Source of the DNA: an uncultured virus (IMG/VR IMGVR_UViG_3300025889_000079) | Lineage: Duplodnaviria > Heunggongvirae > Uroviricota > Caudoviricetes | Length of the DNA: 53,944 nucleotides | IMG/VR virus record: IMGVR_UViG_3300025889_000079 | Direction: 5' to 3' (one strand) | Shown here: piece after piece, positions 1-53,944 of the stretch | How positions within the stretch are numbered: position 1 is the stretch's first letter | Layout of the letters: each line of letters begins with the position of its first letter | Notes under the pieces: model-generated | Databases searched by the model: none | Seen by the model: only the letters and a program-made list of their open reading frames with translations | Told to the model about the DNA's origin: nothing | Position numbers and translations under genes: made by a program

Positions 1-491
1 AAGATGGTAAAGTATTAAGAAAAGCAAAAGATTTAAAAACTGCTGAAGAAAAAGATTCTTATACTCTATTACATAGATTTGTTTTTAATTTGAAAAGATT
101 AATAAACGTCATACCTGGAGGTAAATCAAAATTAGGCACATATGCGGCCGCATTAGGTTTACTTTTAAAAGAACAAAGACATTTGAACGCAATAGAGATT
201 GAAAGAGTTTTATATAAACATCTTGTAGATAATAATTTAATTGCATTTAATAGTGAGATTAAAGAGTCAGCAAAATTTAATTATTTACCTAAAGGTAGAT
301 ATACAATATTAGAAGATTTGAGAGATTTAGAAAATAATCCTAGTGCTGAAACAGGAGATATTGTAACTGTTCCAGTGGATACAAAACCTTTTGATAACTA
401 TTTTGGTGTTAATCTTTATAATGTAATGAATGAAGATACACAAAAACAAATTATAGTATCGGAAGACAATATAGAAAGAATTAGATTTTAA
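1..491 (+). CDS. Hypothetical protein of T4-like phages, 5'-truncated
   Basis: The frame of ORF 90..491 is open back to the window start (DGKVLRKAKDLKTAEEKDSYTLLHRFVFNLKRLI...), so the real start lies outside the window. Confidence 0.75.
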   Translation, partial: DGKVLRKAKDLKTAEEKDSYTLLHRFVFNLKRLINVIPGGKSKLGTYAAALGLLLKEQRHLNAIEIERVLYKHLVDNNLIAFNSEIKESAKFNYLPKGRYTILEDLRDLENNPSAETGDIVTVPVDTKPFDNYFGVNLYNVMNEDTQKQIIVSEDNIERIRF

Positions 492-1015
492 TGAAATCTT
501 TTAAAAGTTTTAGAGAAGCTTGTTGGCAAGGATATCAACAAGTAGGATTTAAAATTAAAAGTGGTAAAAGAGTTCCTAATTGTGTGCCTGAAGAAGGTAC
601 ATTAGAAGTACAAAAAGAAGAAACTCCTACAAATACTGCTGGAGGAGGACAAATTGCAGGTATAGGAGTTGGGCCTGCTGGTGAGCCTGGGGTTACTAAA
701 TCAGCTGCAGACAAATATAAGAAAAAAAATAAAGAAGATATAATAGGCAGAATGACAAAATTTTTGTCAAAAGAACAATACAATAAATTAGAAGTTGAAA
801 ATATCATAAACAAGATTAATAATAATAAAGAAGTTTATGAAAATCAAATAGAACCTATTGTGAAATTTTTAAAAAGAAAACAAGAAAAACAAACTTATAA
901 TGAAGAAATAGGTATTAAATCTTTTAGATATGTGGTAGATCAACAAATGAAAAATATTGTTTCAGAGGAATTTAGAAACGAAATAGCAAATCAACTATTA
1001 AAAAAATACCTATGA
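491..1015 (+). CDS. Putative internal head protein
   Basis: N-terminus MKSFKSFREA resembles the T4 capsid-targeting sequence; contains CWxGY...G-K-x-VPNCVP motif. Confidence 0.55.
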   Translation: MKSFKSFREACWQGYQQVGFKIKSGKRVPNCVPEEGTLEVQKEETPTNTAGGGQIAGIGVGPAGEPGVTKSAADKYKKKNKEDIIGRMTKFLSKEQYNKLEVENIINKINNNKEVYENQIEPIVKFLKRKQEKQTYNEEIGIKSFRYVVDQQMKNIVSEEFRNEIANQLLKKYL

Positions 1016-1656
1016 AAGAACAATGGACAGACAAATATAAGAGATCAATAGATTGTGATAATCCAAAAGGTTTTTCACAAAGAGCTCATTGTCAAGGTAA
1101 AAAGAAATCATTTAAAGAGTTCAAAGAAAGTATTGCCAACTATTCAATTGGTCCAATAGACATCTACAAACCAATGTCATCTATGAATACAAAAACTTTA
1201 AACAATACAGCATTAGGCCCAGGACTAGGAACATATAGTCCCGCTGATTCTATGGTAACTAAAAAAGAAAATCTTACTCCATTTAAAAAGAAAGTTATAC
1301 AGAAATTAAAACAACCAGTTTCAGATTATTTAAAAAAGAAACAAACAAACGAAGATATTACTAAAGATGATATTAAAAATTTTGTGGATAAAACAAAAAT
1401 AAAAGCAACTAGATGGTTTAAAGATGTTGTTGATAAAATAAAAAGAATTGCTACTACTTCAAAACGATATGAATATGCTGCTAAAGTATTACAAGATGTT
1501 ATTGATAGAAAAGAAATAGAAAGAGCAAGAATGGGATTACCATTAAGACACGATATAGGTTATTATGCCGCTGTTGTTGCAGATACTTTCCACGACATTG
1601 ATCCAAAAAAATTAGTTAAGATGGTGCACGAAAGTATTAATCAGAAAGGAAAATAA
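1012..1656 (+). CDS. Putative internal head protein
   Basis: WTDKYKRSIDCDNPKGFSQRAHC motif and internal KSFKEFKES; overlaps upstream stop. Confidence 0.5.
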   Translation: MKEQWTDKYKRSIDCDNPKGFSQRAHCQGKKKSFKEFKESIANYSIGPIDIYKPMSSMNTKTLNNTALGPGLGTYSPADSMVTKKENLTPFKKKVIQKLKQPVSDYLKKKQTNEDITKDDIKNFVDKTKIKATRWFKDVVDKIKRIATTSKRYEYAAKVLQDVIDRKEIERARMGLPLRHDIGYYAAVVADTFHDIDPKKLVKMVHESINQKGK

Positions 1657-2244
1657 ATGGAATATTTAAAAATTATATTAGATTTAGCGTTGCAATTTTG
1701 GATGTTTACACTTGTTGCAATTTTAATTTTATTAGGATATGTTTATGACAAATTTTATACAAGAACTGTACTTACAGGATTTTCTTGTGAAAAAATGCCT
1801 GTAATGAAACCTTTAAGAATACCGACAAAAGGTACAAGTTTTTTTTATGCTATATGGTTATGGATTATGACAGTACGAAATTGGGAAATAGAAGAAGATT
1901 TCCATTACAAATTATACGGCCAAGATATGGTCATACCTAAAGGATTTCAATTTGACGGTGCAAGTGTACCTAAATTTTTAGGTGCGTGGTTATCACCAGT
2001 CGGTGTATTATTACTAGGTGGTTTAGTACACGATTATGGTTATAAGTATGCAACGTTATTAAAGAAAGACGGAACTACCATAGGTCCTAAAACACAACAA
2101 TGGATGGACAAGACATTCCGTGATATAAATATTGATGTGAATGGATTTAAGTGGTTAAATTATCTTGCTTGGTATGCTTTAAGAGCAGGTGGTTTTGTTG
2201 CTTGGAATGGTCACAGAAAAAGAAATGCAAAAATTGGAGAATAA
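1657..2244 (+). CDS. DUF1353-family protein with N-terminal TM helix
   Basis: IPKGFQFDGASVP ... VHDYGY motif; SD AAGGA. Confidence 0.75.
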   Translation: MEYLKIILDLALQFWMFTLVAILILLGYVYDKFYTRTVLTGFSCEKMPVMKPLRIPTKGTSFFYAIWLWIMTVRNWEIEEDFHYKLYGQDMVIPKGFQFDGASVPKFLGAWLSPVGVLLLGGLVHDYGYKYATLLKKDGTTIGPKTQQWMDKTFRDINIDVNGFKWLNYLAWYALRAGGFVAWNGHRKRNAKIGE

Positions 2245-2247
2245 AAT

Positions 2248-2349
2248 ATGTTTACAATTGGTTTAATTATTGGTTTTGTTGCAGGTTGGTTTGTCAATGA
2301 TAAATTTGACCTAATCGTAGATAAGATCAAATCATTTAGAAATAAGTAG
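2248..2349 (+). CDS. Small membrane peptide, 33 aa (not in ORF track)
   Basis: MFTIGLIIGFVAGWFVNDKFDLIVDKIKSFRNK; SD GGAG at 2236-2239; fills the gap. Confidence 0.6.
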   Translation: MFTIGLIIGFVAGWFVNDKFDLIVDKIKSFRNK

Positions 2350-2355
2350 TTTATT

Positions 2356-2826
2356 ATGTTTGGCGGAATTAAATTATTTTTTATAGGGATAGTTGTAACT
2401 GCTTTATTAGGGGCAGGTGCTTATGTTTTAAAATTGAGAAGTGATAATGCTATATTACAAGCAAATCAAATCAAATTAGAAGAAGCAGTATCTTCGCAAA
2501 AAGCTCTCATAGAAAATCAAAAGAAAGACTTTAATGAAATATTAGAGGCTAATAAAAAGATTAATCAATTAGTAACTAATCTCAAAAAAGACTTAGATGA
2601 ATTAGATAAACGTTTCAATAAGAACGATAGAGATATCGGTAAGTTGGCAAAAGAAAAACCAGCAGTAGTTGAACGTGTAATTAACAAAGGTAGTGATAAT
2701 GCGGCTAGATGTTTAGAACTAGCAAGTGGCGCTGCTTTAACAAAAGAAGAATTAAATGCTACAAAGAAATCTGAAATCAATCCAGAATGTCCTAGTTTGG
2801 CTAATCCTAACTATCGCCCTTACTAG
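2356..2826 (+). CDS. Putative inner-membrane spanin (Rz-like)
   Basis: N-terminal TM, long coiled coil, C-terminal cysteines; overlaps a lipoprotein gene. Confidence 0.65.
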   Translation: MFGGIKLFFIGIVVTALLGAGAYVLKLRSDNAILQANQIKLEEAVSSQKALIENQKKDFNEILEANKKINQLVTNLKKDLDELDKRFNKNDRDIGKLAKEKPAVVERVINKGSDNAARCLELASGAALTKEELNATKKSEINPECPSLANPNYRPY

Positions 2827-3136
2827 CTGTTCTAGTGTAAAAGAATTAAGTATCTTTAAACAAGAGGTTCCAAGACAACCTTTAAATTTAGAGAAACCTA
2901 CTCCTTTACAATTAGAAAAGATACGATGGATTATTATTACATCTGAAAATGCCGATCAAGTATTTGCTAAGATGGAAGAACAAGGTATAGATCCTGTACT
3001 ATTTGGACTAACAGATAAAGATTATCAATTAATAGCAAAGAACTTTGCTCACATAAGAAATCAGTTAAAGATAACGAATGATTTGCTAGACAAGTATAAA
3101 GAATATTACGAACCTAAAAAAGAAGAAAAGAAATAA
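2756..3136 (+). CDS. Putative outer-membrane spanin lipoprotein (Rz1-like)
   Basis: Signal peptide with lipobox LTSC, Pro-rich linker; overlaps the 3' end of the i-spanin candidate. Confidence 0.65.
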   Translation: MLQRNLKSIQNVLVWLILTIALTSCSSVKELSIFKQEVPRQPLNLEKPTPLQLEKIRWIIITSENADQVFAKMEEQGIDPVLFGLTDKDYQLIAKNFAHIRNQLKITNDLLDKYKEYYEPKKEEKK

Positions 3137-3411
3137 TGTTTTTTGATATATTAGTTAAGTTTGGATTACCTGTAGCAGCTGCTACAACAATGGGTGTATT
3201 CATCTATATTATTTTAAAATACATCTTAGGTGGTGTTGTAGGTTCAGTTAAAAGTTTACACGGTATTATTATGGGTTTAGAAAATAGAATTGAAACTATG
3301 AATAATGATATGATACACTTAGATACTTTAATTTCACACGCATTACATTTGAAACCAGATTTAGATAGAATTTCCAGAGCAGATGGAAAGAATGACGCAA
3401 GGAAAGATTAA
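3136..3411 (+). CDS. Small TM + coiled-coil protein (paralogue 1)
   Basis: FDILVKFGLP...FIYII...MNND; similar to the next ORF. Confidence 0.7.
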   Translation: MFFDILVKFGLPVAAATTMGVFIYIILKYILGGVVGSVKSLHGIIMGLENRIETMNNDMIHLDTLISHALHLKPDLDRISRADGKNDARKD

Positions 3412-3662
3412 TGAACGTATTAGATATTTTAAATCAATACGGTTTCGCAACCTTAGCAGCAATTGCTATGGGTTGGTTCATTTATTTTATCTATACATAC
3501 ATCACACAAGAAGTTACTAGCAAACTAAAAGAAGCGTCCACAGCATTAGTATCACTTATAGACAAGATAAGACGTTTAGACAACGATTTAATTCGTTTAA
3601 AGTCTAAATTAAATACTATATTGACTATAAGAGAACAAGAAAAGAATAGAGATAAAGACTAA
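3411..3662 (+). CDS. Small TM + coiled-coil protein (paralogue 2)
   Basis: LDILNQYGFA...FIYFIY...LDND; TAATG coupling. Confidence 0.7.
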   Translation: MNVLDILNQYGFATLAAIAMGWFIYFIYTYITQEVTSKLKEASTALVSLIDKIRRLDNDLIRLKSKLNTILTIREQEKNRDKD

Positions 3663-3666
3663 CAAA

Positions 3667-3674
3667 CATAAATA
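3667..3674 (+). promoter_or_regulatory. T4-type late promoter variant CATAAATA before csgF
   Basis: One mismatch to TATAAATA, 5 nt before the ATG. Confidence 0.5.
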
Positions 3675-3679
3675 ATAGT

Positions 3680-4138
3680 ATGAAAACACTAATCAAATTA
3701 AGTGTTTTCTTTGGACTTATACTATTTTCCACATCATTACAATCAAGTGAACTGACACAGGAGTTTAAGAACCCTTCCTTTAGTGGTAATGGGTACTCAA
3801 ACCACGTGTTGTCAATACAGCAACTTGAACACCAGAGAAAGCAAAAGATAAAAGAGGACGCAGAAGCGAAGGCTCGTCAAGCAGAACGAGATGAAGAAAA
3901 CAAAACTATTAATAGATTCATCGCTAACGTAGAGAGTAGAATTTACGCTAACTTATCAAAGCAGTTAGTTGACAATATGTTTGGTGATACTGGACAAACA
4001 TCTGGTACTGCTACGATTGAAGGTGCTACTATTGTATGGAATAAAGATGTTGATTTAGGAACTATTGCGATTACAATAACAGCCGAAGATGGAAGTATAA
4101 CAACTTTAACAGTACCAATAGGAGATTTTGGTTTCTAA
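3680..4138 (+). CDS. csgF: Curli assembly component CsgF
   Basis: Signal peptide then SELTQEFKNPSFSGNG (CsgF N-terminal NPxFxG motif); adjacent to csgG. Confidence 0.85.
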   Translation: MKTLIKLSVFFGLILFSTSLQSSELTQEFKNPSFSGNGYSNHVLSIQQLEHQRKQKIKEDAEAKARQAERDEENKTINRFIANVESRIYANLSKQLVDNMFGDTGQTSGTATIEGATIVWNKDVDLGTIAITITAEDGSITTLTVPIGDFGF

Positions 4139-4938
4139 TGTTAAAATTTTTAGTGGTGGCGTTAATAGCTGTTTTTTTAAACAGTTGTGCTACTGTACCA
4201 GACATACAAGACCCTAAACTATCTATCTCTCCTTTACAACAAAAGTTTAAAGAGATGAAACCTTTAGATGGTCCTAAAATAACGATTGCTGTCTATTCAT
4301 TTTCTGATAAGACAGGTCAAAGAAAACCAAGTGAAAAATTTTCTCAATTAAGTTCGGCAGTTACACAAGGTGCTGAAGTATGGGTGATACAGGCATTAAA
4401 AGAAGTAGGACAAGGTAGTTGGTTTAAAGTAGTAGAACGTATAGGTTTAGACAATCTTATTAAAGAAAGACAACTAATAAGAAGTACCAGAGATCAATAC
4501 GAAGGTGAAAAAGAAAAGAAATTAAAACCTTTATTATTTGCTGGACTAATAGTTGAGGGTGCTGTTGTAGGTTATGACTCAAACATTATGACAGGAGGTG
4601 CTGGTGCTAGATATTTGGGTATAGGATTACAAACTCAATATAGAGTAGATAATGTAACGGTTTCAATGCGAGTAATAAGTGTATCCACAGGTGAAGTTTT
4701 ATTATCTGTGGCAGTAGAAAAACAAATTTTATCAGTTGCTCAAGGCGGTACTGTGTTTAAGTTTTTAGATATGGGTACAAAAGCAGTAGAGATTGAATCG
4801 GGAACGACTGTAAATGAACCTGTTAATTATGCTGTAAGAGCAGCTATAGAACAGGCAGTAGTAGAAGTTATATTAAAAGGGGAAAAACAAACCCTATGGA
4901 AGTTTAAACAAGAAGGAGAAAAAGTAAATGTTAAATAA
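4138..4938 (+). CDS. csgG: Curli secretion channel lipoprotein CsgG
   Basis: Lipobox LNSC; AVYSFSDKTGQRKP, SSAVTQGA, WFKVVERIGLDNLIKERQLIR, GGAGARYLGIG motifs. Confidence 0.93.
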   Translation: MLKFLVVALIAVFLNSCATVPDIQDPKLSISPLQQKFKEMKPLDGPKITIAVYSFSDKTGQRKPSEKFSQLSSAVTQGAEVWVIQALKEVGQGSWFKVVERIGLDNLIKERQLIRSTRDQYEGEKEKKLKPLLFAGLIVEGAVVGYDSNIMTGGAGARYLGIGLQTQYRVDNVTVSMRVISVSTGEVLLSVAVEKQILSVAQGGTVFKFLDMGTKAVEIESGTTVNEPVNYAVRAAIEQAVVEVILKGEKQTLWKFKQEGEKVNVK

Positions 4939-5641
4939 ACTCTTAATTACATTATTGGCGAGTTTATTATGTTTTAACGTTTATGCTAATGACATCTATA
5001 TCGATCAGGTTGGTGATAGTTTAGATTTGGACATCACACAAGATGGACAAAACAACAAAATTGGTACATCACTAGCGGACGCAGATTTTGATGGAGATAA
5101 TATGACGTTTAATATTACTCAAAGAGGTAATACAAACGAAATCACAGCAACAATACAAGGTAACACTTATACTGGTACTTGGGTATTTACAGGTAATACA
5201 AACACAGTTGACTTACTTTGTGATAGCTCAGGTAACGGTAATTGTGAAACTGTAACTTTAAATATCACAAACACAGGTGATAGTAACGCTTACACAATTA
5301 ATATTGGTGAAACAGCAGACGCAGAAAATGCTACAATTGCTTTCACAGTAACAGGTGATAATAACATTATTAATACAGATGTAAATGGTACAAATTCAGA
5401 TATTACTGTGGTGATGAATAACTCCGCTTCATTAGCAACATCAAGTGCTAATGCTGATGAGGGTAATCAACTAGACTTAACTCAAACTGGAAACGGTGAT
5501 AGTGCTGGTCATAGTATTACTTTAAACATCACAGGCGGTGGTAGTACATACACAGTAACACAATCTGGTATCTATGATAATAAAGTAAATGCTACGTTTA
5601 GTGGCGATAGTCAAAGTGTGAATATTACACAAAGTGATTAA
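4928..5641 (+). CDS. Secreted curlin-like repeat protein (CsgA/CsgB-like)
   Basis: Signal peptide; repeated I-x-Q-x-G-x-x-N beta-solenoid units; N/T/G/Q/D rich. Confidence 0.7.
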   Translation: MLNKLLITLLASLLCFNVYANDIYIDQVGDSLDLDITQDGQNNKIGTSLADADFDGDNMTFNITQRGNTNEITATIQGNTYTGTWVFTGNTNTVDLLCDSSGNGNCETVTLNITNTGDSNAYTINIGETADAENATIAFTVTGDNNIINTDVNGTNSDITVVMNNSASLATSSANADEGNQLDLTQTGNGDSAGHSITLNITGGGSTYTVTQSGIYDNKVNATFSGDSQSVNITQSD

Positions 5642-6735
5642 TGAAATATTTTTTTATATTATTGTTTTTGATTTGTTCAGTTGCTGAAGCTAACATTGGT
5701 AAAGTAAGTGAACATAAAGGTACAGGCCTTATCAAAAGAACAACTGGCGATAAGGTCGAAACCAATTTAGAAACAAATGTGTTTTCAATGGACGAAGTTT
5801 CTACTGGACAAGGTAGAACAGGTATTACGTTTGTTGATAATACTAAAGTTGAATTGACTGAACACTCAAAATTAGTTATTGATGAATTTGTTTATGACCC
5901 TAAAACAAACACAGGTGCTTTAAGTTTAAAAGCAAGTTTAGGAAGTGTACGTTATGCGAGTGGTCAGATAGCAAAGAATAGTAAGCAGAATGTAAAAATA
6001 TCTACACCCACTGCTACGATTGCTGTTAGAGGAACAGACTTTGCTATGGTAGTAGATGAATTGGGTGGTTCTACTATTATTTTATTACCAAGTTGCGATA
6101 CAAAAGGTTTTTGTTATGTAGGACAAATAGAAGTTATTTCGGATGCTGGTAAAGTTATAATGGATCAAGCGTTTCAGGCAACAAGAGTTGAAACACCTGA
6201 AAGTAAACCATTCAAACCTATTAGTTTAGATATTAATGAGAATATGATTTCAAATCTTCTTATTTTATCTCCACCTAAAGAATTGAATAACGTTGAGTCA
6301 AAAGAAGAACGAAAAGCAGTTGCTAATGTTTTAGATATTGACTTTTTACAAATTGATATTTTAAATGAAGATTTATTAGCAGTTAAAGATGATGAAAACT
6401 TTGAAGAATTAGATGTTGATTATTTGGCACAAGATTTTTTAGCTGATGTATTAGACGCAATTAATAAAGTGTTGGCAGAAAGTTTTTTAAGTCAATTAAA
6501 TGATGTATTTGTTAAGAAAGCACAAAAGACTGGACAAGATACAACAACAGGTATTATTATAATTGACCAAGGTACCTTTTGGGAGTTTAGACGAGAAGAT
6601 ACAAACAACTATGTTAGATTGAGATTAAGTAAATCAAGTGAGTACATTATTAATTTAACTCAAGGCGACTTTGTAACAAGAGATTACATTTTAGGAGATG
6701 GTGGTGTTAATAATATAGACATCTATCAAAAATAA
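5641..6735 (+). CDS. FecR-domain periplasmic protein
   Basis: Signal peptide; D-x-V-x-TG, ITFVDNTKVEL, ISTPTATIAVRGTDF motifs of FecR domains. Confidence 0.85.
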   Translation: MKYFFILLFLICSVAEANIGKVSEHKGTGLIKRTTGDKVETNLETNVFSMDEVSTGQGRTGITFVDNTKVELTEHSKLVIDEFVYDPKTNTGALSLKASLGSVRYASGQIAKNSKQNVKISTPTATIAVRGTDFAMVVDELGGSTIILLPSCDTKGFCYVGQIEVISDAGKVIMDQAFQATRVETPESKPFKPISLDINENMISNLLILSPPKELNNVESKEERKAVANVLDIDFLQIDILNEDLLAVKDDENFEELDVDYLAQDFLADVLDAINKVLAESFLSQLNDVFVKKAQKTGQDTTTGIIIIDQGTFWEFRREDTNNYVRLRLSKSSEYIINLTQGDFVTRDYILGDGGVNNIDIYQK

Positions 6736-6736
6736 T

Positions 6737-8194
6737 ATGTTTGGAAGAATTTTAACAAAGATAGTTATATTTACTTTTTGTTGGCTTGTTTTATGGTCAA
6801 TATTTTCAAAAGTAAGAGCAGATTCAGTTCTAATATTACACGCCAGTTATGGTAATACTGAAACTAATATAGGCTCAAGGCTATTAGCAGAAGGTCATTC
6901 AGTAACTTATTCCACAGGTGGTGTGCCTTCTAGTGTAAGTAGTTATCAACAAATATTTGATTTAAGATACAACAACGCATACTCAGCTTCAGAAATAACC
7001 GTATTGAACAACTTTGTAAAGAATGGTGGCTTTCTGATGATGAACGGTGAGAACTCTGGCTTTGCCACTAGAAACAATTCTATTGCTTCTGTTATTTCTA
7101 CTTTAGGTGGAGGCACTTTAACTTTTGGAAGTGGTAATAACTCTTATACAGTAATTAATTCTAAATTCACAAATGATACAGGTACAATTACAGGTGCGGC
7201 TGGTAGTAGTTTAATCAACTCAAAAGGTCAATATGTTTTCAAAGATACATCAGGTAATATAGGTGGTATGATATGGCAAGCAGCAGATTTAGGTTCAGGC
7301 TATTCAGGTGCTGTGTTTGTTACAGCAGATATTAATATGTGGGATTCTACTTATGGTTCTACATTATTAAAAGTAAATATATTAGATGATATTATAGATA
7401 TGGAAACAGCAGGCACTTTATATGGTTCTGTTACACCTCAATACTCATCAGCACCCACAAATGAACAATTACAATTTAGAACAGATATGAGAAATATTAA
7501 TCCAAGTGGTAATTCAATTTATATTGATAGTATTGGCGATCATACTACGGTAACTATAAATCAATATGGTAATGGAAACTTAATAGCAGGAACATCTACA
7601 ACAAGTACCACTAATTCAGACGCAACAATAACAGGAGATTATAATACCGTAAACATTCAACAAGGATATAATGGTAATAATAATAGTGGTGATAATGTTT
7701 TATTATTTGATATTACAGGCAATCATAATAATTTAACAGTTGAACAAGGAAATAATATTTTAGATACAGGCGGACATAGAGCAGAAACAACAATCAATGG
7801 TAACTATAACGATTTGAATTTATATCAATATAATACAGGTTATGGTTCAGGACAAACAGCACAGATTGGTATAACAGGTAATGATAATTCAATTATATCT
7901 TATCAAAGAGATACAGATAAAATGTTGTTTGTAAATATCACAGGTTCAAATAGTACCGTAACTACAAATCAAAAAGATAGTGGTAATCATTTTTTAGATA
8001 TTACTTTAGGTAGTAATCAAACAGTAACAACAACACAAGAAGGTAGTGGTTCACACGCAGCTACTATTGATATGGGCGGTTATTCTGCTGGTTTATCTTT
8101 AAGTCAAAGTGGTTCAACCAGTCAAACTTATTCATTAAATCAAACGTGTATTAATCCAGCAGGTTGTGGAACAACAACGGTAAATCAACAATGA
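6737..8194 (+). CDS. Secreted two-domain protein: globular alpha/beta domain + C-terminal curlin-like repeats
   Basis: Signal peptide; LNNFVKNGGFLMMNGE; C-terminal Q-x-G-x-x-N/H repeats ending CINPAGC. Confidence 0.7.
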   Translation: MFGRILTKIVIFTFCWLVLWSIFSKVRADSVLILHASYGNTETNIGSRLLAEGHSVTYSTGGVPSSVSSYQQIFDLRYNNAYSASEITVLNNFVKNGGFLMMNGENSGFATRNNSIASVISTLGGGTLTFGSGNNSYTVINSKFTNDTGTITGAAGSSLINSKGQYVFKDTSGNIGGMIWQAADLGSGYSGAVFVTADINMWDSTYGSTLLKVNILDDIIDMETAGTLYGSVTPQYSSAPTNEQLQFRTDMRNINPSGNSIYIDSIGDHTTVTINQYGNGNLIAGTSTTSTTNSDATITGDYNTVNIQQGYNGNNNSGDNVLLFDITGNHNNLTVEQGNNILDTGGHRAETTINGNYNDLNLYQYNTGYGSGQTAQIGITGNDNSIISYQRDTDKMLFVNITGSNSTVTTNQKDSGNHFLDITLGSNQTVTTTQEGSGSHAATIDMGGYSAGLSLSQSGSTSQTYSLNQTCINPAGCGTTTVNQQ

Positions 8195-10029
8195 TAAAAA
8201 AGATACTTACACATTGGACAATTGCTTTTGTAACTTTATTTGTTTTAACATTTATAGGTTTACAAGACTCACAAGTTAAAGAGATATTAAGATTAAAGTC
8301 ATTTGACTTATTATTACAATCAGAAACAAAACAAGTATCAACTGATATAGGTGTTATTACCATAGACGAAAAGGCAATAGAGAAGTACGGACAATGGCCT
8401 TGGAAAAGAGATGTACTTGCTGACTTTATTTTAAAATTAAGAGAGGCTGAAGTAGGTATTATAGTTATGCCTATACTATTTGCCGAAGAAGATAGATTGG
8501 GTGGTGATGATATTTTAGCAGAAGCAGTACGAAGTAATGGAGTAGTCATAGGACAAACAGGTACAAATCAAACAAATAAGAACGCAGTACCAAGAGGTGT
8601 TGCAAAAATAGGTGATCCCTTACCTTTCTTATTTGAATGGACTGGTATGTTAGGACCTATACCCAAATTAGGTCAAAACGCAGATGGTGTAGGAGTAACG
8701 AATACAGCGCCTGAAATAGATGGTGTCATTAGAAGAATACCTCTTATTATGAAGATAGGTAAAGAAACCTATCCAGCGATGGCTATAGAAGTTATACGTG
8801 TGGCTACTAACGCACCTAGTTATCAAATTAAAGCAGGACCGAGTGGTATTATTGCTATGAGAGTTCCTGGATTTAGTAACATAGAAACAGATCCCAATGC
8901 TCGTATATGGTTACGATGGAATAAAGAATATGAAACTATCAGTATTGCTAATATACAAGATTTCAAAAGATTTAAAGGACGAACAGTTATTATCGCACCA
9001 ACAGCTGAAGGACTAAACAGTATTATTGCTACACCTACAGGTGAAAAATATAGTTATGAATTAACTGCCTCTACATTACAAACAGTTTTAGATGGCAAAC
9101 AAATTAATAGATACGATTATAGTTTATTTTTAGAATTACTTATTTCAGTTATTGTAGGTTTGTCTATTGTAATAATTACAAGATTTACTCCGTATTGGTT
9201 TGTAGGTTTAAAGTTAATTGGAATGTATGTTGTTGTCATTTATACTTCTTATTATCTATTTCACAAATATGCTATATTAGCAGACGCAAGTTGGATTATT
9301 ATTACATTAACAATAGTAGGATTTCATTCTGTCTTTAATAGATTTATCTTAGAGTTTCAACTTAAACAACAAATCAAAAAACAATTTGAACATTACTTAG
9401 AACCTAAGATGGTGAAGAAGTTACAACAAAATCCTGATCTATTAAAACTAGGTGGTGAAACAAAAGAATTAACATTTTTATTTTCTGATATAAGAGGATT
9501 TACTCCATTGTCAGAAAAGTATCAAAGTAATCCAGCAGATTTAACAAAAGTAATAAACAGATTCCTAACACCTATGACCGATATTATAATGAAGAATGGT
9601 GGAACAATAGACAAGTATATGGGTGATTGTATTATGGCTTTTTGGAATGCACCTATTGACACACCTAATCATAAAGAATTAGCAATCAAAAGTGCCTTAG
9701 AAATGATGGTTAAATTAAAAGAGTTAAATGATAATGACGGTTTTGGAGATAATAATAAAATAAATATAGGTATAGGTATCAATACAGGAAAATGTATTGT
9801 AGGTAATATGGGTAGTGAACAACGATTTGACTATTCAGTTATCGGAGATCCTGTTAATCTAGCAAGTAGATTGGAAGGAGTTTCTAAAAATTATGACGCT
9901 ACATTAGTGATCGGTGAGGACACTTATCGTGGCATATCTGATTTATTTAATTTCAAAAAACTAGATGATGTACAAGTAAAAGGTAAATCTAATAAAGTTG
10001 CCATTTACACAATAGAAAAGGAAAAATAA
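8191..10029 (+). CDS. CHASE2-domain class III adenylate cyclase
   Basis: IDEKAIEKYGQWPWKR and DGVIRR (CHASE2), 3 TMs, FSDIRGFT, DKYMGDCIM, DYSVIGDPVNLASRLE; ATG at 8191 overlaps upstream stop. Confidence 0.93.
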   Translation: MIKKILTHWTIAFVTLFVLTFIGLQDSQVKEILRLKSFDLLLQSETKQVSTDIGVITIDEKAIEKYGQWPWKRDVLADFILKLREAEVGIIVMPILFAEEDRLGGDDILAEAVRSNGVVIGQTGTNQTNKNAVPRGVAKIGDPLPFLFEWTGMLGPIPKLGQNADGVGVTNTAPEIDGVIRRIPLIMKIGKETYPAMAIEVIRVATNAPSYQIKAGPSGIIAMRVPGFSNIETDPNARIWLRWNKEYETISIANIQDFKRFKGRTVIIAPTAEGLNSIIATPTGEKYSYELTASTLQTVLDGKQINRYDYSLFLELLISVIVGLSIVIITRFTPYWFVGLKLIGMYVVVIYTSYYLFHKYAILADASWIIITLTIVGFHSVFNRFILEFQLKQQIKKQFEHYLEPKMVKKLQQNPDLLKLGGETKELTFLFSDIRGFTPLSEKYQSNPADLTKVINRFLTPMTDIIMKNGGTIDKYMGDCIMAFWNAPIDTPNHKELAIKSALEMMVKLKELNDNDGFGDNNKINIGIGINTGKCIVGNMGSEQRFDYSVIGDPVNLASRLEGVSKNYDATLVIGEDTYRGISDLFNFKKLDDVQVKGKSNKVAIYTIEKEK

Positions 10030-10030
10030 T

Positions 10031-10129
10031 ATGGACTTTGGTACAATCAATTTTTTGTTATTCAGTTCATTGATGATCTACATTAATATAATTATCTACC
10101 GATTTTGTAACGACTTAATTAAGCTTTAA
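10031..10129 (+). CDS. Small hydrophobic peptide, 32 aa (not in ORF track)
   Basis: MDFGTINFLLFSSLMIYINIIIYRFCNDLIKL; SD AAGGA upstream. Confidence 0.45.
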   Translation: MDFGTINFLLFSSLMIYINIIIYRFCNDLIKL

Positions 10130-10170
10130 TTTTAGCTTTATTTAATTCAACTACAAACTCGGAGATTTTT

Positions 10171-10380
10171 ATGAATCATTTACAGCAACGTAAATTAAAA
10201 AAATATATTATAAAACAAATACGAGATGAAAGAATATTGAAGATGTACCTACTTAATTTAAAGTGGGCATTGATTAAGAAACAAAAAGAGAGAAGAAGAA
10301 GAAGAACTTTAAGAAAACTTTGGAAGTTAAAAAGATTAGCTATGATGAAACAAGGAGTATTGCCTTTGTTAGTAGCATAA
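10171..10380 (+). CDS. Highly basic small protein
   Basis: SD GGAG; K/R-rich (KKQKERRRRR). Confidence 0.6.
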   Translation: MNHLQQRKLKKYIIKQIRDERILKMYLLNLKWALIKKQKERRRRRTLRKLWKLKRLAMMKQGVLPLLVA

Positions 10381-10397
10381 CAGAAAGATAAATATTA

Positions 10398-10631
10398 ATG
10401 TTAGAAAAATTAAAACATTTACCTATTATTGTTGCCTTGATTGGATTAACAATAATTACTGTTACTGGATTTATTAAATATAATGAATTAGTTGTTAAAC
10501 TGGAATCAATTAATTCTAAAACAATTGAGGAACAGATAAATAGAGTAGAAAAACAAATTATTATAAATCAAAAAGAAATTGAAATCCTAAAAGCACAAAT
10601 TAAGGAGTTAAAGATAAAAAGCACTTTATAA
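10398..10631 (+). CDS. Small TM + coiled-coil protein
   Basis: N-terminal TM, heptad repeats; GATAAATA 3 nt upstream. Confidence 0.65.
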   Translation: MLEKLKHLPIIVALIGLTIITVTGFIKYNELVVKLESINSKTIEEQINRVEKQIIINQKEIEILKAQIKELKIKSTL

Positions 10632-10638
10632 AAATAAT

Positions 10639-11100
10639 ATGGCTGACATTAAAGATGTATCACAATTATCAATTGACCTTGAAGTTTTAAAAAACGAGGT
10701 AAAACAAGTTGCGGCTGTCAATGTAAAATTAGATACTGCTATAGATAAACTTACAGATATCTCTGGTAGTATTAAATCTATGTTGGCCGTACACGAAGAA
10801 AAATTAACTAAACAAGAAGATATAGATAAGGCGATATTCAAATTGTTAGAAAATAGAAGAATAGAAACAGAACAAAATATTAAAGCGTTAGAACAACAAT
10901 TAGACGTTGTACATAAAGAATTAAAAGAAGATATAGAGTTAACTGAAAAACGTCTAATGTGTGAGATAAAAGGTATTAGCAATAGTTTAAACAATCGTGT
11001 AGGTGTGTTAGAAAAATATAGATGGATTATTATTGGGGTTTCAATTGCCGTAGGATTGTCATTTCCCCAAGTATTTAAAATTATAAGTTTAATTAAATAA
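10639..11100 (+). CDS. Coiled-coil protein with C-terminal TM anchor
   Basis: Heptad pattern then RWIIIGVSIAVGL; directly upstream of primase. Confidence 0.75.
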   Translation: MADIKDVSQLSIDLEVLKNEVKQVAAVNVKLDTAIDKLTDISGSIKSMLAVHEEKLTKQEDIDKAIFKLLENRRIETEQNIKALEQQLDVVHKELKEDIELTEKRLMCEIKGISNSLNNRVGVLEKYRWIIIGVSIAVGLSFPQVFKIISLIK

Positions 11101-11102
11101 GC

Positions 11103-11131
11103 TTGACAAAATAGACTTTATAGTATATAAT
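11103..11131 (+). promoter_or_regulatory. Sigma70-type early promoter
   Basis: TTGACA-N17-TATAAT. Confidence 0.85.
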
Positions 11132-11142
11132 GAATACTATTG

Positions 11143-12156
11143 ATGAGCACGTTTATAGATTTAGATTATATCAGTAAAATACAACCAAGATTACAAAAGT
11201 TTAAGAAGAAAAGAGAATACCTCTTTAATTTTAGATGTCCTGTATGTGGTGATTCGAAAAAGAGTAAGACAAAAGCCAGAGCATATCTTTATAAAGTAAA
11301 AAATGATATGTTTTTTAAATGTCATAATTGTAGCAGTTCTCACAATTTGGCAAACTTTATAAAGTTAGTTGATATAAGTTTATACAATCAGTATATACTT
11401 GATAGATATAAAGGCAACAAACCTCTACAAGAACCTGATTTATTCAAACAGTTTAAAAACGAAACTAAAGAGAAATTAAATTTTACGCCTCTACAAGGAC
11501 TCAAACCCTTTAGTAGAATAGATGATAACCATCCTGCAAAACAATATTTGTTAAACAGGAAGATTCCTGAAAAGTTTTTTGATAAATTATTTTTATGTAA
11601 TAAGTTTCAATCTTATGTGAATAAACTAAAACCAGGAACATTTGGTAAAGAAACTGATAAGTATGAGCATCCTAGATTAATTATTCCTTTCTATGATGTT
11701 GATGGTGATGTCTTTGCACTTCAAGGTCGTGCTTTTGGTGACGAACAACCAAAGTATATCACCTTAAAGTTGTATGAAAATAAACAAAAAATATTTGGAT
11801 TGGACCGAATAAATCTACAACGAACCATATACATAGTAGAGGGTCCAATTGATAGTTTATTTTTAGATAATTGTATTGCGGCCGCAGGTGCTGACATACA
11901 ATTACCTTTTGAAAGTAAAGATGTAGTTTATGTATTTGATAATGAACCAAGAAATAAACAGATTATAGATAGAATGTATAAATTGATTGAACAAGATAAT
12001 AAACTGGTCATATGGCCAGAACACACAAGAGAGAAAGATATAAACGAAATGATTATGAATGGACACACACAGACAAAAATTCAAAAAATAATTTCCGATA
12101 ATACCTATTCAGGTCTATCAGCACTCACAAAACTAAATTCTTATAAACGTTGTTAA
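11143..12156 (+). CDS. gp61: DNA primase (T4 gp61-like)
   Basis: Zn finger CPVCGDS...CHNC, QGR, TOPRIM VEGPIDSLF, DNEPRN, KDINEM. Confidence 0.95.
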   Translation: MSTFIDLDYISKIQPRLQKFKKKREYLFNFRCPVCGDSKKSKTKARAYLYKVKNDMFFKCHNCSSSHNLANFIKLVDISLYNQYILDRYKGNKPLQEPDLFKQFKNETKEKLNFTPLQGLKPFSRIDDNHPAKQYLLNRKIPEKFFDKLFLCNKFQSYVNKLKPGTFGKETDKYEHPRLIIPFYDVDGDVFALQGRAFGDEQPKYITLKLYENKQKIFGLDRINLQRTIYIVEGPIDSLFLDNCIAAAGADIQLPFESKDVVYVFDNEPRNKQIIDRMYKLIEQDNKLVIWPEHTREKDINEMIMNGHTQTKIQKIISDNTYSGLSALTKLNSYKRC

Positions 12157-12172
12157 GGGGGAACAAAATACA

Positions 12173-14488
12173 ATGGTCGTAGCAGGCGAAGTAATTAATG
12201 TCAAAAAAAGAAATGATAGAGGTTTAGAACCTTTAAACATTGAAAAGATCCACGATATGATGGAACACGCTACGGAAGATATTTCTGGTGTATCTGCTTC
12301 ACAAGTAGAGATGAATAGTGGATTACAATTTTACGATGGTATTACTACGGATGAAATTCAACAAATTTTAATCAAGTCTGCTTCAGACTTAATCTCTTTA
12401 GAATCACCTAATTACACCTATGTGGCTGCTCGTTTATTACTTTACTCTTTAAGAAAAGATATATTTAATAAATTATGGGATCATCCACACTTATACGATC
12501 ACGTTAAAAAAATTGTTGATTTAGGACTTTACGATAAACAAATCTTTGCTGATTACGATAGACGAGATTTTGATAGAATGGAATACTGGATCAAACACGA
12601 TAGAGATTATGATTTTACCTATGCAGGTTTAAGACAAGTGATAGACAAATATCTAGTACAAGATCGTAGCACAGGTAAAGTATATGAGTCGCCTCAATTT
12701 ATGTATATGATGATTGCGGCTACTCTATTTGCAAAATACCCAAAAAATAAAAGAATGAGTTATGTTAAAAAATATTATGACGCCATTTCAACATTTAAAA
12801 TCAATATTCCGACTCCCGTTATGGCTGGGGTTAGGACTCCTATGCGTCAGTATGCTAGTTGTGTATTAGTAGATGTAGATGATACGTTGCCTTCTATTTT
12901 CAGTAGTGATATGGCAATAGGTCGTTATGTTGCACAACGAGCAGGTATTGGTATTAATGCAGGAAGAATACGAGGTATCAATTCACGTATAAGAGGTGGA
13001 GAAGTACAACATACAGGTGTTATTCCTTTTCTTAAAAAGTTTGAAGCAACGGTTAAGTGTTGTACTCAAAATGGAGTAAGAGGTGGATCTGCTACTGTAC
13101 ACTTCCCTATATGGCACCAAGAAATAGAAGATATTATTGTTCTTAAAAACAATAAAGGTAGTGAAGATAATAGAGTAAGAAAATTAGATTACTCTATTCA
13201 AATATCAAAATTATTTTATGAAAGGTTTATAAATGAGCAAGAAATTACTTTGTTCTCACCACACGAAGTACCCGAATTATATAGTGCGTGGGGGACTCCC
13301 GAGTTTGATAAGTTGTATGAGTCTATGGAGAGAAAGACAAGCCTTAAAAAGAAAAAAATCAATGCCCAAGAGCTCTTCTTCGACATCTTAAAAGAACGAG
13401 CAGAAACAGGTCGTATTTACATAATGAATATTGACCATTGTAATACTCACTCTAGTTTTAAAGATAGAGTTACAATGTCTAATCTTTGCCAAGAAATTAC
13501 ACTCCCTACTGATCCAATACAACATATTGATGGTACAGGTGAAATTGCTTTATGTATTTTATCTGCCATCAATATTGGTAAGATTAATTATGTAGATGAA
13601 TTAGAACCATTGTGTGATTTAGCAGTAAGGGCGTTAGATGAAATAATAGATCATCAAAGATATCCTGTATTGGCCGCTGAAGTATCAACAAAGGCAAGAA
13701 GAAGTTTAGGCATAGGTTACATAGGACTTGCACACTATCTTGCTAAAAACAAAGTTAAGTATGATGATAAGAATGCTTTGAAGTTAGTAGATGAATTAAC
13801 GGAAGGGTTTCAATACTTCTTATTAAAAGCAAGTAATGAACTTGCAAAAGAAAAAGGTAGATGTGAATACTTTAACAAAACAAAGTATGCAGACGGCATA
13901 TTACCTATTGACACTTATAAAAAAGATGTTGATGAATTAGTTAAAAGAAAATATACTTATGATTGGGAGAAGTTAAGACTATCTATTAAAGATAACGGAT
14001 TAAGACACAGTACACTATCGGCACAAATGCCAAGTGAATCTTCAAGTGTAGTGTCTAATGAAACAAATGGTATAGAACCGCCAAGAGATTATCTTTCAGT
14101 AAAGAAATCTAAAAAAGGTCCTTTAAAACAAATTGTACCAGAATATTCTAAATTAAAAAACTTTTATACTCTACTTTGGGACCTGAAATCCAATGAAGGA
14201 TATATAAATATCGTTGCAGTAATGCAAAAATATTTTGACCAGGCAATTTCGGGTAATTGGTCATACAACCCAGCACATTATGATGACAACCAAGTGCCAG
14301 TTTCAGTAATGGCACAAGATTTATTATCTACGTATAAGTATGGTTGGAAAACTTCATACTATCAAAATACGTATGACGGTAAGAGTGATATAGATGAGCC
14401 AGCACATCCTGTTGGTTGGGTTGACAATGTACCTGAAGAAACCAAACCAGAAGTAGAGGACGAGGCTTGCGAGTCTTGTACAATTTAA
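12173..14488 (+). CDS. nrdA: Ribonucleotide reductase class Ia alpha subunit
   Basis: ATP cone, PTPVM, ASCVL, SNLCQEI, C-terminal CESC. Confidence 0.97.
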   Translation: MVVAGEVINVKKRNDRGLEPLNIEKIHDMMEHATEDISGVSASQVEMNSGLQFYDGITTDEIQQILIKSASDLISLESPNYTYVAARLLLYSLRKDIFNKLWDHPHLYDHVKKIVDLGLYDKQIFADYDRRDFDRMEYWIKHDRDYDFTYAGLRQVIDKYLVQDRSTGKVYESPQFMYMMIAATLFAKYPKNKRMSYVKKYYDAISTFKINIPTPVMAGVRTPMRQYASCVLVDVDDTLPSIFSSDMAIGRYVAQRAGIGINAGRIRGINSRIRGGEVQHTGVIPFLKKFEATVKCCTQNGVRGGSATVHFPIWHQEIEDIIVLKNNKGSEDNRVRKLDYSIQISKLFYERFINEQEITLFSPHEVPELYSAWGTPEFDKLYESMERKTSLKKKKINAQELFFDILKERAETGRIYIMNIDHCNTHSSFKDRVTMSNLCQEITLPTDPIQHIDGTGEIALCILSAINIGKINYVDELEPLCDLAVRALDEIIDHQRYPVLAAEVSTKARRSLGIGYIGLAHYLAKNKVKYDDKNALKLVDELTEGFQYFLLKASNELAKEKGRCEYFNKTKYADGILPIDTYKKDVDELVKRKYTYDWEKLRLSIKDNGLRHSTLSAQMPSESSSVVSNETNGIEPPRDYLSVKKSKKGPLKQIVPEYSKLKNFYTLLWDLKSNEGYINIVAVMQKYFDQAISGNWSYNPAHYDDNQVPVSVMAQDLLSTYKYGWKTSYYQNTYDGKSDIDEPAHPVGWVDNVPEETKPEVEDEACESCTI

Positions 14489-14887
14489 ATGGAAAATAGT
14501 ATCCTAATACATAAACATTTAATTATTAGGGCCGAAATTAATAATCCGCCAATGAGTGTAGAGTTATTAACAGAATGGTTTAAAGGTTTAATTGATTCCA
14601 TAGGAATGAAATTGATGATGGGACCTTATGTTGCTTATTGTGATATGCCAGGTAATAGAGGTATCACAGGTATTGCTGTGATAGAAACAAGTCATATTGC
14701 TATGCACGTTTGGGATGAACCTAATCCTGCATTAATGCAATTGGATGTGTACAGTTGTGCTGAATTTGATCCATATAAGATTGCAGAAAAGATTAAAAAT
14801 GATTTCTTTGCTGTCAAATGTGATTACAAATTTTTAAATAGAGAAACAGGTTTAAAACCTATACGATTAAATAAAGGAAAATTATAA
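14489..14887 (+). CDS. speD: S-adenosylmethionine decarboxylase proenzyme-like protein
   Basis: HLII...GITGIAVIETSHIAMHVWDE...LDVYSC pyruvoyl-enzyme motif. Confidence 0.8.
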   Translation: MENSILIHKHLIIRAEINNPPMSVELLTEWFKGLIDSIGMKLMMGPYVAYCDMPGNRGITGIAVIETSHIAMHVWDEPNPALMQLDVYSCAEFDPYKIAEKIKNDFFAVKCDYKFLNRETGLKPIRLNKGKL

Positions 14888-14892
14888 TAATA

Positions 14893-15996
14893 ATGACAAA
14901 GAGTGTGTTCAATAAAGACAAGGGATTAGACGCAACAAAACAGATGATGTTTTTTGGTCCTGACTTGGCTGTACAAAGATATGACAATATGAAGTATCCT
15001 ATCTTTGACAAACTTAATCAACAACAATTAGGTTTCTTTTGGAGACCTGAAGAAGTATCTTTACAAAAAGATAGAAATGATTACCAAGAATTAAGACCTG
15101 AACAAAAATTTATATTTACTTCTAATTTAAAATATCAAACAATGTTAGATTCAGTACAAGGAAGAGGACCTTGTCTGGCATTTTTGCCATTCTGTTCCTT
15201 GCCTGAACTAGAAGGTTGTATTGTAACGTGGGATTTTATTGAAACAATCCATAGTAGAAGTTATACATATATTATTAAAAACTTATATGCTAATCCTAGT
15301 GAAGTATTTGATACGATTATAGAAGATGAAAAGATAGAACGTAGAGCAAAGTCTGTTACGGCCACGTATGATGATTTAATCAATTATGGTTATCAATGGA
15401 TAATAGATTCTAAAAAAGTAGATATGTATGAATTGAAAAAGAAGTTGTATCTTGCTATGATAACTGTAAACATACTAGAAGGTTTAAGATTTTATGTATC
15501 GTTTGCTTGTTCGTTTGCGTTTGGTGAACTTAAATTATTAGAAGGTTCAGCAAAGATTATATCATTTATTGCTAGAGATGAATCACAACATTTAGCGATG
15601 AGTCAAAGAATTATTAATAATTGGAAAGACTTTGAAAATGATAAAGAGATGTTAAAGATAATGAAAGATTGTGAAAAAGAAGTTTATAAATTGTATGATG
15701 ACGCAGTACAAGAAGAAAAACGTTGGGCAACTTATTTGTTTAGTCAAGGTTCAATGATAGGTTTATCAGAAAAGTTATTACATCAATACGTTGAATATAT
15801 TGCAAATAGAAGAATGAGAGCTATACAGTTAGACCAAGTGTATGAACAAAAGACCAATCCATTACCTTGGACAGAACATTGGTTAAATTCAAAGTCGTTA
15901 CAGAACGCACCACAAGAAACAGAAATAGAATCTTATATCATTGGTGGTGTCAAACAAGATGTAAAGAAAGATCAGTTTAAAAAATTTAAACTATAA
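14893..15996 (+). CDS. nrdB: Ribonucleotide reductase class Ia beta subunit
   Basis: FFWRPEEV, ETIHSRSY, LEGLRFYVSF, RDESQH, PQETEIESY. Confidence 0.97.
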   Translation: MTKSVFNKDKGLDATKQMMFFGPDLAVQRYDNMKYPIFDKLNQQQLGFFWRPEEVSLQKDRNDYQELRPEQKFIFTSNLKYQTMLDSVQGRGPCLAFLPFCSLPELEGCIVTWDFIETIHSRSYTYIIKNLYANPSEVFDTIIEDEKIERRAKSVTATYDDLINYGYQWIIDSKKVDMYELKKKLYLAMITVNILEGLRFYVSFACSFAFGELKLLEGSAKIISFIARDESQHLAMSQRIINNWKDFENDKEMLKIMKDCEKEVYKLYDDAVQEEKRWATYLFSQGSMIGLSEKLLHQYVEYIANRRMRAIQLDQVYEQKTNPLPWTEHWLNSKSLQNAPQETEIESYIIGGVKQDVKKDQFKKFKL

Positions 15997-16001
15997 ACAA
16001 T

Positions 16002-16241
16002 ATGAAAATTTTTATAATAGCTATTCTGCTAACACAATTAGATTTATATGGTAATCCTTATAATGTAAAATATGAAGAAAGTCCTTTTGTAGAATATAGT
16101 ACACTTGAAGAATGTTTAATTGCTTCTAAAATTAGAGGAGATAAAATGTATAAAACATCTTTAAATTATCCTGAATTAAAAATAGTCAATATAAAAATTG
16201 ATTGTATTGAATCAGAACCATCTAAAAAGGATACAATCTAA
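16002..16241 (+). CDS. Hypothetical protein
   Basis: ORF with hydrophobic N-terminus and a Cys pair. Confidence 0.6.
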   Translation: MKIFIIAILLTQLDLYGNPYNVKYEESPFVEYSTLEECLIASKIRGDKMYKTSLNYPELKIVNIKIDCIESEPSKKDTI

Positions 16242-16246
16242 ACTAT

Positions 16247-16423
16247 ATGGAAAAAGCAAAAAAACATTGTCCTCAATGTGAAACTAAATATATCATAGAA
16301 TGGGATTTAGAAGAGCAAGATTTAGAACCTCTTACTTGTCCTTTCTGTGGATATGAAGTTGAAAGAGAGGATTATGAAGAAAACGAAATTATCGAATCAA
16401 ACGAGGACGATAGTTGGAGTTGA
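16247..16423 (+). CDS. Small acidic zinc-ribbon protein, 58 aa (not in ORF track)
   Basis: CPQC...CPFC with acidic tail. Confidence 0.75.
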   Translation: MEKAKKHCPQCETKYIIEWDLEEQDLEPLTCPFCGYEVEREDYEENEIIESNEDDSWS

Positions 16424-16961
16424 TTATAGTTTAAGCAGTCCTGCTGTGTGTATATGCACAGGAGATTTTGAATTTAAGAATTGTCAAATCTATTATTTGA
16501 CCAATGTAAAAAAATATGATGGAAAGTTTTTGAAAGGACAAATAAATGGTCAATTACATTTATCCTATACCTCCGAACAACAACGATACGATCAAATATC
16601 CAATTGGGCGATTAACCTTATTGGCTCTCTTAATATTAATATTTTTATAGAAGGTTATAGTTTTGGTAGTAAAGGACTTGTATTTAATTTGGCAGAAAAT
16701 AAAGGAACTTTAAAACATAAATTATATAAAAGAGATAAACATTTTGAAATGATTGTACCTGGAGTAGTTAAAAAGATTGCAACAGGTAAAGGTAATGCAG
16801 ATAAGATTAAAATGTATGAACAATTTAAAATAGATACAGGTTTAGATTTAATGAAAGAATTTGAACAAGTTAAATTAAATAATCCTGTTACAGATATTAT
16901 AGACGCTTATTATGTAGCAAAGGCTGGTTATGAAAATTTTGTACGCAAAACAACATCCTGA
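16374..16961 (+). CDS. RuvC-like Holliday junction resolvase / RNase H-fold nuclease
   Basis: IVGVDYSLSSPA, FIEGYSFG, VKKIATGKGNADK, DIIDAYY; start uncertain. Confidence 0.75.
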   Translation: MKKTKLSNQTRTIVGVDYSLSSPAVCICTGDFEFKNCQIYYLTNVKKYDGKFLKGQINGQLHLSYTSEQQRYDQISNWAINLIGSLNINIFIEGYSFGSKGLVFNLAENKGTLKHKLYKRDKHFEMIVPGVVKKIATGKGNADKIKMYEQFKIDTGLDLMKEFEQVKLNNPVTDIIDAYYVAKAGYENFVRKTTS

Positions 16962-17340
16962 ACAACTTAAAGAATATCAAACACAATTATTTAATGTAAA
17001 TGAATTGATTATTATTCCTGCAGATGATTGGTTAATCAAAAGAATGAAACAATTTGAATACGATACAAGTTTTAAAAATAATGGAATGATTTATCCTATT
17101 ACAGTTTCTACACACGAACACGATTGGGTAAAAGAACGATTGACAAGAAAATCATTACCCCATATAGATGAACAAGGTAATGTTAAACCAGGTCTGTATG
17201 TTCACACAGGAAACAAAAGAGTTTTATGGGCAAGAGAAAATGGTTATGAACAAATAGAAGGATATCTTGTTTCTTCCAAAGAAACAAAAGCAATCATAAG
17301 AAGTAAAACGCATATTGGCCACGAAAGTATACCAAAATGA
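16930..17340 (+). CDS. Hypothetical protein, possible ParB/Srx-like fold
   Basis: GMIYPI ... VHTGNKRV resembles ParB-N motif. Confidence 0.45.
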   Translation: MKILYAKQHPEQLKEYQTQLFNVNELIIIPADDWLIKRMKQFEYDTSFKNNGMIYPITVSTHEHDWVKERLTRKSLPHIDEQGNVKPGLYVHTGNKRVLWARENGYEQIEGYLVSSKETKAIIRSKTHIGHESIPK

Positions 17341-18371
17341 AAAAACTTGTTACAATAGGAACATCAACTGCTTTAAATCAATTAGAAAATACGTTAACTA
17401 ATTTAGGTTCAGGAATTTACGATTTACATTCTATTAAACTTAAAAGTAACGATAATAAAATTATTGATATAATAGACTTATACAAAATTAATAATGCTGA
17501 CGCTGTTATAATATTTGGTACTTGGGGTAGTAATGATATTAATAGAATATGGAGTCCAAAAGGTACTAAAGATTGTCCAACCGCTGAAGATGGTAACCAA
17601 AGACGACAAGCTTGGTTAGAACTATTAAATTCGTTTGTTGTTAATTACTGTAAATCTATTAATAAGAAAGTTATTGTTATAGAAACTGCTACATTAAGTA
17701 GAATAAGAATAATAAAAGATAATAAAAAACATTGGAAAGACGTTTCTCCTTTTTATTATAGAATGGCTTTAAATCATTGGACTTACGGTATAGGTACATT
17801 TTGTAAACCAAAAGGAAGTGATAGACTAGATGAGTTTTACAAATATAACTTTTTAGCTTTAAAAGATATAAAACCTGTTATAGATAATTTTACTTGGAGA
17901 AATAATAAACAAGGTAAAATATTATTATGTCCAGGATTAGAAAATGATCCTACAAGTACAAAACCAGTTGACGATTTCGTTAAAGATACAATTGAAGAAT
18001 TGAAACAATATACAAAAAGAGAAATATTAGTTAAACCACATCCATTGTCTAGGTTTAATTTTAAAGATTATAATGTACTATCTAAAGAAACAACTATAAA
18101 AGATATTTCATCTGAAATTTATTGTGCAGTTATAGATAATAGTACATCTATTTTTGAATTAATACATTTAGGTATACCTTGTTTTACATCTCAATATAAT
18201 TTTGGATACAATTTAAAAAATATAGATATAAAAAATATAGAAGATCCATATTATGCAACACCTGAAGAAGTAAAGAGTTGGTATGAAGAAATGAGTTATA
18301 CTGAATTTTCATTTAACGAATTTTCAAATCAAAGTATTTTTAAATATATAGATGAGTTATTAGAATTATGA
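17337..18371 (+). CDS. Capsule-biosynthesis-like (KpsS/KpsC-like) glycosyltransferase
   Basis: ILVKPHP and NSTSIFELIHLGIP motifs. Confidence 0.6.
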   Translation: MKKLVTIGTSTALNQLENTLTNLGSGIYDLHSIKLKSNDNKIIDIIDLYKINNADAVIIFGTWGSNDINRIWSPKGTKDCPTAEDGNQRRQAWLELLNSFVVNYCKSINKKVIVIETATLSRIRIIKDNKKHWKDVSPFYYRMALNHWTYGIGTFCKPKGSDRLDEFYKYNFLALKDIKPVIDNFTWRNNKQGKILLCPGLENDPTSTKPVDDFVKDTIEELKQYTKREILVKPHPLSRFNFKDYNVLSKETTIKDISSEIYCAVIDNSTSIFELIHLGIPCFTSQYNFGYNLKNIDIKNIEDPYYATPEEVKSWYEEMSYTEFSFNEFSNQSIFKYIDELLEL

Positions 18372-18913
18372 GTTTACCAGAACATTTAGGAGGACATAAA
18401 GGCCGTACACATATTGATACAGGCCTATTAGAGTTTGCAAAAGAACTTGGTTGTCAATCTATGTTAGATATAGGTTGTGGTCCAGGTGGGCAAGTGTATG
18501 AGGCAGATAGATTAGGCTTAAAAGTATTAGGTATAGATGGTGATTATACTTTAACAAGAGATAAACCTGAACTATTTGTTATACACGATTTTACAAAAGG
18601 TAAGTATCAATTAACAGAACAATATGATTTAGTTTGGTGTTGTGAATTTGTTGAACACGTGGCAAAAGAATATGAAGATAATTGGATGAGTTTAATTGAA
18701 AATGCAAAGTATGTTTTTATCACATATTCAGAACCTGGCAAACCAGGACATCATCACGTAAATTGTGAACCTTTAGATTATTGGATTGAGTTATTCAATA
18801 AATATGGTTTTAGATTAAGGGCAGACTTGACAAGTAAATCTAAACTTAAATCTACTATGCAAAGAGAGTTTTGGAAAGAGAACGGATTAGTATTTCAAAA
18901 TGATAAGATTTAA
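18368..18913 (+). CDS. Class I SAM-dependent methyltransferase
   Basis: MLDIGCGPG, YDLVWCCEFVEHV. Confidence 0.85.
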   Translation: MSLPEHLGGHKGRTHIDTGLLEFAKELGCQSMLDIGCGPGGQVYEADRLGLKVLGIDGDYTLTRDKPELFVIHDFTKGKYQLTEQYDLVWCCEFVEHVAKEYEDNWMSLIENAKYVFITYSEPGKPGHHHVNCEPLDYWIELFNKYGFRLRADLTSKSKLKSTMQREFWKENGLVFQNDKI

Positions 18914-19586
18914 TACAAAAGAATTAAAAGAATTTTATAATAAAAAAGATTATGCTCCTCACGAGCATATATTTGGGTTTTTAAATGATAATATTTTTTA
19001 TGAATTATTAGATAGTTTTCCAGATGATGTTCTTTTTAAAAATGAATTTCCTGAAACAAGAAAATTAAATCAAAGGCCACATTGTAGAAGGTTTATGTGT
19101 GTTTATAACAATAAACAAAGTCCGTATTTTAAAAGTTATAAAGTAGAGTTAAATCAACTTCCTGAATTATGGCAAGAACTTTGTACATCTATATTAGATC
19201 CATTAGGAGAATATCAAAGATGGATAAAAGAAACTTTACAAATAAAAGAATATAATATACGTTTTGATTTTCATAGAACACAAAGTGGTTTAGATGTTTC
19301 ACCTCACGTAGATAGTATTGGTAAATATGGATCACATTTGTTTTACTTTATGCCTGAAGGATGGCAAGAAGATTTTGGTGGTAAAACAATTTTTTATAAA
19401 CAGAAACTTATCAAAGATATGAATCCTGAATCTCATAATTTTAAAGAGTCATTATCTTATCCTGTTGTAGGTAATTATTCTTTATTATTTAAAAACACAC
19501 CAGATGGATGGCACGGTGTAACACAAGTTAAGAACGAGAATGATTTACACAGACAATTATTTAATGTAGTGATATTAAAAAAATGA
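18900..19586 (+). CDS. 2OG-Fe(II) oxygenase
   Basis: PHVD ... WHGV ... R facial triad and 2OG-binding Arg. Confidence 0.8.
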   Translation: MIRFNTKELKEFYNKKDYAPHEHIFGFLNDNIFYELLDSFPDDVLFKNEFPETRKLNQRPHCRRFMCVYNNKQSPYFKSYKVELNQLPELWQELCTSILDPLGEYQRWIKETLQIKEYNIRFDFHRTQSGLDVSPHVDSIGKYGSHLFYFMPEGWQEDFGGKTIFYKQKLIKDMNPESHNFKESLSYPVVGNYSLLFKNTPDGWHGVTQVKNENDLHRQLFNVVILKK

Positions 19587-20299
19587 AACAAACAATTTAT
19601 AATGCAACAGGTGATAAAATAGATTATCAAATAGATTATGAAGAAGTTAATGGTCTTAAATTTCATAATGTAGGCCGAGTTATTTCTAAACGTATTAAAT
19701 CTTTTTATACAAAAGAACCTAAAACATTAGAATGGATCAATTCATTTAAATCAAATAGTAACTTTGTAGATATAGGTGCAAATATAGGAGTGTATTCTTT
19801 ATATGCAGGTCAAAAAGGTCATAATGTTTATGCGTTTGAACCTCAAGCATTAAACTTTGCAGAATTATATACAAATATTTATTTAAACAATCTACAAAAT
19901 CGAATACAAGGATATGGTTTTGCATTAAGTAATGTTAATAGTATTGAGTATCTATCTTTAATGTCAATGGTACCTGGTCAATCTCATAATGACTATGCCA
20001 TAGATAAACCAAATCAATTAAAACAAGGATGTGTTGGATTTACATTAGATCATTTAATTGAAACAAAAGTTATACCTCAACCTGATTATATTAAAATAGA
20101 TGTAGATGGTATAGAACTTAAAGTATTACAAGGTGCAGTTGAAACAATTAAAAAGTGTAAATCAGTATTGATTGAACTTACAGATGTTAATGTTTTAAAA
20201 ACAATAAAAGATTTAAACTTTATAGTTGATGAAAATATGACTTATAAGTTAAGTGAAACGGAAACTAATTATGTGTGCAATTCACGGTCTATTATATAA
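19583..20299 (+). CDS. FkbM-family methyltransferase
   Basis: FVDIGANIG, AFEP, IKIDVDGIE. Confidence 0.9.
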   Translation: MKQTIYNATGDKIDYQIDYEEVNGLKFHNVGRVISKRIKSFYTKEPKTLEWINSFKSNSNFVDIGANIGVYSLYAGQKGHNVYAFEPQALNFAELYTNIYLNNLQNRIQGYGFALSNVNSIEYLSLMSMVPGQSHNDYAIDKPNQLKQGCVGFTLDHLIETKVIPQPDYIKIDVDGIELKVLQGAVETIKKCKSVLIELTDVNVLKTIKDLNFIVDENMTYKLSETETNYVCNSRSII

Positions 20300-22085
20300 T
20301 AACAAAGAAGATATAAACAAGATGATAGTTAAGGCTCATCATAGAGGGCCTGATGGTAATGGTTCTTGGTCAGATGAACACATCACTTTAGGCCATAATC
20401 TTTTATCTATTGTAGATACAGAAATCAACTCACAACAACCTTGGTTATATGAAGATTTAATTTTAGTTTATAATGGTGAAATCTATAACTATAAAGAGTT
20501 ACAAAACGATTTAAATTATCAGTTTCAAACAAATACAGACACCGAAGTATTAGCAGTAGGATTAAAATTACAAGGTATAGATTTTATAAACAAACTTGAT
20601 GGTATGTTTGCGTTTGCCTGTTATAATAAAACAACAAAACAATTAATACTAGCAAGAGATAGTAATGGTATAAAACCTATCTATTATGGTTACAAAGATA
20701 ATAAGCTATGTTTTTCTTCCGAGATTAAAAGTTTATTAGAGATAGGATTTAAAAGAAAGATTTGTAAACAAGCGTTAAAACATTATTATAAACAAGGATA
20801 CAATTCAGGTTATTTGACTTTGTTTGAAGGCATTAAAAAAATAGTTCCTGGTGAAGTTAAAACTATTAATGTTATTACTAATTCAGAAACTTCATTTAAC
20901 TTAAATAATTTAAATACTATACCTTTATTATTTAATATAACAGCGTCAAAATATGATGAGTTATTAAAAGAATGTACTGAAAGATTACATCAAGCTGTTA
21001 AAATGACTTTAATGGGTAGAAGAAATATAGGTTTATTTTTAAGTGGCGGCTTAGATAGTACGTCTATTTTATATGAGATGAATCAATTACAAAATAATCC
21101 TAATACATTTACATCTTTTTTTGATGTATCTTTACCTGATAGTAAATTAAATGAAGATAGTAATGTTGCAAAAAGATATTGTGCAGATTTAAAAGTTTCA
21201 AATCATCAACTATTTCAAAATGAACAATCTTATGTTGATTCAATGGACAATACTTTTTATGCGTTAGAAGAACCTAGACAAGGTAAAAGTTTTACAACAT
21301 ACTATAATACAAATAAATTTTTATCAGAACACGGTATTGTTGTTACATTAAGTGGTGATGGAGGAGATGAAGTATTAACTGGATATAAACATCACGGTAT
21401 GGGTAAATGGGAAACTAAATTAAATTCTTTGGGTATGAATAATGATAATTTAAAAAACCCAGAATTAGAAATAACACTTAAAGAACAAATGGATTATTTA
21501 AACTCTTGGTTGCCTACAGGAGGTTTACAGGGAGATAATATTAATGATATGATGTATATAGAATGTTTAAATACCTTGTGTGATGATTTTTTTATTCGTA
21601 ACGATAAATTAGGTATGAACTTTAGTATGGAAGGAAGATTTCCATTTATGTTAAAAGTTTTTAGAGATTTTATAAGAAGTATACCTGGTCGTATAAAGTG
21701 TGGAGCTAGTAAAGAATTAGGAGGAGGATTTGCTCCTAAATTCTTTTTTAAAACTGCTTATACAAACAAATTGCCTAAGTATATTACTGATAAAAAGAAA
21801 ACAGGATGGAGATTTCCAACAGATGAAATAATAATAGGTACGGCAGATCATCCAGGTAAAGATAATAGTTTATTAAGACAATATATAATAGAAACATTAA
21901 AAGATAAAGAAGTACAAGATATTTTTGAATTTAATAATGATAAAGTTGAAAACATATATTGTAACAATAGAAACTTTACACCACCTGTAGGATCTAAATT
22001 TCCTCCAGGTATGAGAAAACAAAAAGAATTATTTACTATACTAAATTTTGCAGTATGGAAAAAAGTATTTAATATGACTATATAA
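20271..22085 (+). CDS. asnB: Asparagine synthase-like glutamine amidotransferase
   Basis: N-terminal MCAIHG, HRGPD, NGEIYN, LSGGLDS, SGDGGDE. Confidence 0.92.
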   Translation: MCAIHGLLYNNKEDINKMIVKAHHRGPDGNGSWSDEHITLGHNLLSIVDTEINSQQPWLYEDLILVYNGEIYNYKELQNDLNYQFQTNTDTEVLAVGLKLQGIDFINKLDGMFAFACYNKTTKQLILARDSNGIKPIYYGYKDNKLCFSSEIKSLLEIGFKRKICKQALKHYYKQGYNSGYLTLFEGIKKIVPGEVKTINVITNSETSFNLNNLNTIPLLFNITASKYDELLKECTERLHQAVKMTLMGRRNIGLFLSGGLDSTSILYEMNQLQNNPNTFTSFFDVSLPDSKLNEDSNVAKRYCADLKVSNHQLFQNEQSYVDSMDNTFYALEEPRQGKSFTTYYNTNKFLSEHGIVVTLSGDGGDEVLTGYKHHGMGKWETKLNSLGMNNDNLKNPELEITLKEQMDYLNSWLPTGGLQGDNINDMMYIECLNTLCDDFFIRNDKLGMNFSMEGRFPFMLKVFRDFIRSIPGRIKCGASKELGGGFAPKFFFKTAYTNKLPKYITDKKKTGWRFPTDEIIIGTADHPGKDNSLLRQYIIETLKDKEVQDIFEFNNDKVENIYCNNRNFTPPVGSKFPPGMRKQKELFTILNFAVWKKVFNMTI

Positions 22086-22088
22086 ATA
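22081..22088 (+). promoter_or_regulatory. T4-type late promoter
   Basis: Exact TATAAATA before SD AAGGAG and the nucleotide-sugar genes. Confidence 0.7.
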
Positions 22089-22108
22089 AATTTAATAAGG
22101 AGAATATT

Positions 22109-23266
22109 ATGAAATATCCATTAGCCTGTGATACTTGGGATCAAAGAGAATTAGACGCAATACAATCAGTTATTAAAAGTGGCCGTTATACAATGGGGCC
22201 TAAAGTAAAACAATTTGAAAAAGAGTTTTGCGATTACTTTAAATGCCAAGACGCCGTGATGGTCAATAGTGGTTCTACTGCTAATCTTTTAATACTTGCA
22301 TTACTTAAATACAAATACAATCTAAAAGGAGATATTATTGTACCAGCAGTTAGTTGGTCAACAACTTTCTTTCCTGTACATCAATATGGATTTAGATTAA
22401 ACTTTGTAGATATTGACAAAGAAACGTTAAACATAGATCCAAATAAGATAGAGAACGCAATAACAAAAGATACTTGTGCTATCTTTGCAGTTAATCTACT
22501 AGGCAATTCTTGTAACTATGAACGTTTAAATGAGATTGCAGAAAAACATAATCTATTATTAATAGAGGATAACTGTGAAAGTTTAGGTGCAGTAACCGAT
22601 ACAGGCGTGTACACAGGTACGGCAGGTCATTTAGGCAGTTTCTCCTTTTTCTTTAGTCATCATTTACAAACAATGGAAGGTGGAATGATTGCTTGTCAAA
22701 ATGGTGCAGACGCAGATTTTTTAAGATCATTAAGAGCTCACGGTTGGTGTAGAGATTTACCTGATAATAATTCTATCTATGAAAAGACAGGTGATTCATT
22801 TAAAGATAGTTTTACGTTTGTTACTCCAGGTTATAGTGTACGACCTTTAGAAATGAGTGGTGCAATAGGTAGTGTGCAACTTGAAAAGTGGCCTAATATG
22901 AGAGAACAACGAGTTAGAAATGCAGAATACTTTGAACAAAAGTTTGAACAAATGCCTGGTGTGATTACACAAAAAGAAGTAGGTCGATCAAGTTGGTTTG
23001 GGTTTTCATTAGTATTTGAAGATCATCTAAAAGGCAAACGAGATTTAATTGTACAAAAATTTAAAGAAAACGAAATAGAAAGTAGACCAATTGTTGCAGG
23101 AAACTTTATGAAGAATCCTGTTATTAAATACCTAGATTATATTGATAACAATGATTATGATGTTGCAAACTATATACACGATAATGGTTTGTTTATAGGT
23201 AATGATGTTAGAGATTTAAAAGATAACATTGATGAAGTCTATAATATTATAAAGGAGATAAGATGA
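22109..23266 (+). CDS. colD: DegT/DnrJ-family PLP enzyme, ColD-like GDP-4-keto-6-deoxymannose 3-dehydratase
   Basis: VNSGSTAN, EDNCES, FSFFFSHHLQTMEGG (His in place of the catalytic Lys), LRAHGW. Confidence 0.75.
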   Translation: MKYPLACDTWDQRELDAIQSVIKSGRYTMGPKVKQFEKEFCDYFKCQDAVMVNSGSTANLLILALLKYKYNLKGDIIVPAVSWSTTFFPVHQYGFRLNFVDIDKETLNIDPNKIENAITKDTCAIFAVNLLGNSCNYERLNEIAEKHNLLLIEDNCESLGAVTDTGVYTGTAGHLGSFSFFFSHHLQTMEGGMIACQNGADADFLRSLRAHGWCRDLPDNNSIYEKTGDSFKDSFTFVTPGYSVRPLEMSGAIGSVQLEKWPNMREQRVRNAEYFEQKFEQMPGVITQKEVGRSSWFGFSLVFEDHLKGKRDLIVQKFKENEIESRPIVAGNFMKNPVIKYLDYIDNNDYDVANYIHDNGLFIGNDVRDLKDNIDEVYNIIKEIR

Positions 23267-24264
23267 ATAGAGCATTAATTACAGGTGTTACTGGCCAAGA
23301 TGGCAGTTATCTTGCTAAACTTTTATTATCTAAAGGTTATAAAGTCTTTGGTGGTGAAAGAAGAAGTACAACAAACAAATATTGGCGACTTGATGAAATG
23401 GGTATTACAGATGATATAGAATTTGTTGAACTAGATGTTATAGATCAAGCAAACATACGAAGAGCTATAGAAAAAACAAAACCAGATGTAGTGTACAATC
23501 TAGCCGCTCAATCGTTTGTAGGTTTATCGTTTGAACAACCTGAACTTGCTACATTAATAGACGCTATGGGCGTATTAAGAATAGTAGAAAGTATTAGACA
23601 GATCAATCCTCAAATAAAATTTTATCAGGCAAGTACAAGTGAACTTTATGGTAAAGTACACGAAACACCTCAAAAAGAAACAACTAAATTCTGGCCTAGA
23701 AGTCCTTATGGTGTTGCAAAGTTATATGGTCATCATATTACAATCAATTATAGAGAGTCGTATAAAATGTTTGCAAGTACAGGTATATTATTTAACCACG
23801 AAAGTCCTATGAGAGGAGAAGATTTTGTAACTCGTAAGATTTCTAAAGGTATTGCATTATGGAAAAAAGAACAAAGACCTATTATATTAGGCAATCTATA
23901 TGCAAAAAGAGATTGGGGACACGCTGAGGACTTTGTTGAAGGTATGTACAAGATAATGAATCATACACACGCAGATGACTTTGTTTTAGCAACTGGTGTT
24001 ATTCATACTGTAAAAGAGTTTTTAGAAATGACTTTAGATTATTTAAATATAAAATATTATTGGAAAGAAGATGAATGTTTTGAACAAGATACAGATATAT
24101 TAATTTGCACTACGGATAAGAAACATTTTAGACCTGCCGAAGTAGATATATTACAAGGTGACGCTACTAAAGCAAGAAATATATTAGATTGGAAACCTAA
24201 ACATACAGTACAATCTTTAATGATTGATATGGTAGAGGCTGATTTAAGAAGATATTATCAATGA
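23263..24264 (+). CDS. gmd: GDP-mannose 4,6-dehydratase
   Basis: ITGVTGQDGSYL, NLAAQS, QASTSELYG, SPYGVAK, FNHESP. Confidence 0.95.
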   Translation: MNRALITGVTGQDGSYLAKLLLSKGYKVFGGERRSTTNKYWRLDEMGITDDIEFVELDVIDQANIRRAIEKTKPDVVYNLAAQSFVGLSFEQPELATLIDAMGVLRIVESIRQINPQIKFYQASTSELYGKVHETPQKETTKFWPRSPYGVAKLYGHHITINYRESYKMFASTGILFNHESPMRGEDFVTRKISKGIALWKKEQRPIILGNLYAKRDWGHAEDFVEGMYKIMNHTHADDFVLATGVIHTVKEFLEMTLDYLNIKYYWKEDECFEQDTDILICTTDKKHFRPAEVDILQGDATKARNILDWKPKHTVQSLMIDMVEADLRRYYQ

Positions 24265-24986
24265 AAGATATTTTTGTAACCACATTTAATAAAAGATTAT
24301 ATGACGAGTATGCTCATCAACTTGTTAAGTCATATAGCAAAACAAATCAAAAGATACCTTTATACATTTATGTTGAAGATGATCTACAAAACTATTCTTC
24401 AATAGGGAATGTTACTTATGTTTCATTATTTAAAGAAGAACCAGAATGTAAAAAATTTGTAGAAAGAAATAAACACAAACCAAAAGAAAAGTTTTCATAT
24501 GACGCAGTAAGATTTTGTTATAAAGTATTTGCTCAAAATGCAAGTAGAAAATATGCTGATCGTATATTTTATATTGATAGTGATAGTGTGTTTATGAAAG
24601 AAATACCAGAACAATGGTACAATGATTTTTTACCACCTGATAAATTTCTAGCGTTTTATGATAGGCCTAAACAATATACAGAAACAGGATTTTTAGCATT
24701 TGATAATACCAAATCATATGCAAATGATTTTTTTAAACATTATACAGACTTATATGTAACAGATAAAGTTTATAATTTAAAGGCCTATACAGATTGTCAT
24801 ACTTTAGACGCTACAAGAAAACATTTTAAAGAGAATGTTAATGAGTATAAAGAAATACCTAGAGGAGATGGAGTGAGTGGACATATAATGGCAAGAGATA
24901 GTTTAATTCACCCATACATAGATCATAGAAAAGGTGGAAGAAAAGAACAAAAGAATAGTCCAGAATGGTTAAATAGAAGGAGTTGA
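24261..24986 (+). CDS. Putative GT-A glycosyltransferase
   Basis: YIDSDS DxD motif, ETGF, C-terminal H-x-KG. Confidence 0.6.
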   Translation: MKDIFVTTFNKRLYDEYAHQLVKSYSKTNQKIPLYIYVEDDLQNYSSIGNVTYVSLFKEEPECKKFVERNKHKPKEKFSYDAVRFCYKVFAQNASRKYADRIFYIDSDSVFMKEIPEQWYNDFLPPDKFLAFYDRPKQYTETGFLAFDNTKSYANDFFKHYTDLYVTDKVYNLKAYTDCHTLDATRKHFKENVNEYKEIPRGDGVSGHIMARDSLIHPYIDHRKGGRKEQKNSPEWLNRRS

Positions 24987-24987
24987 T

Positions 24988-25350
24988 ATGAAGGCAGGTA
25001 AAATATGGGGTCAAACAGAATTGATCCACGCAAACGGTGTATTAGAATTTCATAGAATAGAATTTAAAAAGAATGTTGCTTGTTCTAAACATAAACATAA
25101 GTTTAAGTGGAATGGGTTTTATGTAGAGTCAGGTAAGATGATGGTTCGAACTTGGCAACAAGGCAAACAAGAAGGACTGATTGATGAAACAACATTAAAG
25201 GCAGGCGATTTTACTAGAATTAAACCTGGTCTTTATCATCAATTTATAGGTATAGAAGATGGTGTAGCATTTGAATTGTATTGGGCCGAATTTGACCACA
25301 ATGATATTGAAAGAGAAACACAAGGACATAGAGTTAACGAGGATATATGA
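24988..25350 (+). CDS. Cupin-domain protein (sugar isomerase-like)
   Basis: GKIWG, CSKHKH, YHQF cupin motifs. Confidence 0.75.
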   Translation: MKAGKIWGQTELIHANGVLEFHRIEFKKNVACSKHKHKFKWNGFYVESGKMMVRTWQQGKQEGLIDETTLKAGDFTRIKPGLYHQFIGIEDGVAFELYWAEFDHNDIERETQGHRVNEDI

Positions 25351-26021
25351 TAAACGTTTTTATAGGATATGATAATAAAGAGAAGATAGCATATCACGTG
25401 TTATCAGAAAGTATATTACAGAATAGTACAAAACCTGTAAGTATAACACCTATTGCTTTAAATACAATCAAAGACGATTTTGTGAGAGAACGCAATAATC
25501 TATCATCTACGGAGTTTTCATTTAGTAGATTTATCATACCACATTTAATGAACTATCAAGGCTGGGCCTTGTTTATGGATTGTGATATGTTAATGATGGC
25601 AGATATAGCCGAACTATGGAGATTACGAGATGATAGATATGCCGTTCAAGTATGTAAACACGATTATACACCTAAAGGTGAAACAAAGTTTTTAAATCAA
25701 GTACAAACAAAATATGAAAAGAAAAACTGGTCTAGTTTTATGTTACTGAATTGTAAAAAGTGTACACAACTTACACCTGATTATGTAAACAAAGCAACAG
25801 GATTAGAACTACATCAATTTAAATGGTTAGAGGGTGAACATCTAATAGGAGAAATACCTTTAGAATGGAATTGGTTAGTAGGAGAATATGAATATAAAGA
25901 TAACGTAAAATGTGTTCACTATACAAAAGGTGGACCTTATTTTGAAGATTACAAAGGTTGTGATTATACCATAGATTGGTTTAATCTTTATCATAAAACA
26001 GTAAAAGTGAATTTGAAGTGA
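25347..26021 (+). CDS. GT-A glycosyltransferase (GT8-like)
   Basis: FIGYD, STEFSFSRF, FMDCDM, KNWSS, HYTKGGP. Confidence 0.8.
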   Translation: MINVFIGYDNKEKIAYHVLSESILQNSTKPVSITPIALNTIKDDFVRERNNLSSTEFSFSRFIIPHLMNYQGWALFMDCDMLMMADIAELWRLRDDRYAVQVCKHDYTPKGETKFLNQVQTKYEKKNWSSFMLLNCKKCTQLTPDYVNKATGLELHQFKWLEGEHLIGEIPLEWNWLVGEYEYKDNVKCVHYTKGGPYFEDYKGCDYTIDWFNLYHKTVKVNLK

Positions 26022-26827
26022 TACAAGGTTTTGAAACAAGAGAGATTACAGATATACCTATTAAAGCATTTGTTAAAAGTGTTAAAGGTATTCTACATCA
26101 AAAAGTTAAGACCGTAGAACAATATCAAAAGACAGAATGGCCTACATTTAAATCAGTAAAAGATTATCCGTGTGCAGTATTTGGTATATTAAGAGGCACA
26201 GCAGATATAATGAAAGAATGTAGAAAACAAAACCAAGATTATTATTACTTCGATCACTCTTATTTTTTAGGTAACAGACACGGCATTTCAAGTATTGTCA
26301 ATGATAAAGTTTATCGTATAACTAAAAACAACTATCACGTACAAGGGATTAAAAAACTTTATGATGATGATTATGAACGAATTGAAAAATATAAAGATCA
26401 TATAGATATAAAAGATTGGAAGTATGATGGTGATTATATTCTTGTATGTCCACCTTCAGAACATCAATTAAAATATCATAACATACCTAACTGGTTAAAT
26501 GATACTGTAAATAAAATAAAACAACACACTAAACGAAACATAAAGGTAAGACCCAAAACAAGTATGACACCATTAGAATCAGATTTAGAAAAGGCCTATG
26601 CTTGTGTTACGTTTCAATCTGTGGTTTGTTTAGACGCAGTATTAAATGGTGTACCTAGTTTTTGCGACCCTATTTCTATGGGAGTTGCAGTATCAGAAAC
26701 AGATTTAAGTTTAATAGAAAAACCATTATATTCACCTTGTAGATTAGATTGGATAGATACGTTATTAGCAAATCAATTTACGTTACAAGAAATAGAGAAT
26801 GGTACAGCCTGGAGAAAAGTACAATGA
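26018..26827 (+). CDS. Capsule-biosynthesis-like glycosyltransferase (paralogue)
   Basis: YFDHSY, ILVCPPS, VRPK, VTFQS...LNGVP; GTG start. Confidence 0.6.
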   Translation: MIQGFETREITDIPIKAFVKSVKGILHQKVKTVEQYQKTEWPTFKSVKDYPCAVFGILRGTADIMKECRKQNQDYYYFDHSYFLGNRHGISSIVNDKVYRITKNNYHVQGIKKLYDDDYERIEKYKDHIDIKDWKYDGDYILVCPPSEHQLKYHNIPNWLNDTVNKIKQHTKRNIKVRPKTSMTPLESDLEKAYACVTFQSVVCLDAVLNGVPSFCDPISMGVAVSETDLSLIEKPLYSPCRLDWIDTLLANQFTLQEIENGTAWRKVQ

Positions 26828-27648
26828 TAATCACTCATAATATGGATTGGAAGTTATGTCTATCTCATCAAATTTGGCCTGCCATACAAAAAGGTTGGCA
26901 AGACAAAGATAGACCTATACATTTCTTTTGGGGATTAGCAGGTAAGAATATAGAACTTATCAAAGAATGTATCATCAAAGAAGAAGAATGGTGGTATGTA
27001 GATGTAGGTTATATCACACAACAAATACAAAGATATCCAGAACCTAAAATATTAGATTACGATAAGACTTATTTTAGAATAGTCAAAGGTGCAATACACA
27101 CCACTAAAGGTGCAGTAGGTAATGGACAACGATTAACAAAAATAAGACAACAAGGCATAGACGCAGACTTTAAAGGTTGGCATACAGGTGAAACAAAACA
27201 CGTATTAATATGTCCTTCATCTCAAACAGTTACTTTACATATGAACGACCTAAATCAAAACGATTGGATTGAAGGTATCAAAACAGAATTACAAAAATAT
27301 ACAAATAGAGAAATACGAGTACGAAACAAACCAAGACCAGGTAATGAATTTTGGAATACAGATATAAAAGATGATTTAAAAGATTGTCATTGTGTAGTAA
27401 CCAATATGAGTTTATCTGCCATAGACGCTATTCTAAATATGGTACCAGTAATTGCAGATCAACGAAACTGTGTATGGCCTATATCATCACGTAATCTAAA
27501 GTTTGTAGAGAAACCTTTTAGAGCAGGCCGTAAGACAGTAGAAGAATGGTTAAAGTATATTACTGAACATCAATTTACCATAGAAGAAATACAAAATGGA
27601 ACTGCTTATCATACTTTAAAGTTTCAATATGAGTCAACAAAAAAATAA
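26824..27648 (+). CDS. Capsule-biosynthesis-like glycosyltransferase (paralogue)
   Basis: YVDVGY, VLICPSS, VRNKP, VTNMS...LNMVP; ATG at 26824 overlaps upstream stop. Confidence 0.6.
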   Translation: MIITHNMDWKLCLSHQIWPAIQKGWQDKDRPIHFFWGLAGKNIELIKECIIKEEEWWYVDVGYITQQIQRYPEPKILDYDKTYFRIVKGAIHTTKGAVGNGQRLTKIRQQGIDADFKGWHTGETKHVLICPSSQTVTLHMNDLNQNDWIEGIKTELQKYTNREIRVRNKPRPGNEFWNTDIKDDLKDCHCVVTNMSLSAIDAILNMVPVIADQRNCVWPISSRNLKFVEKPFRAGRKTVEEWLKYITEHQFTIEEIQNGTAYHTLKFQYESTKK

Positions 27649-28327
27649 TATCATATGTGTATTTTGGGGAACAAAGTATCCTATTAAATTTGTAAACATA
27701 CTTTATAGTATGGTCAAAAGAAATATGACTTTGCCTTTTGACTTCTATTGTTTAACAGACGAACTTAATCAAGCATTTGATACAGGTATTAAAACTATAA
27801 AGATACCTAATCCACAGTTAGACGGTTGGTGGAATAAAATGCACTTGTATAATAAAGAACTAAACATAGAAGGCAATATATTATACGTAGATTTAGATGT
27901 TGTAATTATCAGTTGTTTAGATAAAATTTTTACTGAATTTGCAGATGATAAATTCTGTGTTATAAAAGACTTTGGTCAACCTAAAACCACTATCAATTCA
28001 AGTGTGTTAAGATATAATCTAAAACATCACTCTCATATATGGGATAACTTTCTAAAAGATAAAGGTCAATATGATTCTATGCACGGAGATCAGAATGTAT
28101 TAACTTCTATGTTATATACAGACAAACAAACAGTCTTTATGCCAGACGAATGGACATACTCTTTTAAATGGCCTGAACGAGGCAAACCCAAAAAGTATGA
28201 CAAATATGTCCCTAAAAATCATCCATTAAAGAAAGAAGCATTGATATGTGTATTTCACGGACACCCAAATCCCGATTATGCGATGGAATACGACTCAGGA
28301 AAGTGGATAAAAGACTACTGGAAGTAG
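27629..28327 (+). CDS. GT-A glycosyltransferase
   Basis: WGTKY, GWWNK, YVDLDVVI, NSSV, GDQ, FHGHPNP. Confidence 0.75.
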   Translation: MSQQKNNIICVFWGTKYPIKFVNILYSMVKRNMTLPFDFYCLTDELNQAFDTGIKTIKIPNPQLDGWWNKMHLYNKELNIEGNILYVDLDVVIISCLDKIFTEFADDKFCVIKDFGQPKTTINSSVLRYNLKHHSHIWDNFLKDKGQYDSMHGDQNVLTSMLYTDKQTVFMPDEWTYSFKWPERGKPKKYDKYVPKNHPLKKEALICVFHGHPNPDYAMEYDSGKWIKDYWK

Positions 28328-28341
28328 AACAAAACAAGAAC
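28327..28341 (+). promoter_or_regulatory. Alphaproteobacterial LexA (SOS) box
   Basis: GAAC-AAAACAA-GAAC (GAAC-N7-GAAC); near-identical copy at 35065-35079. Confidence 0.65.
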
Positions 28342-28360
28342 ATTTAAAGATATAGCTTTA

Positions 28361-28373
28361 TAAATCATTGATT
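28361..28373 (+). promoter_or_regulatory. IHF-binding site
   Basis: TAAatcaTTGATT matches YAANNNNTTGATW. Confidence 0.65.
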
Positions 28374-28402
28374 TTATTGACTTATTTTTGCATATAAAGT
28401 GC

Positions 28403-28431
28403 TTGCATTTTAATTAATTTTAGTGTATAGT
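28403..28431 (+). promoter_or_regulatory. Sigma70-type early promoter
   Basis: TTGCAT-N17-TATAGT. Confidence 0.65.
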
Positions 28432-28433
28432 AT

Positions 28434-28856
28434 ATGTATATGACAAAAAAATTATATCATTTAGTTTACGGTAGAGAATATTACGACTCAACTGAAAAGT
28501 ATGACCCATACTTTTATTCTTATTATACTATTTTTAGAAACATACCATCAGATTTAGTTCCTACTCTTATGTCTTTTAAAGACAAAATCAAAAAGTATTG
28601 TGATAAAAATTTCAAAGAAACCGCAACTAATTTTCAAGGTTCAACTATTGTAAAGATTTTATCTAATAAAGAATACTATAAAACTTACAAAGATGTTTAC
28701 GGTGAAGAATCAATGACTAATGATGATGACAATTTATTCCACGATTATGGCCAAAGATATAATACAAGACAGTTTTTCAAATACGATTTCAATCCAGAAT
28801 TTACAGATCAATATAGTTATAAAAATTTAAATAAAGGAGGTATAAGAGGATGGTAG
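28434..28856 (+). CDS. Hypothetical early protein (Tyr-rich)
   Basis: ORF directly after the promoter. Confidence 0.65.
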   Translation: MYMTKKLYHLVYGREYYDSTEKYDPYFYSYYTIFRNIPSDLVPTLMSFKDKIKKYCDKNFKETATNFQGSTIVKILSNKEYYKTYKDVYGEESMTNDDDNLFHDYGQRYNTRQFFKYDFNPEFTDQYSYKNLNKGGIRGW

Positions 28857-29215
28857 ATACAAATATTAGTTATTTTGCTGAAGATGTCGGCAAAAATCTA
28901 TACAGAAAAAAAACTTATTATACGGTTGTTATTGAACAAGAAGTATTAGCAAAAGATAAAGACGAAGCAGATACTTTGTTTTTAGATAACGGTGGTATAA
29001 AACATTCTGCTGTAAATACAGATATTACAGAAACTAATAATGGTGTAGAAACCTTATATGTTGACGCAGATTATTCGGATAGTGGTGAAACTGAATATGT
29101 TGGTAAAGTTGTTTATGATGATACCGAATTTGCAAAAGAAGATGGTGATGTTGTAATAGACACACTTGCTGATGAAGTAATTAAAACACCATATACAGCT
29201 AATGAAGGAATTTAA
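28850..29215 (+). CDS. Hypothetical acidic protein
   Basis: Strong SD AAGGAGG. Confidence 0.7.
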   Translation: MVDTNISYFAEDVGKNLYRKKTYYTVVIEQEVLAKDKDEADTLFLDNGGIKHSAVNTDITETNNGVETLYVDADYSDSGETEYVGKVVYDDTEFAKEDGDVVIDTLADEVIKTPYTANEGI

Positions 29216-29234
29216 TAATAACAAGGAGTAAACT

Positions 29235-29426
29235 ATGATAAATGTAATGTTACAAGACGTTGATAAGTTAAATGAAATTATTGACGCAATTGATAATAAT
29301 GATCTTGCTACTGCTAAAGATAAGGCAATAGTATGGAGAGATGAACTACAAGAACAATGCGATAAAGCAGAGTCAGATATTGATGTTCAATTAAATTTAG
29401 AAATGGAAAGTAAGTGGGGTAAATAA
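29235..29426 (+). CDS. Hypothetical acidic protein
   Basis: SD AAGGAG. Confidence 0.7.
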   Translation: MINVMLQDVDKLNEIIDAIDNNDLATAKDKAIVWRDELQEQCDKAESDIDVQLNLEMESKWGK

Positions 29427-29427
29427 T

Positions 29428-29604
29428 ATGGATATGTTTTTATTAACTATTATTTCTTTATTTCTAGGTTATGTATTATATCAGTTATTATATAATCCTT
29501 ATCTTCATTTAGTATTAGGATCAATAATGTCGGATGTTAAAGACAAATTAAGTAATGCAAAAAAAACTATCAAAAAAAGAATCAATAAGAATAGCAAAGC
29601 GTAA
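29428..29604 (+). CDS. Small membrane protein, 58 aa (not in ORF track)
   Basis: MDMFLLTIISLFLGYVLYQLL...; starts 1 nt after upstream stop. Confidence 0.5.
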   Translation: MDMFLLTIISLFLGYVLYQLLYNPYLHLVLGSIMSDVKDKLSNAKKTIKKRINKNSKA

Positions 29605-29875
29605 ACATTATAAGTGGTTGCGCTCTCTAGGTTTAAAAGTAAATATGAAAACAGGCCATATTATATTAAGAAAAAGGCCTCCTAGAGAATTAGATTTAAG
29701 TCATTTACAAGTAAGAGATTCAATACCGTGTGGTAATAGAATTGGCGGTAGTACAGCAAAACGAGTGTATGCTACACAACTACCTGCTGGTAAAACAATT
29801 AGTGTGGCATATAACAAAGGTCCTTATATGGTTGTTGACGCTAAGGACTTCAAAACTATGGGAAGGAAAGTATAG
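29555..29875 (+). CDS. Basic hypothetical protein
   Basis: C-terminal AYNKGPYMVV motif. Confidence 0.7.
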   Translation: MQKKLSKKESIRIAKRKHYKWLRSLGLKVNMKTGHIILRKRPPRELDLSHLQVRDSIPCGNRIGGSTAKRVYATQLPAGKTISVAYNKGPYMVVDAKDFKTMGRKV

Positions 29876-29876
29876 T

Positions 29877-30257
29877 ATGAGAACAATGATGTTATTAACA
29901 ATTATTACACTTATGACTATGGCAATTGCTAAGTCAGGTGAAATGGACGTAGATAAAAGAAATCCAGGTAACGATAAAGTGGATTATACAAACTGTGAAG
30001 ATAAAGAATCTTGGTTTGAAAAGAACTGGTGTGAAACTATGGAGTTTCAAAAACAAGGTTGGGCACAAGGTAAAAAAGATTTAGCAAAAACAAAAGAAGA
30101 TTTATCAAATTTGCCTGTTAATACAATTAATTATGTAAAAGAAGTACCTACAAATGTAGAAATCTTTATTAAAGATACTGGTACTGGTGTTTCAAATTGG
30201 GCTGCAAAAGAATGGAACTCAATTAAAGAATATCAGAAAGAAACTTGGAGTAAATAA
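29877..30257 (+). CDS. Secreted hypothetical protein
   Basis: Signal peptide from ATG 29877. Confidence 0.65.
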   Translation: MRTMMLLTIITLMTMAIAKSGEMDVDKRNPGNDKVDYTNCEDKESWFEKNWCETMEFQKQGWAQGKKDLAKTKEDLSNLPVNTINYVKEVPTNVEIFIKDTGTGVSNWAAKEWNSIKEYQKETWSK

Positions 30258-30445
30258 TGCTACATAGAATTGCCGATTTGTGTAAAAAGATTGATGGTAT
30301 TAAAATACAAAGTGATAAACTTTATAATATGAAATACAACAATCCTAAAACAAAAGAAAGAGATATTGAAATAGACAATTTAATTGCCGATATTCAATTA
30401 CAATGTAATTTAGTAGCAAACGATAAGAGCAAATATGAACGATAA
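30257..30445 (+). CDS. Hypothetical protein
   Basis: TAATG coupling, SD GGAG. Confidence 0.6.
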   Translation: MLHRIADLCKKIDGIKIQSDKLYNMKYNNPKTKERDIEIDNLIADIQLQCNLVANDKSKYER

Positions 30446-30581
30446 AGAATTGACGATTAAAACACTAGAGGAAAGAAAAGTAGAAGTAAAAGAAGAAATG
30501 GAGTATAAGGATAGTCAAATATTGGCCGATGAACTATACGAAATTGAAGATACCCTTAAAAAACTAGGGGTAAATGAGTAA
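30435..30581 (+). CDS. Small acidic helical protein, 48 aa (not in ORF track)
   Basis: MNDKELTIKTLEERKVEVKEEMEY... Confidence 0.5.
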   Translation: MNDKELTIKTLEERKVEVKEEMEYKDSQILADELYEIEDTLKKLGVNE

Positions 30582-30594
30582 TAAATCATTGATT
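30582..30594 (+). promoter_or_regulatory. IHF-binding site
   Basis: TAAatcaTTGATT within TAAATCATTGATTTTATTGACTT, identical to 28361-28383. Confidence 0.65.
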
Positions 30595-30612
30595 TTATTG
30601 ACTTTTTATTGC

Positions 30613-30641
30613 TTGACAATATGTTTTAATTGTGATAGAAT
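30613..30641 (+). promoter_or_regulatory. Sigma70-type early promoter
   Basis: TTGACA-N17-TAGAAT with extended -10 TG. Confidence 0.8.
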
Positions 30642-30678
30642 ATAGTATATATTATGTATAAACAGAAAGGATTACATT

Positions 30679-30999
30679 ATGTTAGATAAAGAACTATTAT
30701 TTAAAGAGTTTTACGAAGAAAAAGAAAAAGACTTGAAATTGTCTACCGACAAAAAAGAAGTCTTTAAAAATAGACTCGAATACTTAAAACAACACGCTGA
30801 CGCAAAACGATCACATCCTAAATTGTATTCAAATTTAGATGTTGATTTTGATAAATTTGTTCAAATGTATTCTTCTCCTAGTCCGAGAGATTATTATTAT
30901 AAATCAGTATTCGGAAAAACTTATTCCGAGTATATGTATGATAAACAAATTGAAGAACAAAAAGATGAACCTGAAGAAAAGTATTATCCTGTTAATTAG
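30679..30999 (+). CDS. Hypothetical protein
   Basis: SD AAGGA; first gene after promoter. Confidence 0.7.
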   Translation: MLDKELLFKEFYEEKEKDLKLSTDKKEVFKNRLEYLKQHADAKRSHPKLYSNLDVDFDKFVQMYSSPSPRDYYYKSVFGKTYSEYMYDKQIEEQKDEPEEKYYPVN

Positions 31000-31453
31000 T
31001 TGTATTGCATTAAATAATTGTGCAGTTAAAGACTACGCTGTATCCACATCAGGTTCTAGTATGGGTGCAATAACAGCAGGAGGTACGTGTTCAGGAGTTG
31101 TGAACGACCCTAAAGTTATTGCGGCCTGTACAATTGCAGGTGCAGTACACGGTGCCGATCAAGTTTGGAATGATGATTTCAATACACATAAAAAAGAATT
31201 TGTTGACCATCTTATAGGTGCACCTAACAAACCTAATATTACAAACTGGTATAATCCTAAAACAGAAAATTCAGGTATCATTAAAACAACAAGAACTTGG
31301 TACAAAGGTCCTATTAAATGTAGAAGTTATGAAAGTACAATTAATATTGCACCATCTTGGCCATTTGCTTTTGCTTCAAGTGGACCAGTTAGAAACACAA
31401 ACTTTGGTGTTGCCTGTATAATGCCAGACGGAAGAGTTGAAATTCAACAATGA
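30965..31453 (+). CDS. Lipoprotein, 17-kDa surface antigen-like (glycine zipper)
   Basis: ATG 30965, lipobox LNNC, Gly zipper, WYNPKTENSG...CR...AC...DG motif. Confidence 0.7.
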   Translation: MNLKKSIILLISCIALNNCAVKDYAVSTSGSSMGAITAGGTCSGVVNDPKVIAACTIAGAVHGADQVWNDDFNTHKKEFVDHLIGAPNKPNITNWYNPKTENSGIIKTTRTWYKGPIKCRSYESTINIAPSWPFAFASSGPVRNTNFGVACIMPDGRVEIQQ

Positions 31454-31947
31454 TAAGAATAGGTATTATATTAATAGTAATTGCTTGGACAGTAGTGATT
31501 GCCACTACCCTAAAGGTTATGTCAAAAGAAGTTGAAGGATTAAGAAAAGATTTAACAGGACAAGTTTATCCTATTGCAAAAGTAGATGTAGATAAAAACG
31601 TTTTACATAGTAAAATAACAGACCGTTATCAAACACCAGACGGACAATGGTGTTTTGTAACCGTAGTTATTAAACAAGAGGGTGATGAAATAGTTAAAAA
31701 AGAAGTATTAGAATGTTCAGATACTAAACAAGGCCAAACACAAAACGAGAAGATAAAAGAATTAGAAAAACAAATTGAGTTAGAAAAGGCAAGAAAACCA
31801 GGATACTGGGAGTTATTTGCCGAGTTTTATTATAGAGATCCAAATGCACCTGTTTATTGTAGAAAATACGCAAGACCTGATAGTTGGTTTAAACGACCAG
31901 GTACAGTATGTTTGGATCCACAAGGTAAATGGGAGGTGATAAACTAA
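31450..31947 (+). CDS. Membrane-anchored hypothetical protein
   Basis: N-terminal TM; C-terminal CR...C...GKW resembles preceding lipoprotein domain. Confidence 0.65.
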   Translation: MIRIGIILIVIAWTVVIATTLKVMSKEVEGLRKDLTGQVYPIAKVDVDKNVLHSKITDRYQTPDGQWCFVTVVIKQEGDEIVKKEVLECSDTKQGQTQNEKIKELEKQIELEKARKPGYWELFAEFYYRDPNAPVYCRKYARPDSWFKRPGTVCLDPQGKWEVIN

Positions 31948-32099
31948 TGATAAGAACCTTAATAACCTTAGTAATTCTGTGGTTTTTACTAGCTTTTAAC
32001 TGGGATTACTTCGTAAATACTGTTAACGAGTACAAGCTTGTTGACAAAACTAAAAAGATAGTATATAATATGAAAGAGAAAGTGAAAATAAATGACTAA
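31947..32099 (+). CDS. Small membrane protein, 50 aa (not in ORF track)
   Basis: SD GGAGGT; MIRTLITLVILWFLLAFNW... Confidence 0.55.
   Translation: MIRTLITLVILWFLLAFNWDYFVNTVNEYKLVDKTKKIVYNMKEKVKIND
32041..32069 (+). promoter_or_regulatory. Sigma70-type early promoter
   Basis: TTGACA-N17-TATAAT. Confidence 0.8.
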
Positions 32100-32709
32100 A
32101 AAACTAAATCTTATTTTGATTGCCATTTTAGGTTTGTTATTATCCAATTGTGCTAATAACACTTATACAATCAAACAAGAAACAGACAAGGTAGTTACAC
32201 AAGTACCTGCTTGGTATATGAATGATTTTAATGCCAAGAAGATGTGCGAAACTACTATGTTCGGAAAAGATAAAGATAGACAATGTATCTTTGGTGTGGG
32301 TACGTCAGTATCACCAGACTTAGAACTTGCTATTGAAAAGGCAACTTTAATTGCTAAGGCAGAAATGGCCGATATGATTAAGGGTGAGATGAACAAGAAG
32401 GCTAAAATCTTTACTACTGAATTAGGTAAATCTAATACAAAAACAGTAGTATCAGATGTTGAAACCACACTTGTTAATATTATAAAGAATACGCCTGTTA
32501 GAGGTTATGAAACCTTTGCTCAGGAAGTAACTATGACCAAAACTGGTTACTATCGTGCTTGGGTAGGACTAAGACTACCACTAGGCGAGTTTAATAAGAT
32601 GTATAACTATTCAATAGAAACAGTAGTTGACGCTTATGAACTTAAAAAACTTGCTCAAACAAAGTATGATGAAGTAGAAAAGGTTGCGAAAGATGATAAA
32701 AAACAATAA
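32092..32709 (+). CDS. LPP20-like lipoprotein
   Basis: Lipobox LSNC, PAWY, FGVG...A.EKA...AKAE motif. Confidence 0.7.
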   Translation: MTKKLNLILIAILGLLLSNCANNTYTIKQETDKVVTQVPAWYMNDFNAKKMCETTMFGKDKDRQCIFGVGTSVSPDLELAIEKATLIAKAEMADMIKGEMNKKAKIFTTELGKSNTKTVVSDVETTLVNIIKNTPVRGYETFAQEVTMTKTGYYRAWVGLRLPLGEFNKMYNYSIETVVDAYELKKLAQTKYDEVEKVAKDDKKQ

Positions 32710-32971
32710 TATAACAATTTATACAAAAGATAATTGTAGTTATTGTGTAAAGGCAAAGGCCTTGTTGAAAGGCCTTGACCTTGAATATACAGAAAAGAAA
32801 TTTGGATTAGATTTTAAAACTGCTGATGATTTACAAGAGGCAGTAGGTAAAAAAGTAAGAACAATGCCACAAATAGTTATTGATGAACAATTAGTTGGTG
32901 GTTATAATCAGTTAGTTGAATACTTTATAGAAAAAGGAAAGGTGAATTATAAAGGTGAGATCAATAAATAG
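32693..32971 (+). CDS. nrdC: Glutaredoxin
   Basis: CSYC, TMPQI, VGGY. Confidence 0.9.
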   Translation: MIKNNNITIYTKDNCSYCVKAKALLKGLDLEYTEKKFGLDFKTADDLQEAVGKKVRTMPQIVIDEQLVGGYNQLVEYFIEKGKVNYKGEINK

Positions 32972-32975
32972 TAAT

Positions 32976-33419
32976 ATGTCAGAAAAACAAAAATTTGAAA
33001 CAACTACTATAAGGGACAATGTTTTGTTGTTCCCTAGACAAAAGAAGCCTGCACCAGAAAGTAAAGTTTCAGAAGCAGAAATGAAGATTGCTATGGAAGC
33101 ACAGATTCGTTTATTCTCTCAACAATTAAAAGATGTTGCTATGGATGACTTATTTGATTTATTAAATAAGAATTCCTTAAGTGTAGATAGTGTAAATATG
33201 AATAAAGATTTGGCCTTTGTTGCAGAAGCAATTAAGAGTTTAATTTATAGAGATTTTAAATTAAGTCATCCTATACAAAAAATAGTTGACAATTCAGTAA
33301 GTATAGAAATATTAAATGGTATACCTGCTGAACCATTAGTAAATTATAAAAACATAATGGTAAAACAGGTAAATAAACCTGTTGCAAAAAAGGATGAAGT
33401 TAATAAAGAGATTCCATAA
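32976..33419 (+). CDS. Hypothetical protein
   Basis: DNVLLFP motif; start uncertain. Confidence 0.65.
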   Translation: MSEKQKFETTTIRDNVLLFPRQKKPAPESKVSEAEMKIAMEAQIRLFSQQLKDVAMDDLFDLLNKNSLSVDSVNMNKDLAFVAEAIKSLIYRDFKLSHPIQKIVDNSVSIEILNGIPAEPLVNYKNIMVKQVNKPVAKKDEVNKEIP

Positions 33420-33503
33420 AGCACTTTGGGATACTTTGAATACTAAAAGTGCCAGTATTCAACAGTTAAATTTGAAGGCACAATATATAATAAGGAGTGA
33501 ATA

Positions 33504-33845
33504 ATGTTTAAATCATTATCAAATATGTTCGCAAAAGACGAACTACAAGTAGTAAAAACAGTAAAGAAAGCTTCTACAAGAGGTAGAAAAGCAATCTCTA
33601 AAAGAGCTAAGGTATTAAACCTTTTATCAAAAGGTCAATCAGTATCTTGGAAAACTTTAAGAGATAGATTTGACTTAACGTCTCCAAGAGCGTTAGTTGA
33701 CACTTTAAGAGCAGAAGGTAATATGATCTATGTTAACAAAACTGCTAAAGGTACAACATACAGAATGGGACAACCAACTAAAGCAATTATTGCTGCTGGT
33801 ATCAAAAAACTGTATGGAACTCCATACGCTTACAATAATGCGTAA
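33504..33845 (+). CDS. Basic winged-helix nucleic-acid-binding protein
   Basis: KVLNLLSKG...SPRALVDTLRAEGNMI...YRMG; SD AAGGAG. Confidence 0.65.
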   Translation: MFKSLSNMFAKDELQVVKTVKKASTRGRKAISKRAKVLNLLSKGQSVSWKTLRDRFDLTSPRALVDTLRAEGNMIYVNKTAKGTTYRMGQPTKAIIAAGIKKLYGTPYAYNNA

Positions 33846-33862
33846 TTAATAATTACCATTTG

Positions 33863-33894
33863 ATGGTGGCGACCACAAATCGCCACCATAATTT
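33863..33894 (+). terminator. Stem-loop, probable terminator or stabiliser
   Basis: ATGGTGGCGA/TCGCCACCAT 10-bp stem; weak U tract. Confidence 0.55.
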
Positions 33895-33908
33895 AAGGAG
33901 ATTATATT

Positions 33909-34115
33909 ATGAGTAAAGTAGAATTATTAAAAGAGATCGAAGTATTAGAAAAGACCAACAAGTGGTTTAAATCACAAATAGAACCTGAAGATTGCGGATG
34001 GATGTATACCACAATAGATGGTAACAAGCATAGAATAAAAGTTTTAAAAGAACAATTAAAGGCTCACAAACACGGTAAAGAGTACAAACAAAAACATTGG
34101 AGTAATTATCTATAA
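33909..34115 (+). CDS. Hypothetical protein
   Basis: SD AAGGAG. Confidence 0.7.
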   Translation: MSKVELLKEIEVLEKTNKWFKSQIEPEDCGWMYTTIDGNKHRIKVLKEQLKAHKHGKEYKQKHWSNYL

Positions 34116-34282
34116 TGTCTATAAGAGTTGTCAAATATAAAAAATCAGAATGGCAACACGTTGCAGATTGTATTCGTAGCGATCAAGTACCTGCATTTGA
34201 GGTACAACTTATACTAGACCAAAACAAAGACTTTGCCAAATGGTACAAGCAAAAATATTTAAAGAACAATGACAGAATTTAG
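34115..34282 (+). CDS. Hypothetical protein, 55 aa (not in ORF track)
   Basis: TAATG coupling; MSIRVVKYKKSEWQHVADCIRSDQVPA... Confidence 0.6.
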   Translation: MSIRVVKYKKSEWQHVADCIRSDQVPAFEVQLILDQNKDFAKWYKQKYLKNNDRI

Positions 34283-34502
34283 AAACGGAATTTATAATAC
34301 ATTACATAAATTAATAGGCACAAGCGTAGGCCGTGCCATTATATATACCATAGGCCATATAATTATTGCTATGACTTCAAATAGACTAATCACAGGCGCC
34401 GATTGGAGACTTGCAGGTTTAGACGCAATAGTTGAACCTTGTATAAATGGAATATGGTATTATACACTTGATAAATATTGGTCAAGTAAAATGAAACAAT
34501 AA
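34269..34502 (+). CDS. DUF2061-like small membrane protein
   Basis: IYTIGHIIIAM...VEP.INGIWYY.LD pattern. Confidence 0.6.
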   Translation: MTEFRNGIYNTLHKLIGTSVGRAIIYTIGHIIIAMTSNRLITGADWRLAGLDAIVEPCINGIWYYTLDKYWSSKMKQ

Positions 34503-34526
34503 TATTATACAATAGGAGAATATATT

Positions 34527-35015
34527 ATGCCAATAACAACATCACAAGCGTTTGGAACTGCTACTACAACAAGAGGTTCAGCAGCTCCCTTACTACACGA
34601 AATATTAGTTAAAGTAAACAACGCAAAAGACAAACCCAAAAAAATAGAAGTATTAAGACAAAACAATAGTCAACCTTTAAGACAAATACTTAAAGGTGCT
34701 TTTGATCCTAGTATAGAGTGGGAATTACCAGAAGGCGTTCCACCATACAAAGAAAACGAAGCTCCTGCAGGTACTGAACATACAACTCTTTACCAAGAGG
34801 CAAAAAGATTGCATTATTTTATTAAAGGTGCAAACGATTTAAGTAAAACAAAACGTGAAACTATGTTCATACAAGTGCTAGAAGGATTACACGCTGAGGA
34901 AGCAAAATTATTACTTGCAATTAAAGATAAATCTTTGAATAAAATCTACAAAGGTCTTACGGATGCAGTAGTAAAAGAAGCATTTGGATGGAACGACACC
35001 TATATGGCGTCATAG
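34527..35015 (+). CDS. Conserved hypothetical protein of marine T4-like phages
   Basis: LPEGVPPY ... KRETMFIQVLEGLHAEEA; SD AGGAG. Confidence 0.8.
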   Translation: MPITTSQAFGTATTTRGSAAPLLHEILVKVNNAKDKPKKIEVLRQNNSQPLRQILKGAFDPSIEWELPEGVPPYKENEAPAGTEHTTLYQEAKRLHYFIKGANDLSKTKRETMFIQVLEGLHAEEAKLLLAIKDKSLNKIYKGLTDAVVKEAFGWNDTYMAS

Positions 35016-35064
35016 CCATCTAAATATTATAGATTGATTCTATAATATACAACTTATAATATAA

Positions 35065-35079
35065 GAACAAAATAAGAAC
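35065..35079 (+). promoter_or_regulatory. Alphaproteobacterial LexA (SOS) box
   Basis: GAAC-AAAATAA-GAAC. Confidence 0.65.
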
Positions 35080-35097
35080 ATTTGTTTACTGTACTAA

Positions 35098-35110
35098 TAA
35101 GTTGTTGATT
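35098..35110 (+). promoter_or_regulatory. IHF-binding site
   Basis: TAAgttgTTGATT matches YAANNNNTTGATW. Confidence 0.65.
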
Positions 35111-35138
35111 TTATTATCTTTTTTATTAAAAATAATGC

Positions 35139-35166
35139 TTGATTTCTTTGTAAAATAGTGTATTAT
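35139..35166 (+). promoter_or_regulatory. Sigma70-type promoter (weaker match)
   Basis: gcTTGATT-N16-TATTAT. Confidence 0.5.
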
Positions 35167-35192
35167 ATACCTATAAACAAAGGAGATATATA

Positions 35193-35537
35193 ATGTTTAA
35201 AAACTTGATAATTATTAATATTCTGTTTGCATTAATGCTTTGGATGTTTACATCTATTGCTAGTGCGAATGACAATACCAAGTCAGACGAATATTATAAA
35301 GCAGTTATTGGCCACGTTGTTACCCAAAAAGTAACAGGTCAAAACATTAACACAAATAAGTTAATGGAACAAGAAATGGAAGCAATTGCTCATCAATTTG
35401 CTTTACAGATGATTGTTATTATGCAAAAGTATTTACCGTCTATGTTAGATGGTATTGCTGCTGATTTAAGGCTTAAATCAGATGAAAAGTATAAATGTGC
35501 TTTATTAAAAGGTAGTGCGAATGGATGTGTTCAGTAA
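35193..35537 (+). CDS. Secreted hypothetical protein
   Basis: SD AAGGAG; signal peptide ending ASA. Confidence 0.7.
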   Translation: MFKNLIIINILFALMLWMFTSIASANDNTKSDEYYKAVIGHVVTQKVTGQNINTNKLMEQEMEAIAHQFALQMIVIMQKYLPSMLDGIAADLRLKSDEKYKCALLKGSANGCVQ

Positions 35538-35679
35538 AATACAAGAAATTTTACAACTAATTTATACATTTATTCCGCAAGAAGTTTTTATTATTATAAC
35601 AGCAGCACTCATATTAGGTTGTATTGAGTATTTAAGGAAAGGTAATAATGAAGAAAACAACAAAGTCAAAAAAAATTAG
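35521..35679 (+). CDS. Small membrane protein, 52 aa (not in ORF track)
   Basis: MDVFSKIQEILQLIYTFIPQEVFIIITAALILGCIEY... Confidence 0.45.
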   Translation: MDVFSKIQEILQLIYTFIPQEVFIIITAALILGCIEYLRKGNNEENNKVKKN

Positions 35680-36070
35680 ATTTAAAAAGGCTCTTAAAAA
35701 AGAGTTTGAATTAGGTCGTAGATATGCCACGACTTATAAAGACATCAAAAAGTATTTTAAACTTTTTAATCAATATATATTTGACAATAAACTTTCCCCA
35801 TTTAATCAAATTGAAATTAAAGAAATAAGAGATAGAGATGTCAAGTATTGCTACGGACAAGTAGTCATATTAGAATGGAAAAGAAAAGGTACTAGATTGT
35901 ATAAATTAGAAATGCAACCTACGTATAAAAATAAAAAAGAATTTTTAGATACACTTGCTCACGAAATGGTACATCTATATCAAATGGCCAATCTAGGTGA
36001 TACAGGTAATCACAATAAAATATTTTATAGTTTTGAAGAACAACTTAATTTAGTCGGTTTACGATTATAA
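35648..36070 (+). CDS. SprT-like zinc metalloprotease
   Basis: TLAHEMVHLYQ ... H...F motif. Confidence 0.8.
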   Translation: MKKTTKSKKIRFKKALKKEFELGRRYATTYKDIKKYFKLFNQYIFDNKLSPFNQIEIKEIRDRDVKYCYGQVVILEWKRKGTRLYKLEMQPTYKNKKEFLDTLAHEMVHLYQMANLGDTGNHNKIFYSFEEQLNLVGLRL

Positions 36071-36083
36071 CAGGAGATATATA

Positions 36084-36386
36084 ATGAGCGGTGGTGATAA
36101 AAAATATGTGGATGAGTGGTTAAAAGGTAAAATCAAAAGTGGTTTAGACCAAATCAAATTAGTAGCAAATAATAATTATGGAGATAAGACTTGTTTATAT
36201 TATTCAGGTCATTTACATAAAGACATACTAGAAAACTTTCCAGGCAAATCAAGTAAAAAGATTTTCAAACAATATAGAGAATATCAAAACAATTCAGATT
36301 TAGTGTTTTATCAAAACAAATTTAGTGAACACGGTTATGATTATTATGTAAGAAAGGTGAAAAATGAAACTAAACAATCAGCATAA
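36084..36386 (+). CDS. Hypothetical protein
   Basis: SD AGGAG. Confidence 0.7.
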   Translation: MSGGDKKYVDEWLKGKIKSGLDQIKLVANNNYGDKTCLYYSGHLHKDILENFPGKSSKKIFKQYREYQNNSDLVFYQNKFSEHGYDYYVRKVKNETKQSA

Positions 36387-36642
36387 AGATATACTTAAAC
36401 GACTTATTAAAAGTAAAGGAGTGTATCGTACACGTTTAATACCAGTAGAAGAACGGGACAATATATTTGATTCATTATTTGAACTATATATGGCCGAGAT
36501 AGTACAATTCAGTAAAAAATCAGAACTAGAATTTGAAGGTCCTTATAAAGAACCTAGATATAAATGTTTTGAAGTAAAACTATGGCCGAAAGTATCATTA
36601 GACAATATAAAAAAAGCAGTAAAAAATGGTGTCTATGCTTAA
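36364..36642 (+). CDS. Hypothetical protein
   Basis: SD AAGGTG. Confidence 0.65.
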   Translation: MKLNNQHKDILKRLIKSKGVYRTRLIPVEERDNIFDSLFELYMAEIVQFSKKSELEFEGPYKEPRYKCFEVKLWPKVSLDNIKKAVKNGVYA

Positions 36643-37363
36643 AAAACTAGATAAGTTTTTACCAAGTTTATGGAAAAAGTATCTAACAGTTTTCCTAATA
36701 GGTTTATTTTTGTTTAGTTTAGGTACTTTTTATCCAAATCCATATATCAAATACAAATTAAGATTAGACGCAGAAACTATATTTACTAAATGGGCAAATA
36801 GATTAGGACTAAATGAACCTGCTTTTGAATACAATAATGATGTTCAATTTGTAGAAGCTGTGCAGAAATGTATTGATTGGGTAAACTTTGAAACACCTAG
36901 ATATGAACGAGTACCTGGAGAAATGATAGTCGGTATGGCAGCATTAGAGTCTGGTTGGGGTACAAGTAGATTTGCTAAAGAGGGTAATAATCTTTTTGGT
37001 ATAAGAACTTATGATAAAAATGTACCTCATATGTTATTAGAGGGTAGAACAAAATGGAAAGGTTGGGGTGTTCGTGTCTTTAGTACAAAATGTCAAAGTG
37101 TTAAATTCTTTGTTGATTTATTAAACAATCATAATGCCTACCAAGAATTTAGAGATATAAGAAGAAGAATGATTTTATGGGATCAACCTTTAGATCCTAA
37201 AAAATTAGTAAAAACTTTACAAAATTATTCTACCACAGATAATTATGCTGAAAGAGTTATATACATTATAGATAAAATAAGAGAACAAGAAAAGAAATCT
37301 GGTGAAATTCAAATACATACTAAAACAGATTCAAAAGTACCACCATCTAAACCTAATAAATAA
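36635..37363 (+). CDS. GH73 glucosaminidase (Bax-like) with N-terminal TM
   Basis: AALESGWGTSRFAKEGNNLFGI, YSTT..Y. Confidence 0.85.
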   Translation: MLKKLDKFLPSLWKKYLTVFLIGLFLFSLGTFYPNPYIKYKLRLDAETIFTKWANRLGLNEPAFEYNNDVQFVEAVQKCIDWVNFETPRYERVPGEMIVGMAALESGWGTSRFAKEGNNLFGIRTYDKNVPHMLLEGRTKWKGWGVRVFSTKCQSVKFFVDLLNNHNAYQEFRDIRRRMILWDQPLDPKKLVKTLQNYSTTDNYAERVIYIIDKIREQEKKSGEIQIHTKTDSKVPPSKPNK

Positions 37364-37369
37364 TACATT

Positions 37370-38320
37370 ATGTTTTTAGCCATACTTACACTTATTTCAG
37401 GCATTTGTATTTCTATTATTGCCGCTGGATACTCCATTATCGGATTAGCAACTTTGTTTGCTGGTGCAGTTGTACCTATTATTGCTATGGGTAGTGCATT
37501 AGAAGTAGGCAAGTTAGTAGTGGCATCTTGGCTTTATAGGAACTGGCAATCCAGTTTATTACCCAGGTCGATTAAATATTATTTAACAATATCGGTAATA
37601 GTTTTAGTATTCATTACCTCAATGGGTATCTTTGGTTTCTTATCCAAGGCACACCTAGATCAAGTAAAACCAACTACAAGTAATAAAATTAAAATAGACG
37701 CAATCAATGTACAAATTAAACAACAACAATCTATTGTAGATAGATCACAAAATACTTTAAAAACTTTAGATAAGGCATTAGACAAGTATGTTGATATGGA
37801 ATATGTTACAAGAGGTTTAAATGAACGTAAGAAACAAGCAGGTGAACGAGCAGAATTAAATGGTGCAATCAATAAAGCAACCGATTTGATTGTTAAATTA
37901 CAAAATGAAAAGGCAAATCTACAATTAGCACAAGATAAGATAGAGGCCGAAGTAGGACCAATTAAGTATATTGCAGAACTTATCTATGGTAAAGATGAAG
38001 CCAAAAGTCATTTTGACGAGGCAGTAAGAATAGTTATATTGATACTAATATTTGTATTTGATCCACTTGCAGTATTAATGTTAATTGCAGCCAATATCTC
38101 TATACGAGAATGGCAATTAAGAAGAAGTTTAACACAAGCAAAGAAACAAGAAAACATAGAAGATAGACTTGAAAGAGTTATAAAACAAAATAAAAAACTA
38201 AAAGAAAAGGAAAGAGATTTTAGAAATTTGATGGCACAGGACTTACAAGATATAGACGATCCAGACGAAATCAAATTAAAACTAAATCAGATTTATGACT
38301 GGAATGACAAGAAAAATTAA
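37370..38320 (+). CDS. Multi-TM protein with periplasmic coiled coil
   Basis: YSIIGL...LEVGKLV...TSMGIFGFLSKAH, EAEVGPIKYIA, IFVFDPLAV. Confidence 0.8.
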   Translation: MFLAILTLISGICISIIAAGYSIIGLATLFAGAVVPIIAMGSALEVGKLVVASWLYRNWQSSLLPRSIKYYLTISVIVLVFITSMGIFGFLSKAHLDQVKPTTSNKIKIDAINVQIKQQQSIVDRSQNTLKTLDKALDKYVDMEYVTRGLNERKKQAGERAELNGAINKATDLIVKLQNEKANLQLAQDKIEAEVGPIKYIAELIYGKDEAKSHFDEAVRIVILILIFVFDPLAVLMLIAANISIREWQLRRSLTQAKKQENIEDRLERVIKQNKKLKEKERDFRNLMAQDLQDIDDPDEIKLKLNQIYDWNDKKN

Positions 38321-38519
38321 AAAAGTAATCTACAAATTACTTACAGCTAAATTATTAACTTGGGTTATTGTATTACCTTTATTATTAAGTTGTGCGAATC
38401 AACCTAAAGAAGAAAAGAAAACAGACAATACAATAACTAATATACCTGCAATTGTAAAAGGTTTAGAAGCATTAGGAAATATAGGTAAAAAAGAGGTTGA
38501 CAAAGACGAAAAAAAGTGA
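38304..38519 (+). CDS. Small lipoprotein
   Basis: Lipobox LLSC. Confidence 0.55.
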   Translation: MTRKIKKVIYKLLTAKLLTWVIVLPLLLSCANQPKEEKKTDNTITNIPAIVKGLEALGNIGKKEVDKDEKK

Positions 38520-38525
38520 TATAAT
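38497..38525 (+). promoter_or_regulatory. Sigma70-type early promoter
   Basis: TTGACA-N17-TATAAT with extended -10 TG. Confidence 0.85.
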
Positions 38526-38536
38526 AGAAGTATATT

Positions 38537-38731
38537 ATGGAGGATTATATGTTAACAAATGAAGATTTAGCACGTGTGATGAACTCTCATCAAGTTAAAC
38601 GAATAGATAAAGCAAGTAAGGCTTGCAAGAATGCCGAATCAGATTGGGCAAAGAACTTTTGGTTTAATGTATGGAAAACATTGTGTCAAAAATACGGTCG
38701 TTATGATTTATATTTAAAGGATTTACACTAA
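38537..38731 (+). CDS. Hypothetical protein
   Basis: ORF after promoter; alternative ATG 38549 with SD GGAGG. Confidence 0.65.
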   Translation: MEDYMLTNEDLARVMNSHQVKRIDKASKACKNAESDWAKNFWFNVWKTLCQKYGRYDLYLKDLH

Positions 38732-39315
38732 TGAATATTTTTTACCTAGATAAAGATCCTATTGTTGCTGCTCGTATGAGTTGTGATAAACACGTTTGTA
38801 AAATGATTATTGAGTCTGCTCAAATGCTTTGTACAGCTCATAGACTATTAGATGGTGAAGAATATTTTGATAAAACTGCTAATGGTCGTAAGATTAAAAG
38901 ATGGAAACATCCTAATTCAAATATAGATGGCGTGTTATACAAAGCAAGTCATACAAAACATCCAAGTACAATATGGGTTATGGATTCTGCTTACAATTAT
39001 AGATGGTTATATAATCATATGCTAGAGTTAAATGAAGAATTTAAAAAACGATATAATCATACAAAAGACCATATGACTATACAAAAGTTAAAAGATATAT
39101 TAAACAGTCCACCTAAAAATATCAATCTTAAAAAAATAGGTACACAACCAACACCTGCTATGCCAGATGAATGTAAAGTACCAGGTGATAGTGTTGCAAG
39201 TTATCGTAAATATTATATTATGAAGAAAAAGGAGTTTGCAACGTGGAAAAAACCAGCCAAGATGCCAGTATGGTATAGAGAGGGAATCAATGAATTGGTA
39301 CACGCAAATGGATAA
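38731..39315 (+). CDS. Pyrimidine-dimer DNA glycosylase / DenV-like family protein
   Basis: MNIFYLD...DKHVCKMIIESAQMLCTAH...HP..IW...AMPD..YR.YY. Confidence 0.7.
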   Translation: MNIFYLDKDPIVAARMSCDKHVCKMIIESAQMLCTAHRLLDGEEYFDKTANGRKIKRWKHPNSNIDGVLYKASHTKHPSTIWVMDSAYNYRWLYNHMLELNEEFKKRYNHTKDHMTIQKLKDILNSPPKNINLKKIGTQPTPAMPDECKVPGDSVASYRKYYIMKKKEFATWKKPAKMPVWYREGINELVHANG

Positions 39316-39457
39316 ACCTAAAATGAATGCTTTACAAATTAGACCTTTAACTGAAAATGAAGAAGAAATATTAAGACAAGGCCTAAAAGATGATGGTTTA
39401 CAAGACGTTATGGATAGAGTAGATGAAGATATCAAGTCTATCTTAGGGTACAATTAA
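39308..39457 (+). CDS. Small hypothetical protein
   Basis: 3' part of ORF 39236..39457; start uncertain. Confidence 0.45.
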   Translation: MDKPKMNALQIRPLTENEEEILRQGLKDDGLQDVMDRVDEDIKSILGYN

Positions 39458-39467
39458 ACTAAATATT

Positions 39468-39851
39468 ATGATGAAAGAAGCAATTACATTATTTGTTAAT
39501 GATACAATACATTTTGTTAATACGTTGCAAAGTTATCATTGGCAAACGAAGTCATATGCTGAACACGAATCGTTTGTAGAGTATTATAATAAGATTAATG
39601 CTTTAAACGATAAGTTGGTCGAAACCTATCAAGGTAGAGAAGATGACCGTATATCTTTTAGTAGTGAATATAAACCTAATGTTTTAAATTATGCTGACAA
39701 AACAGAATGTATTAGAGTTGTAAAAGATTATAGAAAAAAAATATATCATCTTGCGGCTTGTATCCACGAAGTACATTTTGATATACATTCCATTTTAGAG
39801 GACTTTTTAGTAGAAACAAATAATCTACTTTATCATTTATCCCTTAACTAA
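39468..39851 (+). CDS. Ferritin/Dps-like four-helix protein
   Basis: HWQTKSYAEH...D..VETYQG...Y.L.L. Confidence 0.7.
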   Translation: MMKEAITLFVNDTIHFVNTLQSYHWQTKSYAEHESFVEYYNKINALNDKLVETYQGREDDRISFSSEYKPNVLNYADKTECIRVVKDYRKKIYHLAACIHEVHFDIHSILEDFLVETNNLLYHLSLN

Positions 39852-39852
39852 T

Positions 39853-40164
39853 ATGCCAACATATACATTTGAAGATACAAAAACAGGTAAGGTATGGGAT
39901 GATTATATGTCCATATCAGACAAAGAAACTTATTTAGAAAAAAATAAAAATATAAAACAAGTTATAACTAAAATGAATATTGTAGCTGGCGTAAGTGGAA
40001 TGAGTTATAGAAGCGATCAAGGTTGGAAAGAAACATTAAGTAAGATTGCAGAAAAACACCCACAAAGTAAATTGGCAGAAACAATGGGAACAAGAAGTAT
40101 AAAAGAGATTAAAACGCAACAAGTGTTAGCAAAACACCGTAAACGAAATGCAAAGAATAAATAA
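39853..40164 (+). CDS. FmdB-like regulatory protein
   Basis: MPTYTF N-terminus; GWKETLSKI...HP. Confidence 0.6.
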   Translation: MPTYTFEDTKTGKVWDDYMSISDKETYLEKNKNIKQVITKMNIVAGVSGMSYRSDQGWKETLSKIAEKHPQSKLAETMGTRSIKEIKTQQVLAKHRKRNAKNK

Positions 40165-40170
40165 TAATAT

Positions 40171-40304
40171 AGTAACAAGCGAGATACCGAAGAGCAACGG
40201 TCGTATATCGAAGGTCAGTAGGTCAATCCGCTTATGTTACCTACAAATTAAGGCAGGACTATTGGTTCTGTTAAAACAACTAATGTCCTGCCTACACGTA
40301 GGAC
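40171..40304 (+). ncRNA. Candidate structured non-coding RNA
   Basis: GC-richer intergenic segment with two long stems, after late-promoter-like AATAAATA. Confidence 0.5.
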
Positions 40305-40355
40305 TAAACTATTCAAACACCACACCAATCAAAATAATCAACAAAGGAAACTAAA

Positions 40356-40754
40356 ATGGCAGATGATTTACCAGATTTTATGCGTGAGTTCGATATGGAT
40401 GTGGACTATGGTTTTACAGCAGTATCTACTAAGCCTGCAACTGAAACGACAACACCTTCAATTGATCCAAGTGCAATAGAGGATCAAAAAATTGAAATCG
40501 CAAAAGTAAAATCAGATGTATCCGACATCAAGTCTATGATGAATGAGATAATGCAGATTGTAGCAGAAAAAGAAACAATCACCAAAGAAGTACAAAACGC
40601 TGATATACAAACAAGATTTAAAGAATTAGAAAAGATTATATTACCATTTTTATATAATCTATCTAAATCCAATGAACCTTATATTCATTGGCCTAATAGA
40701 GGACCAATTATTAAAGCACAAATTGAAAAGGTACTCAAACTAACGAGAGGATAA
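40356..40754 (+). CDS. Hypothetical protein of T4-like marine phages
   Basis: DYGFTAV...ILPFLYNL...YIHWPNR; SD AAGGA. Confidence 0.75.
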   Translation: MADDLPDFMREFDMDVDYGFTAVSTKPATETTTPSIDPSAIEDQKIEIAKVKSDVSDIKSMMNEIMQIVAEKETITKEVQNADIQTRFKELEKIILPFLYNLSKSNEPYIHWPNRGPIIKAQIEKVLKLTRG

Positions 40755-40757
40755 TCT

Positions 40758-40928
40758 ATGTCAGAAAAAACAAATCATAAACATCTAAAAAAACAAGTTA
40801 ATGAAGTTGAACAAAAAAGAAATTATGATAGAACCGATAATAGTTGGTATGATTTAAAGACATTAAAGAAACTCAAATTAAAAGCAAAGGATAAACTATA
40901 TGAAATTAAGCAAAAGCTTCACGCTTAA
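40758..40928 (+). CDS. DUF465/YdcH-like small helical protein, 56 aa (not in ORF track)
   Basis: SD GAGG; H..L...LKKLKLKAKDKL. Confidence 0.55.
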   Translation: MSEKTNHKHLKKQVNEVEQKRNYDRTDNSWYDLKTLKKLKLKAKDKLYEIKQKLHA

Positions 40929-41433
40929 CGAACTGATTAAATCACAAACTGCCGAAAGGGAGGGGATTAATAATAATCCTAGTGAGGCACAGATCGGAAA
41001 GCTACAAAGATTATGCGAAAACATATTACAACCAGTCCGTGACCATTATGGAATGCCAGTAGGAGTTTCAAGTGGATTTAGAAGTGCTGAACTATGTTTA
41101 AAAGTAGGTTCAAGTGTTAATTCACAGCACACTAAAGGAGAAGCGGCTGATTTTGAAATTGCAGGTGTGTCCAATCAGGACTTGGCACATTGGATTGATA
41201 AAAATTTAGACTATGACCAAATGATATTAGAGTTTTGGAATCCAGACGAACCAAATAGTGGCTGGGTACACTGCTCTTATAAGAATCCAGAAGAAAACAG
41301 AAAAGAGTTTTTAAGAGCATACCGAGATGATAATAAAAAAGTATGTTACGAAAAATACTCATATATCAAATATGCTGGGCAAGAACCATCTTCGGACGAA
41401 GTAAATCAAATGTACGCTGACAAGGGCGTTTAA
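40900..41433 (+). CDS. Peptidase M15A (candidate endolysin)
   Basis: LSKSFTLNEL, SSGFRS, SQHTKGEAAD, WVHCS. Confidence 0.88.
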   Translation: MKLSKSFTLNELIKSQTAEREGINNNPSEAQIGKLQRLCENILQPVRDHYGMPVGVSSGFRSAELCLKVGSSVNSQHTKGEAADFEIAGVSNQDLAHWIDKNLDYDQMILEFWNPDEPNSGWVHCSYKNPEENRKEFLRAYRDDNKKVCYEKYSYIKYAGQEPSSDEVNQMYADKGV

Positions 41434-41436
41434 TGC

Positions 41437-41465
41437 TTGACAATCACACAAAATAGTGATATAAT
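41437..41465 (+). promoter_or_regulatory. Sigma70-type early promoter
   Basis: TTGACA-N17-TATAAT with extended -10 TG. Confidence 0.85.
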
Positions 41466-41493
41466 AATAGAATATTAAAGAGGAAGGTATATT

Positions 41494-42210
41494 ATGGCAT
41501 TTAATCACGTGAAAATTGACGAAAGCGTCTTACCTAAAAATTTAGGTGCAAAGGGTAAAAACCAAGACGGAATAAGAATTTATACAATAGATGGTATTAA
41601 TATGCCTTCCGTTACTTCAATTCTAGGTAACATTCCAGAACGATCAGAAAAGATACAGGCTTGGAAACGAAGTGTTGGCGAAAAGATGGCCAACTATATT
41701 TCTGCCTCATCAACCAGTAGAGGTAAAACATTACACACATTGGTTGAAAATCATTTAAAGAATGAAGATGATAGAAATGTTGGAATAACTGCTGTTACTC
41801 CATTAGGACTGTTCAGAATTATTAAACCATATCTAGCAAGAGTAGATAATATTCATATGTTAGAAACCATTATGTATTCAAAAGAAATGCAAGTTGCAGG
41901 ACAAGTAGATTGTGTTGCTGAATATAGAGGTAAATTATCTGTCATAGACTTCAAGTCCTCTACTAAACAAAGAGATGAAGATTATAATTATGGTAACTTT
42001 TGTCAAACAGCAGCATATGCTAAAATGTTTGAAGAATTATATCCAGGTAAAAAAATAGAACAAACAGTTGTACTTGCGGCCTGTGAAGATGGCTTTGTAC
42101 AAGAGTGGGTAAACGGAAGAGAAAAGGTAGATCAATACCTAGAAAAGTTTATTAATCACGCAACAGATTTTTTTACTAGACATTCCGAAGCATTGACCAA
42201 CATCAAATAA
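41494..42210 (+). CDS. PD-(D/E)XK exonuclease
   Basis: PSVTSIL, RG...H, AGQVDC, IDFKSS, Q.AAY. Confidence 0.85.
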   Translation: MAFNHVKIDESVLPKNLGAKGKNQDGIRIYTIDGINMPSVTSILGNIPERSEKIQAWKRSVGEKMANYISASSTSRGKTLHTLVENHLKNEDDRNVGITAVTPLGLFRIIKPYLARVDNIHMLETIMYSKEMQVAGQVDCVAEYRGKLSVIDFKSSTKQRDEDYNYGNFCQTAAYAKMFEELYPGKKIEQTVVLAACEDGFVQEWVNGREKVDQYLEKFINHATDFFTRHSEALTNIK

Positions 42211-42257
42211 TAAATAGTAGAAACAATAAAGTAATAAAGGAAGCAAAACATTAATTT

Positions 42258-42310
42258 GTTAAGAAGGTGATTTAAATTTATCCTACTTGCGACCATAACG
42301 GCTAAAGGGA
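42258..42310 (+). promoter_or_regulatory. SAM-II (SAM-alpha)-like riboswitch
   Basis: GGTGATTT ... CTTGC.ACC ... GCTAAAG with SD GGGA 4 nt before ATG 42315. Confidence 0.7.
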
Positions 42311-42314
42311 ACAA

Positions 42315-42644
42315 ATGAAGAAGTTAATAGTAATTTTAACTTTATTATGGGCAAACGTATCATACGCTGAACAATACAATTTATATTGGAATCAAGTACC
42401 AGCAGTATGTGGCACGCCAGATGAAATAAAAAAATATATTGATGATAAAGGTTTTGAACCTGTACATATCAGTTTAGGTAGAGTTGGGAGTACACCAGAT
42501 GGTGAACCAATTTATATGATAACTTATTATGAAACAAAAGATCAAGTATTGGTAACTGTGGACATACCTAGTGCTACAGATAGTTGTATTTTATTTCACA
42601 CTTATAATAAAAGCAAAGTATTAGAGAAGAAAAAAGGAATTTAA
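42315..42644 (+). CDS. Secreted hypothetical protein
   Basis: Signal peptide ending SYA; one Cys pair. Confidence 0.75.
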   Translation: MKKLIVILTLLWANVSYAEQYNLYWNQVPAVCGTPDEIKKYIDDKGFEPVHISLGRVGSTPDGEPIYMITYYETKDQVLVTVDIPSATDSCILFHTYNKSKVLEKKKGI

Positions 42645-42870
42645 CGTTGAAGGTAAGATAATACCTAGACAGGACCAGGGTGCAATTCCCTGCCACTCCA
42701 CCATTAAAACAATGAAATTTTAGGGGTGGAATCAGGATCGACTGCTAGTTAAAACTTACTGGAGTTAAATGGCTGATGTCCTAACATCAAACAATAAATG
42801 CTAACGAAAGTTATGCTTTAGCAGCCTAGTCTGCTGGGGTTTGCCTGTGACCTTGCAACAGAACACAGGC
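42645..42870 (+). ncRNA. ssrA: Circularly permuted two-piece tmRNA
   Basis: T-arm CAGGG-TGCAATT-CCCTG and CCACTCC-A-CCA (to 42703) precede GGGGTGG (42723) with G3:U wobble; GGATCGAC; tag ANESYALAA* at 42800-42829. Confidence 0.93.
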
Positions 42871-42872
42871 GC

Positions 42873-42901
42873 TTTACAAAATCAATAAAGTATGTTATAA
42901 T
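42873..42901 (+). promoter_or_regulatory. Sigma70-type early promoter
   Basis: TTTACA-N17-TATAAT with extended -10 TG. Confidence 0.8.
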
Positions 42902-42906
42902 ATATT

Positions 42907-43131
42907 ATGATGTTAATGAATAGTAAAAAGTTTGGTTTAACGATTGAGGAGATAGTTAAAACAAAGAAAATATCCTATATGGATGCCATAGTATATTTTT
43001 GCGATAGAAACGAAGTTGATCCTGCAACCATAGGTCCTATGGTCAACAAATCATTAAAAGAAAAGATACAAATTGAAGCCGAGAATTTAAGACTTATTAA
43101 GAAGTCTAGCTCTGGCGTCTTACCTATATGA
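42907..43131 (+). CDS. gp33: Late-transcription coactivator gp33
   Basis: IEEIVK...SYMDAIVYFC...LKEKIQIEAENL; synteny with gp59/gp32. Confidence 0.85.
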   Translation: MMLMNSKKFGLTIEEIVKTKKISYMDAIVYFCDRNEVDPATIGPMVNKSLKEKIQIEAENLRLIKKSSSGVLPI

Positions 43132-43736
43132 ATAATAACAGTTATGAAGCATATAAATTATATCTTGCCATTAAATTACACTTCACAACTGATAACTATG
43201 ATTTTTTCAAACACAATGCAAAAGTTAATTCATCCATAAATACTTTTATAAAGAGAAATGATAGATACTTTTTTTATAGACTTGCAACCAAATATAATAA
43301 AGAAGAACTTATTGATTATTTTGTATGCAACTTTTTTGAAAATTCAAAAACTTGGATTGGGAGTTTAATACGTGCAGATGGAGAATCGACTTATACAAAT
43401 TGGAAGAAATATAAAGACGCATTTACTTATAATTTTAGAAATGAGTGCTTATTGGTTCGCTCTCTCATTGATGACAATAGGATTTCTTTTGATGATATGT
43501 TTCTCGTATCTGACGGCCAACACCCAAGAGCTTTACGCTTACATCTCTCAAAAAAACTATCCGTACAAACAATCATCATCTTGGATAAGATATTATCGTT
43601 TATTAAAAATTGGGATAAAGAGATTGCCGAGAAAGTTATATGGCCTGAAAAGTCATTTAAGATTACCAAGTTAAGTCCATTTGTTAATTATAATTTAACT
43701 AAATGTAAATTTATTATGAAAGAGATATTTGTATAA
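43128..43736 (+). CDS. gp59: Helicase loader gp59
   Basis: YKLYLAIKLHFTTDNYDFFK...KRNDRYFF. Confidence 0.9.
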   Translation: MNNNSYEAYKLYLAIKLHFTTDNYDFFKHNAKVNSSINTFIKRNDRYFFYRLATKYNKEELIDYFVCNFFENSKTWIGSLIRADGESTYTNWKKYKDAFTYNFRNECLLVRSLIDDNRISFDDMFLVSDGQHPRALRLHLSKKLSVQTIIILDKILSFIKNWDKEIAEKVIWPEKSFKITKLSPFVNYNLTKCKFIMKEIFV

Positions 43737-44059
43737 TGGCACTAGAAGATTTTGCACAAATAAGAGTACCAGATTCTAATATGGGTGGTGATAGAATCTA
43801 TTGTAGTATCTTTAATAAACTAGAATTAGTCAACAAAGATGGAACAATATACAAAGGTAAGATTGATAAGAAAAGTATAAAAGTAGATGGTGTCTATGGC
43901 AACTTTATGTCCTATGTTTATGTTACAGCAGATGAACGATGGTTTGATAGAGGTGGTATGCCTATCTCTAAACCTAAAAATTTATTAACAAGAAAAGAAG
44001 AAGATGAGGAAAAAGAAAACTTACATACACGTGAATCAACACGTGATAAGAGCGAATAA
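43736..44059 (+). CDS. Hypothetical protein
   Basis: TAATG coupling. Confidence 0.65.
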   Translation: MALEDFAQIRVPDSNMGGDRIYCSIFNKLELVNKDGTIYKGKIDKKSIKVDGVYGNFMSYVYVTADERWFDRGGMPISKPKNLLTRKEEDEEKENLHTRESTRDKSE

Positions 44060-44240
44060 GAAGTATGGAAGAAACGATCCAGTTATTACGATTAAGCAAG
44101 GTAGTAAGAATACTTATTGCCATCAAGTGGCTATTCTCGGACCGTCAAAGGTTATATATGGCGGTAATGATAAGCCTATTCTTAATTGTGGTGCGAGGGT
44201 TGTTGTAGAAACCGAGAGTGAAGTAGAAGTAATAAAATGA
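44004..44240 (+). CDS. Conserved phage hypothetical protein
   Basis: IHVNQHVIRANKK...LNCGARVVVET. Confidence 0.7.
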   Translation: MRKKKTYIHVNQHVIRANKKYGRNDPVITIKQGSKNTYCHQVAILGPSKVIYGGNDKPILNCGARVVVETESEVEVIK

Positions 44241-45121
44241 AAAGAGTCTTTTGCTTAGGCAATGGAGAAAGTCGTAAAGACTTTCCACTTCAAATGTTAA
44301 AAGGTCACGGTAAGATATATGGTTGTAATGCCATATATAGAGATTATCCTGACCTGATTGACGTACTTACTGCTGTGGACAATGGTATCATACACGAAAT
44401 CTATCATAGTGGTTATGCAACCAAGAAACCTTGTTACTTTAGAAACTGGTCAAAGTTGCCAGTAGAAACCTATCAACAAGTTGTAGAAGGATTTGTGGAC
44501 GCTCAGGAGTTACAGTTGTTAAGTGATTATGATGTAATCAAAGAGAATAAAGAAGATAAAGACAAGGCCAAAGAGTATGTCATACACGGCACCTCATTAA
44601 AAGGTATGGTGTCTATTATCAGACAAAAACAGAAAACACATAAACACGCACCAAAAGAAATTATACAAAAAGAAGTTAACAGATCAAACATTTATATTTC
44701 TTGGATCAAAGAGAATGATATGTCGTTTGATTTAAAAGATGAATGGAGCAATCATAAAGATCACGGTTGGGCTTGCGGTGCAACAAGTGGGTTTATTGCC
44801 ATACATAAAGAACAACCACAAGAACTTTATCTTATAGGACACGATTTAAAATCAGATACACACTTAATTAATAACATATACAAAAGTACAAAACATTATC
44901 AAGCAAAAGAGGCATCCGCAACACCACACGTCAATTGGGTCAATCAATGGTATACACTTATAGATTGGAACCCAAATGTTAAGTTTTTCAAAGTAAATAA
45001 AGACACAAACGGCGCAACTAATACGAGTGAAGAAGTTTACGAATGGCGTAAGTGGAAAGACGAAGGACGATTAGAGTATATCTCTCAAGCACAGCTGCTT
45101 GACAAGTTGACACTAATATGA
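44237..45121 (+). CDS. Hypothetical protein, possible GT29/MptE-like Rossmann fold
   Basis: VFCLGNGESR...YGCNAIYRD...SG..A...YLIGHD. Confidence 0.55.
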   Translation: MKRVFCLGNGESRKDFPLQMLKGHGKIYGCNAIYRDYPDLIDVLTAVDNGIIHEIYHSGYATKKPCYFRNWSKLPVETYQQVVEGFVDAQELQLLSDYDVIKENKEDKDKAKEYVIHGTSLKGMVSIIRQKQKTHKHAPKEIIQKEVNRSNIYISWIKENDMSFDLKDEWSNHKDHGWACGATSGFIAIHKEQPQELYLIGHDLKSDTHLINNIYKSTKHYQAKEASATPHVNWVNQWYTLIDWNPNVKFFKVNKDTNGATNTSEEVYEWRKWKDEGRLEYISQAQLLDKLTLI

Positions 45122-45127
45122 TATAAT
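45099..45127 (+). promoter_or_regulatory. Sigma70-type early promoter
   Basis: TTGACA-N17-TATAAT with extended -10 TG. Confidence 0.85.
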
Positions 45128-45133
45128 AAACTT

Positions 45134-45265
45134 ATGATTAGATTATTAAATTTTATCATAAATGGACTTACGAAGTTTAGAGATAAACTTCAAAGAGGGA
45201 GTGATACACCTCACAATGAATGGGTTAAAAGATATCAAAACTGGCGTAAGAAGTTGTATAAATAA
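45134..45265 (+). CDS. Small protein, 43 aa, probably leaderless (not in ORF track)
   Basis: ATG at the expected +1; MIRLLNFIINGLTKFRDKLQ... Confidence 0.5.
   Translation: MIRLLNFIINGLTKFRDKLQRGSDTPHNEWVKRYQNWRKKLYK
45257..45264 (+). promoter_or_regulatory. T4-type late promoter for gp32
   Basis: Exact TATAAATA. Confidence 0.7.
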
Positions 45266-45322
45266 ACATATACGATTAATACTTACAACAATACGTACAA
45301 CAATATATACAAGGAGAATATA

Positions 45323-46222
45323 ATGTCAATACAAGCATTAGAAGCACTAAAAAAGTCAAAGTCTAATTTTGACACTCTAACTAAACAGTTAGAAAAAACA
45401 ATCGACAAACCAAAAACAGAAAACAAATACCAAGACGATAGATTCTGGAAGCCAGAACTAGACAAATCAGGTAACGGTTATGCTGTAATCAGATTCTTAC
45501 CTGCCGTAGAAGGCGAAGATATGCCTTGGCAGAGAGTTTGGCACCACGCATTTCAAGGACCAGGTGGTCAATGGTATATTGAAAATAGTTTAACAACATT
45601 AAATCATAAAGATCCTGTATCGGAAGAAAACACTAGATTATGGAATACAGGTATTGAAGCCGATAAAGAAATCGCTAGAAAAAGAAAAAGAAAGTTACAA
45701 TACTATTCTAATATTCTAGTGGTATCTGATCCAAAACATCCTGAAAACGAAGGTAAAGTATTTCTATTCAAATATGGTAAAAAGATATTTGATAAGATAA
45801 CTGAAGCGATGAACCCACAATTTGAAGATGAGAAGGCAGTAAATCCTTTTGACTTCTGGGAAGGTTCTAACTTTAAACTTAAAATCAGAAAAGTTGATGG
45901 TTATTGGAATTATGATAAATCAGAATTTGAGCCAGTTAGTAAAGTAAAACCTACTGACGAGGAGATTGACACAGTATGGAAATCTCAACACGCTCTAAAA
46001 CCCTTCATTGATCCAAGTAATTTTAAATCTTATGATGAACTCAAAGAGAAACTGAATAAGGTTCTTACTGGAACAAGAAGCACGGAGTCCGTAGAAGATA
46101 TTGACCTCCCACCTGCTAGTAATAGCGTACCCAAGTCTTCCAACGGATCCGTGGGGAAAGTATCGTCCAACGATGATGATGACTCATTGTCGTATTTTAG
46201 TAAATTAGCTGAGGACGAATAA
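45323..46222 (+). CDS. gp32: Single-stranded DNA-binding protein gp32
   Basis: DDRFWK, GNGYAVIRFLP, WYIENS, YGKKIFDKI, NFKLKIRKV, acidic tail. Confidence 0.96.
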   Translation: MSIQALEALKKSKSNFDTLTKQLEKTIDKPKTENKYQDDRFWKPELDKSGNGYAVIRFLPAVEGEDMPWQRVWHHAFQGPGGQWYIENSLTTLNHKDPVSEENTRLWNTGIEADKEIARKRKRKLQYYSNILVVSDPKHPENEGKVFLFKYGKKIFDKITEAMNPQFEDEKAVNPFDFWEGSNFKLKIRKVDGYWNYDKSEFEPVSKVKPTDEEIDTVWKSQHALKPFIDPSNFKSYDELKEKLNKVLTGTRSTESVEDIDLPPASNSVPKSSNGSVGKVSSNDDDDSLSYFSKLAEDE

Positions 46223-46246
46223 TCTATCTCTCACACTTTCTCAAAT

Positions 46247-46310
46247 TGGGTAGTCGCCTTTCCTTTCTGTGGCGGCTACCCATACAATAAAAAAATAAAA
46301 TGAAAGGAAA
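46247..46310 (+). promoter_or_regulatory. Stem-loop with pseudoknot to downstream SD-like sequence
   Basis: 12-bp stem 46247-46258/46271-46282; loop TTTCCTTTC complementary to GAAAGGAAA 46302-46310. Confidence 0.55.
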
Positions 46311-46371
46311 AATATGTGATAAAACACATTAGCAATTAAAAACTGCTGACTAATAACATAGGAGAACAAAA

Positions 46372-47583
46372 ATGTCAAATCAATTTATAGTACCATCGGG
46401 TACAAAATTTAAAGATATTCATTTAGAATTAAATGAAAAATTAAAAGAAATATTTCCAGAAAGATATGGTGACGGCACTTTAGTGCAAGGTGCAAAATAT
46501 ATAGAAACAATCAATGCTGATTGGGATATGTTTAAAATGGATAATTATTATACAGATGATAAAGGTCTTAAAGAAGATGTTACTAATTCTGTTCAAAAAG
46601 TAAGAGCAGCTAAAAATAAAAAAATAGCTGAAGTAAAAGAAGATATTAAAAAAAATGGTTATGATTTAAGAGAACCTAGACCTGCTTTTTATAGGGATAA
46701 ACAAGGTAGACTAATGCCTGCAGACGGTAGAGGTAAATGGGGTTCAATGAAAGAACTAGGTTATAAAAATATACAAGTTGATATATTTGAAGTTGCTAAT
46801 CAATCTGTAGCAAGACATTTAGGTAATAGACTTAATTGGAAAACTAAACCAAAAGCTGACATAGAAGCTGATGATATTGAAAAACAGTTAGTTGATGATA
46901 TAAATGAAAATCTTTTGACTTTATCAGGTAAAGAACACAAAGACTTTGCTCTATTAGTAGATGAGGCACAGGCAAGTGGTGGTGATAGTTTTAAAGAATC
47001 AACTTATAATAAAATTGCAAGACGAGTTTTATCAAAAGTAAACAAAGGCGCTTATGAAACTAGAATAAGTTATGATGACAAATCAGCAAAATTATGGATG
47101 GAAAAATATAAGTATGTTGATGATTATAGGCCAGATGGTCATAAACAAGGTAATGGTATTTTTTATTATGTGTGTTCTGCTAATACTTTATCAAAGTCAT
47201 ATAAAGACGCTGTTTACAGAGCAGACTTTTTAGCTTCTACCATTCCTCATTTTAAACAGTTAAGAGTTGTTTTACATCCTGGTGAAATATCTTCTTCAGA
47301 TGTAGCTGAAAGTTTTAGATTGATTATTGATAATGGTAGAACTGAATGGGAAAATTATACTAAAAAATTAAAAGCTAGAGTTACAGGAGAAGATTTAGAA
47401 ATTGTTAATAAAAAACAATTAGTCTTATATGGTTGTCTACCAGCTTCAGGTGCTATGCAAGAGGACTATCCTTTAGATAAAATGATATTGTTTGATAAAG
47501 GACCATTAGCGAATGGTAAAACATTTACTGATTTATATAATGAGGAAACATTATCAAAACAATTTATAAGTGATGAAGATTAA
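46372..47583 (+). CDS. Hypothetical protein with ParB-N-like segment
   Basis: IKKNGYDL...P......DGRG motif; SD AGGAG. Confidence 0.65.
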   Translation: MSNQFIVPSGTKFKDIHLELNEKLKEIFPERYGDGTLVQGAKYIETINADWDMFKMDNYYTDDKGLKEDVTNSVQKVRAAKNKKIAEVKEDIKKNGYDLREPRPAFYRDKQGRLMPADGRGKWGSMKELGYKNIQVDIFEVANQSVARHLGNRLNWKTKPKADIEADDIEKQLVDDINENLLTLSGKEHKDFALLVDEAQASGGDSFKESTYNKIARRVLSKVNKGAYETRISYDDKSAKLWMEKYKYVDDYRPDGHKQGNGIFYYVCSANTLSKSYKDAVYRADFLASTIPHFKQLRVVLHPGEISSSDVAESFRLIIDNGRTEWENYTKKLKARVTGEDLEIVNKKQLVLYGCLPASGAMQEDYPLDKMILFDKGPLANGKTFTDLYNEETLSKQFISDED

Positions 47584-48040
47584 AAGAATACCTAATATTG
47601 ATAGAAGAGCGTACAAGGGCTTGTTTAAGCCCTTGAACCCTCAAAAGTATAAAGGTAACGTAAACAACATAATCTATCGTTCCTCTTGGGAAAAACGTTT
47701 TATGAATTATTGTGATAGAACAAAAGAAGTTATTGAATGGGGTAGTGAAGAATTATCAATTTATTATAGAGGTGTAGATGATAGACCACACAGATATTTT
47801 CCTGATTTCTATATGAAAGTTATACAGCCTAATAAAACTTATAAAAAGTTTTTAGTAGAAATAAAACCAAAATATCAGACAAAAAAACCACAACCTGGAA
47901 AAATAAAATCAGCATATTACAAAAGGGCATTATTAACTTACGAAACAAATAGACGTAAGTGGGCAACAGCATTTGCTTGGTGTAAAAAACATAATATGTC
48001 ATTTAAAATACTTACCGAAGATCATCTAAAGACCTTTTAA
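47573..48040 (+). CDS. gp4: Head completion nuclease gp4
   Basis: PLNPQKYKG, YRSSWE, WGSEE, HRYFPDF, VEIKP, ILTE. Confidence 0.9.
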   Translation: MKIKRIPNIDRRAYKGLFKPLNPQKYKGNVNNIIYRSSWEKRFMNYCDRTKEVIEWGSEELSIYYRGVDDRPHRYFPDFYMKVIQPNKTYKKFLVEIKPKYQTKKPQPGKIKSAYYKRALLTYETNRRKWATAFAWCKKHNMSFKILTEDHLKTF

Positions 48041-48059
48041 ATTGTCATAAATATATGAT

Positions 48060-48614
48060 ATGGCAAGTGTATTTGATAAAATCAAGTTAAACAAAGGTAA
48101 TACAGACAGGTCTGCTACTTGGTATAGAACGCAAGTAAATAACATTGCAAGTGGCACTACAGCTGCTCAACTGTTTAGACAAGGTAAATTAACAGGTCGT
48201 CCTAGTGTAGGTCGACTAAATCTATTTGGTTACAATCCTAAATTAAGAAAAACTTTACCTTATTACGATATATTTCCATTAGTACTGCCATTAGAGCCAA
48301 CACCAGGTGGGTTTATGGGTATGAACTTTCATTATTTGCCACCTGCATTACGATTTACCTTATTAGAACGTATGCAAGTATTTGCTGATGACACAAAGTT
48401 TGATAGTAAGACAAAATTTGATGTAACTTATGATGATGTAAAAGGAATTAAAATAGTAAAACCAACGATAAAGAAATATCTGTATAGTCATATGCAAACT
48501 GGGTTTTTAAGAATAAATATGGATGAGGCTGCAATTGCAATATACTTACCTGTACAACGATTTAAAAAGGCAAGTGAGGCAGTCGTTTATGCAAACAGTA
48601 GAAGGTTCATTTAA
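48060..48614 (+). CDS. gp2: DNA end protector gp2
   Basis: YNPK..LPYYDIFPL, GMNFHYLP, IKKYL; CATAAATA at 48046. Confidence 0.88.
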   Translation: MASVFDKIKLNKGNTDRSATWYRTQVNNIASGTTAAQLFRQGKLTGRPSVGRLNLFGYNPKLRKTLPYYDIFPLVLPLEPTPGGFMGMNFHYLPPALRFTLLERMQVFADDTKFDSKTKFDVTYDDVKGIKIVKPTIKKYLYSHMQTGFLRINMDEAAIAIYLPVQRFKKASEAVVYANSRRFI

Positions 48615-49615
48615 TGGCAATAATTAGACAACGATTACCTATACCAGGTCCATTTGATATTAGACTAGGCCTACCTAGAGATAAAGGTTTTGATCCACAG
48701 GCCGCAAGAAAAAGATTAAATGAACAAAAGACTAATCCTAATACTACCATAAACAGATTTAGGTCTATGGTTGCAGGTGCTGAAGGTCTGTATCGACCTG
48801 CAAAGTTTTTAGTCATAGTAGAATTTCCTAAAGGGTTATCACAAACAGAAACATTCCAAGGTATGGAGTTTTCAGAATATCTAACTGATTTAAATTTTAT
48901 GAACTCTTTACAAGACAATGTAAAAGATAGATTATATTTCTTTTGCGATGCTGCTCAATTGCCAGATCGTACCATTGTTGATACAGAAGCAAATTCATTT
49001 TATGGACCAGTAAGACATATTGCTCGTGGTATGGAGTATTCAGCGATGACATTATCGTTTATGTTAGACTCTGAATTAACTGAACGTGCTGTATTTGAAG
49101 CTTGGCAAAATATGATTGTCAATCAAAGAACTTTTAATATGAGTTTTTATGATGAATATGTAAGTAAGATTTATATATTCCCATTACACGAAAATAAAAA
49201 TGAATCAACCAATACTAAATTGCCTGGCAAAGAAGGTATGCAAACAGGAGCACTTGCAACATTAACACTTGCAGGATATTATGTAGAATTAAGCGGTGCA
49301 TATCCTAAAACACTTGCACCAGTAGATTTAAATTACAATGCAAGCAATACTTTTGCTAGACAATCTATTACCTTTAATTACAGATATTGGACTTCAAATG
49401 TAAATTTAAGAACATTAGAAGATACAAATTACGAAGGTGATATCAACGGCACAGGTGTAATAAAAGATCCTAGATATATGGGTATCTTTGGCGGTATACT
49501 AGGTAAGTTACCACCTGAAATACAACGTGCTGGTAGAGATGTAATTAATCAAATTAAAACAAGATTCCCATTGGGAAGAATATTTGGAGGAAGAGTATTT
49601 CCACCATTTTTCTAA
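48614..49615 (+). CDS. gp54: Baseplate-tail tube protein (gp54-like)
   Basis: CDAAQLP, FEAWQ, YDEY, AYP...L...TFNYRYW; synteny. Confidence 0.7.
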   Translation: MAIIRQRLPIPGPFDIRLGLPRDKGFDPQAARKRLNEQKTNPNTTINRFRSMVAGAEGLYRPAKFLVIVEFPKGLSQTETFQGMEFSEYLTDLNFMNSLQDNVKDRLYFFCDAAQLPDRTIVDTEANSFYGPVRHIARGMEYSAMTLSFMLDSELTERAVFEAWQNMIVNQRTFNMSFYDEYVSKIYIFPLHENKNESTNTKLPGKEGMQTGALATLTLAGYYVELSGAYPKTLAPVDLNYNASNTFARQSITFNYRYWTSNVNLRTLEDTNYEGDINGTGVIKDPRYMGIFGGILGKLPPEIQRAGRDVINQIKTRFPLGRIFGGRVFPPFF

Positions 49616-49649
49616 TATATAATATAATAATAATAAGGAGTGAAATATT

Positions 49650-50345
49650 ATGGCATTACCAATAAATGAAGTTCCAAAATATAATTGTCAACTTCCATCA
49701 AATGGCCAGAAAATAACATTTAGACCTTTTCTTGTAAAAGAAGAAAAGATTATGTTAATGGCTATGGAAAGTGATGATGAAAAGGAGATACAACAGGCCG
49801 TTATAGACACCGTACAAGCGTGTGTTTATGACCGTGTTGATGTAACTAAACTGCCAATATTTGATTTTGAATATTTGTATTTACGAATAAGAGCAAAATC
49901 AGTTGGTGAGGTAATTAAATTGCGATTGAAATGTCCAGATGATGAAAAACAAGTTGTAGAGTATGATTTAAATTTAGAAGATGTAAAAGTTGAAAAAACA
50001 AAAGACAATAATAATAACATTGAATTTGAAAAAGGTTATGGTGTTATTATGTCTTATCCTACAATTAAATCATTTAAGTCTGGCAAATCAAATACAGAAA
50101 ACTCTATTAATATTTTAAAAGAGTCAATTCAATCCATCTATAAAGGTGATGATGTATATGATCGCAATAACATTACTGAACAAGAACTTGATGAGTATGT
50201 TAATAGCCTAACGCAAAAACAATTTAGATTGCTTTATGATTATGTTGATCGTATGCCTAAAATTAGACATAAGATTGAGTATGAAAATCCTAAATCAGGT
50301 AAAAAGTTTTCGTTAGTCTTTAATGGTGCCTCAGATTTTTTTTAG
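49650..50345 (+). CDS. gp26: Baseplate hub assembly protein gp26-like
   Basis: MALP, FRPFLVKEEK, DFEYLYLRIRAKSVGE, ends DFF. Confidence 0.88.
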   Translation: MALPINEVPKYNCQLPSNGQKITFRPFLVKEEKIMLMAMESDDEKEIQQAVIDTVQACVYDRVDVTKLPIFDFEYLYLRIRAKSVGEVIKLRLKCPDDEKQVVEYDLNLEDVKVEKTKDNNNNIEFEKGYGVIMSYPTIKSFKSGKSNTENSINILKESIQSIYKGDDVYDRNNITEQELDEYVNSLTQKQFRLLYDYVDRMPKIRHKIEYENPKSGKKFSLVFNGASDFF

Positions 50346-50533
50346 TTACCCTTTCACACGAAAACCTTGAAAATTACTATCGTGTGAACTTTCTGTTAAT
50401 GCAACATCATAAATATTCATTAACAGAACTAGAACATATGCTACCGTGGGAAAGGGAAATATACATTGATATGTTAATACAGCATATTAAAGACGAAAAT
50501 CAACGTCTAAAAGAAAGGCAAAGAGGTGGATAA
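50342..50533 (+). CDS. gp51: gp51-like ORF, probably expressed as a -1 frameshift extension of gp26
   Basis: LSHENLENYYRVNFLLMQHHKYSLTELEHMLPWEREIYIDML; no start codon for its N-terminal part; T8 run at 50336-50343. Confidence 0.75.
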   Translation, partial: LVTLSHENLENYYRVNFLLMQHHKYSLTELEHMLPWEREIYIDMLIQHIKDENQRLKERQRGG

Positions 50534-50847
50534 TGGAAAAACAAAGTTATCAAAAAATAATTGATTTAGCAAAAGCAATAGACGCTTGGAGAATATTTCC
50601 AAGACTATTCATATTAACTTATATGTACATACTCATCAAAGTAGTACATTGGTTTATGGCATTAGATAAACCTTCTATGGAACAAGCAGGTCTTGTATCA
50701 ATCGTAGTTGGTGCAGGTGCGGCTTGGTTTGGGTTATATACAAATAGTGGCTCTAAAGTATTAGCACAACCACAACCAATCGTTCAACAACCTGTTGTAA
50801 CACCAGTTAAAAGAGAAGATAAATCAATTAGTAATCAAGTAGGATAA
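50533..50847 (+). CDS. Two-TM membrane protein (holin-like topology)
   Basis: DAWRIFPR, two hydrophobic helices. Confidence 0.6.
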   Translation: MEKQSYQKIIDLAKAIDAWRIFPRLFILTYMYILIKVVHWFMALDKPSMEQAGLVSIVVGAGAAWFGLYTNSGSKVLAQPQPIVQQPVVTPVKREDKSISNQVG

Positions 50848-50850
50848 TAA

Positions 50851-52395
50851 ATGGCAGACTTTCAGGAGTTACTAGAAAAACAAAAAGTAGAGCAAGATAA
50901 AGAACAAATTGCTATATCTGAAGCAGCACAAACATATGCTTTACAGATACAAAAAGAATTAGGTTTAGGACAAGAGTTTATTAAAAGAGAAGGTATATCT
51001 AATGCAGCCGTATCGGTTGTACAAAACTTTCAATCAGATTTAGACTTAATTGCTGACGCCGACTTTACTGGTTTCAAAGATATAATGGAAAAGTACAAAT
51101 CATTATTGAATGAACTAGACGCTAGTGGTAGATTTGATAATAAAGAAAAGAAATATATTTCCGATGTTATTGCTCCTGTACTTGCTGAAGTTTATCCTCT
51201 TGCGAATGCTTTTACAGCAGTTAAATTTGGGTTACGAGATTTTATTAAACAATTTAAACCTTTAAAACTTGCTGCTACAACTTTAGGTGGTATACCTATT
51301 TTAGGCACTGCCATCACAAAGAAAATAGAACGACAAGAAGCAGGTGAAGAAGCATTAAGAAGAGCTGAAAGAAAAAAAGGACAAGATATTGCCAGATTAG
51401 CAAGACAAGATATTGAATCTAGTTTATCAGAATCAACTACTACTCCATCTCAAGCATTACAAACAAGAGATGAACTAGATGATGACCTCTCACAATATAC
51501 TGCTGATGATATGGTATTGGGCAGACCTGTACCATCAACATACGGAAGAGCAAAAGGTAAAGTACCAGGTATGTTAAGTGCAAGTGCAAGTGAAGAACAA
51601 AGAGATGAACTTGCCGATGAACAAAGAGATCAATTTGAAGAGTCAAAAAATTTATGGGAAACAATAGCAGAGAATACTGAGGAAACAGTTGATATATTAA
51701 AAGAATCACAAAAAAATAAAGAAGGTGGTATAGGTGATACGGTGGGTGATATTGCTAAAGGTGCATTAGGAACAGGTGCTGCATTAGGAACAGGTAAAGT
51801 TGCAAGTAAATTATTAGGTAAAAAAGGTGGTGAAACTGTAGCAAAGAAGGCAGGTGGTAAAATACTAGGCAAAACATTATTTAAATCTGCTATCAAAAAG
51901 ATACCAATTATAGGTGCAATTGCAGGTATTGGTTTTGGTTTAGGAAGATTAATGTCAGGAGATGTAAAAGGTGCTGCATTAGAAGTTGGTTCAGGCCTTG
52001 CAAGTACAGTACCTGGTGTAGGTACAGCTGCAAGTATTGGTGCTGATGTTGCTTTAGCAAAAATGGATATGGATAAAGCAAATCAAACAGAAAAAGAAAT
52101 ACAAACTGCTGTTGAAGGTGTAGAACAAAATGCACAAGCAGATACAAGAACTATGAGTAATGCTATAACTGCTGATTTAGTTAATATAGATTCAAAAAGA
52201 ACTAATTTAAGAATGAATTTAGAAACAGGTAATTTAGAAAATATGATGAACAAAATGTTACCAAAAGAACCTCAAAATAATAATGTTATTGCACCAGTCA
52301 ATACACTTAACAATGCTTCAAATACTACTGTTTTACCTAATATGTCAAATAAAAATTTAGACGATACAATTATTGCTATCAAAAACGTCTATTAA
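50851..52395 (+). CDS. Putative tail tape measure / baseplate hub protein
   Basis: Helical, Gly/Ala-rich segments (KKIPIIGAIAG); lies between gp26/gp51 and gp48. Confidence 0.6.
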   Translation: MADFQELLEKQKVEQDKEQIAISEAAQTYALQIQKELGLGQEFIKREGISNAAVSVVQNFQSDLDLIADADFTGFKDIMEKYKSLLNELDASGRFDNKEKKYISDVIAPVLAEVYPLANAFTAVKFGLRDFIKQFKPLKLAATTLGGIPILGTAITKKIERQEAGEEALRRAERKKGQDIARLARQDIESSLSESTTTPSQALQTRDELDDDLSQYTADDMVLGRPVPSTYGRAKGKVPGMLSASASEEQRDELADEQRDQFEESKNLWETIAENTEETVDILKESQKNKEGGIGDTVGDIAKGALGTGAALGTGKVASKLLGKKGGETVAKKAGGKILGKTLFKSAIKKIPIIGAIAGIGFGLGRLMSGDVKGAALEVGSGLASTVPGVGTAASIGADVALAKMDMDKANQTEKEIQTAVEGVEQNAQADTRTMSNAITADLVNIDSKRTNLRMNLETGNLENMMNKMLPKEPQNNNVIAPVNTLNNASNTTVLPNMSNKNLDDTIIAIKNVY

Positions 52396-52410
52396 TCTTT
52401 AATTTTTTCA

Positions 52411-52418
52411 TATAAATA
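52411..52418 (+). promoter_or_regulatory. T4-type late promoter
   Basis: Exact TATAAATA 8 nt before gp48 ATG. Confidence 0.75.
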
Positions 52419-52426
52419 TTATCACT

Positions 52427-53488
52427 ATGACAATACAAACACCAGACGATTATTTTAACGAGCATAGTGATATCATAGCAGGTAATAATGAGAAACTTAT
52501 TCCAGACGCACCTGTTACTAAATTAAGCTCTAATTTACAGTTTACAAATCCTGTGATGAAGTATCCATTAGATTTAGAAAGTGCTAATGGTCATTATATG
52601 ATATTTAATATTCACGCAAGGACTGAAAATGAAAGAGATTTGCCTGCAAAAGATTTAAACATATCAAACGATTCATTAGGCACATATAACAATACATTTA
52701 CAAGAGAAAGATTTTTTGATGAAACAACAAATTTATCTCCTGTTGCTGGTGAAACAGGTATTTCTGTTAAGTTAATTAAAGATACAATTGTATTGTATAT
52801 GCCAGATGATGTAAATGTTAATTACAAATCAAATTACGAAGCCGCAGAAATTGGTGCTGTAATTGGCGGTCTATCTGGTGCTGCTGATTATTTCAAAGGT
52901 AAAACAGGTGGTTCAGATACTTTAAAAGGATTAGGTATGCAGGCTGCAAAGATGATTGAACCATTAATTAGTTTCGGTACATTAGGAACTGCTGCAGGTT
53001 CATTGGCCGCATTACAAAGAAAAACAGGTGTTGCTCCTGCACCATTACAAGAAATGATTTTTCAAGGTATAGATTATAGAACTTTTACTTATTCATTTAA
53101 AATGACACCTAGAAATAGACAAGAGGCAAAAGAAATTAAAAGAATTATTGATACATTTACCTATCATATGTTACCTGAAAAATTAGGTACAGGTGCTGCT
53201 CTTGCATTTAGAGTGCCTTCAGAATTTACTATTAGATATATGTACCGTGGTTATGAGAACGCTTATTTAAATACAATAACCTATTGTGCGTTAACAGATA
53301 TGAAAGTTGATTATGGTTCAGGTGAGAAATTTGCTACATATCGTCCAGATGATATTGGTGCACCACCAATCAGTACATCTATATCACTTACCTTCCAAGA
53401 ATTAGAATTAATTGATAGACGAAGAGCAGTATTTGGTACACATAAAACAAAAACTAGAGGTAGTAGTGATATTGGAGGTTCATTTTAA
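52427..53488 (+). CDS. gp48: Baseplate tail tube cap gp48
   Basis: YPLDL, LYMP, FQGIDYRTFTYSFKMTPRN..EA, LTFQELE. Confidence 0.85.
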   Translation: MTIQTPDDYFNEHSDIIAGNNEKLIPDAPVTKLSSNLQFTNPVMKYPLDLESANGHYMIFNIHARTENERDLPAKDLNISNDSLGTYNNTFTRERFFDETTNLSPVAGETGISVKLIKDTIVLYMPDDVNVNYKSNYEAAEIGAVIGGLSGAADYFKGKTGGSDTLKGLGMQAAKMIEPLISFGTLGTAAGSLAALQRKTGVAPAPLQEMIFQGIDYRTFTYSFKMTPRNRQEAKEIKRIIDTFTYHMLPEKLGTGAALAFRVPSEFTIRYMYRGYENAYLNTITYCALTDMKVDYGSGEKFATYRPDDIGAPPISTSISLTFQELELIDRRRAVFGTHKTKTRGSSDIGGSF

Positions 53489-53944
53489 TGGCACATTACT
53501 TTTCTTATTTTCCTAAAATGTATTATGACGCTGTACAAGATGGCACAACGTCACCTAAACTTGTAACTGATATTTTAAGACGAGTTAAAATTAGAGATGG
53601 TGTTAAATCTAATTCATTAATTTTTAACAAATATAGAGTTATTAATGGTGAGTCACCTGAAATTGTATCATACAGATTTTATGAGTCAGTAGATTATTAT
53701 TGGGTACTATTATTAATTAACAATATTAAAGATAGATTTTATGATTGGCCACTAACAGATCAAGGATTTGAATCTTATGTTAATGGCAAGTATTCTAATC
53801 CAGGTGCAATTCATCATTATGAAATTTCACAAACAAGTGGTGAAACAACCAGTTTAGACAATTCACATTTAATAGAAGTAAACAGTACCGCTACTGGTGC
53901 TACTTCCGTATCCAATTATGAATATGAAAGAAGATTACAAGATA
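53488..53944 (+). CDS. gp53: Baseplate wedge gp53, 3'-truncated (not in ORF track)
   Basis: MAHYFSYFPK...GESPEIVSYRFY..YYWVLLLINNI...DWP...IHHYE. Confidence 0.85.
   Translation, partial: MAHYFSYFPKMYYDAVQDGTTSPKLVTDILRRVKIRDGVKSNSLIFNKYRVINGESPEIVSYRFYESVDYYWVLLLINNIKDRFYDWPLTDQGFESYVNGKYSNPGAIHHYEISQTSGETTSLDNSHLIEVNSTATGATSVSNYEYERRLQD

Follow-up and report, generated by a model that had tools for sequence, protein, structure and literature searches.

A SAM-II-like leader element upstream of a predicted secreted protein gene in a relative of the pelagimyophages

A 45-nt leader at positions 42266-42310 of the window (the whole stretch of 53,944 nucleotides analysed here) is probably a variant of the SAM-II kind of riboswitch, and it departs from the Rfam family RF00521 in its score, in the lack of a canonical P1 helix and in its gene context. 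On balance we favour, with moderate confidence, the reading that this leader is a miniaturised aptamer of the SAM-II/SAM-V class that would act as a translational OFF switch for the predicted secreted 109-aa protein encoded just downstream, by analogy with the known members of that class; the element probably works like SAM-II and descends from it. The inferred parts of this reading are the pseudoknot, its binding of SAM, the logic of an OFF switch and a transcript started at an upstream late-promoter-like box.

Genomic setting of the leader

The window is part of the genome of a T4-like myophage related to the pelagimyophages, with Pelagibacter phages Mosig and HTVC008M as its closest named relatives. 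It carries genes for the gp33 late coactivator, the gp59 helicase loader, gp32, a baseplate protein, NrdA/B, an M15 endolysin and CsgF/CsgG. Its ORFs of at least 75 aa, 73 in number, are all on the + strand. The leader is placed between a PD-(D/E)XK exonuclease gene (41494-42210, + strand; PF12705, E 2.7e-07; phrog_298, E 9.3e-54), which is likewise the upstream neighbour in related loci and in phage Mosig, and the 109-aa ORF (42315-42644, + strand), whose ATG at 42315 lies just 3' of the element. A permuted two-piece tmRNA gene of the alphaproteobacterial type (42598-42920, + strand) overlaps the 3' end of this ORF with its 5' part, in agreement with the tmRNA named in the original prediction. 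Two Rfam models, tmRNA_permuted (RF04321; 92.4 bits, 42641-42829) and alpha_tmRNA (RF01849; 87.9 bits, 42598-42873), match above gathering and ARAGORN reads a tmRNA at 42608-42920 with the tag ANESYALAA; model matches and tag reading frame together identify the gene as a permuted two-piece tmRNA. The order nuclease, homologue (43% identity), SsrA and gp33 is also found in phage Mosig, whose host is Candidatus Pelagibacter ubique HTCC1062 and in whose annotation the tmRNA likewise overlaps the 3' end of the upstream ORF homologue.

A sigma-70-like promoter, TTGACA-17-TATAAT, called by consensus scan alone (12/12 matches, with TG), lies 5' of the exonuclease gene (41437-41465, + strand); an early transcript across leader, ORF and tmRNA might begin here. 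A second site of this type, found in the same way (11/12, with TG), lies at 42873-42901 (+ strand) 5' of the gp33 gene, which is assigned to PF16805, and likely marks the end of the transcription unit. Since no terminator-like site was found on the + strand between 41400 and 43200, and since the tmRNA precedes the next strong promoter-like site, leader, ORF and tmRNA are likely co-transcribed, as the original prediction supposed. A T4-type late-promoter-like box, AATAAATA, is located at 42209-42216 (+ strand) and may function as a promoter. Boxes of the form [AT]ATAAATA occur 30-59 nt 5' of the element in 55/59 element-bearing loci, against a background in the window of 0.024 per 110 nt; at this distance, late transcription would place the complete aptamer close to the 5' end of the RNA.

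The 109-aa protein has a signal-peptide-like N-terminus, MKKLIVILTLLWANVSYA, which we read from the sequence by eye and which agrees with the secreted product originally proposed; alignment and structure model add two invariant Cys residues and one helix packed on a four-stranded sheet (pLDDT 81.4). Its family comprises 115 clusters from metagenomes and viromes, all hypothetical. Pfam and PHROG hold no family for it, and a PDB sequence search gave no match at E≤1. The fold search suggested with the original prediction proved uninformative: Foldseek against PDB returned nothing at E≤0.001, BFVD returned uncharacterised phage proteins only, and the best VIA-align Z of 5.7 lies below the stated noise level. 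The best Foldseek match, AcrID1, was rejected as a fold relative (E 0.024, TM 0.31, not credible), and an Atlas search found viral hypothetical clusters only. Nothing visible connects the gene with methionine or SAM. The window phage draws on the SAM pool itself: a SAM decarboxylase gene of its own lies between nrdA and nrdB, and it also encodes two methyltransferase-family proteins.

Architecture and conservation of the leader

Every string named in the original prediction is found at its position: GGTGATTT at 42266-42273, then TCCT, CTTGC, ACC, GCTAAAG and GGGA, with the AATAAATA box upstream. The element, which lies on the + strand throughout, opens with the 5' strand of P1, GGU (42266-42268), aligned to P1 of SAM_alpha; its GG is invariant and its U is C in some copies, uncompensated. 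L1 follows as GAUUUA (42269-42274), of which GAUUU equals the Rfam consensus, to be compared with GAUUUAA in host SAM-II, and of which U42271-42273 are a putative triplex third strand by analogy with U8-U10 of SAM-V (PMC6061858). Beyond a loop segment that varies from 3 to 8 nt in the alignment of copies (42275-42280) lie the P2a 5' strand UCCU with its CC core (42281-42284), which pairs with 42307-42310 in 95.9% of alignment cells, and the P2b 5' strand CUUGC (42286-42290), which is invariant and equal to the SAM-II consensus. The P1 3' strand ACC (42292-42294) is invariant among copies, and L3, AUAACG (42295-42300), is 6 nt long in 44/48 distinct copies. The P2b 3' strand GCUAAAG (42301-42307), with U42303 bulged before A42304-42306, is again invariant and identical to the Rfam consensus; its pairs are U42287:A42305, U42288:A42304, G42289:C42302 and C42290:G42301, paired in 98.3% of cells. 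The Shine-Dalgarno core GGGA (42307-42310), located as a string, is at the same time the P2a 3' strand through its pairing with the P2a 5' strand, and the block as a whole contains the Shine-Dalgarno sequence and adjoins the start codon.

That the block is coding, with GGTGATTTAA forming the C-terminal end and stop codon of the upstream ORF, was considered and rejected; the exonuclease ORF stops 12-75 nt short of the CTACTTGCG core, in most cases at -48/-49, and the block is therefore non-coding in nearly all loci. The idea of a pairing of CUUGCGACC with helix 27 of 16S rRNA was dropped.

GATTT..TTGC..GCTAAA, the minimal signature, is present once in the window where 0.07 are expected, and at least once in 6/100 shuffles of the window, so the window by itself is no more than suggestive and it is conservation across loci that places the element above chance. 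An exact-pattern scan of IMG/VR for the core gave matches in many contigs, and the 78 loci retrieved with the core, in 40 distinct 120-nt versions, all lie 5' of a homologue of the signal-peptide protein that begins MKK. A second set of loci was picked by protein profile so that the motif played no part in the choice: of 262 relatives the best 80 were kept, 76 had usable leaders, and the element is present in 58 of these 76 viral loci (30/38 distinct leaders). A tmRNA, detected by a profile made from three Rfam-confirmed copies, lies downstream in 50/58 element-bearing loci versus 3/18 with other leaders, the loci being related and the counts not independent.

In the alignment of the 40 distinct copies, 26 of the 58 columns are invariant and 13 nearly so, and the proteins behind the copies are merely 40-64% identical to the window protein. 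Mean pairwise nucleotide identity (32 copies, 496 pairs) is 0.864 in the element with its variable loops included, compared with 0.728 over the ORF's initial 300 nt and 0.750 over the 60 nt upstream; invariant blocks beside diverged coding DNA argue for selection rather than recent spread. Three pattern scans of 2.9 million viral contigs, one for variants at each position of ACC, found 0 such variants. The covariance model R1, which we built from the phage copies, recovers one copy in the window (70.5 bits; runner-up 13.8) and likewise one in a complete relative of 165 kb (78.5 bits; others at E ~0.7-1), and there is one copy of the element per genome, always 5' of the signal-peptide protein gene. 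That the window repeats the block as a cassette or promoter motif was considered and rejected, CTACTTGCGAC having 7 matches at ≤2 mismatches versus 4.8 expected and R1 a single copy. In cellular genomes the phage-type pattern has 0 matches across 185,579 species, and a pattern match in Pelagibacteraceae that we considered as a host copy is a chance match inside the end of a citrate-synthase-like ORF.

Likeness to SAM-II and the predicted fold

The Rfam consensus of SAM_alpha (GGuGAUUUG...GGCUUGCAgCC...UUAAA...GCUAAAgAGG) bears out the order of SAM-II motifs given in the original prediction. The covariance-model check proposed with it gave no match that reached the gathering score. No SAM family is found anywhere in the window at Rfam gathering scores; searches of 251 nt and 81 nt around the element with SAM_alpha, SAM-V and SAM-II-long-loop gave no match at E≤10, and a search of three related phage records with RF00521 was likewise empty at E≤10. 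Among seven tested copies one, L117, is matched by SAM_alpha at E≤10, with 17.9 bits versus a gathering cut-off of 36. The model aligns to this copy full-length (1-79), in register and exactly on the element, with the blocks GG-GAUUU, CC, CUUGC, CC, UUAA, GCUAAAG and GG in the order and register of the consensus; the E value is 0.89 over 4227 families in 3.7 kb, 0.029 in 121 nt and, by our own arithmetic, about 2e-4 for SAM_alpha as a single pre-specified family. The score is lost through the absence of three outer P1 pairs and through deletions in L3. When we mapped the L117 alignment onto that of the 40 copies, 22/26 invariant phage columns carried the SAM-II consensus base, and the core of SAM-II (the GAUUU third strand, CUUGC, and GCUAAAG with its bulged U) is invariant or nearly so in all 40.

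Other marks of the known families are missing from the phage copies. For RF00521 itself, a P1 of about six pairs with covariation was not found, the copies offering GGU/ACC alone, and no Met/SAM gene lies downstream, 40/40 distinct regions preceding the same signal-peptide family. The SAM-V model (RF01826) has no match to the phage copies at E≤10, and just 3-8 variable nt lie between third strand and P2a in place of its P3 hairpin. SAM-II long-loop (RF01726) has no match to them at E≤10 either and scores a cellular copy, L217, at 37.8 bits; no family in Rfam 15 matches the element. In the reciprocal direction R1 aligns in register with true cellular SAM-II copies at 10-14.6 bits (E ~1-8, not significant, in loci selected by pattern), and it recovers 1/17 Rfam-selected host sites, as its top match (13.8 bits, E 0.5, not significant).

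These scores were calibrated with known copies. Controls of the Rhizobiales and Parvibaculum type score 73.8-78.8 bits on SAM_alpha, and convincing non-Rhizobiales copies from other phyla, with an intact 6-bp P1, score 28.6-37.8 bits, below their cut-offs. In the Pelagibacteraceae, the probable host family, SAM_alpha matches at E≤0.01 in 32/41 genomes with 21.2-34.8 bits, and 0/41 genomes exceed the cut-off of 36. Seventeen host copies precede MetX-, BHMT-, MetF-, MetW-, MetY- and MetE-like ORFs (names read from their N-termini) and read roughly AGCGCU-GAUUUAA-CUGAA-UUGCG-AGCGCU-(9-13 nt, A-rich)-GCUAAA; they share with the phage copies, in order, UGAUUUAA, UUGCGA and GCUAAA, and the change of GAUUU to GAGUU occurs in 3/17 host and 4/40 phage copies. 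The shortfall of the phage copies against the Rfam threshold is real, but this threshold discriminates poorly for AT-rich aptamers of the SAR11 type. Because the host family's own SAM-II copies also miss the Rfam cut-off, the missing covariance-model hit, named at the outset as grounds for refutation, loses weight; with three P1 pairs and half of L3 lost, a score somewhat below the host range is to be expected, and this is observed. The idea of a SAM-II-like switch in a phage is partly supported, by the conserved core and not by model score or P1 covariation. The sensing of sulfur status that was proposed along with it is conjectural.

In the SAM-V structure report, SAM-II and SAM-V are described as binding SAM almost identically, and SAM-II as mostly transcriptional with a translational minority, such as metX (PMC6061858); the original description of SAM-II as a translational OFF pseudoknot is right for that minority and too broad for the rest. 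The host lineage uses both classes (PMC2704228). By analogy, U42271-73 would correspond to the SAM-V third strand U8-U10, and U42288:A42304 and U42287:A42305 to U20:A48 and U19:A49; the bulged U42303 would take the place of U47, the partner of the SAM adenine; A42304-42306 would correspond to A48-A50, with A42306 in the position of A50, which holds the amino-acid end; and C42282-83:G42308-09 would match the 2-bp P2a in which the Shine-Dalgarno sequence lies (PMC6061858). The positions matched to SAM contacts are invariant, except U42271, which is G in 4/40 copies.

The proposed fold is an H-type pseudoknot in which P1 would be formed by GGU(42266-68) and ACC(42292-94), P2b by CUUGC and GC-U-AAAG with U42303 bulged, and P2a by (U)CC(U) and (G)GG(A), that is, by the Shine-Dalgarno sequence, with U42271-73 predicted to form a triplex by occupying the P2b major groove as its third strand. 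P1 was rightly called short in the original prediction (3 possible pairs, compared with 6 in SAM-II), and the TCCT/GGGA pairing noted there corresponds to the helix P2a of translational SAM-II and SAM-V; a P1 of 3 pairs together with an L3 of 6 nt is coherent for an H-type pseudoknot. Without ligand the Shine-Dalgarno helix would be marginally stable and ribosomes could initiate; with SAM bound, triplex and P2a would lock together and hide the Shine-Dalgarno sequence, turning translation OFF.

The proposed pairs are kept in 96.4% of cells, compared with 33-66% when the partners are slid. Double changes number two: a C-G to U-A change in P2a (in L051) is credible, and the second belongs to a divergent copy that aligns poorly; they are so few because the columns hardly vary. 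With covariation almost absent, the fold rests on analogy. P1 shows no covariation, its GG and ACC never varying; the U-to-C change at 42268 is uncompensated in 12 locus occurrences, a metagenome scan for GGCG gave 25 matches of which 4 are true copies, 4/4 uncompensated, and a second protein-centred retrieval brought no new P1 variants. Nested folding of the whole leader, which is blind to pseudoknots, gives a minimum free energy no better than that of shuffles (z = +0.73). Calculated with neither triplex nor ligand, P2a and P2b together come to -2.9 kcal/mol for the window copy; among 42 copies the values lie between -0.9 and -4.0 kcal/mol (mean -2.4). Where homologues of this gene are without the element, they have unrelated leaders in which the Shine-Dalgarno sequence, often with the AUG, is buried in a stable hairpin of -9.5 to -12.4 kcal/mol; these hairpins covary (GGCCUC/GGGGCU, GCCUC/GAGGC, GGCCC/GGGCU, UGGCC/GGCCA), and the Mosig leader has UGGUCU...AGACCA. 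Such hairpins indicate that restraint of translation is a conserved theme of this gene, and by analogy the element appears to be the one version whose occluding helix is too weak to hold alone, as the SAM-V/metX model predicts (PMC6061858).

The most serious alternative, less probable in our judgement than a SAM aptamer, is a ligand-independent translational operator: a weak pseudoknot or hairpin that occludes the Shine-Dalgarno sequence, or a site for a protein such as a RegA-type translational repressor or an RNase, the SAM-II likeness then being either convergence or a trace left by a host riboswitch ancestor. The plain covarying hairpins found in all element-less homologues suit this alternative, since occlusion of the ribosome-binding site may itself be the conserved requirement, as do a P1 with an uncompensated C.A and no covariation, the sub-threshold model scores with a non-significant reciprocal search, and a near-total invariance over 45 nt that would equally fit a protein footprint. 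A plain helix, however, needs CC/GG alone, which leaves unexplained both the invariance of GAUUU, CUUGC, ACC and GCUAAA and the coincidence of 22/26 invariant columns with the SAM-II consensus; a helix with a mean of -2.4 kcal/mol, where the replacing hairpins have about -10, is as expected of a ligand-dependent switch, and the GAGUU variant shared with host aptamers argues for the same functional constraints.

A true riboswitch with the SAM-II fold that has moved to a related ligand, for example decarboxylated SAM, SAH or methylthioadenosine, seems unlikely to us. The altered architecture of P1, L1 and L3 and the non-Met gene context would accord with such a shift, and the SAM decarboxylase of the phage implies that decarboxylated SAM would arise during infection; against it, the contacts assigned by analogy to the adenine, sulfonium and amino-acid end of SAM are all kept (PMC6061858), and the core has no sign of a changed pocket. 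Conservation at the DNA level (a promoter or protein-binding site), or hitch-hiking in a recent horizontal spread with the SAM-II likeness due to chance, is very improbable: the signature in the window is only modestly unexpected (6/100 shuffles) and a late-promoter-like box lies nearby, but coding sequence is 72.8% and the element 86.4% identical in nucleotides with proteins of 40-64% identity, the box lies 30-59 nt upstream and outside the block, no sigma-70-like promoter was called in the block, and the block adjoins the start codon and includes the Shine-Dalgarno sequence.

The preferred reading, an aptamer of the SAM-II/SAM-V class, can be taken further, at a strength we regard as doubtful: the leader might be the smallest known natural aptamer of the SAM-II class (about 45 nt, P1 of 2-3 pairs), with which SAR11 myophages would gate a secreted late protein and also set the output of the tmRNA precursor. 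Coupling would operate through translation-coupled polarity or mRNA decay, acting on the tmRNA precursor that overlaps the 3' end of the ORF. If this were true, ribosome rescue in the infected cell would be tied to the methyl and sulfur status of the host.

Significance and comparison with known systems

Riboswitches in phages are rare. If the element senses SAM, abundant ocean phages would read a central host metabolite directly, in SAR11, a host with a need for reduced sulfur that makes use of SAM-II and SAM-V itself. Were an aptamer with a P1 of 2-3 pairs and a 6-nt L3 to work, it would put a lower size limit on the fold, and it would mean that current family models miss AT-rich marine members, the cut-off having excluded 41/41 host-family genomes. 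A ligand-controlled leader would also offer a handle on a sizeable virus-only protein family.

In the literature searched, which fell short of most subscription journals, we found no riboswitch of the SAM-II or SAM-V type in a phage. As far as their accessible text goes, a pelagimyophage survey with Riboswitch Scanner reports no riboswitch (PMC7029224) and another reports glutamine riboswitches only (PMC9004378). The latter, of the glnA type, have their place in phages Melnitz and Mosig beside the two-piece tmRNA (Buchholz et al. 2022, PMC9004378) and are a riboswitch precedent in the same phage group and the same neighbourhood (tmRNA, gp33); they differ from the element in RNA class and ligand, and in lying on the 3' side of ssrA rather than 5' of the upstream ORF. 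The Rfam search of the window brought up no glutamine riboswitch.

In T4, hairpins that occlude the ribosome-binding site are relieved in late transcripts, as in the lysozyme gene e and in soc. The element is like them in that local structure takes up the Shine-Dalgarno sequence, that the phage is T4-like and that a TATAAATA-type box lies upstream. It differs in that its box lies 30-59 nt upstream, so that a late transcript would hold the whole structure, and in that its helix is weak and flanked by invariant SAM-II-like blocks; no late box was found inside or abutting the 5' arm of its helix. A late box abuts the hairpin in an unrelated leader only, of the L202 type, and that leader fits the T4 paradigm.

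SAM-V (RF01826), known from Candidatus Pelagibacter, is likewise an H-type pseudoknot with a triplex and a translational OFF switch, and its 2-bp P2a contains a Shine-Dalgarno sequence within about ten nt of the start codon, in the same host lineage (PMC6061858, PMC2704228). Unlike SAM-V, the element has no match to RF01826 at E≤10 and no room for a P3 hairpin, and 5' of its UU pairs it has C (CUUGC, as in SAM-II), where SAM-V, by our reading, has A18 (PMC6061858).

The closest comparison is with SAM-II (RF00521), especially the rare translational metX type of SAR11 and other marine alphaproteobacteria. From SAM-II the element differs in a P1 of 3 possible pairs as opposed to 5-6, in an L3 of 6 nt as opposed to 9-13 in host copies by our own reading of their sequences, and in a longer L1; it scores below the Rfam cut-off, is phage-borne and precedes a predicted secreted protein gene rather than a Met/SAM gene. 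It shares with SAM-II the order GGuGAUUU, CUUGC, CC, UUAA, GCUAAAG and GG, a P2b with a bulged U followed by AAA, and a short P2a that holds the Shine-Dalgarno sequence, and with the host copies in particular it shares an AT-rich composition and the tolerance of GAGUU.

SAM-II matches in the host family and genes across the window

Searches of 41 Pelagibacteraceae genomes (G004-G044), the probable host family, with the Rfam SAM-II model SAM_alpha gave matches of 21.2-34.8 bits, with E<=0.01 in 32 of them. None of the matches in the 41 genomes reached the gathering score of 36 bits, so that SAM-II riboswitches of SAR11 would go unnoticed in standard annotation.

Several other genes in the window, all on the plus strand, encode recognizable domains. 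Between the genes for the large and small ribonucleotide reductase subunits lies one for a SAM decarboxylase family protein (14489-14884; PF02675, E 1.6e-14). Two genes for a curli secretion pore, of the CsgF and CsgG families (3680-4935), are like those that PMC9004378 describes in pelagimyophages and Melnitz. Also encoded are a FecR-domain protein (5641-6732) and a 621-residue fusion of a CHASE2 sensor to an adenylate/guanylate cyclase domain (8164-10026; E 5.7e-42 and 5.5e-25), the latter an unusual signalling gene in a phage. The gene for a protein with a TnsA-like endonuclease N-terminal domain (47570-48037; PF08722, E 4e-18), possibly a homing or mobile endonuclease, is positioned with replication genes on one side and tail genes on the other.

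The tmRNA overlap and a repeated element

The tmRNA gene begins inside the 109-residue ORF: its 5' portion (42598-42644) overlaps the last ~15 codons, with the start of the gene placed at 42598 by the alpha_tmRNA model and at 42608 by ARAGORN. A tmRNA was detected in 53 related loci, and in 38 of these the match to the permuted tmRNA begins within ~25 nt of the ORF stop. The same copy of the SAM-II-like element occurs twice (L450 and L459) on one metagenome contig of 305,333 bases, at a spacing of 165,363 bases. This spacing roughly equals the whole genome of the relative G002 (165.7 kb), so the contig probably represents either a concatemer or the assembly of a genome that is circularly permuted.

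Divergent and alternative leaders of the ORF

The leaders of loci L004/L050 and L039/L040 are divergent copies of the element that keep CUACUUGCGAC..UAAC..GCUAA(A)GG and are missing GGUGAUUUA, because the exonuclease ORF extends into that region. A 9-bp helix, AUUAUUUCU/GGGAAUAAU, is possible instead in L004 and covers both the SD and the AUG. These leaders may represent the proposed switch in a decayed or remodelled state.

Element-less homologues of the gene share a different leader, AAAAAGGUGGCCUC-(A/G)UUUUAUC...-GGGGGCU-AUG, positioned directly 5' of the ORF start (L148, L158, L159, L167, L171 and L172, and likewise L380, L404 and L410). It folds into an SD-sequestering hairpin that is stable (-9.5 to -11.2 kcal/mol) and has a conserved UUUUAUC loop; the stem occurs in several covarying versions.

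A third type (L176; 9 loci), located ~60 nt 5' of the ORF start, reads GAUAAGAU ... AUCUUAUC ... GGAUAAGAUG. One 8-mer is present in an upstream copy and again at the SD/AUG, and the middle segment can pair with either of the two, so that this leader looks like a two-state translational switch.

The leaders of L202, L391 and L396 contain a 7-10-bp SD-occluding hairpin (UUAGACC-GAAA-GGUUUAA) directly adjoined by the late-promoter-like box TATAAATA. In T4 lysozyme and soc, the classical arrangement, the late transcript starts inside the 5' arm of an SD-occluding hairpin. By analogy, late transcription in these three loci, where the late box and hairpin are placed as in T4 lysozyme/soc, would begin within that arm.
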